In this document: piece after piece, positions 1-64,000 of the stretch
Layout of the letters: each line of letters begins with the position of its first letter
How positions within the stretch are numbered: the stretch's first letter is position 1
Source: Laetmonice hystrix
Taxonomy: Eukaryota
DNA: 64,000 nt
Direction: 5' to 3'
Assembly: GCA_965235115.1 (NCBI GenBank)
Contig: OZ249436.1
Span: 27,096,001 to 27,160,000 of the forward strand
Translations under genes and position numbers: made by a program
Notes under the pieces: model-generated
Told to the model about the DNA's origin: nothing
The model's input: only the letters and a program-made list of their open reading frames with translations
Databases searched by the model: none

Positions 1-3000
1 CCAATCCCCATGATATGGCTGACTGGCCCTCAGACATTACCCCGAACCACTCACAGCCAACACCCTCCCTCTTTCAAATCCCCATGATATGGCTGACTGA
101 CCCTCAGACATTACCCCGAACCACTCAGCCAACACCCTCCCCCTTCCCAATCCCCATGATATGGCTGACTGGCCCTTAGACATTACCCCGAAGCACTCAG
201 CCAACACCCTCCCTCTTCCCAATCCCCATGATATGGCTGACTGGCCCTCAGACATTACCCCGAACCACTCAGCCAACACCCTCCCTCTTCCCAATCCCCA
301 TGATATGGCTGACTGGCCCTTAGACATTACCCCGAACCACTCAGCCAACACCCTCCCTCTTCCCAATCCCCATGATATGGCTGACTGGCCCTTAGACATT
401 ACCCCGAACCACTCAACCAACACCCTCCCTCTTCCCAATCCCCATGATATGGCTGACTGGCCCTCAGATTTTACCCCGAACCACTCAGCCAACACCCTCC
501 CTCTTCCCAATCCCCATGATATTGCTGACTGGCCCTCAGACATTACCCCGAACCACCCAGCCAACACCCTCCCTCTTTCCAATCCCCATGATATGGCTGA
601 CTGACCCTCAGACATTACCCCGAACCACTCAGCCAACACCCTCCCCCTTCCCAATCCCCATGATATGGCTGACTGGCCCTTAGACATTATCCCAAAGCAC
701 CCAGCCAACACCCTCCCCCTTCCCAATCCCCATGATATGGCTGACTGGTCCTCAGACATTACCCCAAACCACTGAGCCAACACACTCCCTCGACCCAATC
801 CCCATGATATGGCTGACTGGCCCTCAGACATTACCCCGAACCACTCACAGCCAACACCCTCCCTCTTTCAAATCCCCATGATATGGCTGACTGACCCTCA
901 GACATTACCCCGAACCACTCAGCCAACACCCTCCCCCTTCCCAATCCCCATGATATGGCTGACTGGCCCTTAGACATTACCCCGAAGCACTCAGCCAACA
1001 CCCTCCCTCTTCCCAATCCCCATGATATGGCTGACTGGCCCTCAGACATTACCCCGAACCACTCAGCCAACACCCTCCCTCTTCCCAATCCCCATGATAT
1101 GGCTGACTGGCCCTTAGACATTACCCCGAACCACTCAGCCAACACCCTCCCTCTTCCCAATCCCCATGATATGGCTGACTGGCCCTTAGACATTACCCCG
1201 AACCACTCAGCCAACACCCTCCCTCTTCCCAATCCCCATGATATGGCTGACTGGCCCTCAGACATTACCCCGAACCACTCAGCCAACACCCTCCCTCTTC
1301 CCAATCCCCATGATATGGCTGACTGGCCCTCAGACATTACCCCGAACCACTCAGCCAACACCCTCCCTCTTCCCAATCCCCATGATATGGCTGACTGGCC
1401 CTCAGACATTACCCCGAACCACTCAGCCAACACCCTCCCTCTTCCCAATCCCCATGATATGGCTGACTGGCCCTCAGACATTACCCCGCACCACCCAGCC
1501 AACACCCTCCCTCTTTCCAATCCCCAGGATATGGCTGACTGACCCTCAGACATTACCCCGAACCACTCAGCCAACACCCTCCCCCTTCCCAATCCCCATG
1601 ATATGGCTGACTGGCCCTTAGACATTATCCCAAAGCACCCAGCCAACACCCTCCCCCTTCCCAATCCCCATGATATGGCTGACTGGTCCTCAGACATTAC
1701 CCCGAACCACAGAGCCAACACCCTCCCTCGACCCAATCCCCATGATATGGCTGACTGGCCCTCAGACATTACCCCGAACCACTCACAGCCAACACCCTCC
1801 CTCTTCCCAATCCCCATGACATGGCTGACTGGCCCTCAGACATTACCCCGAACCACTCAGCCAACACCCTCCCTCTTCCCAATCCCCATGATATGGCTGA
1901 CTCGCCCTTAGACATTACCCCGAACCACTCAGCCAACACCTTCATCCCTTCACAGTCTCCATGATATGGCCGACTGGCCCTTAGACATTACCCCGAACCA
2001 CTCAGCCAACACCCTCCCTCTTGCCAATCCCCATGATATGGCTGACTGGCCCTTAGACATTACCCCGAACCACTCAGCCAACACCCTCCCACTTCCCAAT
2101 CCCCATGATATGGCTGACTGGCCCTTAGACATTACCCCGAAACACTCAGCCAACACCTCCATCCCTTCACAATCTCCATGATATGGCCGACTGGCCCTTA
2201 GACATTACCCCGAACCACTCAGCCAACACCCTCCCTCTTGCCAATCCACATGATATGGCTGACTGGCCCTTAGACATTACCCCGAACCACTCAGCCAACA
2301 CCCTCCCTCTTGCCAATCCCCATGATATGGCTGACTGGCCCTTAGACATTACCCCGAACCACTCAGCCAACACCTTCCCTCTTCCCAATCCCCATGATAT
2401 GGCTGACTGGCCCTCAGACATTACCCCGAACCACTCAGCAAACAGCCTCCCCCTTCCCAATCCCCATGATATGGCTGACTGGCCCTTAGACATTACCCCG
2501 AACCACCCAGCCAACACCCTCCCTCTTCCCAATCCCCATGATATGGCTGACTGGCCCTCAGACATTACCCCGAACCACTCAGCCAACACGCTCCTTCTTC
2601 CCAATCCCCATGATATGGCTGAATGTCCCTCACACATTACCCCGAACCACTCAGCCAACCCCCTCCCTCTTCCCAATCCCCACGATATGGCTGAATGGCC
2701 CTTAGACATTACCCGGACCACTCAGCCAACACCCTCCCTCTTGCCAATCCCCATGATATGGCTGACTGGCCCTTAGACATTACCCCGAACCACTCAGCCA
2801 ACACCCTCCCCTTCCCAATCCCATGATATGGCTGACTGGCCCTTAGACATTATCCCAAACCACCCAGCCAACACCCTCCCTCTTCCCAATCCCCATGATA
2901 TGGCTGACTGGCCCTCACTCATTACCCCGAACCACTCAGCCAACACTCCCCCCCTTCCCAATCCCATGATATGGCTGACTGGCCCTCAGACATTACCCCG

Positions 3001-6000
3001 AACGACTGAGCCAACACGCTCCCTCTTCCCAATCCCCATGATATGGCTGAATGTCCCTCACACATTACCCCGAACCACTCAGCCAACACCCTCCCCTTCC
3101 CAATCCCATGATATGGCTGACTGGCCCTTAGACATTATCCCAAACCACCCAGCCAACACCCTCCCTCTTCCCAATCCCCATGATATGGCTGACTGTCCCT
3201 CAGACATTACCCCGAACCACTCAGCCAACACCCTCCCACTTCCCAATCCCCATGATATGGCTGACTGGCCCTTAGACATTACCCGGACCACTCAGCCAAC
3301 ACCCTCCCTCTTGCCAATCCCCATGATATGGCTGACTGGCCCTTAGACATTACCCCGAACCACTCAGCCAACACCTTCCCCCCTCTTTCCAATCCCAATG
3401 ATATGGTTGACTGGCCCTCAGATGTTACCCCTAACCACTCAGCCAACACCCTTCATGTTCCCAATCCCTATGATATGGCTGACTGGCCCTCACTCATTAC
3501 CACTAACCACTCAGCCAACACCCTCCCTCTTCCCAATCCCCATGATATGGCTGACTGGCCCTTAGACATTACCCCGAACCACTCAACCAACACCCTCCCT
3601 CTTCCCAATCCCCATGATATGGCTGACTGGCCCTCAGACATTACCCCGAACCACTCAGCCAACACCCTCCCTCTTCCCAATCCCCATGATATTGCTGACT
3701 GGCCCTCAGACATTACCCCGAACCACCCAGCCAACACCCTCCCTCTTTCCAATCCCCATGATATGGCTGACTGACCCTCAGACATTACCCCGAACCACTC
3801 AGCCAACACCCTCCCCCTTCCCAATCCCCATGATATGGCTGACTGGCCCTTAGACATTACCCCGAAGCACTCAGCCAACACCCTCCCTCTTCCCAATCCC
3901 CATGATATGGCTGACTGGCCCTCAGACATTACCCCGAACCACTCAGCCAACACCCTCCCTCTTCCCAATCCCCATGATATGGCTGACTGGCCCTTAGACA
4001 TTACCCCGAACCACTCAGCCAACACCCTCCCTCTTCCCAATCCCCATGATATGGCTGACTGGCCCTTAGACATTACCCCGAACCACTCAGCCAACACCCT
4101 CCCTCTTCCCAATCCCCATGATATGGCTGACTGGCCCTCAGACATTACCCCGAACCACTCAGCCAACACCCTCCCTCTTCCCAATCCCCATGATATGGCT
4201 GACTGGCCCTCAGACATTACCCCGAACCACTCAGCCAACACCCTCCCTCTTCCCAATCCCCATGATATGGCTGACTGGCCCTTAGACATTACCCCGAACC
4301 ACTTAGCCAACACCCTCTCTCTTTTCCAATCCCCATGATATGGCTGACTGGCCCTTAGACATTACCCCGAACCACTCAGCCAACACCCTTCCTCTTCCCA
4401 ATCCCCATGATATGGCTGACTGGCCCTTAGACATTACCCCGAACCACTCAGCCAACACCCTCCCACTTCCCAATCCCCATGATATGGCTGACTGGCCCTT
4501 AGACATTACCCCGAAACACTCAGCCAACACCTTCATCCCTTCACAATCTCCATGATATGGCCGACTGGCCTTAGACATTACCCCGAACCACTCAGCCAAC
4601 ACCCTCCCTCTTTCCAATCCCCATAATATGGCTGACTGGCCCTTAGACATTACCCCGAACCACTCAGCCAACACATTCCCCCCTCTTCCCAATCCCCATG
4701 ATATGGCTGACTGGCCCTTAGACATTACCCCGAACCACTCAGCCAACACCCTCCCCCTTCCCAATCCCCATGATATGGCTGACTGGCCCTTAGACATTAC
4801 CCCGAACCACTCAGCCAACACCCTCCCTCTTCCCAATCCCCATGATATGGCTGACTGGCCCTTAGACATTACCCCGAACCACTCAGCCAACACATTCCCC
4901 CCTCTTCCCAATCCCCATGATATGGCTGACTGGCCCTTAGACATTACCCCGAACCACTCAGCCAACACCCTCCCTCTTCCCAATCCCCATGATATGGCTG
5001 ACTGGCCCTTAGACATTACCCCGAACCACTCAGCCAACACCCTCCCCCTTCCCAATCCCCATGATATGGCTGACTGGCCCTTAGACATTACCCCGAACCA
5101 CTCAGCCAACACCCTCCCTCTTCCCAATCCCCATGATATGGCTGACTGGCCCTTAGACATTATCCCAAAGCACCCAGCCAACACCCTCCCCCGTCCCAAT
5201 CCCCATGATATGGCTGACTGGTCCTCAGACAACACCCTCCCTCTTCCCAATCCCCATGATATGGCTGACTGGCCCTCAGACATTACCCCGAACCACTCAG
5301 CCAACACCCTCCCTCTTCCCAATCCCCATGATATGGCTGACTGGCCCTCAGACATTACCCCGAACCACTCAGCCAACACCCTCCCTCTTCCCAATCCCCA
5401 TGATATGGCTGACTGGCCCTTAGACATTACCCCGAACCACTCAGCCAACACCCTCTCTCTTTCCAATCCCCATGATATGGCTGACTGGCCCTTAGACATT
5501 ACCCCGAACCACTCAGCCAACACCCTCTCTCTTCCCAATCCCCATGATATGGCTGACTGGCCCTTAGACATTACCCCGAACCACTCAGCCAACACCCTCC
5601 CACTTCCCAATCCCCATGATATGGCTGACCGGCCCTTAGACATTACCCCGAAACACTCAGCCAACACCTTCATCCCTTCACAATCTCCATGATATGGCCG
5701 ACTGGCCCTTAGACATTACCCCGAACCACTCAGCCAACACCCTCCCTCTTGCCAATCCCCATGATATGGCTGACTGGCCCTTAGACATTACCCCGAACCA
5801 CTCAGCCAACACATTCCCCCCTCTTCCCAATCCCCATGATATGGCTGACTGGCCCTTAGACATTACCCCGAACCACTCAGCCAACACCCTCCCCCTTCCC
5901 AATCCCCATGATATGGCTGACTGGCCCTTAGACATTACCCCGAACCACTCAGCCAACACCCTCCCTCTTCCCAATCCCCATGATATGGCTGACTGGCCCT

Positions 6001-9000
6001 CAGACATTACCCCGAACCACTCAGCCAACACCCTCCCTCTTCCCAATCCCCATGATATGGCTGACTGGCCCTTAGACATTACCCCGAACCACTCAGCCAA
6101 CACCCTCTCTCTTTCCAATCCCCATGATATGGCTGACTGGCCCTTAGACATTACCCCGAACCACTCAGCCAACACCCTCTCTCTTCCCAATCCCCATGAT
6201 ATGGCTGACTGGCCCTTAGACATTACCCCGAACCACTCAGCCAACACCCTCCCACTTCCCAATCCCCATGATATGGCTGACCGGCCCTTAGACATTACCC
6301 CGAAACACTCAGCCAACACCTTCATCCCTTCACAATCTCCATGATATGGCCGACTGGCCCTTAGACATTACCCCGAACCACTCAGCCAACACCCTCCCTC
6401 TTGCCAATCCCCATGATATGGCTGACTGGCCCTTAGACATTACCCCGAACCACTCAGCCAACACATTCCCCCCTCTTCCCAATCCCCATGATATGGCTGA
6501 CTGGCCCTTAGACATTACCCCGAACCACTCAGCCAACACCCTCCCCCTTCCCAATCCCCATGATATGGCTGACTGGCCCTTAGACATTACCCCGAACCAC
6601 TCAGCCAACACCCTCTCTCTTCCCAATCCCCATGATATGGCTGACTGGCCCTTAGACATTACCCCGAACCACTCAGCCAACACATTCCCCCCTCTTCCCA
6701 ATCCCCATGATATGGCTGACTGGCCCTTAGACATTACCCCGAACCACTCAGCCAACACCCTCCCTCTTCCCAATCCCCATGATATGGCTGACTGGCCCTT
6801 AGACATTACCCCGAACCACTCAGCCAACACCTTCCCCCCTCTTTCCAATCCCAATGATATGGTTGACTGGCCCTCAGACATTACCCCGAACCACTCAGTC
6901 AACACCCTCCCCCTTCCCAATCCCCATGATATGGCTGACTGGCCCTTAGACATTACCCCGAACCACGCAGCCAACACCCTCCCTCTTCCCAATCCCCATG
7001 ATATGGCTGACTGTCCCTCAGACATTACCCCGAAGCACTCAGCCAACACCCTCCCTCTTCCCAATCCCCATGATATGGCTGACTGGCCCTCAGACATTAC
7101 CCCGAACCACTCAGCCAACAGCCTCCCCCTTCCCAATCCCCATGATATGGCTGACTGGCCCTTAGACATTACCCCGAACCACTCAGCCAACCCCCTCCCT
7201 CTTCCCAATCCCCACGATATGGCTGACTGGCCCTTAGACATTACCCGGACCACTCAGCCAACACCCTCCCTCTTGCCAATCCCCATGATATGGCTGACTG
7301 GCCCTTAGACATTATCCCAAAGCACCCAGCCAACACCCTCCCCCGTCCCAATCCCCATGATATGGCTGACTGGTCCTCAGACAACACCCTCCCTCTTCCC
7401 AATCCCCATGATATGGCTGACTGGCCCTCAGACATTACCCCGAACCACTCAGCCAACACCCTCCCTCTTCCCAATCCCCATGATATGGCTGACTGGCCCT
7501 CAGACATTACCCCGAACCACTCAGCCAACACCCTCCCTCTTCCCAATCCCCATGATATGGCTGACTGGCCCTTAGACATTACCCCGAACCACTCAGCCAA
7601 CACCCTCTCTCTTTCCAATCCCCATGATATGGCTGACTGGCCCTTAGACATTACCCCGAACCACTCAGCCAACACCCTCTCTCTTCCCAATCCCCATGAT
7701 ATGGCTGACTGGCCCTTAGACATTACCCCGAACCACTCAGCCAACACCCTCCCACTTCCCAATCCCCATGATATGGCTGACCGGCCCTTAGACATTACCC
7801 CGAAACACTCAGCCAACACCTTCATCCCTTCACAATCTCCATGATATGGCCGACTGGCCCTTAGACATTACCCCGAACCACTCAGCCAACACCCTCCCTC
7901 TTGCCAATCCCCATGATATGGCTGACTGGCCCTTAGACATTACCCCGAACCACTCAGCCAACACATTCCCCCCTCTTCCCAATCCCCATGATATGGCTGA
8001 CTGGCCCTTAGACATTACCCCGAACCACTCAGCCAACACCCTCCCCCTTCCCAATCCCCATGATATGGCTGACTGGCCCTTAGACATTACCCCGAACCAC
8101 TCAGCCAACACCCTCTCTCTTCCCAATCCCCATGATATGGCTGACTGGCCCTTAGACATTACCCCGAACCACTCAGCCAACACCCTCCCTCTTCCCAATC
8201 CCCATGATATGGCTGACTGGCCCTCAGACATTACCCCGAACCACTCAGCCAACACCCTCCCTCTTCCCAATCCCCATGATATGGCTGACTGGCCCTTAGA
8301 CATTACCCCGAACCACTCAGCCAACACCCTCTCTCTTTCCAATCCCCATGATATGGCTGACTGGCCCTTAGACATTACCCCGAACCACTCAGCCAACACC
8401 CTCTCTCTTCCCAATCCCCATGATATGGCTGACTGGCCCTTAGACATTACCCCGAACCACTCAGCCAACACCCTCCCACTTCCCAATCCCCATGATATGG
8501 CTGACCGGCCCTTAGACATTACCCCGAAACACTCAGCCAACACCTTCATCCCTTCACAATCTCCATGATATGGCCGACTGGCCCTTAGACATTACCCCGA
8601 ACCACTCAGCCAACACCCTCCCTCTTGCCAATCCCCATGATATGGCTGACTGGCCCTTAGACATTACCCCGAACCACTCAGCCAACACATTCCCCCCTCT
8701 TCCCAATCCCCATGATATGGCTGACTGGCCCTTAGACATTACCCCGAACCACTCAGCCAACACCCTCCCCCTTCCCGATCCCCATGATATGGCTGACTGG
8801 CCCTTAGACATTACCCCGAACCACTCAGCCAACACCCTCTCTCTTCCCAATCCCCATGATATGGCTGACTGGCCCTTAGACATTACCCCGAACCACTCAG
8901 CCAACACATTCCCCCCTCTTCCCAATCCCCATGATATGGCTGACTGGCCCTTAGACATTACCCCGAACCACTCAGCCAACCCCCTCCCTCTTCCCAATCC

Positions 9001-12000
9001 CCACGATATGGCTGACTGGCCCTTAGACATTACCCGGACCACTCAGCCAACACCCTCCCTCTTGCCAATCCCCATGATATGGCTGACTGGCCCTTAGACA
9101 TTACCCCGAACCACTCAGCCAACACCTTCCCCCCTTTTTCCAATCCCAATGATATGGTTGACAGGCCCTGAGATGTTACCCCTAACCACTCAGCCAACAT
9201 CCTCCCTCTTCCCAATCCCCATGATATGGCTGACTGGCCCTCAGTCATTACCCCGAACCACTCAGCCAACACCCTCCCTCTTCCCAATCCCCATGATATG
9301 GCTGACTGGCCCTTAGACATTACACCGAACCACTCAGCCAACACCCTCCCTCTACGCAATCCCCATGAAATGGCTGACTGGCCCTTAGACATTACCCCGA
9401 ACCACCCAACCAACACCCTCCCTCTTCCCAATCCCCATGATATGGCTGACTGGCCCTTAGACATTACCCCGAACCACTCAGCCAACACCCTCCCTCTTCC
9501 CAATCCCCATGATATGGCTGACTGGCGCTTAGTCATTACCCCGAACCACTCAGCCAACACCCTCCCACTTTCCAATCCGCATGATATGGCTGACTGGCCC
9601 TTAGTCATTACCCCGAACCACTCAGCCAACACCCTCCCTCTTTCCAATCCCTATGATATGGCTGACTGGCCCTTAGACATTACCCCGAACCACTCAGCCA
9701 ACACCCTCCCACTTCCCAATCCCCATGATATGGCTGACTGGCCCTTAGACATTACCTCGAACCACTGAGCCAACACGCTCCCTCTTCCCAATCCCAATCA
9801 TATGGCTGAATGTCCATCACACATTACCCCAAACCACTCAGCCAACACCCTCCCACTTCCCAATCCCCATGATATGGCTGACTGGCCCTTAGACATTACC
9901 CGGACCACTCAGCCAACACCCTCCCTCTTCCCAATCCCCATGATATGGCTGACTGGCCCTTAGACATTACCCCGAACCACTCAGCCAACACCCTCCCTCT
10001 TCCCAATCCCCATGATATGGCTGACTTGCCCTCAGACATTACCCCGAACCACTCAGCCAACACCCTCCCTCTTTCTAATCCCCATGATATGGCTGACTGG
10101 CCTTCAGACATTACCCCGAACCACTCAGCCAACACCCCCCCCCCTTCCCAATCCCCATGATATGGCTGACTGGCCCTGAGACATTACCCCGAACCACCCA
10201 GCCAACCCCCTCCCTCTTCCCAATCCCCATGATATGGCTGACTGGCGCTTAGTCATTAACCCGAACCACTCAGCCAACACCTTCATCCCTTCACAATCTC
10301 CATGATATGGCCGACTGGCCCTTAGACATTACCCCGAACCACTCAGCCAACACCCTCCCTCTTGCCAATCCCCATGATATGGCTGACTGGCCCTTAGACA
10401 TTACCCCGAACCACTCAGCCAACACATTCCCCCCTCTTCCCAATCCCCATGATATGGCTGACTGGCCCTTAGACATTACCCCGAACCACTCAGCCAACAC
10501 CCTCCCCCTTCCCAATCCCCATGATATGGCTGACTGGCCCTTAGACATTACCCCGAACCACTCAGCCAACACCCTCTCTCTTCCCAATCCCCATGATATG
10601 GCTGACTGGCCCTTAGACATTACCCCGAACCACTCAGCCAACACATTCCCCCCTCTTCCCAATCCCCATGATATGGCTGACTGGCCCTTAGACATTACCC
10701 CGAACCACTCAGCCAACACCCTCCCTCTTCCCAATCCCCATGATATGGCTGACTGGCCCTTAGACATTACCCCGAACCACTCAGCCAACACCTTCCCCCC
10801 TCTTTCCAATCCCAATGATATGGTTGACTGGCCCTCAGACATTACCCCGAACCACTCAGTCAACACCCTCCCCCTTCCCAATCCCCATGATATGGCTGAC
10901 TGGCCCTTAGACATTACCCCGAACCACGCAGCCAACACCCTCCCTCTTCCCAATCCCCATGATATGGCTGACTGTCCCTCAGACATTACCCCGAAGCACT
11001 CAGCCAACACCCTCCCTCTTCCCAATCCCCATGATATGGCTGACTGGCCCTCAGACATTACCCCGAACCACTCAGCCAACAGCCTCCCCCTTCCCAATCC
11101 CCATGATATGGCTGACTGGCCCTTAGACATTACCCCGAACCACTCAGCCAACCCCCTCCCTCTTCCCAATCCCCACGATATGGCTGACTGGCCCTTAGAC
11201 ATTACCCGGACCACTCAGCCAACACCCTCCCTCTTGCCAATCCCCATGATATGGCTGACTGGCCCTTAGACATTATCCCAAAGCACCCAGCCAACACCCT
11301 CCCCCGTCCCAATCCCCATGATATGGCTGACTGGTCCTCAGACAACACCCTCCCTCTTCCCAATCCCCATGATATGGCTGACTGGCCCTCAGACATTACC
11401 CCGAACCACTCAGCCAACACCCTCCCTCTTCCCAATCCCCATGATATGGCTGACTGGCCCTCAGACATTACCCCGAACCACTCAGCCAACACCCTCCCTC
11501 TTCCCAATCCCCATGATATGGCTGACTGGCCCTTAGACATTACCCCGAACCACTCAGCCAACACCCTCTCTCTTTCCAATCCCCATGATATGGCTGACTG
11601 GCCCTTAGACATTACCCCGAACCACTCAGCCAACACCCTCTCTCTTCCCAATCCCCATGATATGGCTGACTGGCCCTTAGACATTACCCCGAACCACTCA
11701 GCCAACACCCTCCCACTTCCCAATCCCCATGATATGGCTGACCGGCCCTTAGACATTACCCCGAAACACTCAGCCAACACCTTCATCCCTTCACAATCTC
11801 CATGATATGGCCGACTGGCCCTTAGACATTACCCCGAACCACTCAGCCAACACCCTCCCTCTTGCCAATCCCCATGATATGGCTGACTGGCCCTTAGACA
11901 TTACCCCGAACCACTCAGCCAACACATTCCCCCCTCTTCCCAATCCCCATGATATGGCTGACTGGCCCTTAGACATTACCCCGAACCACTCAGCCAACAC

Positions 12001-15000
12001 CCTCCCCCTTCCCAATCCCCATGATATGGCTGACTGGCCCTTAGACATTACCCCGAACCACTCAGCCAACACCCTCTCTCTTCCCAATCCCCATGATATG
12101 GCTGACTGGCCCTTAGACATTACCCCGAACCACTCAGCCAACACCCTCCCTCTTCCCAATCCCCATGATATGGCTGACTGGCCCTCAGACATTACCCCGA
12201 ACCACTCAGCCAACACCCTCCCTCTTCCCAATCCCCATGATATGGCTGACTGGCCCTTAGACATTACCCCGAACCACTCAGCCAACACCCTCTCTCTTTC
12301 CAATCCCCATGATATGGCTGACTGGCCCTTAGACATTACCCCGAACCACTCAGCCAACACCCTCTCTCTTCCCAATCCCCATGATATGGCTGACTGGCCC
12401 TTAGACATTACCCCGAACCACTCAGCCAACACCCTCCCACTTCCCAATCCCCATGATATGGCTGACCGGCCCTTAGACATTACCCCGAAACACTCAGCCA
12501 ACACCTTCATCCCTTCACAATCTCCATGATATGGCCGACTGGCCCTTAGACATTACCCCGAACCACTCAGCCAACACCCTCCCTCTTGCCAATCCCCATG
12601 ATATGGCTGACTGGCCCTTAGACATTACCCCGAACCACTCAGCCAACACATTCCCCCCTCTTCCCAATCCCCATGATATGGCTGACTGGCCCTTAGACAT
12701 TACCCCGAACCACTCAGCCAACACCCTCCCCCTTCCCAATCCCCATGATATGGCTGACTGGCCCTTAGACATTACCCCGAACCACTCAGCCAACACCCTC
12801 TCTCTTCCCAATCCCCATGATATGGCTGACTGGCCCTTAGACATTACCCCGAACCACTCAGCCAACACATTCCCCCCTCTTCCCAATCCCCATGATATGG
12901 CTGACTGGCCCTTAGACATTACCCCGAACCACTCAGCCAACACCCTCCCTCTTCCCAATCCCCATGATATGGCTGACTGGCCCTTAGACATTACCCCGAA
13001 CCACTCAGCCAACACCTTCCCCCCTCTTTCCAATCCCAATGATATGGTTGACTGGCCCTCAGACATTACCCCGAACCACTCAGTCAACACCCTCCCCCTT
13101 CCCAATCCCCATGATATGGCTGACTGGCCCTTAGACATTACCCCGAACCACGCAGCCAACACCCTCCCTCTTCCCAATCCCCATGATATGGCTGACTGTC
13201 CCTCAGACATTACCCCGAAGCACTCAGCCAACACCCTCCCTCTTCCCAATCCCCATGATATGGCTGACTGGCCCTCAGACATTACCCCGAACCACTCAGC
13301 CAACAGCCTCCCCCTTCCCAATCCCCATGATATGGCTGACTGGCCCTTAGACATTACCCCGAACCACTCAGCCAACCCCCTCCCTCTTCCCAATCCCCAC
13401 GATATGGCTGACTGGCCCTTAGACATTACCCGGACCACTCAGCCAACACCCTCCCTCTTGCCAATCCCCATGATATGGCTGACTGGCCCTTAGACATTAC
13501 CCCGAACCACTCAGCCAACACCTTCCCCCCTTTTTCCAATCCCAATGATATGGTTGACAGGCCCTGAGATGTTACCCCTAACCACTCAGCCAACATCCTC
13601 CCTCTTCCCAATCCCCATGATATGGCTGACTGGCCCTCAGTCATTACCCCGAACCACTCAGCCAACACCCTCCCTCTTCCCAATCCCCATGATATGGCTG
13701 ACTGGCCCTTAGACATTACACCGAACCACTCAGCCAACACCCTCCCTCTACGCAATCCCCATGAAATGGCTGACTGGCCCTTAGACATTACCCCGAACCA
13801 CCCAACCAACACCCTCCCTCTTCCCAATCCCCATGATATGGCTGACTGGCCCTTAGACATTACCCCGAACCACTCAGCCAACACCCTCCCTCTTCCCAAT
13901 CCCCATGATATGGCTGACTGGCGCTTAGTCATTACCCCGAACCACTCAGCCAACACCCTCCCACTTTCCAATCCGCATGATATGGCTGACTGGCCCTTAG
14001 TCATTACCCCGAACCACTCAGCCAACACCCTCCCTCTTTCCAATCCCTATGATATGGCTGACTGGCCCTTAGACATTACCTCGAACCACTGAGCCAACAC
14101 GCTCCCTCTTCCCAATCCCAATCATATGGCTGAATGTCCATCACACATTACCCCAAACCACTCAGCCAACACCCTCCCACTTCCCAATCCCCATGATATG
14201 GCTGACTGGCCCTTAGACATTACCCGGACCACTCAGCCAACACCCTCCCTCTTCCCAATCCCCATGATATGGCTGACTGGCCCTTAGACATTACCCCGAA
14301 CCACTCAGCCAACACCCTCCCTCTTCCCAATCCCCATGATATGGCTGACTTGCCCTCAGACATTACCCCGAACCACTCAGCCAACACCCTCCCTCTTTCT
14401 AATCCCCATGATATGGCTGACTGGCCTTCAGACATTACCCCGAACCACTCAGCCAACACCCCCCCCCTTCCCAATCCCCATGATATGGCTGACTGGCCCT
14501 GAGACATTACCCCGAACCACCCAGCCAACCCCCTCCCTCTTCCCAATCCCCATGATATGGCTGACTGGCGCTTAGTCATTAACCCGAACCACTCAGCCAA
14601 CCCCCTCCCTCTTCCCAATCCCCACGATATGGCTGACTGGCCCTTAAAGTAGACATTACCCGGACCACTCAGCCAACACCCTCCCTCTTGCCAATCCCCA
14701 TGATATGGCTGACTGGCCCTTAGACATTACCCCGAACCACTCAGCCAACACCTTCCCCCCTCTTTCCAATCCCAATGATATGGTTGACTGGCCCTCAGAT
14801 GTTACCCCTAACCACTCAGCCAACACCCTTCATGTTCCCAATCCCCATGATATGGCTGACTGGCCCTCACTCATTACCCCGAACCACTCAGCCAACACGC
14901 TCCCTCTTCCCAATCCCCATGATATGGCTGAATGTCCCTCACACATTACCCCGAACCACTCAGCCAACCCCCTCCCTCTTCCCAATCCCCACGATATGGC

Positions 15001-18000
15001 TGACTGGCCCTTAAAGTAGACATTACCCCGAACCACTCAGCCAACACCTTCCCCCCTCTTTCCAATCCCAATGATATGGTTGACTGGCCCTCAGATGTTA
15101 CCCCTAACCACTCAGCCAACACCCTTCATGTTCCCAATCCCCATGATATGGCTGACTGGCCCTCACTCATTACCCCGAACCACTCAGCCAACACCCTCCC
15201 TCTACCCAATCCCCATGATATGGCTGACTGGCCCTTAGCCATTACCCCGAACCACTCAGCCAACATCCTCCCTCTTCCCAATCCCCATGATATGGCTGAC
15301 TGGCCCTCAGACATTACCCCGAACCACTCAGCCAACACCCTCCCTCTTCCCAATCCCCATGATATGGCTGACTGGTCCTCAGACATTACCCCGAACCACC
15401 CAGCCAACACCCTCCCTCTTTCCAATCCCCATGATATGGCTGACTGACCCTCAGACATTACCCCGAACCACTCAGCCAACACCCTCCCCTTCCCAATCCC
15501 ATGATATGGCTGACTGGCCCTTAGATATTATCCCAAACCACCCAGCCAACACCCTCCCTCTTCCCAATCCCCATGATATGGCTGACTGTCCCTCAGACAT
15601 TACCCCGAACCACTCAGCCAACACCCTCCCACTTCCCAATCCCCATGATATGACTGACTGACCCTCAGACATTACCCCGAACCACTCAGCCAACACTCTC
15701 CCCCTTCCCAATCCCATGATATGGCTGACTGGCCCTCAGACATTACCCCGAACGACTGAGCCAACACGCTCCCTCTTCCCAATCCCCATGATATGGCTGA
15801 ATGTCCCTCACACATTACCCCGAACCACTCAGCCAACCCCCTCCCTCTTCCCAATCCCCACGATATGGCTGACTGGCCCTTAGACATTACCCGGACCACT
15901 CAGCCAACACCCTCCCTCTTGCCAATCCCCATGATATGGCTGACTGGCCCTTAGACATTACCCCGAACCACTCAGCCAACACCTTCCCCCCTCTTTCCAA
16001 TCCCAATGATATGGTTGACTGGCCCTCAGATGTTACCCCTAACCACTCAGCCAACACCCTTCATGTTCCCAATCCCCATGATATGGCTGACTGACCCTCA
16101 CTCATTACCCCGAACCACTCAGCCAACACCCTCCCTCTACCCAATCCCCATGATAACGCTGACTGGCCCTTAGACATTACCCCGAACCACTCAGCCAACA
16201 CCCTCCCTCTTCCCAATCCCCATGATATGGCTGACTGGCCCTCAGACATTACCCCGAACCACTCAGCCAACACCCTCCCTCTTCCCAATCCCCATGATAT
16301 GGCTGACTGGCCCTCAGACATTACCCCGAACCACCCAGCCAACACCCTCCCACTTTCCAATCCCCATGATATGGCTGACTGACCCTCAGACATTACCCCG
16401 AACCACTCAGCCAACACCCTCCCCTTCCCAATCCCATGATATGGCTGACTGTCCCTCAGACATTACCCCGAACCACTCAGCCAACACCCTCCCTCTTCCC
16501 AATCCCCATGATATGGCTGACTGGCCCTCAGACATTACCCCGAACCACTCAACCAACACCCTCCCTCTTCCCAATCCCCATGATATGGCTGACTGGCCCT
16601 CAGACAATACCCCGAACCACCCAGCCAACACCCTCCCTCTTTCCAATCCCCATGATATGGCTGACTGACCCTCAGACATTACCCCGAACGACTGAGCCAA
16701 CACGCTCCCTCTTCCCAATCCCCATGATATGGCTGAATGTCCCTCACACATTACCCCGAACCACTCAGCCAACCCCCTCCCTCTTCCCAATCCCCACGAT
16801 ATGGCTGACTGGCCCTTAAAGTAGACATTACCCGGACCACTCAGCCAACACCCTCCCTCTTGCCAATCCCCATGATATGGCTGACTGGCCCTTAGACATT
16901 ACCCCGAACCACTCAGCCAACACCTTCCCCCCTCTTTCCAATCCCAATGATATGGTTGACTGGCCCTAAGATGTTACCCCTAACCACTCAGCCAACACCC
17001 TTCATGTTCCCAATCCCCATGATATGGCTGACTGGCCCTCACTCATTACCCCGAACCACTCAGCCAACACCCTCCCTCTACCCAATCCCCATGATATGGC
17101 TGACTGGCCCTTAGCCATTACCCCGAACCACTCAGCCAACATCCTCCCTCTTCCCAATCCCCATGATATGGCTGACTGGCCCTCAGACATTACCCCGAAC
17201 CACTCAGCCAACACCCTCCCTCTTCCCAATCCCCATGATATGGCTGACTGGTCCTCAGACATTACCCCGAACCACCCAGCCAACACCCTCCCTCTTTCCA
17301 ATCCCCATGATATGGCTGACTGACCCTCAGACATTACCCCGAACCACTCAGCCAACACCCTCCCCTTCCCAATCCCATGATATGGCTGACTGGCCCTTAG
17401 ACATTATCCCAAACCACCCAGCCAACACCCTCCCTCTTCCCAATCCCCATGATATGGCTGACTGTCCCTCAGACATTACCCCGAACCACTCTGCCAACAC
17501 CCTCCCACTTCCCAATCCCCATGATATGGCTGACTGACCCTCAGACATTACCCCGAACCACTCAGCCAACACTCTCCCCCTTCCCAATCCCATGATATGG
17601 CTGACTGGCCCTCAGACATTACCCCGAACGACTGAGCCAACACGCTCCCTCTTCCCAATCCCCATGATATGGCTGAATGTCCCTCACACATTACCCCGAA
17701 CCACTCAGCCAACCCCCTCCCTCTTCCCAATCCCCACGATATGGCTGACTGGCCCTTAGACATTACCCGGACCACTCAGCCAACACCCTCCCTCTTGCCA
17801 ATCCCCATGATATGGCTGACTGGCCCTTAGACATTACCCCGAACCACTCAGCCAACACCTTCCCCCCTCTTTCCAATCCCAATGATATGGTTGACTGGCC
17901 CTCAGATGTTACCCCTAACCACTCAGCCAACACCCTTCATGTTCCCAATCCCCATGATATGGCTGACTGACCCTCACTCATTACCCCGAACCACTCAGCC

Positions 18001-19290
18001 AACACCCTCCCTCTACCCAATCCCCATGATAACGCTGACTGGCCCTTAGACATTACCCCGAACCACTCAGCCAACACCCTCCCTCTTCCCAATCCCCATG
18101 ATATGGCTGACTGGCCCTCAGACATTACCCCGAACCACTCAGCCAACACCCTCCCTCTTCCCAATCCCCATGATATGGCTGACTGGCCCTCAGACATTAC
18201 CCCGAACCACCCAGCCAACACCCTCCCTCTTTCCAATCCCCATGATATGGCTGACTGACCCTCAGACATTACCCCGAACCACTCAGCCAACACCCTCCCC
18301 TTCCCAATCCCATGATATGGCTGACTGTCCCTCAGACATTACCCCGAACCACTCAGCCAACACCCTCCCTCTTCCCAATCCCCATGATATGGCTGACTGG
18401 CCCTCAGACATTACCCCGAACCACTCAACCAACACCCTCCCTCTTCCCAATCCCCATGATATGGCTGACTGGCCCTCAGACAATACCCCGAACCACCCAG
18501 CCAACACCCTCCCTCTTTCCAATCCCCATGATATGGCTGACTGACCCTCAGACATTACCCCGAACCACTCAGCCAACACTCTCCCCCTTCCCAATCCCAT
18601 GATATGACTGACTGGCCCTCAGACATTACCCCGAACGACTGAGCCAACACGCTCCCTCTTCCCAATCCCCATGATATGGCTGAATGTCCCTCACACATTA
18701 CCCCGAACCACTCAGCCAACCCCCTCCCTCTTCCCAATCCCCACGATATGGCTGACTGGCCCTTAGACATTACCCGGACCACTCAGCCAACACCCTCCCT
18801 CTTGCCAATCCCCATGATATGGCTGACTGGCCCTTAGACATTACCCCGAACCACTCAGCCAACACCCTCCCTCTTCCCAATCCCCATGATATGGCTGACT
18901 GGCCCTCAGACATTACCCCGAACCACCCAGCCAACACCCTCCCTCTTTCCAATCCCCATGATATGGCTGACTGACCCTCAGACATTACCCCGAACCACTC
19001 AGCCAACACCCTCCCCTTCCCAATCCCATGATATGGCTGACTGTCCCTCAGACATTACCCCGAACCACTCAGCCAACACCCTCCCTCTTCCCAATCCCCA
19101 TGATATGGCTGACTGGCCCTCAGACATTACCCCGAACCACTCAACCAACACCCTCGCTCTTCCCAATCCCCATGATATGGCTGACTGGCCCTTAGACATT
19201 ACCCCGAACCACTCAGCCAACACCTTCCCCTCTTCCTAATCCCCATGATACGGCTGTCTGGCCCTAAGACATTCCCTCAAACCACTCAAC

Positions 19291-19912
19291 TAAATTCATC
19301 ATTGTTGATTTTTACTATAGTCATTCAGTTACAACAAGACAAGAATTATATGTGTGCAGGGGTGGCGTCGTGACACAGTGCAGATATTTCATCTGAAGGG
19401 TCAACTCCCACAAACTTTTTTTCATTGTTTTCTTCTGTGATTTTTTGGGTATTTTTCCCCTTTTCTTCTATACTACCACCTCCAACCACCCAGAGTGACG
19501 CTCCAGTACAGCGAAATTAAATTAACCTTGATATAAACACCCAGCAGACATATTTCAGTACTGCGACATCCATTACCCACAAACTTTTGTTTCATTTTTT
19601 TCTCTTTTGATTTTTTGGGGCTATTTTTCGTTTTTCTTCTATACTACCACCTCCAACCAATCCTATATCCCCCTTCCCAATCCCTGACATGACTGATTGG
19701 TCTTCAGACATTCCCTCCAAACACTTAGCCGACATCTCATCCCCTTCCCAATCCACATGCTGTGGCTGTCTGGCCCTCAGACATTACCTCTAACCACACA
19801 ACCAACACCTTCCCCACACTCACTCCCACAGGGTGATGAAACGAATGGGGCCTATTGTGACCCGGGCCCCACGGGGAATGACAATGATCATAAATGATGA
19901 TAAGATGACTCG
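19291..19912. repeat. ~620-bp array interruption, copy 1 (AT-rich part, ~170-bp internal duplication, degenerate monomers, GC hairpin)
   Basis: Non-monomer sequence TAAATTCATC...GATGACTCG; recurs nearly identically at offsets +9127, +22290, +27365 and, more diverged, at +28986. Confidence 0.95.
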
Positions 19913-22900
19913 AATTCCCAACCCCTATAATATGGCTAACTGGCCGTGTGACGTTAACCCTAACCACTCAGCCAACACCTTCCCCCCTCTTTCCAATCCC
20001 AATGATATGGTTGACTGGCCCTCAGATGTTACCCCTAACCACTCAGCCAACACCCTTCATGTTCCCAATCCCCATGATATGGCTGACTGGCCCTCACTCA
20101 TTACCCCGAACCACTCAGCCAACACCCTCCCTCTTCCCAATCCCCATGATATGGCTGACTGGCCCTTAGACATTACCCCGAACCACTCAGCCAACACCCT
20201 CCCTCTTCCCAATCCCCATGATATGGCTGACTGGCCCTCACTCATTACCCCGAACCACTCAGCCAACACCCTCCCTCTACCCAATCCCCATGATATGGCT
20301 GACTGGCCCTTAGCCATTACCCCGAACCACTCAGCCAACATCCTCCCTCTTCCCAATCCCCATGATATGGCTGACTGGCCCTCAGACATTACCCCGAACC
20401 ACTCAGCCAACACCCTCCCTCTTCCCAATCCCCATGATATGGCTGACTGGTCCTCAGACATTACCCCGAACCACCCAGCCAACACCCTCCCTCTTTCCAA
20501 TCCCCATGATATGGCTGACTGACCCTCAGACATTACCCCGAACCACTCAGCCAACACCCTCCCCTTCCCAATCCCATGATATGGCTGACTGGCCCTTAGA
20601 CATTATCCCAAACCACCCAGCCAACACCCTCCCTCTTCCCAATCCCCATGATATGGCTGACTGTCCCTCAGACATTACCCCGAACCACTCAGCCAACACC
20701 CTCCCACTTCCCAATCCCCATGATATGGCTGACTGACCCTCAGACATTACCCCGAACCACTCAGCCAACACTCTCCCCCTTCCCAATCCCATGATATGGC
20801 TGACTGGCCCTCAGACATTACCCCGAACGACTGAGCCAACACGCTCCCTCTTCCCAATCCCCATGATATGGCTGAATGTCCCTCACACATTACCCCGAAC
20901 CACTCAGCCAACCCCCTCCCTCTTCCCAATCCCCACGATATGGCTGACTGGCCCTTAGACATTACCCGGACCACTCAGCCAACACCCTCCCTCTTGCCAA
21001 TCCCCATGATATGCCTGACTGGCCCTTAGACATTACCCCGAACCACTCAGCCAACACCTTCCCCCCTCTTTCCAATCCCAATGATATGGTTGACTGGCCC
21101 TCAGATGTTACCCCTAACCACTCAGCCAACACCCTTCATGTTCCCAATCCCCATGATATGGCTGACTGACCCTCACTCATTACCCCGAACCACTCAGCCA
21201 ACACCCTCCCTCTACCCAATCCCCATGATAACGCTGACTGGCCCTTAGACATTACCCCGAACCACTCAGCCAACACCCTCCCTCTTCCCAATCCCCATGA
21301 TATGGCTGACTGGCCCTCAGACATTACCCCGAACCACTCAGCCAACACCCTCCCTCTTCCCAATCCCCATGATATGGCTGACTGGCCCTCAGACATTACC
21401 CCGAACCACCCAGCCAACACCCTCCCACTTTCCAATCCCCATGATATGGCTGACTGACCCTCAGACATTACCCCGAACCACTCAGCCAACACCCTCCCCT
21501 TCCCAATCCCATGATATGGCTGACTGTCCCTCAGACATTACCCCGAACCACTCAGCCAACACCCTCCCTCTTCCCAATCCCCATGATATGGCTGACTGGC
21601 CCTCAGACATTACCCCGAACCACTCAACCAACACCCTCCCTCTTCCCAATCCCCATGATATGGCTGACTGGCCCTCAGACAATACCCCGAACCACCCAGC
21701 CAACACCCTCCCTCTTTCCAATCCCCATGATATGGCTGACTGACCCTCAGACATTACCCCGAACGACTGAGCCAACACGCTCCCTCTTCCCAATCCCCAT
21801 GATATGGCTGAATGTCCCTCACACATTACCCCGAACCACTCAGCCAACCCCCTCCCTCTTCCCAATCCCCACGATATGGCTGACTGGCCCTTAAAGTAGA
21901 CATTACCCGGACCACTCAGCCAACACCCTCCCTCTTGCCAATCCCCATGATATGGCTGACTGGCCCTTAGACATTACCCCGAACCACTCAGCCAACACCT
22001 TCCCCCCTCTTTCCAATCCCAATGATATGGTTGACTGGCCCTCAGATGTTACCCCTAACCACTCAGCCAACACCCTTCATGTTCCCAATCCCCATGATAT
22101 GGCTGACTGGCCCTCACTCATTACCCCGAACCACTCAGCCAACACCCTCCCTCTACCCAATCCCCATGATATGGCTGACTGGCCCTTAGCCATTACCCCG
22201 AACCACTCAGCCAACATCCTCCCTCTTCCCAATCCCCATGATATGGCTGACTGGCCCTCAGACATTACCCCGAACCACTCAGCCAACACCCTCCCTCTTC
22301 CCAATCCCCATGATATGGCTGACTGGTCCTCAGACATTACCCCGAACCACCCAGCCAACACCCTCCCTCTTTCCAATCCCCATGATATGGCTGACTGACC
22401 CTCAGACATTACCCCGAACCACTCAGCCAACACCCTCCCCTTCCCAATCCCATGATATGGCTGACTGGCCCTTAGACATTATCCCAAACCACCCAGCCAA
22501 CACCCTCCCTCTTCCCAATCCCCATGATATGGCTGACTGTCCCTCAGACATTACCCCGAACCACTCTGCCAACACCCTCCCACTTCCCAATCCCCATGAT
22601 ATGGCTGACTGACCCTCAGACATTACCCCGAACCACTCAGCCAACACTCTCCCCCTTCCCAATCCCATGATATGGCTGACTGGCCCTCAGACATTACCCC
22701 GAACGACTGAGCCAACACGCTCCCTCTTCCCAATCCCCATGATATGGCTGAATGTCCCTCACACATTACCCCGAACCACTCAGCCAACCCCCTCCCTCTT
22801 CCCAATCCCCACGATATGGCTGACTGGCCCTTAGACATTACCCGGACCACTCAGCCAACACCCTCCCTCTTGCCAATCCCCATGATATGGCTGACTGGCC

Positions 22901-25900
22901 CTTAGACATTACCCCGAACCACTCAGCCAACACCTTCCCCCCTCTTTCCAATCCCAATGATATGGTTGACTGGCCCTCAGATGTTACCCCTAACCACTCA
23001 GCCAACACCCTTCATGTTCCCAATCCCCATGATATGGCTGACTGACCCTCACTCATTACCCCGAACCACTCAGCCAACACCCTCCCTCTACCCAATCCCC
23101 ATGATAACGCTGACTGGCCCTTAGACATTACCCCGAACCACTCAGCCAACACCCTCCCTCTTCCCAATCCCCATGATATGGCTGACTGGCCCTCAGACAT
23201 TACCCCGAACCACTCAGCCAACACCCTCCCTCTTCCCAATCCCCATGATATGGCTGACTGGCCCTCAGACATTACCCCGAACCACCCAGCCAACACCCTC
23301 CCTCTTTCCAATCCCCATGATATGGCTGACTGACCCTCAGACATTACCCCGAACCACTCAGCCAACACCCTCCCTCTTCCCAATCCCCATGATATGGCTG
23401 ACTTGCCCTCAGACATTACCCCGAACCACTCAGCCAACACCCTCCCTCTTTCTAATCCCCATGATATGGCTGACTGGCCTTCAGACATTACCCCGAACCA
23501 CTCAGCCAACACCCCCCCCCCTTCCCAATCCCCATGATATGGCTGACTGGCCCTGAGACATTACCCCGAACCACCCAGCCAACCCCCTCCCTCTTCCCAA
23601 TCCCCATGATATGGCTGACTGGCGCTTAGTCATTAACCCGAACCACTCAGCCAACACCTTCATCCCTTCACAATCTCCATGATATGGCCGACTGGCCCTT
23701 AGACATTACCCCGAACCACTCAGCCAACACCCTCCCTCTTGCCAATCCCCATGATATGGCTGACTGGCCCTTAGACATTACCCCGAACCACTCAGCCAAC
23801 ACATTCCCCCCTCTTCCCAATCCCCATGATATGGCTGACTGGCCCTTAGACATTACCCCGAACCACTCAGCCAACACCCTCCCCCTTCCCAATCCCCATG
23901 ATATGGCTGACTGGCCCTTAGACATTACCCCGAACCACTCAGCCAACACCCTCTCTCTTCCCAATCCCCATGATATGGCTGACTGGCCCTTAGACATTAC
24001 CCCGAACCACTCAGCCAACACATTCCCCCCTCTTCCCAATCCCCATGATATGGCTGACTGGCCCTTAGACATTACCCCGAACCACTCAGCCAACACCCTC
24101 CCTCTTCCCAATCCCCATGATATGGCTGACTGGCCCTTAGACATTACCCCGAACCACTCAGCCAACACCTTCCCCCCTCTTTCCAATCCCAATGATATGG
24201 TTGACTGGCCCTCAGACATTACCCCGAACCACTCAGTCAACACCCTCCCCCTTCCCAATCCCCATGATATGGCTGACTGGCCCTTAGACATTACCCCGAA
24301 CCACGCAGCCAACACCCTCCCTCTTCCCAATCCCCATGATATGGCTGACTGTCCCTCAGACATTACCCCGAAGCACTCAGCCAACACCCTCCCTCTTCCC
24401 AATCCCCATGATATGGCTGACTGGCCCTCAGACATTACCCCGAACCACTCAGCCAACAGCCTCCCCCTTCCCAATCCCCATGATATGGCTGACTGGCCCT
24501 TAGACATTACCCCGAACCACTCAGCCAACCCCCTCCCTCTTCCCAATCCCCACGATATGGCTGACTGGCCCTTAGACATTACCCGGACCACTCAGCCAAC
24601 ACCCTCCCTCTTGCCAAACCCCATGATATGGCTGACTGGCCCTTAGACATTATCCCAAAGCACCCAGCCAACACCCTCCCCCGTCCCAATCCCCATGATA
24701 TGGCTGACTGGTCCTCAGACAACACCCTCCCTCTTCCCAATCCCCATGATATGGCTGACTGGCCCTCAGACATTACCCCGAACCACTCAGCCAACACCCT
24801 CCCTCTTCCCAATCCCCATGATATGGCTGACTGGCCCTCAGACATTACCCCGAACCACTCAGCCAACACCCTCCCTCTTCCCAATCCCCATGATATGGCT
24901 GACTGGCCCTTAGACATTACCCCGAACCACTCAGCCAACACCCTCTCTCTTTCCAATCCCCATGATATGGCTGACTGGCCCTTAGACATTACCCCGAACC
25001 ACTCAGCCAACACCCTCTCTCTTCCCAATCCCCATGATATGGCTGACTGGCCCTTAGACATTACCCCGAACCACTCAGCCAACACCCTCCCACTTCCCAA
25101 TCCCCATGATATGGCTGACCGGCCCTTAGACATTACCCCGAAACACTCAGCCAACACCTTCATCCCTTCACAATCTCCATGATATGGCCGACTGGCCCTT
25201 AGACATTACCCCGAACCACTCAGCCAACACCCTCCCTCTTGCCAATCCCCATGATATGGCTGACTGGCCCTTAGACATTACCCCGAACCACTCAGCCAAC
25301 ACATTCCCCCCTCTTCCCAATCCCCATGATATGGCTGACTGGCCCTTAGACATTACCCCGAACCACTCAGCCAACACCCTCCCCCTTCCCAATCCCCATG
25401 ATATGGCTGACTGGCCCTTAGACATTACCCCGAACCACTCAGCCAACACCCTCTCTCTTCCCAATCCCCATGATATGGCTGACTGGCCCTTAGACATTAC
25501 CCCGAACCACTCAGCCAACACCCTCCCTCTTCCCAATCCCCATGATATGGCTGACTGGCCCTCAGACATTACCCCGAACCACTCAGCCAACACCCTCTCT
25601 CTTTCCAATCCCCATGATATGGCTGACTGGCCCTTAGACATTACCCCGAACCACTCAGCCAACACCCTCTCTCTTCCCAATCCCCATGATATGGCTGACT
25701 GGCCCTTAGACATTACCCGGAACCACTCAGCCAACACCCTCCCACTTCCCAATCCCCATGATATGGCTGACCGGCCCTTAGACATTACCCCGAAACACTC
25801 AGCCAACACCTTCATCCCTTCACAATCTCCATGATATGGCCGACTGGCCCTTAGACATTACCCCGAACCACTCAGCCAACACCCTCCCTCTTGCCAATCC

Positions 25901-28417
25901 CCATGATATGGCTGACTGGCCCTTAGACATTACCCCGAACCACTCAGCCAACACATTCCCCCCTCTTCCCAATCCCCATGATATGGCTGACTGGCCCTTA
26001 GACATTACCCCGAACCACTCAGCCAACACCCTCCCCCTTCCCAATCCCCATGATATGGCTGACTGGCCCTTAGACATTACCCCGAACCACTCAGCCAACA
26101 CCCTCTCTCTTCCCAATCCCCATGATATGGCTGACTGGCCCTTAGACATTACCCCGAACCACTCAGCCAACACATTCCCCCCTCTTCCCAATCCCCATGA
26201 TATGGCTGACTGGCCCTTAGACATTACCCCGAACCACTCAGCCAACACCCTCCCTCTTCCCAATCCCCATGATATGGCTGACTGGCCCTTAGACATTACC
26301 CCGAACCACTCAGCCAACACCTTCCCCCCTCTTTCCAATCCCAATGATATGGTTGACTGGCCCTCAGACATTACCCCGAACCACTCAGTCAACACCCTCC
26401 CCCTTCCCAATCCCCATGATATGGCTGACTGGCCCTTAGACATTACCCCGAACCACGCAGCCAACACCCTCCCTCTTCCCAATCCCCATGATATGGCTGA
26501 CTGTCCCTCAGACATTACCCCGAAGCACTCAGCCAACACCCTCCCTCTTCCCAATCCCCATGATATGGCTGACTGGCCCTCAGACATTACCCCGAACCAC
26601 TCAGCCAACAGCCTCCCCCTTCCCAATCCCCATGATATGGCTGACTGGCCCTTAGACATTACCCCGAACCACTCAGCCAACCCCCTCCCTCTTCCCAATC
26701 CCCACGATATGGCTGACTGGCCCTTAGACATTACCCGGACCACTCAGCCAACACCCTCCCTCTTGCCAATCCCCATGATATGGCTGACTGGCCCTTAGAC
26801 ATTACCCCGAACCACTCAGCCAACACCTTCCCCCCTTTTTCCAATCCCAATGATATGGTTGACAGGCCCTGAGATGTTACCCCTAACCACTCAGCCAACA
26901 TCCTCCCTCTTCCCAATCCCCATGATATGGCTGACTGGCCCTCAGTCATTACCCCGAACCACTCAGCCAACACCCTCCCTCTTCCCAATCCCCATGATAT
27001 GGCTGACTGGCCCTTAGACATTACACCGAACCACTCAGCCAACACCCTCCCTCTACGCAATCCCCATGAAATGGCTGACTGGCCCTTAGACATTACCCCG
27101 AACCACCCAACCAACACCCTCCCTCTTCCCAATCCCCATGATATGGCTGACTGGCCCTTAGACATTACCCCGAACCACTCAGCCAACACCCTCCCTCTTC
27201 CCAATCCCCATGATATGGCTGACTGGCGCTTAGTCATTACCCCGAACCACTCAGCCAACACCCTCCCACTTTCCAATCCGCATGATATGGCTGACTGGCC
27301 CTTAGTCATTACCCCGAACCACTCAGCCAACACCCTCCCTCTTTCCAATCCCTATGATATGGCTGACTGGCCCTTAGACATTACCCCGAACCACTCAGCC
27401 AACACCCTCCCACTTCCCAATCCCCATGATATGGCTGACTGGCCCTTAGACATTACCTCGAACCACTGAGCCAACACGCTCCCTCTTCCCAATCCCAATC
27501 ATATGGCTGAATGTCCATCACACATTACCCCAAACCACTCAGCCAACACCCTCCCACTTCCCAATCCCCATGATATGGCTGACTGGCCCTTAGACATTAC
27601 CCGGACCACTCAGCCAACACCCTCCCTCTTCCCAATCCCCATGATATGGCTGACTGGCCCTTAGACATTACCCCGAACCACTCAGCCAACACCCTCCCTC
27701 TTCCCAATCCCCATGATATGGCTGACTTGCCCTCAGACATTACCCCGAACCACTCAGCCAACACCCTCCCTCTTTCTAATCCCCATGATATGGCTGACTG
27801 GCCTTCAGACATTACCCCGAACCACTCAGCCAACACCCCCCCCCCCCTTCCCAATCCCCATGATATGGCTGACTGGCCCTGAGACATTACCCCGAACCAC
27901 CCAGCCAACCCCCTCCCTCTTCCCAATCCCCATGATATGGCTGACTGGCGCTTAGTCATTAACCCGAACCACTCAGCCAACCCCCTCCCTCTTCCCAATC
28001 CCCACGATATGGCTGACTGGCCCTTAAAGTAGACATTACCCGGACCACTCAGCCAACACCCTCCCTCTTGCCAATCCCCATGATATGGCTGACTGGCCCT
28101 TAGACATTACCCCGAACCACTCAGCCAACACCTTCCCCCCTCTTTCCAATCCCAATGATATGGTTGACTGGCCCTCAGATGTTACCCCTAACCACTCAGC
28201 CAACACCCTTCATGTTCCCAATCCCCATGATATGGCTGACTGGCCCTCACTCATTACCCCGAACCACTCAGCCAACACGCTCCCTCTTCCCAATCCCCAT
28301 GATATGGCTGACTGGCCCTTAGACATTACCCCGAACCACTCAGCCAACACCTTCCCCTCTTCCTAATCCCCATGATACGGCTGTCTGGCCCTAAGACATT
28401 CCCTCAAACCACTCAAC

Positions 28418-29039
28418 TAAATTCATCATTGTTGATTTTTACTATAGTCATTCAGTTACAACAAGACAAGAATTATATGTGTGCAGGGGTGGCGTCGTGA
28501 CACAGTGCAGATATTTCATCTGAAGGGTCAACTCCCACAAACTTTTTTTCATTGTTTTCTTCTGTGATTTTTTGGGTATTTTTCCCCTTTTCTTCTATAC
28601 TACCACCTCCAACCACCCAGAGTGACGCTCCAGTACAGCGAAATTAAATTAACCTTGATATAAACACCCAGCAGACATATTTCAGTACTGCGACATCCAT
28701 TACCCACAAACTTTTGTTTCATTTTTTTCTCTTTTGATTTTTTGGGGCTATTTTTCGTTTTTCTTCTATACTACCACCTCCAACCAATCCTATATCCCCC
28801 TTCCCAATCCCTGACATGACTGATTGGTCTTCAGACATTCCCTCCAAACACTTAGCCGACATCTCATCCCCTTCCCAATCCACATGCTGTGGCTGTCTGG
28901 CCCTCAGACATTACCTCTAACCACACAACCAACACCTTCCCCACACTCACTCCCACAGGGTGATGAAACGAATGGGGCCTATTGTGACCCGGGCCCCACG
29001 GGGAATGACAATGATCATAAATGATGATAAGATGACTCG
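28418..29039. repeat. Array interruption, copy 2
   Basis: Essentially identical to 19291-19912; the ORF-track peptides are identical at offset 9127. Confidence 0.95.
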
Positions 29040-32000
29040 AATTCCCAACCCCTATAATATGGCTAACTGGCCGTGTGACGTTAACCCTAACCACTCAGCC
29101 AACACCTTCCCCCCTCTTTCCAATCCCAATGATATGGTTGACTGGCCCTCAGATGTTACCCCTAACCACTCAGCCAACACCCTTCATGTTCCCAATCCCC
29201 ATGATATGGCTGACTGGCCCTCACTCATTACCCCGAACCACTCAGCCAACACCCTCCCTCTTCCCAATCCCCATGATATGGCTGACTGGCCCTTAGACAT
29301 TACCCCGAACCACTCAGCCAACACCCTCCCTCTTCCCAATCCCCATGATATGGCTGACTGGCCCTCACTCATTACCCCGAACCACTCAGCCAACACCCTC
29401 CCTCTACCCAATCCCCATGATATGGCTGACTGGCCCTTAGCCATTACCCCGAACCACTCAGCCAACATCCTCCCTCTTCCCAATCCCCATGATATGGCTG
29501 ACTGGCCCTCAGACATTACCCCGAACCACTCAGCCAACACCCTCCCTCTTCCCAATCCCCATGATATGGCTGACTGGTCCTCAGACATTACCCCGAACCA
29601 CCCAGCCAACACCCTCCCTCTTTCCAATCCCCATGATATGGCTGACTGACCCTCAGACATTACCCCGAACCACTCAGCCAACACCCTCCCCTTCCCAATC
29701 CCATGATATGGCTGACTGGCCCTTAGACATTATCCCAAACCACCCAGCCAACACCCTCCCTCTTCCCAATCCCCATGATATGGCTGACTGTCCCTCAGAC
29801 ATTACCCCGAACCACTCAGCCAACACCCTCCCACTTCCCAATCCCCATGATATGGCTGACTGACCCTCAGACATTACCCCGAACCACTCAGCCAACACTC
29901 TCCCCCTTCCCAATCCCATGATATGGCTGACTGGCCCTCAGACATTACCCCGAACGACTGAGCCAACACGCTCCCTCTTCCCAATCCCCATGATATGGCT
30001 GAATGTCCCTCACACATTACCCCGAACCACTCAGCCAACCCCCTCCCTCTTCCCAATCCCCACGATATGGCTGACTGGCCCTTAGACATTACCCGGACCA
30101 CTCAGCCAACACCCTCCCTCTTGCCAATCCCCATGATATGCCTGACTGGCCCTTAGACATTACCCCGAACCACTCAGCCAACACCTTCCCCCCTCTTTCC
30201 AATCCCAATGATATGGTTGACTGGCCCTCAGATGTTACCCCTAACCACTCAGCCAACACCCTTCATGTTCCCAATCCCCATGATATGGCTGACTGACCCT
30301 CACTCATTACCCCGAACCACTCAGCCAACACCCTCCCTCTACCCAATCCCCATGATAACGCTGACTGGCCCTTAGACATTACCCCGAACCACTCAGCCAA
30401 CACCCTCCCTCTTCCCAATCCCCATGATATGGCTGACTGGCCCTCAGACATTACCCCGAACCACTCAGCCAACACCCTCCCTCTTCCCAATCCCCATGAT
30501 ATGGCTGACTGGCCCTCAGACATTACCCCGAACCACCCAGCCAACACCCTCCCACTTTCCAATCCCCATGATATGGCTGACTGACCCTCAGACATTACCC
30601 CGAACCACTCAGCCAACACCCTCCCCTTCCCAATCCCATGATATGGCTGACTGTCCCTCAGACATTACCCCGAACCACTCAGCCAACACCCTCCCTCTTC
30701 CCAATCCCCATGATATGGCTGACTGGCCCTCAGACATTACCCCGAACCACTCAACCAACACCCTCCCTCTTCCCAATCCCCATGATATGGCTGACTGGCC
30801 CTCAGACAATACCCCGAACCACCCAGCCAACACCCTCCCTCTTTCCAATCCCCATGATATGGCTGACTGACCCTCAGACATTACCCCGAACGACTGAGCC
30901 AACACGCTCCCTCTTCCCAATCCCCATGATATGGCTGAATGTCCCTCACACATTACCCCGAACCACTCAGCCAACCCCCTCCCTCTTCCCAATCCCCACG
31001 ATATGGCTGACTGGCCCTTAAAGTAGACATTACCTGGACCACTCAGCCAACACCCTCCCTCTTGCCAATCCCCATGATATGGCTGACTGGCCCTTAGACA
31101 TTACCCCGAACCACTCAGCCAACACCTTCCCCCCTCTTTCCAATCCCAATGATATGGTTGACTGGCCCTCAGATGTTACCCCTAACCACTCAGCCAACAC
31201 CCTTCATGTTCCCAATCCCCATGATATGGCTGACTGGCCCTCACTCATTACCCCGAACCACTCAGCCAACACCCTCCCTCTACCCAATCCCCATGATATG
31301 GCTGACTGGCCCTTAGCCATTACCCCGAACCACTCAGCCAACATCCTCCCTCTTCCCAATCCCCATGATATGGCTGACTGGCCCTCAGACATTACCCCGA
31401 ACCACTCAGCCAACACCCTCCCTCTTCCCAATCCCCATGATATGGCTGACTGGTCCTCAGACATTACCCCGAACCACCCAGCCAACACCCTCCCTCTTTC
31501 CAATCCCCATGATATGGCTGACTGACCCTCAGACATTACCCCGAACCACTCAGCCAACACCCTCCCCTTCCCAATCCCATGATATGGCTGACTGGCCCTT
31601 AGACATTATCCCAAACCACCCAGCCAACACCCTCCCTCTTCCCAATCCCCATGATATGGCTGACTGTCCCTCAGACATTACCCCGAACCACTCTGCCAAC
31701 ACCCTCCCACTTCCCAATCCCCATGATATGGCTGACTGACCCTCAGACATTACCCCGAACCACTCAGCCAACACTCTCCCCCTTCCCAATCCCATGATAT
31801 GGCTGACTGGCCCTCAGACATTACCCCGAACGACTGAGCCAACACGCTCCCTCTTCCCAATCCCCATGATATGGCTGAATGTCCCTCACACATTACCCCG
31901 AACCACTCAGCCAACCCCCTCCCTCTTCCCAATCCCCACGATATGGCTGACTGGCCCTTAGACATTACCCGGACCACTCAGCCAACACCCTCCCTCTTGC

Positions 32001-35000
32001 CAATCCCCATGATATGGCTGACTGGCCCTTAGACATTACCCCGAACCACTCAGCCAACACCTTCCCCCCTCTTTCCAATCCCAATGATATGGTTGACTGG
32101 CCCTCAGATGTTACCCCTAACCACTCAGCCAACACCCTTCATGTTCCCAATCCCCATGATATGGCTGACTGACCCTCACTCATTACCCCGAACCACTCAG
32201 CCAACACCCTCCCTCTACCCAATCCCCATGATAACGCTGACTGGCCCTTAGACATTACCCCGAACCACTCAGCCAACACCCTCCCTCTTCCCAATCCCCA
32301 TGATATGGCTGACTGGCCCTCAGACATTACCCCGAACCACTCAGCCAACACCCTCCCTCTTCCCAATCCCCATGATATGGCTGACTGGCCCTCAGACATT
32401 ACCCCGAACCACCCAGCCAACACCCTCCCTCTTTCCAATCCCCATGATATGGCTGACTGACCCTCAGACATTACCCCGAACCACTCAGCCAACACCCTCC
32501 CTCTTCCCAATCCCCATGATATGGCTGACTTGCCCTCAGACATTACCCCGAACCACTCAGCCAACACCCTCCCTCTTTCTAATCCCCATGATATGGCTGA
32601 CTGGCCTTCAGACATTACCCCGAACCACTCAGCCAACACCCCCCCCCCTTCCCAATCCCCATGATATGGCTGACTGGCCCTGAGACATTACCCCGAACCA
32701 CCCAGCCAACCCCCTCCCTCTTCCCAATCCCCATGATATGGCTGACTGGCGCTTAGTCATTAACCCGAACCACTCAGCCAACACCTTCATCCCTTCACAA
32801 TCTCCATGATATGGCCGACTGGCCCTTAGACATTACCCCGAACCACTCAGCCAACACCCTCCCTCTTGCCAATCCCCATGATATGGCTGACTGGCCCTTA
32901 GACATTACCCCGAACCACTCAGCCAACACATTCCCCCCTCTTCCCAATCCCCATGATATGGCTGACTGGCCCTTAGACATTACCCCGAACCACTCAGCCA
33001 ACACCCTCCCCCTTCCCAATCCCCATGATATGGCTGACTGGCCCTTAGACATTACCCCGAACCACTCAGCCAACACCCTCTCTCTTCCCAATCCCCATGA
33101 TATGGCTGACTGGCCCTTAGACATTACCCCGAACCACTCAGCCAACACATTCCCCCCTCTTCCCAATCCCCATGATATGGCTGACTGGCCCTTAGACATT
33201 ACCCCGAACCACTCAGCCAACACCCTCCCTCTTCCCAATCCCCATGATATGGCTGACTGGCCCTTAGACATTACCCCGAACCACTCAGCCAACACCTTCC
33301 CCCCTCTTTCCAATCCCAATGATATGGTTGACTGGCCCTCAGACATTACCCCGAACCACTCAGTCAACACCCTCCCCCTTCCCAATCCCCATGATATGGC
33401 TGACTGGCCCTTAGACATTACCCCGAACCACGCAGCCAACACCCTCCCTCTTCCCAATCCCCATGATATGGCTGACTGTCCCTCAGACATTACCCCGAAG
33501 CACTCAGCCAACACCCTCCCTCTTCCCAATCCCCATGATATGGCTGACTGGCCCTCAGACATTACCCCGAACCACTCAGCCAACACCCTCCCTCTTCCCA
33601 ATCCCCACGATATGGCTGACTGGCCCTTAGACATTACCCGGACCACTCAGCCAACACCCTCCCTCTTGCCAATCCCCATGATATGGCTGACTGGCCCTTA
33701 GACATTATCCCAAAGCACCCAGCCAACACCCTCCCCCGTCCCAATCCCCATGATATGGCTGACTGGTCCTCAGACAACACCCTCCCTCTTCCCAATCCCC
33801 ATGATATGGCTGACTGGCCCTCAGACATTACCCCGAACCACTCAGCCAACACCCTCCCTCTTCCCAATCCCCATGATATGGCTGACTGGCCCTGAGACAT
33901 TACCCCGAACCACTCAGCCAACACCCTCCCTCTTCCCAATCCCCATGATATGGCTGACTGGCCCTTAGACATTACCCCGAACCACTCAGCCAACACCCTC
34001 TCTCTTTCCAATCCCCATGATATGGCTGACTGGCCCTTAGACATTACCCCGAACCACTCAGCCAACACCCTCTCTCTTCCCAATCCCCATGATATGGCTG
34101 ACTGGCCCTTAGACATTACCCCGAACCACTCAGCCAACACCCTCCCACTTCCCAATCCCCATGATATGGCTGACCGGCCCTTAGACATTACCCCGAAACA
34201 CTCAGCCAACACCTTCATCCCTTCACAATCTCCATGATATGGCCGACTGGCCCTTAGACATTACCCCGAACCACTCAGCCAACACCCTCCCTCTTGCCAA
34301 TCCCCATGATATGGCTGACTGGCCCTTAGACATTACCCCGAACCACTCAGCCAACACATTCCCCCCTCTTCCCAATCCCCATGATATGGCTGACTGGCCC
34401 TTAGACATTACCCCGAACCACTCAGCCAACACCCTCCCCCTTCCCAATCCCCATGATATGGCTGACTGGCCCTTAGACATTACCCCGAACCACTCAGCCA
34501 ACACCCTCTCTCTTCCCAATCCCCATGATATGGCTGACTGGCCCTTAGACATTACCCCGAACCACTCAGCCAACACCCTCCCTCTTCCCAATCCCCATGA
34601 TATGGCTGACTGGCCCTCAGACATTACCCCGAACCACTCAGCCAACACCCTCCCTCTTCCCAATCCCCATGATATGGCTGACTGGCCCTTAGACATTACC
34701 CCGAACCACTCAGCCAACACCCTCTCTCTTTCCAATCCCCATGATATGGCTGACTGGCCCTTAGACATTACCCCGAACCACTCAGCCAACACCCTCTCTC
34801 TTCCCAATCCCCATGATATGGCTGACTGGCCCTTAGACATTACCCCGAACCACTCAGCCAACACCCTCCCACTTCCCAATCCCCATGATATGGCTGACCG
34901 GCCCTTAGACATTACCCCGAAACACTCAGCCAACACCTTCATCCCTTCACAATCTCCATGATATGGCCGACTGGCCCTTAGACATTACCCCGAACCACTC

Positions 35001-38000
35001 AGCCAACACCCTCCCTCTTGCCAATCCCCATGATATGGCTGACTGGCCCTTAGACATTACCCCGAACCACTCAGCCAACACATTCCCCCCTCTTCCCAAT
35101 CCCCATGATATGGCTGACTGGCCCTTAGACATTACCCCGAACCACTCAGCCAACACCCTCCCCCTTCCCAATCCCCATGATATGGCTGACTGGCCCTTAG
35201 ACATTACCCCGAACCACTCAGCCAACACCCTCTCTCTTCCCAATCCCCATGATATGGCTGACTGGCCCTTAGACATTACCCCGAACCACTCAGCCAACAC
35301 ATTCCCCCCTCTTCCCAATCCCCATGATATGGCTGACTGGCCCTTAGACATTACCCCGAACCACTCAGCCAACACCCTCCCTCTTCCCAATCCCCATGAT
35401 ATGGCTGACTGGCCCTTAGACATTACCCCGAACCACTCAGCCAACACCTTCCCCCCTCTTTCCAATCCCAATGATATGGTTGACTGGCCCTCAGACATTA
35501 CCCCGAACCACTCAGTCAACACCCTCCCCCTTCCCAATCCCCATGATATGGCTGACTGGCCCTTAGACATTACCCCGAACCACGCAGCCAACACCCTCCC
35601 TCTTCCCAATCCCCATGATATGGCTGACTGTCCCTCAGACATTACCCCGAAGCACTCAGCCAACACCCTCCCTCTTCCCAATCCCCATGATATGGCTGAC
35701 TGGCCCTCAGACATTACCCCGAACCACTCAGCCAACAGCCTCCCCCTTCCCAATCCCCATGATATGGCTGACTGGCCCTTAGACATTACCCCGAACCACT
35801 CAGCCAACCCCCTCCCTCTTCCCAATCCCCACGATATGGCTGACTGGCCCTTAGACATTACCCGGACCACTCAGCCAACACCCTCCCTCTTGCCAATCCC
35901 CATGATATGGCTGACTGGCCCTTAGACATTACCCCGAACCACTCAGCCAACACCTTCCCCCCTTTTTCCAATCCCAATGATATGGTTGACAGGCCCTGAG
36001 ATGTTACCCCTAACCACTCAGCCAACATCCTCCCTCTTCCCAATCCCCATGATATGGCTGACTGGCCCTCAGTCATTACCCCGAACCACTCAGCCAACAC
36101 CCTCCCTCTTCCCAATCCCCATGATATGGCTGACTGGCCCTTAGACATTACACCGAACCACTCAGCCAACACCCTCCCTCTACGCAATCCCCATGAAATG
36201 GCTGACTGGCCCTTAGACATTACCCCGAACCACCCAACCAACACCCTCCCTCTTCCCAATCCCCATGATATGGCTGACTGGCCCTTAGACATTACCCCGA
36301 ACCACTCAGCCAACACCCTCCCTCTTCCCAATCCCCATGATATGGCTGACTGGCGCTTAGTCATTACCCCGAACCACTCAGCCAACACCCTCCCACTTCC
36401 CAATCCCCATGATATGGCTGACTGGCCCTTAGACATTACCCGGACCACTCAGCCAACACCCTCCCTCTTCCCAATCCCCATGATATGGCTGACTGGCCCT
36501 TAGACATTACCCCGAACCACTCAGCCAACACCCTCCCTCTTCCCAATCCCCATGATATGGCTGACTTGCCCTCAGACATTACCCCGAACCACTCAGCCAA
36601 CACCCTCCCTCTTTCTAATCCCCATGATATGGCTGACTGGCCTTCAGACATTACCCCGAACCACTCAGCCAACACCCCCCCCCCCCTTCCCAATCCCCAT
36701 GATATGGCTGACTGGCCCTGAGACATTACCCCGAACCACCCAGCCAACCCCCTCCCTCTTCCCAATCCCCATGATATGGCTGACTGGCGCTTAGTCATTA
36801 ACCCGAACCACTCAGCCAACCCCCTCCCTCTTCCCAATCCCCACGATATGGCTGACTGGCCCTTAAAGTAGACATTACCCGGACCACTCAGCCAACACCC
36901 TCCCTCTTGCCAATCCCCATGATATGGCTGACTGGCCCTTAGACATTACCCCGAACCACTCAGCCAACACCTTCCCCCCTCTTTCCAATCCCAATGATAT
37001 GGTTGACTGGCCCTCAGATGTTACCCCTAACCACTCAGCCAACACCCTTCATGTTCCCAATCCCCATGATATGGCTGACTGGCCCTCACTCATTACCCCG
37101 AACCACTCAGCCAACACGCTCCCTCTTCCCAATCCCCATGATATGGCTGAATGTCCCTCACACATTACCCCGAACCACTCAGCCAACCCCCTCCCTCTTC
37201 CCAATCCCCACGATATGGCTGACTGGCCCTTAAAGTAGACATTACCCGGACCACTCAGCCAACACCCTCCCTCTTGCCAATCCCCATGATATGGCTGACT
37301 GGCCCTTAGACATTACCCCGAACCACTCAGCCAACACCTTCCCCCCTCTTTCCAATCCCAATGATATGGTTGACTGGCCCTCAGATGTTACCCCTAACCA
37401 CTCAGCCAACACCCTTCATGTTCCCAATCCCCATGATATGGCTGACTGGCCCTCACTCATTACCCCGAACCACTCAGCCAACACCCTCCCTCTACCCAAT
37501 CCCCATGATATGGCTGACTGGCCCTTAGCCATTACCCCGAACCACTCAGCCAACATCCTCCCTCTTCCCAATCCCCATGATATGGCTGACTGGCCCTCAG
37601 ACATTACCCCGAACCACTCAGCCAACACCCTCCCTCTTCCCAATCCCCATGATATGGCTGACTGGTCCTCAGACATTACCCCGAACCACCCAGCCAACAC
37701 CCTCCCTCTTTCCAATCCCCATGATATGGCTGACTGACCCTCAGACATTACCCCGAACCACTCAGCCAACACCCTCCCCTTCCCAATCCCATGATATGGC
37801 TGACTGGCCCTTAGATATTATCCCAAACCACCCAGCCAACACCCTCCCTCTTCCCAATCCCCATGATATGGCTGACTGTCCCTCAGACATTACCCCGAAC
37901 CACTCAGCCAACACCCTCCCACTTCCCAATCCCCATGATATGGCTGACTGACCCTCAGACATTACCCCGAACCACTCAGCCAACACTCTCCCCCTTCCCA

Positions 38001-41000
38001 ATCCCATGATATGGCTGACTGGCCCTCAGACATTACCCCGAACGACTGAGCCAACACGCTCCCTCTTCCCAATCCCCATGATATGGCTGAATGTCCCTCA
38101 CACATTACCCCGAACCACTCAGCCAACCCCCTCCCTCTTCCCAATCCCCACGATATGGCTGACTGGCCCTTAGACATTACCCGGACCACTCAGCCAACAC
38201 CCTCCCTCTTGCCAATCCCCATGATATGGCTGACTGGCCCTTAGACATTACCCCGAACCACTCAGCCAACACCTTCCCCCCTCTTTCCAATCCCAATGAT
38301 ATGGTTGACTGGCCCTCAGATGTTACCCCTAACCACTCAGCCAACACCCTTCATGTTCCCAATCCCCATGATATGGCTGACTGACCCTCACTCATTACCC
38401 CGAACCACTCAGCCAACACCCTCCCTCTACCCAATCCCCATGATAACGCTGACTGGCCCTTAGACATTACCCCGAACCACTCAGCCAACACCCTCCCTCT
38501 TCCCAATCCCCATGATATGGCTGACTGGCCCTCAGACATTACCCCGAACCACTCAGCCAACACCCTCCCTCTTCCCAATCCCCATGATATGGCTGACTGG
38601 CCCTCAGACATTACCCCGAACCACCCAGCCAACACCCTCCCACTTTCCAATCCCCATGATATGGCTGACTGACCCTCAGACATTACCCCGAACCACTCAG
38701 CCAACACCCTCCCCTTCCCAATCCCATGATATGGCTGACTGTCCCTCAGACATTACCCCGAACCACTCAGCCAACACCCTCCCTCTTCCCAATCCCCATG
38801 ATATGGCTGACTGGCCCTCAGACATTACCCCGAACCACTCAACCAACACCCTCCCTCTTCCCAATCCCCATGATATGGCTGACTGGCCCTCAGACAATAC
38901 CCCGAACCACCCAGCCAACACCCTCCCTCTTTCCAATCCCCATGATATGGCTGACTGACCCTCAGACATTACCCCGAACGACTGAGCCAACACGCTCCCT
39001 CTTCCCAATCCCCATGATATGGCTGAATGTCCCTCACACATTACCCCGAACCACTCAGCCAACCCCCTCCCTCTTCCCAATCCCCACGATATGGCTGACT
39101 GGCCCTTAAAGTAGACATTACCCGGACCACTCAGCCAACACCCTCCCTCTTGCCAATCCCCATGATATGGCTGACTGGCCCTTAGACATTACCCCGAACC
39201 ACTCAGCCAACACCTTCCCCCCTCTTTCCAATCCCAATGATATGGTTGACTGGCCCTCAGATGTTACCCCTAACCACTCAGCCAACACCCTTCATGTTCC
39301 CAATCCCCATGATATGGCTGACTGGCCCTCACTCATTACCCCGAACCACTCAGCCAACACCCTCCCTCTACCCAATCCCCATGATATGGCTGACTGGCCC
39401 TTAGCCATTACCCCGAACCACTCAGCCAACATCCTCCCTCTTCCCAATCCCCATGATATGGCTGACTGGCCCTCAGACATTACCCCGAACCACTCAGCCA
39501 ACACCCTCCCTCTTCCCAATCCCCATGATATGGCTGACTGGTCCTCAGACATTACCCCGAACCACCCAGCCAACACCCTCCCTCTTTCCAATCCCCATGA
39601 TATGGCTGACTGACCCTCAGACATTACCCCGAACCACTCAGCCAACACCCTCCCCTTCCCAATCCCATGATATGGCTGACTGGCCCTTAGACATTATCCC
39701 AAACCACCCAGCCAACACCCTCCCTCTTCCCAATCCCCATGATATGGCTGACTGTCCCTCAGACATTACCCCGAACCACTCTGCCAACACCCTCCCACTT
39801 CCCAATCCCCATGATATGGCTGACTGACCCTCAGACATTACCCCGAACCACTCAGCCAACACTCTCCCCCTTCCCAATCCCATGATATGGCTGACTGGCC
39901 CTCAGACATTACCCCGAACGACTGAGCCAACACGCTCCCTCTTCCCAATCCCCATGATATGGCTGAATGTCCCTCACACATTACCCCGAACCACTCAGCC
40001 AACCCCCTCCCTCTTCCCAATCCCCACGATATGGCTGACTGGCCCTTAGACATTACCCGGACCACTCAGCCAACACCCTCCCTCTTGCCAATCCCCATGA
40101 TATGGCTGACTGGCCCTTAGACATTACCCCGAACCACTCAGCCAACACCTTCCCCCCTCTTTCCAATCCCAATGATATGGTTGACTGGCCCTCAGATGTT
40201 ACCCCTAACCACTCAGCCAACACCCTTCATGTTCCCAATCCCCATGATATGGCTGACTGACCCTCACTCATTACCCCGAACCACTCAGCCAACACCCTCC
40301 CTCTACCCAATCCCCATGATAACGCTGACTGGCCCTTAGACATTACCCCGAACCACTCAGCCAACACCCTCCCTCTTCCCAATCCCCATGATATGGCTGA
40401 CTGGCCCTCAGACATTACCCCGAACCACTCAGCCAACACCCTCCCTCTTCCCAATCCCCATGATATGGCTGACTGGCCCTCAGACATTACCCCGAACCAC
40501 CCAGCCAACACCCTCCCTCTTTCCAATCCCCATGATATGGCTGACTGACCCTCAGACATTACCCCGAACCACTCAGCCAACACCCTCCCCTTCCCAATCC
40601 CATGATATGGCTGACTGTCCCTCAGACATTACCCCGAACCACTCAGCCAACACCCTCCCTCTTCCCAATCCCCATGATATGGCTGACTGGCCCTCAGACA
40701 TTACCCCGAACCACTCAACCAACACCCTCCCTCTTCCCAATCCCCATGATATGGCTGACTGGCCCTCAGACAATACCCCGAACCACCCAGCCAACACCCT
40801 CCCTCTTTCCAATCCCCATGATATGGCTGACTGACCCTCAGACATTACCCCGAACCACTCAGCCAACACTCTCCCCCTTCCCAATCCCATGATATGACTG
40901 ACTGGCCCTCAGACATTACCCCGAACGACTGAGCCAACACGCTCCCTCTTCCCAATCCCCATGATATGGCTGAATGTCCCTCACACATTACCCCGAACCA

Positions 41001-41580
41001 CTCAGCCAACCCCCTCCCTCTTCCCAATCCCCACGATATGGCTGACTGGCCCTTAGACATTACCCGGACCACTCAGCCAACACCCTCCCTCTTGCCAATC
41101 CCCATGATATGGCTGACTGGCCCTTAGACATTACCCCGAACCACTCAGCCAACACCCTCCCTCTTCCCAATCCCCATGATATGGCTGACTGGCCCTCAGA
41201 CATTACCCCGAACCACCCAGCCAACACCCTCCCTCTTTCCAATCCCCATGATATGGCTGACTGACCCTCAGACATTACCCCGAACCACTCAGCCAACACC
41301 CTCCCCTTCCCAATCCCATGATATGGCTGACTGTCCCTCAGACATTACCCCGAACCACTCAGCCAACACCCTCCCTCTTCCCAATCCCCATGATATGGCT
41401 GACTGGCCCTCAGACATTACCCCGAACCACTCAACCAACACCCTCGCTCTTCCCAATCCCCATGATATGGCTGACTGGCCCTTAGACATTACCCCGAACC
41501 ACTCAGCCAACACCTTCCCCTCTTCCTAATCCCCATGATACGGCTGTCTGGCCCTAAGACATTCCCTCAAACCACTCAAC

Positions 41581-42202
41581 TAAATTCATCATTGTTGATT
41601 TTTACTATAGTCATTCAGTTACAACAAGACAAGAATTATATGTGTGCAGGGGTGGCGTCGTGACACAGTGCAGATATTTCATCTGAAGGGTCAACTCCCA
41701 CAAACTTTTTTTCATTGTTTTCTTCTGTGATTTTTTGGGTATTTTTCCCCTTTTCTTCTATACTACCACCTCCAACCACCCAGAGTGACGCTCCAGTACA
41801 GCGAAATTAAATTAACCTTGATATAAACACCCAGCAGACATATTTCAGTACTGCGACATCCATTACCCACAAACTTTTGTTTCATTTTTTTCTCTTTTGA
41901 TTTTTTGGGGCTATTTTTCGTTTTTCTTCTATACTACCACCTCCAACCAATCCTATATCCCCCTTCCCAATCCCTGACATGACTGATTGGTCTTCAGACA
42001 TTCCCTCCAAACACTTAGCCGACATCTCATCCCCTTCCCAATCCACATGCTGTGGCTGTCTGGCCCTCAGACATTACCTCTAACCACACAACCAACACCT
42101 TCCCCACACTCACTCCCACAGGGTGATGAAACGAATGGGGCCTATTGTGACCCGGGCCCCACGGGGAATGACAATGATCATAAATGATGATAAGATGACT
42201 CG
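41581..42202. repeat. Array interruption, copy 3
   Basis: Essentially identical to copy 1 at offset 22290. Confidence 0.95.
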
Positions 42203-45200
42203 AATTCCCAACCCCTATAATATGGCTAACTGGCCGTGTGACGTTAACCCTAACCACTCAGCCAACACCTTCCCCCCTCTTTCCAATCCCAATGATATGG
42301 TTGACTGGCCCTCAGATGTTACCCCTAACCACTCAGCCAACACCCTTCATGTTCCCAATCCCCATGATATGGCTGACTGGCCCTCACTCATTACCCCGAA
42401 CCACTCAGCCAACACCCTCCCTCTTCCCAATCCCCATGATATGGCTGACTGGCCCTTAGACATTACCCCGAACCACTCAGCCAACACCCTCCCTCTTCCC
42501 AATCCCCATGATATGGCTGACTGGCCCTCACTCATTACCCCGAACCACTCAGCCAACACCCTCCCTCTACCCAATCCCCATGATATGGCTGACTGGCCCT
42601 TAGCCATTACCCCGAACCACTCAGCCAACATCCTCCCTCTTCCCAATCCCCATGATATGGCTGACTGGCCCTCAGACATTACCCCGAACCACTCAGCCAA
42701 CACCCTCCCTCTTCCCAATCCCCATGATATGGCTGACTGGTCCTCAGACATTACCCCGAACCACCCAGCCAACACCCTCCCTCTTTCCAATCCCCATGAT
42801 ATGGCTGACTGACCCTCAGACATTACCCCGAACCACTCAGCCAACACCCTCCCCTTCCCAATCCCATGATATGGCTGACTGGCCCTTAGACATTATCCCA
42901 AACCACCCAGCCAACACCCTCCCTCTTCCCAATCCCCATGATATGGCTGACTGTCCCTCAGACATTACCCCGAACCACTCAGCCAACACCCTCCCACTTC
43001 CCAATCCCCATGATATGGCTGACTGACCCTCAGACATTACCCCGAACCACTCAGCCAACACTCTCCCCCTTCCCAATCCCATGATATGGCTGACTGGCCC
43101 TCAGACATTACCCCGAACGACTGAGCCAACACGCTCCCTCTTCCCAATCCCCATGATATGGCTGAATGTCCCTCACACATTACCCCGAACCACTCAGCCA
43201 ACCCCCTCCCTCTTCCCAATCCCCACGATATGGCTGACTGGCCCTTAGACATTACCCGGACCACTCAGCCAACACCCTCCCTCTTGCCAATCCCCATGAT
43301 ATGCCTGACTGGCCCTTAGACATTACCCCGAACCACTCAGCCAACACCTTCCCCCCTCTTTCCAATCCCAATGATATGGTTGACTGGCCCTCAGATGTTA
43401 CCCCTAACCACTCAGCCAACACCCTTCATGTTCCCAATCCCCATGATATGGCTGACTGACCCTCACTCATTACCCCGAACCACTCAGCCAACACCCTCCC
43501 TCTACCCAATCCCCATGATAACGCTGACTGGCCCTTAGACATTACCCCGAACCACTCAGCCAACACCCTCCCTCTTCCCAATCCCCATGATATGGCTGAC
43601 TGGCCCTCAGACATTACCCCGAACCACTCAGCCAACACCCTCCCTCTTCCCAATCCCCATGATATGGCTGACTGGCCCTCAGACATTACCCCGAACCACC
43701 CAGCCAACACCCTCCCACTTTCCAATCCCCATGATATGGCTGACTGACCCTCAGACATTACCCCGAACCACTCAGCCAACACCCTCCCCTTCCCAATCCC
43801 ATGATATGGCTGACTGTCCCTCAGACATTACCCCGAACCACTCAGCCAACACCCTCCCTCTTCCCAATCCCCATGATATGGCTGACTGGCCCTCAGACAT
43901 TACCCCGAACCACTCAACCAACACCCTCCCTCTTCCCAATCCCCATGATATGGCTGACTGGCCCTCAGACAATACCCCGAACCACCCAGCCAACACCCTC
44001 CCTCTTTCCAATCCCCATGATATGGCTGACTGACCCTCAGACATTACCCCGAACGACTGAGCCAACACGCTCCCTCTTCCCAATCCCCATGATATGGCTG
44101 AATGTCCCTCACACATTACCCCGAACCACTCAGCCAACCCCCTCCCTCTTCCCAATCCCCACGATATGGCTGACTGGCCCTTAAAGTAGACATTACCCGG
44201 ACCACTCAGCCAACACCCTCCCTCTTGCCAATCCCCATGATATGGCTGACTGGCCCTTAGACATTACCCCGAACCACTCAGCCAACACCTTCCCCCCTCT
44301 TTCCAATCCCAATGATATGGTTGACTGGCCCTCAGATGTTACCCCTAACCACTCAGCCAACACCCTTCATGTTCCCAATCCCCATGATATGGCTGACTGG
44401 CCCTCACTCATTACCCCGAACCACTCAGCCAACACCCTCCCTCTACCCAATCCCCATGATATGGCTGACTGGCCCTTAGCCATTACCCCGAACCACTCAG
44501 CCAACATCCTCCCTATTCCCAATCCCCATGATATGGCTGACTGGCCCTCAGACATTACCCCGAACCACTCAGCCAACACCCTCCCTCTTCCCAATCCCCA
44601 TGATATGGCTGACTGGTCCTCAGACATTACCCCGAACCACCCAGCCAACACCCTCCCTCTTTCCAATCCCCATGATATGGCTGACTGACCCTCAGACATT
44701 ACCCCGAACCACTCAGCCAACACCCTCCCCTTCCCAATCCCATGATATGGCTGACTGGCCCTTAGACATTATCCCAAACCACCCAGCCAACACCCTCCCT
44801 CTTCCCAATCCCCATGATATGGCTGACTGTCCCTCAGACATTACCCCGAACCACTCTGCCAACACCCTCCCACTTCCCAATCCCCATGATATGGCTGACT
44901 GACCCTCAGACATTACCCCGAACCACTCAGCCAACACTCTCCCCCTTCCCAATCCCATGATATGGCTGACTGGCCCTCAGACATTACCCCGAACGACTGA
45001 GCCAACACGCTCCCTCTTCCCAATCCCCATGATATGGCTGAATGTCCCTCACACATTACCCCGAACCACTCAGCCAACCCCCTCCCTCTTCCCAATCCCC
45101 ACGATATGGCTGACTGGCCCTTAGACATTACCCGGACCACTCAGCCAACACCCTCCCTCTTGCCAATCCCCATGATATGGCTGACTGGCCCTTAGACATT

Positions 45201-46655
45201 ACCCCGAACCACTCAGCCAACACCTTCCCCCCTCTTTCCAATCCCAATGATATGGTTGACTGGCCCTCAGATGTTACCCCTAACCACTCAGCCAACACCC
45301 TTCATGTTCCCAATCCCCATGATATGGCTGACTGACCCTCACTCATTACCCCGAACCACTCAGCCAACACCCTCCCTCTACCCAATCCCCATGATAACGC
45401 TGACTGGCCCTTAGACATTACCCCGAACCACTCAGCCAACACCCTCCCTCTTCCCAATCCCCATGATATGGCTGACTGGCCCTCAGACATTACCCCGAAC
45501 CACTCAGCCAACACCCTCCCTCTTCCCAATCCCCATGATATGGCTGACTGGCCCTCAGACATTACCCCGAACCACCCAGCCAACACCCTCCCTCTTTCCA
45601 ATCCCCATGATATGGCTGACTGACCCTCAGACATTACCCCGAACCACTCAGCCAACACCCTCCCCTTCCCAATCCCATGATATGGCTGACTGTCCCTCAG
45701 ACATTACCCCGAACCACTCAGCCAACACCCTCCCTCTTCCCAATCCCCATGATATGGCTGACTGGCCCTCAGACATTACCCCGAACCACTCAACCAACAC
45801 CCTCCCTCTTCCCAATCCCCATGATATGGCTGACTGGCCCTCAGACAATACCCCGAACCACCCAGCCAACACCCTCCCTCTTTCCAATCCCCATGATATG
45901 GCTGACTGACCCTCAGACATTACCCCGAACCACTCAGCCAACACTCTCCCCCTTCCCAATCCCATGATATGACTGACTGGCCCTCAGACATTACCCCGAA
46001 CGACTGAGCCAACACGCTCCCTCTTCCCAATCCCCATGATATGGCTGAATGTCCCTCACACATTACCCCGAACCACTCAGCCAACCCCCTCCCTCTTCCC
46101 AATCCCCACGATATGGCTGACTGGCCCTTAGACATTACCCGGACCACTCAGCCAACACCCTCCCTCTTGCCAATCCCCATGATATGGCTGACTGGCCCTT
46201 AGACATTACCCCGAACCACTCAGCCAACACCCTCCCTCTTCCCAATCCCCATGATATGGCTGACTGGCCCTCAGACATTACCCCGAACCACCCAGCCAAC
46301 ACCCTCCCTCTTTCCAATCCCCATGATATGGCTGACTGACCCTCAGACATTACCCCGAACCACTCAGCCAACACCCTCCCCTTCCCAATCCCATGATATG
46401 GCTGACTGTCCCTCAGACATTACCCCGAACCACTCAGCCAACACCCTCCCTCTTCCCAATCCCCATGATATGGCTGACTGGCCCTCAGACATTACCCCGA
46501 ACCACTCAACCAACACCCTCGCTCTTCCCAATCCCCATGATATGGCTGACTGGCCCTTAGACATTACCCCGAACCACTCAGCCAACACCTTCCCCTCTTC
46601 CTAATCCCCATGATACGGCTGTCTGGCCCTAAGACATTCCCTCAAACCACTCAAC

Positions 46656-47277
46656 CAAATTCATCATTGTTGATTTTTACTATAGTCATTCAGTTACAAC
46701 AAGACAAGAATTATATGTGTGCAGGGGTGGCGTCGTGACACAGTGCAGATATTTCATCTGAAGGGTCAACTCCCACAAACTTTTTTTCATTGTTTTCTTC
46801 TGTGATTTTTTGGGTATTTTTCCCCTTTTCTTCTATACTACCACCTCCAACCACCCAGAGTGACGCTCCAGTACAGCGAAATTAAATTAACCTTGATATA
46901 AACACCCAGCAGACATATTTCAGTACTGCGACATCCATTACCCACAAACTTTTGTTTCATTTTTTTCTCTTTTGATTTTTTGGGGCTATTTTTCGTTTTT
47001 CTTCTATACTACCACCTCCAACCAATCCTATATCCCCCTTCCCAATTCCTGACATGACTGATTGGTCTTCAGACATTCCCTCCAAACACTTAGCCGACAT
47101 CTCATCCCCTTCCCAATCCACATGCTGTGGCTGTCTGGCCCTCAGACATTACCTCTAACCACACAACCAACACCTTCCCCACACTCACTCCCACAGGGTG
47201 ATGAAACGAATGGGGCCTATTGTGACCCGGGCCCCACGGGGAATGACAATGATCATAAATGATGATAAGATGACTCG
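46656..47277. repeat. Array interruption, copy 4
   Basis: Offset 5075 from copy 3; only isolated substitutions. Confidence 0.95.
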
Positions 47278-48277
47278 AATTCCCAACCCCTATAATATGG
47301 CTAACTGGCCGTGTGACGTTAACCCTAACCACTCAGCCAACACCTTCCCCCCTCTTTCCAATCCCAATGATATGGTTGACTGGCCCTCAGATGTTACCCC
47401 TAACCACTCAGCCAACACCCTTCATGTTCCCAATCCCCATGATATGGCTGACTGGCCCTCACTCATTACCCTGAACCACTCAGCCAACACCCTCCCTCTT
47501 CCCAATCCCCATGATATGGCTGACTGGCCCTTAGACATTACCCCGAACCACTCAGCCAACACCCTCCCTCTTCCCAATCCCCATGATATGGCTGACTGGC
47601 CCTTAGACATTACCCCGAACCACTCAGCCAACACCCTCCCTCTTCCCAATCTCCATGATATGGCTGACTGACCCTCAGACATTACACCGAACCACTCAGC
47701 CAACACCCTCCCTCTTCCCAATCCCCATGATATGGCTGACTGGCCCTCAGACATTACCCCGAACCACTCAGCCAACACCCTCCCTCTTCCCAATCCCCAT
47801 GATATGGCTGACTGGCCCTTAGACATTACCCCGAACCACTCAGCCAACACCCTCCCTCTTCCCAATCCCCATGATATGGCTGACTGGCCCTCAGACATTA
47901 CCCCGAACCACTCAGCCAACACCCTCCCTCTTCCCAATCTCCATGATATGGCTGACTGACCCTCAGACATTACCCCGAACCACTCAGCCAACACCCTCCC
48001 TCTTCCCAATCCCCATGATATGGCTGACTGTCCCTCAGACATTACCCCGAACCACTCAGCCAACACCCTCCCTCTTCCCAATCCCCATGATATGGCTGGC
48101 TGGCCCTCAGACATTACCCCGAACCACTCAACCAACACCCTCCCTCTTCCCAATCCCCATGATATGGCTGACTGGCCCTTAGACATTACCCCGAACCACT
48201 CAGCCAACACCTTCCCCTCTTCCTAATCCCCATGATACGGCTGTCTGGCCCTAAGACATTACCCCAAACCACCCAAC

Positions 48278-48898
48278 CAAATTCATCATTGTTGATTTTT
48301 ACTATAGTCATTCAGTTACAACAAGACAAGAATTACATGTGTGCAGGGGTGGCGTCGTGACACAGTGCAGATATTTCATCTGAAGGGTCAACACCCACAA
48401 ACTTTTTTCATTGTTTTCTTTTGTGATTTTTTGCGTATTTTTCCCCTTTTCTTCTATACTACCCCCTCCAACCACCCAGAGTGACGCTCCAGTACAGAGA
48501 AATCAAATTAACCTTGATATAAACACCCAGCAGACATGTCTCAGTACTGCGACATCCATTACCCACAAACGTTTGTTTCATTTTTTTCTCTTTTGATTTT
48601 TCGGGGCTATTTTTCGTTTTTCTTCTATACTACCACCTCCAACCAATCCTATATCCCCCTTCCCAATCCCTGACATGACTGATTGGTCTTCAGACATTCC
48701 CTCCAAACACTTAGCCGACATCTCATCCCCTTCCCAATCCACATGCTGTGGCTGTCCGGCCCTCAGACATTACCTCTAACCACACAACCAACACCTTCCC
48801 CACACTCACTCCCACAGGGTCATGAAACGAATGGGGCCTATTGTTCCCCGGGCCCCAAGGGGAATGACAATGATCATAAATGATGATAAGATGACTCG
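48278..48898. repeat. Array interruption, copy 5 (diverged edge copy)
   Basis: Same sequence with many substitutions, e.g. AATTACATG vs AATTATATG and ATTGTTCCCC vs ATTGTGACCC. Confidence 0.95.
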
Positions 48899-50583
48899 AA
48901 TTCCCAACCCCTATAATATGGCTAACTGGCCATGTGACGTTACCCCTAACCACTCAGCCAACACCTTCCCCCCTCTTTCCAATCCCAATGATATGGTTGA
49001 CTGGCCCTCAGATGTTACCCCTAACCACTCAGCCAACACCCTCCCTCTTTCCAATCCCCATGATATGGCTGACTGGCCCTCAGTCATTACCCCGAACCAC
49101 TCAGCCAACACCCTCCCTCTTCCCAATCCCCATGATATGGCTGACTGGCCCTTAGACATTACCCCGAACCACTGAGCCAACACCCTCCCTCTACCCAATC
49201 CCCATGATATGGCTGACTGGCCCTTAGACATTGCCCCGAACCACTGAGCCAACACCCTCCCTCTTCCCAATCCCCATGATATCGCTGACTGGCCCTCAGA
49301 CATTACCCCTAACCACTTAGCCACCATAGGGTGATGAAGGAGAAAATGGATATATCGTGCTTTTGAAACTCTTCATATAAAAATACATAAGCACAACGTA
49401 CCATATATAACAAGAAAAAATGCGCACGTGGAATTGAGTTGGTTGTTGTTCCTGTGTTGTCCATGGATGGTCATGGGTCGGTGTTCTCTTTTTTTCCTTT
49501 TTTTTTCTTAACTTCTTTTATTTACCCTGGGGTTCATTGGCACAGCCGGTTTTCATTGACCGCCAGCCCAGAGTTACTTTGGTTTGCATTATAATACACA
49601 GAAAGCAAATAAGACTCAGGCTGACTTAGCTGTGCATTGTCCGTGGATGGTTGTGGGTCGGCATCTGGTTGTCCTGTCTGATTTTCCTACTACTGCCGGC
49701 GCTGGCGCCCAAATACTGAAAAAAATTAGAAAGAGGTCACATTTCGTCATTGATAAATTAGTGTTGACATCCTGTAAGTTGCACGTTTCGAGAATTCTGG
49801 TAGTATACATGCATAATTTATTCATCAGTATTTTCCTTCATTTGTATCTTCAGTGAAAGAAAACCGACTCAAATTTCAATAGGATGTATGTATATTTGGT
49901 CGATTCCTCAAAAAGTGTATTTTTAAACTTCCATGTATAGTGAACATATTTAATATTTCAGATTAGCACACGCCTGGCTGCTCCCAGCGTGTGTTATAGG
50001 CCCAAAACCGTGAAATTATTAGAGCCATAATTCACGGGTATGACGCGTCATGAATTGACCAATCGGAGAGGGTGCTCATTCGAATTCATTGTGTTTGCCT
50101 GTCCTCGCTTCAAGGTTGTCAATAGGTAGAACTAGCAACTAATGGAGTGTTAATGGCTGAGACTTCGCAGTTGTTATAGAATTACGAGAAGAAACCCGTC
50201 TGTATAGTTCAGTTGGGTCGTTTCGATTCGATATGCCCACAGCGAACTCTGTTTACATCGTTTAAATGACGCGCCGAGTCCATTTGCCTAGTAGAGGGGA
50301 TGGCGCTATTGCTGAATGCATGGCCTTAATGTTCCGTCCAATCAGAAAGCTCCTTTTATAGGCTCGCTAAGTCAATGAAAGTCACGTGATAACGATCGAC
50401 CAATAGTGAAGCGTGGTACAAATCGGCCGGTTCAAAGGTCATTGTGGGAGGCCCCCCGACCTCAGAATGTAAACAAGATGTGGTGGCCACAGTTGCTGAA
50501 TGAAATCGCCGGTAAAAGCTCAACTGGGTGTAGTTTTGGCACTGTTTGAATTGTTTATAGCTATAGGTTGTGTGCTAAAGTAA

Positions 50584-50698
50584 ATAAAGCACTGCCAGAG
50601 CCAGTCTCGACGTTGTTCTGGCGATATAATGCACTCGCCTTCGGCTCGTGCATTATTTCGCCATAACAACGTCTCGACTGGCTCTGACAGTGCTTTAT
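50584..50698. repeat. Long imperfect palindrome (~51-bp arms), probable end of a non-autonomous DNA element
   Basis: ATAAAGCACTGCCAGAGCCAGTC...ATAATGCAC, then loop TCGCCTTCGGCTC, then GTGCATTAT...GACTGGCTCTGACAGTGCTTTAT; 5 mismatches by manual pairing. Confidence 0.9.
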
Positions 50699-50736
50699 CC
50701 ACTAAATAACCCACTCTAATTATTGGATTTAATATG

Positions 50737-50960
50737 TTTTTTGTTTTTTTTTGTTTTAAACAAAATGATCTTTATTGAAGAAGATATACACAAGGTTATA
50801 AGCCTGTTTCCTGGTAAACCTCCTACAATAGTAACGCGTTTCCTGAATACCTTATCCTCAATACCATTTAGTATATAGGTACGGGGTATGATAGAAGAGT
50901 GAGATGATAATGAGATGTGTGGGTGATTATAGCATCTGTACAGGGGGGGAAATGCCATGA
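50737..50960 (-). mobile_element. Possible 3' end of a retroposed element (AATAAA + degenerate poly(A))
   Basis: Minus strand reads ...CAATAAAGATCATTTTGTTTAAAACAAAAAAAAACAAAAAAC. The signal is at 50771-50776 and the T-run at 50737-50757. The upstream boundary is arbitrary. Confidence 0.4.
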
Positions 50961-51047
50961 TACACATTTACATGTCAACTTAATAGGGCTAATATGTGTT
51001 TTGTTAGCTTCATCAGCAAAGTCAGGCAATATGTGTCCTGCTGACCT

Positions 51048-51900
51048 ATGCAGCCGACGCTGCCTGCTATCCACAGTAAAGTGATATTGAGTAGGGACTT
51101 CTTACACAGGTATGGAATGTTACTCAGTTATACTTTAGATCATCTTTCTTTAACATTTACATTAGCAAAAATCCAATTCCCCAATCGATTAGACCCGCCC
51201 GGGTCAGAGGTATTGTGTGCAGGCCAAATTACCTTAGGTAAACCTCTATGGGAGGTCAGGAAGTTTTCTTTGAGGCTAACTAAGTGTCAGGTGTTAATAG
51301 CCAGGGCAGCAGTTATGATGACAGATGGATAGGTTCCAATTCGCCTAATTATCTATTTCCAGGGGAAAAGAACTTTAAAGAGCGGACATATTTTGGAGCC
51401 TATAAAAAAGTAGTCAATTCGAAAACTAAACAAGGTAAACAATATTTAGCATGTACATCAGACAGAGCATTCCTCACATATACCCCAGGTTGATCTATCA
51501 AAAGCTAACCTAACACCAGAACAAACGAAAGCTTTACAAGATATTTCAGCACAAAATTCGGACGCCTTTTTGAGACCAGATGGGAGACTGGGATGCACTG
51601 ATTTGGTTGAACATGAAATTGAGACAGTTCCAGTGGTTCCCACAAACCATAAACTTCCATATTGCTTGTCTCCCAAAATGAGGGATAAATTAGACAAACC
51701 GGCCCAGGAACAAATTGATCTTGGTGTATTAGAGCCATGTACATCAGGTGCATGGGCCTCGCCATCCTTTCTGATAGCAAAGGCGGATGGCAAGTCACAG
51801 GATTAGACATAAACTACCGAGGTTTAAATGCAGTTAAGTCACCGCAGTTTGTACCCATCCAAAGAATTGATGAAACATTTGATTTAGTGAGGCAAAAACA
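51048..51900 (+). pseudogene. Ty3/Gypsy pol remnant (protease C-terminus to RT N-terminus), frameshifted and truncated
   Basis: Contains VILSRDFL (protease ILGxDFL-like), then DLSKANLTPEQ...LGCTDLVEHEIET...PYCLSP...GVLEPCTSGAWASPSFLIAKADGK. After a frameshift it reads INYRGLNAV...VPIQRIDETFD. No YxDD, RNase H or integrase is seen. Confidence 0.9.
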
Positions 51901-52335
51901 CATGCTTGGCCGGTAAACAAACGCACATGATCAAATTACGTCTTCTGATTGGTTACGAGTGAAAGACGAATCACTTCCCGTGCAAAACAATTCCGCGAAC
52001 AAGCTGCTAATTCTGATCATTTACCTAATGGGGCCTAACCCCGATATCATGTGAGTTCATGGTTGAGCAGCGGTGGTATGTACATACATATAAATGTATA
52101 TTTGCATTTATCCCGACACTCATGCGTAAACCAACAGGCATTTACAATATATCTATTAGAAACACATGTCAAAGACACAAAAGATGTTTTCCACTGGTCA
52201 CAAGCTAATACAGTGGCATCACAGGACACTAAGACAAGGCATAGACCGAGGTGAACTGTAAATAATACGTTGGTAGTCATGCCTAATCAAAATTACATGC
52301 GATTGGACGGGAGAGGTGGAATTAACGAAAAAGTT

Positions 52336-54320
52336 TTAGTCTTTCATCTGGCGCCTAAGATACATTATGATTTTGCCGTGTTTGTTTTGACCTTTGAAGC
52401 AGTGTTTTGAGTTCAGTTGACCAGAGACTGCATGCACCGCCCCACTTCCAATCTCGAGTAGCCTCGACCATAGTGCGGTCGCCGGTTATGCAAAAGTTCT
52501 CTGTGCTGTGAAAACTTGGCATTGTTAGCGTCACCCATGACCCTCTCCTCGATTCTTGGCCACTCTGATGTTGATGTTATTTTGATTTTGTTCCCCAGTT
52601 GTTTGATTTTTTTTTCATTTTGTGCCTTTTCAGCTTTCTTACTTTGAAAATACTGTTCGGTTGAATTCCACTTACGGCCGTCGATTATAATGTCACATGG
52701 ATAGAAATTACTTAAGGGGAGTGTTCTGAGGCAAATCCTACATGATTCTCTGACACTTTGGGGGTTCTGGCGGCAGATAGTAAAAATTTCGGTGGCAATA
52801 GTTCAAGGTCTTCATACTTGTAGGTTTGGTTATTGAGGTGTAACATGTCAACAACAACCTTTGCAGAGATGGGGGCTCTATGTGCCTCGCATACGTAGAG
52901 CTCTACTGATCTTAGCGCCGCTCTCTCCATTTTGATTTGCGCGGGTAAATCCTCATTTATATATATCTTAGTGGTTGTGTCCCGCAGTCTTACAGGTTAT
53001 TCTTACGAATCTAGCTAGTATTGGACGTGGTCGGCTTGACTACTTACTCCCATACCTGTGGCACTTGTCCACTTCTGTACTTTCAATGGGCAATTCTAGC
53101 TTCTCTCGTATTAGTTGTAGGACGAGTCGCTTGGTGTTTTCCCCCCGATTTTCGGGCAGGCCTTCAATAACAAGGTTATGTTTTCTGCTATGTGTCTCTA
53201 GCTGGAGAATTTTTTTGTTTGCTTCCTGTAGCTCCTTCATGATTTTAACATTGTTCGCCCTTTCCATGGTTAACTTGTTTGTGAGTTCGTCCAGTAAACT
53301 GACACGTGTGTCTTCAATGTCGCTTTCCAGCCTCACTTTAAAAACAAATTGGTTAAAACAACCAAGATCCTGGTTAAAATCAACCAATCTTCTGCATGGA
53401 TGTGTCCAATCGATCTCGTGGTCACAATAACCAATCCAACCGTTACCACAACCATTATTTTGGTTAATATGCTAGTATGTAACCAATGTTTTGGTTGAAA
53501 CAACCAATCCAGATTGGTTGAATTAATAACCAATTAAACCAAGAAACTTAATTGTTCACTGCATTTATACAATTATGATAAACGAGAAACAAATATCTGG
53601 CTTTTTTAGTTTAGATTCGCATGGCCTTATGATTTCAGACAGGTCCATTCAAAGAAAATTCAAACATCTGTAACCTAAGATGCTACTCTGCATGATAATG
53701 TCGACTACTTTTACCAAGGAGTTAATAATTATGTTCTCTAGCGTCCAAAGATGGTGTTTTCATCAGCAATGTCAACAAATCCTACTTAATTAGGCCCTGG
53801 TTTGACATAACACTCTACTCACTATAACAAAGACTCCTCATATTATTGTTCATTTATGCCCACGGTTTCATTAGCCGACTCTCACAGGTATAAGACACTT
53901 CGGGGTATAGACAAAGAAATGGGCAGGTGAGAGTCATCATGTGACCACCGTGCCGGTTGTCCAGTAACCACATTGGTTGTTAATCGCCAATAAACATATT
54001 GGTTGTAACTAAATTGGTGGTTAAATTAACCAATTTAGGCTCAATCAATTAGATTGGTTACCCAATAACCAACGTATTGGTTGTGATTTAAGCAAATTTA
54101 ACTAATTTAGGCTAAACCAATGAGATTGGTAGTTATTTCAACCAATCTGTTTTTAGTGTGTAGTTCTCAATTCTCATTACTTCAATGTTTTCCGGCGAAC
54201 ATGATTGATAGTCTCTTTGCGTCCTGAGTAAGGTCTTACAGCTTAGAGTAAATCATATCTAGGTTTACCTGTTGCCTTGTTTGGTGTGCCATTGTTGACG
54301 TTAGCAACCTCGGCCATATT
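52336..54320 (-). pseudogene. Decayed non-LTR retrotransposon ORF1-like protein (coiled coil + RRM) with C-terminal NADAR/YbiA-like domain; interrupted by a MITE
   Basis: ORF1 part: KILQLETHSRKHNLVIEGLPENRGEN...VDKCHRYG...RPRPILARF...IYINEDLP. Manual translation across frameshifts then gives HSPLSNFYPCDIIIDGRKWNSTEQYFQSKKA...KIKQLGNKI...W...VMGDANNAKFSQH...TGDRTMVEATRDWKWG...FKGQNKHGKIIMYLR, with a stop at 52336-52338. The N-terminal limit is approximate. Confidence 0.85.
53334..54160. mobile_element. Non-autonomous TIR DNA transposon (MITE, CAC-ended, possibly CACTA/EnSpm-type) inserted in the ORF1
   Basis: Left end CACTTTAAAAACAAATTGGTTAAAA vs reverse-complemented right end CACACTAAAAACAGATTGGTTGAAA. 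Many subterminal AACCAA/TTGGTT motifs at both ends. No clean TSD seen. Confidence 0.8.
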
Positions 54321-54585
54321 GGTGGTGTCGTCGGGTTGTGTTATGGTGACCTCTTGGAAAACCTGCTTGTTTTTGTCCTTGGCTTTATCGGCTTTCCTAT
54401 TTGGCATGCCTTCCGTTTCTTGGTATCTTTGGACAACAGTAGGTGTACTTTAGAACGTAAAATCCCGCTTTTTCCTTGATATTTCCTCCTTCCGTCTCCC
54501 GCCACGCAACACACGTGTTTCGTAATCAACCCCTATTAAATTACTCCGCGTGTCCTCTGCTATGCCGCGCTTCCTCGTCTAGCGT

Positions 54586-54600
54586 GCCGCCATCTAGTGG
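54586..54600 (-). promoter_or_regulatory. CCACTAGATGGCGGC: CTCF-like and YY1-like (AGATGGCG) motif at the putative 5' end of the ORF1 element
   Basis: Motif match only. It sits at the edge of a GC/CpG-rich stretch upstream of the ORF1, as in L1-type 5' ends. Confidence 0.3.
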
Positions 54601-55269
54601 ATTTTATTAACATCAAACTACTGTCATACTGTAACATCCTTCCTTTTTTCTATACATATTCTAATTATTTTTTAGGAGGTTCTGGGACGGAGGAATCGGT
54701 TACTAGAAGAAAAAGAGTGATTGGCTCGCTCCCTCATTTGCACAAATTAAATATGGCCGTCATGTTAGCCAGAACTCGAGCTATTCTGGCTATATCTTCA
54801 CGTCAAAATGAGTTTTACTCATTAAAAAAAAGCTCATAAATGTGCCTTGAAATTCCGTCACGTTACAGTTGCTGTAATTCCGTCACACTAATGACAGATC
54901 GCATTAAAAACCAGAGTTATAGGCTTCTATAGGCATATGATAGGCTTCTATAGGTATATAGATTTATGATTCTATAGAATTTATTTTTAAAATTCATATC
55001 ACTGTAACGAGGCCTAATCGCAGGAAACAAGCTGTAGGCCTATTGAACATGTGGAACAAAGGTCAACTAACGCAATGGCAACGTAAGTGATATAAAAAGT
55101 AGGCTAAATTATGAGCCGGAACAGGCAGAAAGTGAAGGCTGATAACGAATTGGCCGAACAAATATAGGCTATAGTCTACTTCCATACCACCGTCATATGT
55201 GAAAATCTATGAGGTGATTTCAAGACGACAGAGTTACTTGGCCTAAAAGCTGGGAGGGTGTTCCATTTA

Positions 55270-55476
55270 TAAAGAGCAGAAAAAGCTTTGCTAAGTCGAA
55301 AAATCATCGTCGATAATGCCATAATCTTCCCCACAGGACTCGTGAAACCAAAGGTGGCATATCCTACACATAAGCCAGTCCTCAGTTGATTTAGGATCGG
55401 ATGGGTCACGAGAGACAAAGCAGCAGCTTGCACATTCAGAGTCGTCCTGCTTTGTCTTCTTTTGCTTGCCCTGCAA
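55270..55476 (-). pseudogene. PHD-type zinc-finger fragment, probably a transposon-protein C-terminus
   Basis: Basic stretch, then ECASC...EDWLMCRICHLWFHESC...DDDF. The last Cys pair is lost. Confidence 0.65.
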
Positions 55477-56470
55477 TGTCTTGTTTCGATATGCAGGCCT
55501 AGCTGATACTCGATCACAGCATTTGGCTGGAGGTTTACAAGAGATTCTGTCCAGGAAGGTCAGGTCGTTGACCGAAGTCTATAGGACCGCCTACAGCATC
55601 TTCAGCATGGCATAGCGTAGAGGGACGTCTCTGTGTCTTACGTCTTCTGTATAATAATTCTGTAAATTTTTCTCACCAGTTGTTTGAACACAGTGTGTAT
55701 AGTAGGGCCTAAATGTCCCGGGGGGAATGTCTGCAGTCCATTCCACAAGACAAAGGTGCCCAAATCTTGACATTGCTGTTCAATGACGTCCTCATTCATA
55801 ACAATGACATGAATGTCTGTCTCACACGATCTGATCACATCAGCAAATGTTTCAGCATTACTCATCATCTTCGCCCCGGACATGATCACTTTTCATGATC
55901 ACGTCAGTCGCTGACTATAACACAATGACATGGTATGTTCACGATGGTGGACCAACAGTGTATATTGAAACCTGCCTTTGCCGCCAATGTGCGCTCTGAA
56001 TTTGATTTTGTCATACGCAAGTAAAGTTTTCTGCAAGGTCCATTTGCAGTAGACACGTGTTGCTGCCTGGTTCCATGACGTTGGTTTCTGATTGGTTATA
56101 GGAGGAAGCCTGATTCTCTTTAATAAAAGAATGTCAGAAGAATAGGGGTAGCTGACTTGCTAGGTCTTGAAATGCGTCGGTTGTCGAGCAGTGCGTTGAT
56201 GGTTTGTTTTTTTTTACAAAGCCGTCTTTTCAGTCCATTGCCACCAACTGAAGACAGAGTCTTCTATTACCTGATCTCTAAACTGTTGGTTGAAGAGCTT
56301 TGTAGGCCTACCTTTCATATCAGGCCTAGATCTATACCAGGCCCTTAGCCTTCCAGGTGGGTGGAGTGGGGGTGGGGGATTTAGATGGGCCAAATGAGTC
56401 CATCACGAGGGCCGAAGAAATTTCAGGTTATTTTGGTGACATCTGGTGCATTTTAGAACACAAAATAAGG

Positions 56471-56640
56471 TCAGACAATCCCTCCAAACACTTAGCCAAC
56501 ATCTCATCCCCTTCCCAATCCACATGCTATGGCTGTCTGGCCCTCAGACATTACCTCTGACCACACAACCAACACCTTCCCCACCCTCAGCCCGATAAGG
56601 TGATGAAACGGATGGCCCATATTGTTCCCCAGCCCCCACA
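56471..56640 (+). repeat. Solo dispersed copy of the right part of the array interruption (degenerate monomers + GGTGATGAAACG tail)
   Basis: TCAGACAATCCCTCCAAACACTTAGCCAACATCTCATCCCC...AAGGTGATGAAACGGATGGCCCATATTGTTCCCC aligns by eye to 19704-19872 and 48690-48858. Confidence 0.9.
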
Positions 56641-57735
56641 TCAGGAAAAAATTCAATGCAGGCATTGAAATATTTCGCAGTTCTCCCGATGCCTCCCGAT
56701 GGTTCCATAAGGTATGGCAGCGACGTTCAAGTTTCGAGTAAAAAGTATATGGTAACCTAAAGGGTAAAACAAAATCTTAGGGATGGGCAACTGCCATCCC
56801 CTTTCCCCCGACTACCCCCCCCCCCCCCCCCAGCTCTACAGGCTACCCTTGGATTCTGTTTGAGTCCTTCGCTCACGTTGACGCTCCGTTGCTATTTCCC
56901 CCAGGGCCGCCCAAGATTCTGCACGTAAGCAGGGCAGGGCCCAAGAAACTTTTGGAATCATGGGGGGGGGGGGCGATATGACGGAATTACATTCACGTGT
57001 AATTCCGTCACGACGTTAATTGTAATTCCGTCACGGCTTGCTTTTAAATATAAACCACACTAAAACAATATATCATGATTATTTTCAGAAACAGCATTAA
57101 AAAACTTTGTTAAATACGGAATTTTATGAAATATCACGAAAAAATAACAGTGCCATGTGAACGAGATTGAAAATATTGTGACGGAATTACATTGACCACT
57201 TGTACTTGTTATTCTTCAAAGGTCAGACCGTCGCTCGTTAAATACACCCAATCTAAGCAAAAATAAACGTCACTCTGTAATCTACAGGAGTTTATCTTTA
57301 AAATGATATATAATATATGCCAGGTATCCAGATATGGTTGCGATGTAGGAACGGTTGACATCAGTTAAAACTGAACCTTGAATTTGGCGCCACATTCCTT
57401 CTTGGGTAGGTCACTTTGCGCATGCGCAGTGGGTGGGGCACTTGCAAAATACAGATTGACATTGACGTAGACGTAACAGAAAAGTCGTAAGGAACAGAAT
57501 GGTATATATATATGCAAGCACGTGGCTGGAATTCTCATATCTGATGTTCATGTCCCGATTTGCGTGGAATTCATGTAAGGATCACTAAAACCTTTACGAT
57601 CCTTATTTTTTGCGACTACTAAGGGCCCTACTGACCGTGCTGTTGCATATCAGATACCCCATGTTGTCACAAGGGTTAGCGCTGGCAATGTTAGAAGTCG
57701 CTATCTGCAACGCGCCCAATATTAGCAGTCGTCAA

Positions 57736-58222
57736 GGCCTGTGTCCACTTAAGCGGTATGCCGCGCGTCTTAACGCCGCGTGATACGCACAGTGAAACAC
57801 GCGGCGGAATACGCGGCGGCGATGCTTGTCCACTTTGGCGTGAAATTGCGGGCGCATACGGTCACTGATCATCATATCTTATCATATAAGCCTAAGCTTG
57901 GGTTTTTCTCCACCTCTGTGATCAGATGCTCAGTTGTTCGGTCGTCCGCCTTTCGAGACATCTTGATGAATGGCCAGGTGCAATTCAGTGCCAACTCTTC
58001 ACAAAACACGCGGCGTTATCCGCGCAATAAATAGATTTTCTTTAAGGCCTGTTCACACTTGCGGCGCGGTGCGGCGCGGCGCGGCGCGGTTTTAACCGCC
58101 CCTAAACGCTCCCAATGTTAAGTAATGAACGTGTTCATACTTACGGTGCGGTGCGGTGCGGCATGACGCGGTATGACGCGGCGAGCGATTCTCACCGCCC
58201 ACAAACTCTCCTGCAGTATTTT
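57736..58222. mobile_element. Two PIF/Harbinger-like MITE left-end fragments with GCGGY pentamer runs
   Basis: GGCCTGTGTCCACT at 57736 and TAA-GGCCTGTTCACACT at 58046, each followed by CpG-rich sequence. No matching right TIR in the window. Confidence 0.45.
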
Positions 58223-58223
58223 T

Positions 58224-60270
58224 CCACGTGACTTTGAAGTTTGTCAATTTTGACTTTTTTTTCTAAAACTGCTTCAGTCATATAGGAATCATGTATTTGG
58301 TCACTAGATATGTGCTGCTATTGACGATTGATCACTTTGCATATTTCTTTTCATAAATTTACCAATATATTTTTATTTATGATGAAATAATGTAATCTGA
58401 CGTAGACAGGCTCTACCTTGAAACGTGTTTAAGATAGCCATATACAAATACAAAAATTACTAAGTGTATAGATTCAGGTATACCACTGACTGTTTAGTTC
58501 TTGTTTTGGAAAGGTAATATGGCCAGAATTGTAGGTTTTAATAGTCTCCACAATAATATTTTTGCCGTCTGACAGTTGGCATCTCTGAATACACAGATCT
58601 CCCACTGTGCTGCAGCCGCCGGTCCCTGGCCAGGCCGGGAGAGAGTTGCGTAAGTGCTGGTGATAAGGGCCGGCGGGCGGTTGTGACTACTCCCCCCCCT
58701 CCCCCCTCCCTTCCTCCCAGTCAAGGTGGATTGGAAGAATATGTGTATTCAGAACAGACCTAACTGAATTAGCTCTATCTTTGAACTGTAGGTGTGACTG
58801 TCTAATACATGTACATGTTTTGGGGTGTCACATAGGGGAAGAGCTGAATGAAAGGATACTTTGATTGTTGCCAGTGGAGTTCAAGTGATACAACAAACTT
58901 TTGGTCAGCTGCACTTGGTTTCAGCCTGAGCCAACAGTCTGGTGTGGATGACATTTGCACCCATCTTTTTGCGTGAAACTGCCCTGACATGGTGCTTTAT
59001 GATATCTGTGATATTTTTCATGATGCCCGTAGGCCTAACAGGAATCTATCTAATCCATAAGGACTATAATATTTCATAATGTCAAAGGGATACTTAGTAA
59101 CTTCCATGTGGATGAAAATGGCCCTATTGTTAGGTCAATAATTAAATGAGAGAAAAATATTGGTAATGATCGAAAACCATTGGGGAAATGGGACCTACCT
59201 GTATTGCTTGGCAATAAGAATTTCTGGATTTAATTAGTATTTACGATTATAACGTTTCCTTCCACAATGATTAATATCAAAATAGGTAGGTATACCGTGC
59301 AGTAGACCTCTATGATCCCTTCGACATGTCAGGGGCGGATCCCCACTCTTTCTTTTTGAAGAATTGACAAAAATTAGTGTTAGGCTAGGTCCATATACAG
59401 CCGCGTGTCTACGATTTTCAGCAGGGCGGTCTCGGGAATTTTTTTTTTAATTAGAAGCTCTTAGATGCGATTTTTCCTCCTTTTGTGGACCCTTTTAGTG
59501 CATTATACCTTGTGGATTCATCACTCAACCAGTTTAATCGTTTGATGTTGTTCCATTGAATCTAAGGGGAAAAGAATCCATGCTCTGGAAGAGCATGGGG
59601 GGGGGGGGGGTCCGACCCCCGACCCCTGCTGACATGCGCCTGAAATACTTTGAGAAACTTCACATCTAGCTCCAGAAATAACGTTCTTTGACCATCTAAA
59701 TTTAAGTAGCCGCCCCCCACCATGTTCGCCTCACACCTTTGGTGCCCTTCCTTTCTTGCAGTACTATTGAACAGGAATAGGAAATCATACATTGTATGCT
59801 CTTTCAATTGACACCAAGTTTTATTATATACCGTATCATATGATGTCATAATGATGCCATTGACATCTTCCAAGGCTTCTAAGTAATAAACCATTCAAGA
59901 TAGAGCCATGGTTACAAACACGAATAGGAAGTCATATATGATCTTTCGCTTGACATTTTTTACATGACGTGTCTCATGACATCATAAGGTGTCATAGATA
60001 TTTTTCTCAGGGCAATGACTTGTAAATGGTTGAGGTTGGGACTATAGTTAATATTAAACACTAATAGGAAGTACATGCTCTTTCATTTGAGACCAAGATT
60101 TATGTAGCCTGACGTGCCACCTCATAATTACGTCATTTACCTCATTTAAAGCTTGTAAGTCATTAACCACGCAAGATTGAGACATATTGTTTACCCACTC
60201 AGAACGTGTCATATATGACGTGACTCCCCGGGGATGGGATCAATTGTGGTATCGCCACAACGTGTCTAGT
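58224..60270 (+). mobile_element. Helentron/HINE (DINE-1-like) non-autonomous element, tandem copy 1, 5'-truncated
   Basis: Matches copy 2 from CCACGTGACTTTGAAG onward. Ends with subTIR GGGGATGGGAT (60230-60240), hairpin TTGTGG-TATCG-CCACAA and CTAGT. Confidence 0.75.
59398..59642. mobile_element. Possible small MITE nested in the HINE body (second copy at 61893-62158)
   Basis: CAGCCGCGTGTC vs reverse-complemented right end CAGGCGCATGTC (10/12 match), with a subterminal poly-G. No TSD seen. Confidence 0.35.
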
Positions 60271-62776
60271 TATTATTTTTGGCGATGTAGTTGTAGTAGT
60301 TGTAGTAGTAAACAGTACCTCTATCTCAGTCATTTTTCAAGATATCTCAACCAGACTTGGTACATATCTTGACCATGACACGGTCTGGTAGGACAACGAG
60401 TTATGACCTGATAGGACGTCACGTCATGACGTCATGACGTGAAATGTGGTTTTGCACGTTGAGGCCAATTTTTATGCTCATATTAGGATTTTTTAAAACC
60501 CTTTATGCCATTGTAATCGGACAAGGGTGCTGCCTCAATCTGACACTTGATTTGACCTTTGACCTTTGACCTTGGGGAGAACTGGGCCCTTGGTCACAAA
60601 TCGGTTAAATCGCTACTCCTTCTTCATTTTGTGGAAAAACTTGTCAATGTTGGGCAGATACACTCTCTAACGAAAGCTCCACAAGGTGATCGTTGGGATT
60701 TAGCGATTTGACCTATTTTCGCCGAACCACGTGACTTTGAAGTTTGTCAATCTTGACATTTTTTTCTAAAACTGCTTTAGTCATGTAGGAATCGTGTATT
60801 TGGTCACTAGATATGTGCTGCTATTGACGATTGATCACTTTGCATATTTCTTTTCATAAATTTACCAATATATTTTTATTTATGATGAAATATGTAATCT
60901 GACTGTTGACAGGCTCTACCTTGAAACGTGTTTAAGATAGCCATATACAAATACAACTATTACAAAGTGTATAGATTCAGGTATACCACTGATTGTTTAG
61001 TTCGTTTTTTGGAAAGGTAATATGGCCAGAATTGTAGGTTTTAATAGTCTCCACAATAATATTTTTGCCGTCTGACAGTTGGCATCTCTGAATACACAGA
61101 TCTCCCACTGTGCTGCAGCCGCCGGTCCCTGGCCAGGCCGGGAGAGAGTTACGTAAGTGCTGGTGATAAGGGCAGGGCGGGCGGTTGTGACTACTCCCCC
61201 CCCCCTCCCTTCCTCCCAGTCAAGGTGGATTGGAAGAATATGTGTATTCAGAACAGACCTAACTGAATTAGCTCTATCTTTGAACTGTAAGTGTGACTGT
61301 CTAATACATGTACATGTTTTGGGGTCTCACATAGGGGAAGAGCTGAATAAAAGGATACTTTGATTGTTGGCAGTGGAGTTCAAGTGATACAACAAACTTT
61401 TGGTCAGCTGCACTCGGTTTCAGCCTGAGCCAACAGTCTGGTGTGGATGACATTTGCACCCATTTTTCTTGCGTGAAACTGCCCTGACATGGTGCTTTAT
61501 GATATCTGTGATATTTTTCATGATGCCCGTAACAGGAATCTATCTAATCCATAAGGACTATAATATTTCATAATGTCAAAGGGATACTTAGTAACTTCCA
61601 TGTGGATGAAAATGGCCCTATTGTTAGGTCAATAATTAAATGAGAGAAAAATATTGGTAATGATCGAAAACCATTGGGGAAATGGGACCTACCTGTATTG
61701 CTTGGCAATAAGAATTTCTGGATTTAATTAGTATTTACGATTATAACGTTTCCTTCCACAATGATTAATATCAAAATAGGTAGGTATACCGTGCAGTAGA
61801 CCTCTATGATCCCTTTCGACATGTCAGGGGCGGATCCCCACTCTTTCTTTTTGAAGAATTGACAAAAATTAGTGTTAGGCTAGGTCCATATACAGCCGCG
61901 TGTCTAGGATTTTCAGCAGGGCGGTCTCGGGAATTTTTTTTTAAATTAGAAGCTCTTAGATGCGATTTTTCCTTCTTTTGTGGACCCTTTTATTGCATTA
62001 TACCTTGTGGATTCATCACTCAACCAGTTTAAAATAGGCAGAATGGGTTGCACCTGTTCGTTTGATGTTGTTCCGTTGACTCTAAGGGGAAAAGAATCCA
62101 CGCTCTGGGGGAGCATGGGGGGGGGGTCCGACCCCCGACCCCTGCTGACATGCGCCTGAAATACTTTGAGAAACTTCACATCTAGCTCCAGAAATAACAT
62201 TCTTTGACCATCTAAATTTAAGTCGCCGCCCCCCACCATGTTCGCCTCACACCTTTGGCGCCCTTCCTTTCTTGCAGTACTATTGAACAGGAATATGAAA
62301 TCATACATTGTATGCTCTTTTAATTGACACCAAGATTTATTATATACCGTATCATATGATGTCATAATGATGCCATTGACATCTTCCAAGGCTTCTTAGT
62401 AATAAACCATTCAAGATAGAGCCATGGTTACAAACACGAATAGGAAGTCATATATGATCTTTCGCTTGACATTTATTACATGACGTGTCTCATGGTGTCA
62501 TAGATATTTTTCTCAGGGCAATGACTTGTAAATGGTTGAGGTTGGAACTATAGTTAATATTAAACACTAATAGGAAGTACATGCTCTTTCATTTGAGACC
62601 AAGATTTGTGTAGCCTGACGTGCCACCTCATAATTACGTCATTTACCTCATTTAAAGCTTGTAAGTCATTAACCTCGCAAGATTGAGCCATATTGTTCAC
62701 CCACTCAGAACGTGTCATATATGACGTGACTCCCCGGGGATGGGATCAATTGTGGTATCGCCACAACGTGTCTAGT
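60271..62776 (+). mobile_element. HINE-like element, tandem copy 2 (2506 bp; lacks the 5' hairpin module)
   Basis: Starts TATTATTTTTTGGCGATGTAGTTGTAG directly after the CTAGT of copy 1 and has the same 3' terminus at 62736-62776. Confidence 0.8.
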
Positions 62777-63037
62777 TATCCCATCCCCTACGGAGGGGAT
62801 GGGATTTAGAAATTGTGTGGTTTCGTCTTCTGTATTATTATCCCATCCCCTACGGAGGGGATGGGATTTTGAAATTGTGTGGTTTCGTCTTCGGTATTAT
62901 TATTATTATCCCATCCCCTACGGAGGGGATGGGATTTAGAAATTGTGTGGTTTCGTCTTCTGTATTATTATTATTATCCCATCCCCTACGGAGGGGATGG
63001 GATTTAGAAATTGTGTGGTTTCGTCTTCTGTATTATT
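62777..63037. repeat. Four tandem copies of the 62-68-bp hairpin head module
   Basis: Hairpins start at 62778, 62840, 62908 and 62976; length differences come from the (TAT)n linker. Confidence 0.95.
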
Positions 63038-63052
63038 TTTGGCGTCGTAGTT

Positions 63053-63088
<36 letters not shown>
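63053..63088. repeat. (GTA)12 microsatellite
   Basis: Direct read; a short degenerate equivalent lies at ~60287-60310 in copy 2. Confidence 0.95.
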
Positions 63089-64000
63089 AACTTGTATGTC
63101 TATCTCAGTCAATTTTCAAAATATCAAAATGAAATTTGGCACACATCTTAACAATGACAAAGTATGGTCAGGCATCGAATCCTGACGTCATGTAACGTCA
63201 CGTCATGACGTGATGACGTCAAACGTATTATGAAAATTGAAGCCATTTTTAAGCTCATATTGGGAATTTTTTTTTAAAAACCATCATGCCCTCATAATCG
63301 GCCAAAGGTGCTGCCTCAATTTGAGTCTTGATTTGACCTTTGACCTTTGACCTTAGGGTGAACTGGGTCATTGGTCACAAATCGGTTAAATTGCTTCTCC
63401 TTCTCTATTTTTTGGTAAAATTCGACAATATTCGGCAAAAACACTCTCTAACGAAAGGTTAACAATACGATTCCAAGGATTAGCGATTTGACCTATTTTC
63501 GCCGAACCACGTGACTTTGAAGTTTGTCACTTTTGACATTTTTTTCTAAAACTGCTTTAGTCATATAGGAATCGTGTATTTGGTCACGAGATATGTGCTG
63601 CTATTGACGATTGGTCACTTTGCATATTTCTTTTCATAAATTTACCAATATCTTTTTTATTTATGATGAAATAATGTAATCTGACGTTGACAGGCTCTAC
63701 CTTAAACCTGTTTAAGATAGCCATATACAAATACAACAATTACAAAGTGTATAGATTCAGGTATACCACTGACTGTTTAGTTCTTGTTTTGGAAAGGTAA
63801 TATGGCCAGAATTGTAAGTTTTAATGGGTATAGTCTTCACTATAATATTTTTACACTCTGACAGGTGGCATCTCTGAATACACAAATCACCTGCTGGGAG
63901 GCCAGAGCCAGGGTCGGCAGAGGGTTACGTAAGCGCTGGTGATAAGGGCCGGCCAGGCGGCCGGGTCGGCAGGCGGGTTGTGACTCCGCCCCCTCCCTCC

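Follow-up and report, generated by a model that had tools for sequence, protein, structure and literature searches.

How a NADAR domain came to stand at the end of a broken retrotransposon gene, and what such a domain might do for the element that carries it, are the questions raised by a locus in the genome of Laetmonice hystrix. NADARs reverse base-linked ADP-ribosylation, and the original prediction, made from the letters of a 64,000-nt stretch of this genome (contig OZ249436.1, positions 27,096,001 to 27,160,000; henceforth the window), held that the minus strand at 52336-53333 encodes the ORF1 protein of a LINE fused to a domain of this family. Six-frame translation recovers all the quoted motifs there, spread over three frames: SRKHNLVIEG from 53189, HRYG at 53060, IYINEDLP from 52966 and LSNFYPC from 52715, as well as STEQYFQSKKA, TGDRTMVEA and GQNKHG, with the ORF1 stop codon at 52338-52336. 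The boundaries had to be revised: ORF1 is not confined to 52336-53333 but starts at an ATG at 54407, upstream of a MITE-like insertion, and the NADAR part, said to be missed by the list of open reading frames, is partly present in the stop-to-stop list (52413-52802). From the 5' end of the element, the layout is as follows:

54408-54651, minus strand: stretch common to other copies, probably the 5' UTR; alignments to L051, L053, L054, L065 and L068 stop at 54649-54651
54172-54407, minus strand: 5' part of ORF1, broken, with the ATG at 54407; the N-terminus resembles that of the intact L067 ORF1 by eye
53334-54160, no strand assigned: MITE-like insertion splitting ORF1, with 29-nt terminal inverted repeats (83% complementary); missing from L061
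53190-53333, minus strand: ORF1 coiled coil, aligning to L067 from residue 92; the profile matches L1 ORF1p (2ykp)
52943-53189, minus strand: ORF1 RRM, broken by an in-frame stop at 53042-53040 and by a ~27-nt deletion with a frame change near 52991
52739-52942, minus strand: L1-type CTD and a short linker
52336-52738, minus strand: NADAR domain (YbiA-type) up to the ORF1 stop, broken; Pfam PF08719, E=3.9e-09
52040-52204, minus strand: remnant of the ORF2 5' end, truncated at 52040; start of the L059 ORF2, 68.5% identity over 54 aa, E=5.7e-16
51465-51803, plus strand: fragment of a Gypsy-type Pol (start of RT), outside the LINE; 34% identity to the L129 Pol, E=4e-12

The region between the RRM and the NADAR domain, previously described as a ~70-aa linker, turned out to be a folded L1-type CTD, as indicated by the match of the ORF1 profile to 2ykp, by the Foldseek match to 2yko and by the predicted model. 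That the copy is dead was borne out by the lesions in the RRM and by further indels in the NADAR domain, located near 52719, 52608 (36-37 nt lost), 52488 and 52401. The domain nonetheless still shows the equivalents of E43 (52658), K50 (52637), E125 (52465), D130 and W133 of the Phytophthora NADAR 8BAU, and the piece 52416-52712 alone scores 37.4 bits against PF08719 (cut-off 35.1). The RRM pieces taken alone gave no relevant Pfam match, and the RRM is therefore identified through the intact relative L067, whose ORF1 aligns to 53294-52342 in a tblastn search (E=3.7e-63), and through the ORF1 profile match. In copy L061, the 54172-54407 stretch runs straight into the match at 53330-52995, and a search with 53330-54700 yielded many dispersed matches to the MITE part (617 candidates, 40 scored). 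L051, L053, L054, L065 and L068 share additional upstream sequence that is absent from the window, so that 54651 may not be the true 5' end. Near this end, the minus strand at 54585-54598 carries a CCACTAGATGGCG motif, which we take to resemble the CTCF core site. Downstream, the ORF2 of L059 goes on into endonuclease and CR1-type RT motifs, and it is via L059 (80% DNA identity) that the family of the window copy is tied to a CR1-type ORF2. The Gypsy-type fragment sits just past the point at 52040 where the LINE is cut off, on the opposite strand. These observations confirm that the window copy preserves the dead ORF1 of a LINE, likely of the CR1 group, in which coiled coil, RRM, CTD and NADAR follow one another.

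Four other places in the 627-Mb genome match the window copy at 98-99% identity, and the two of them that were compared in detail have most of their breaks in common with it; since these breaks are shared and all copies extend into the same flanks, the sister copies look like duplications of a copy that was already dead. The assemblage at 50990-54651, in which the dead LINE is joined by the MITE and the Gypsy fragment, recurs at 96-99% identity on contigs C1 (the contig of the window), C2, C10 and C12, where it carries further nested insertions, as befits a block that was duplicated when already dead. Among 40 DNA matches, none was an intact copy from the subfamily of the window copy. Most of the window (1-49323) is occupied by a very large, C-rich tandem satellite with a 72-bp unit and a strong GC skew, broken up by a recurring short non-satellite piece. 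The intact L067 (L067:1600-7600) is inserted in the same satellite, many dead copies of the window's family (L052-L056, L063, L064) adjoin it, often toward contig ends, and L066 is located in a different tandem repeat; the association could reflect either targeting or mere tolerance. On the other side of the element, the short minus-strand open frames 59562-59894 and 61946-62395 are alike, which suggests a local duplication or a repeat, and positions 62776-63088 comprise 3.9 copies of a 68-bp tandem repeat followed by a GTA microsatellite.

L067, the closest intact relative among the copies fetched, is 69% identical to the window at the DNA level over the part that aligns. It encodes an ORF1 of 436 aa and an ORF2 open frame of 1,052 aa with endonuclease (Exo_endo_phos) and RT (RVT_1) domains. 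Its ORF1 scores 106.9 bits against PF08719 and matches E. coli YbiA (3e-18), a Phytophthora NADAR (4e-11) and, weakly, human L1 ORF1p (0.007), while a profile built from 43 intact ORF1s matches L1 ORF1p 2ykp over positions 2-174 with E=9e-14; Pfam Transposase_22 gave no match to these ORF1s. In the AlphaFold model of L067 ORF1 (pLDDT 89), residues 70-127 form a long helix and the CTD region is folded. Foldseek of this predicted model retrieved 8BAU (E=1.4e-10) and 2B3W (E=4.1e-10), with target TM of 0.72-0.74, and human L1 ORF1p 2YKO (E=1.2e-07). The predicted NADAR domain thus has the YbiA fold, and the ORF1 is of type II (L1-type), with a coiled coil, a single RRM and a CTD homologous to 2YKO, which by homology would make its product an RNA-binding trimer. 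The hallmarks of a LINE are present as well: in L067, which is flanked by a possible 5-nt target-site duplication, ORF1 is followed by ORF2 with APE endonuclease and RT, and L066, a 5'-truncated twin of L067, possesses an AATAAA signal and a poly(A) tail; the window retains the ORF2 stub only.

The window copy is a patchwork of insertions, which by itself would favor the view that ORF1 and NADAR became neighbors by chance or by nested insertion, or that NADAR is a neutral passenger. A search of the genome with PF08719 yielded 741 candidates, of which 150 were scored, all above the cut-off, and 62 of these 150 loci, chosen for long open frames and distinct scores, were examined. RRM-CTD and a full NADAR domain lie within one ORF in 55 of these 62, mostly upstream of an endonuclease-RT ORF2; five more are broken or partial and two are of the Gypsy type. 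At 80% NADAR identity, the 55 fusions form 44 clusters. The reverse search with RRM-CTD gave 561 candidates, and NADAR follows directly in 17 of 20 cases hand-picked from 150 matches; the other three comprise a copy that stops just past the CTD, a copy with a deletion reaching into ORF2 and a copy that ends with no NADAR. Outside this genome, the same domain order was found in 146 of the top 150 representatives (clustered at 50%), with a median identity of 36% to the Laetmonice ORF1s. The presence of one intact ORF at 55 of 62 loci, the combination of saturated synonymous sites with low dN (see below) and the same order in 146 of 150 outside representatives led us to reject an artefact or a nested insertion as the source of the fusion, and we consider chance or neutral passage extremely improbable. 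The original prediction had named the lack of a NADAR profile match and unlinked ORF1 and NADAR sequences elsewhere as evidence against it; both were looked for, and neither was the case. One continuous ancestral ORF, as it had supposed, is represented by the intact one-ORF copies upstream of ORF2, and the fusion is corroborated by the PF08719 match above the cut-off and by the resemblance of L067 to both YbiA and L1 ORF1p in sequence and predicted fold. In the Laetmonice genome, ORF1s of this lineage normally carry the NADAR module.

Among the outside proteins, every member of the ESM Atlas clusters of 415-489 aa carries NADAR, and the few labelled members include Annelida. A Paralvinella protein shows, by eye, a CTD-like remnant and is placed by the NADAR tree on the LINE side, while the Amphiura protein P0195 was rejected as a relative, for it groups with stand-alone NADARs. 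Prokaryotic relatives bearing an organism name were sought from one protein, and none was confirmed. P0040, P0185, P0194 and P0199 combine the ORF1 CTD with NADAR under the JGI name 'ribA/ribD-fused uncharacterized protein', and are probably mis-named LINE ORF1s.

Conservation of the catalytic residues and selection had both been proposed as checks on the domain. The key catalytic residues of 8BAU are E43, K50 and E125 (PMC11543638). In our 57-row NADAR alignment, E43 and W89 are present in 57/57 rows and K or R at position 50 in 55/57, and the E125 column comprises 48 Glu, eight His (six LINEs and both Gypsy copies) and one Lys. The three residues are all standard in 46 of the 55 LINE copies; the nine others each depart at one of them, with six His and one Lys at the E125 site and two Met at K50. 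L067, like the window copy, has all three residues. In 146 outside representatives, E43 is found in 146, K/R50 in 137 and E125 in 143, although loci and outside proteins alike were chosen by score, which inflates these figures. The dN/dS comparison was carried out as pN/pS in 13 diverged pairs, in which the synonymous sites are saturated (close copies have too few changes): NADAR pS is 0.74-0.92 and pN 0.18-0.36, and the RRM-CTD core behaves alike, which indicates that NADAR is held as tightly as a part that a LINE needs. Judged by these substitution patterns, the NADAR domain is under purifying selection, and together with the retained catalytic residues this makes it likely that the ORF1 NADAR is an active enzyme. 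His occupies the family-defining E125 site in the LINEs L102, L104, L105, L110, L111 and L118, as in phage gp30.3 NADARs, and the His-type LINE NADARs may differ in specificity.

These departures could also be read as a sign that NADAR is now a binding or localising module (an ADP-ribose reader, an RNA-binding part or a granule-targeting device) for which catalysis is secondary; the nematode protein SNA-3, which uses NADAR domains in trans-splicing (PMC11125620), offers a precedent. However, both glutamates and the lysine hardly vary among outside representatives as distant as 36% median identity, and in phage NADARs a catalytic His is what normally occupies the E125 site (PMC11543638), so that we regard a mainly non-catalytic role as improbable.

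To find out which elements carry the module, we turned to the RTs. An RT long enough to use is present in 44 of the 55 fusion loci, and these divide into 37 CR1-type and seven L1/Tx1-type, a split with support of 100/100. We took the motif GVPQGS to mark CR1-type RTs; the class by motif is in line with zf-RVT, with the length of ORF2 and with how well human L1 ORF2p is matched, a match that is strong for L079 (E=1e-108) and weak for L067 (E=8e-09). The CR1-type ORF2 has ~1,000 aa and no zf-RVT. The features of the L1/Tx1 group, closeness to human L1 ORF2p and a C-terminal zf-RVT, are found in the minority class, e.g. in L079, where the zf-RVT is weak, and are lacking in L067 and the window's family; a Tx1 assignment of the window copy was accordingly rejected. 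In an RT tree built without named CR1 references, the RT of the window's family likely belongs to the CR1 group (Jockey superfamily: CR1, L2, Crack, Daphne).

The history of ORF1 does not follow that of the RT. On an ORF1 tree of 34 rows (LG+G4, after removal of eight near-copies and two short rows), the L1-type carriers require four changes, and their monophyly is rejected with p-AU of 2e-61, in a test whose groups were set by RT class and which was preceded by a quick RRM tree; the ORF1 module therefore moved between clades. For example, the ORF1s of L076 (CR1-type) and L079 (L1-type) are 61% identical as proteins and 64% as DNA, whereas the RTs are 26% alike. Conversely, L080 and L090 share 94.6% DNA identity over 3.3 kb of ORF2, whereas their NADARs are only 42% alike; L080 and L082 on the one hand and L090 and L101 on the other carry ORF2s with 92-95% DNA identity behind two unrelated ORF1-NADAR genes, which on these identities is a recent ORF1 swap. 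Each of the four ORF1/ORF2 arrangements occurs at at least two loci and hence is not a one-off nest. Taken together, tree and identities demonstrate exchange of the NADAR module between CR1-type and L1/Tx1-type elements. Whole-ORF1 exchange has been proposed among CR1 and L2 lineages (PMC4120745); that paper is limited to the Jockey superfamily, while the exchange described here reaches from the CR1 group into the L1 group.

NADAR is not restricted to LINEs. Two Gypsy-type Pol copies show the order protease-NADAR-RT-RNase H-integrase:

L129:3815-8794, plus strand: Gypsy-type Pol with NADAR, ~1,650 aa
L130:1255-6201, minus strand: Gypsy-type Pol with NADAR, ~1,650 aa

The two frames, each with His at the E125 site, are 96.6% identical. 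The fetched 10-kb stretches contain no LTR pair and stop short of the element ends. In an unrooted NADAR tree, 27 of 28 LINE domains and the Gypsy one are set apart from 22 stand-alone or multi-domain NADARs (96/89), L086 being the sole LINE NADAR outside the LINE side. This topology fits, rather than shows, one main acquisition of NADAR and a Gypsy capture from a LINE.

What, then, would the domain do? All NADARs tested remove ADP-ribose from guanine, and YbiA-type and sponge NADARs also remove it from cytidine, in DNA and RNA (PMC12945103, PMC11125620). We propose that ORF1p trimers would coat the element's own RNA, as L1 ORF1p does, and would thereby hold the NADAR domains beside the RNA template and the new cDNA; NADAR would cleave the N-glycosidic bond that links ADP-ribose to guanine or cytidine, and removal of the adduct would lift a block on translation or reverse transcription. 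Since ORF1p would coat the element RNA, its NADAR could act in cis, stripping ADP-ribose from G or C of RNA or cDNA, a reading to which we give an even chance. The weakest step is the source of the adducts, for which a host transferase (CARP-1-like or PARP) would be the likeliest candidate. Bivalves, cnidarians, sponges and other bilaterians possess CARP-1 homologues, which are guanine transferases (PMC12945103). In the Laetmonice genome, the PARP profile PF00644 gave 14 exon-level matches among 29 candidates, with no sign of a large expansion, and the Scabin-like profile PF22596 gave 0 candidates in a search whose control was silent too. Endogenous ADP-ribosylation of G or C in animal cells is, to our knowledge, barely documented. 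The original prediction had suggested that the element packaged NADAR in its RNP, possibly as a counter-defence against host ADP-ribosylation; the broader notion of a restriction of retrotransposons in marine invertebrates through ADP-ribosylation of G or C in element RNA or cDNA, to which ORF1-NADAR would be the answer, is in our estimate tentative and clearly less probable than the action in cis.

The enzyme could instead be an active N-glycosidase of small molecules (damaged nucleotides, ADP-ribose derivatives or signals, riboflavin-type intermediates) or of RNA-end by-products, which cleans the surroundings of the RNP in a manner comparable to the dUTPases of some retroviruses. The position of the Gypsy NADAR between protease and RT is like that of an accessory enzyme, YbiA works on riboflavin intermediates, isolated NADARs may have other physiological targets, DNA excepted (PMC11543638), small-molecule targets have been proposed for many viral NADARs (PMC9503650), and processing of RNA intermediates has been suggested for the elements of PMC12477816. 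Fusion to an RNA-coating protein, on the other hand, is better suited to a nucleic-acid substrate, and modified bases within oligonucleotides are acted on by every NADAR tested (PMC12945103); we thus hold a small-molecule role to be rather unlikely. Less probable still, by our reckoning, is that ADP-ribose is indeed removed from bases but the adducts stem from genotoxins of bacteria or symbionts, or from a DNA-repair PARP at the insertion site, and not from an anti-transposon defence. Protection against actinomycete toxins has been proposed for metazoan NADARs, PARP1-made cytidine adducts are on record (both in PMC12945103), and no host pierisin-like gene was among the PF22596 results, where the control gave no match either. 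However, selection acts on the element's own copying, and retention of the domain in 44 clusters and in the Gypsy Pol suggests a steady germ-line pressure.

Action on nucleic acids in cis, the reading we prefer, has to be set against the known systems. The original prediction left aside whether the fusion had been reported; it has been, briefly, in PMC12477816, which describes a YbiA-family NADAR in Tx1 LINEs of Crassostrea gigas (Repbase families), where it is part of ORF1, and in a Gypsy Pol of Ectocarpus, and which suggests RNA processing as a role. The ORF1-NADAR fusion itself is hence not new. This was the only report linking NADAR/YbiA to retrotransposons found in a search of the openly accessible literature; in the same search, we found no prior report of the CR1-group majority carriers, the CR1-L1 exchange or the animal Gypsy case. 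The seven L1/Tx1-type elements among our 44 are probably of the same kind as the oyster Tx1, compared by description, whereas the window's family and 37 of the 44 elements have a CR1-type ORF2; the passages of PMC12477816 on the oyster elements contain no analysis of domain layout, selection, catalytic residues or swapping. The Ectocarpus Pol carries NADAR as L129 and L130 do, but its NADAR matches mostly bacteria, while the Gypsy NADAR described here comes from an animal genome, is flanked by protease and RT and belongs to the LINE side of the NADAR tree. With type II (Tnp22) ORF1p such as that of human L1 (2YKO), known also in CR1 and L2 (PMC4120745), the Laetmonice proteins share coiled coil, RRM and CTD; types IIB and IIC carry PHD (PMC4120745), and the extra domain here is a C-terminal NADAR. 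With E. coli YbiA (2B3W) and the Phytophthora NADAR (8BAU), they share the fold and the equivalents of E43, K50 and E125. Unlike YbiA and the DarT1-NADAR antitoxin, the ORF1 NADAR is fused to an RNA-binding protein and has no linked toxin gene; DarT1-linked NADARs have Asp at the E125 position, which occurs in none of our 57 rows, ORF1 NADARs having Glu, and the neighboring gene is a LINE ORF2. A parallel in life style is provided by invertebrate RNA viruses, likewise selfish RNA replicons, whose polyproteins have NADAR in place of Macro domains, a proposed counter to host ADP-ribosylation (PMC9503650), although here the carrier is a retrotransposon structural protein and not a replicase polyprotein.

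The window copy is only a fossil, but the intact natural enzymes and elements make the role of NADAR testable. They also provide clean examples of whole-ORF1 exchange, one of them recent (94.6% identity in ORF2 next to unrelated ORF1s), and LINE ORF1s may stand behind many of the 'NADAR' or 'ribA/ribD-fused' database entries that come from marine samples. That dozens of LINE lineages retain a NADAR with an intact catalytic site, and trade it across superfamilies, speaks for a pressure that acts steadily on the nucleic acids of retroelements. If the counter-defence were true, the module would have been valuable enough to be swapped repeatedly between CR1 and L1 elements and captured by a Gypsy element, and it would constitute a transposon parallel to the macrodomains of viruses.
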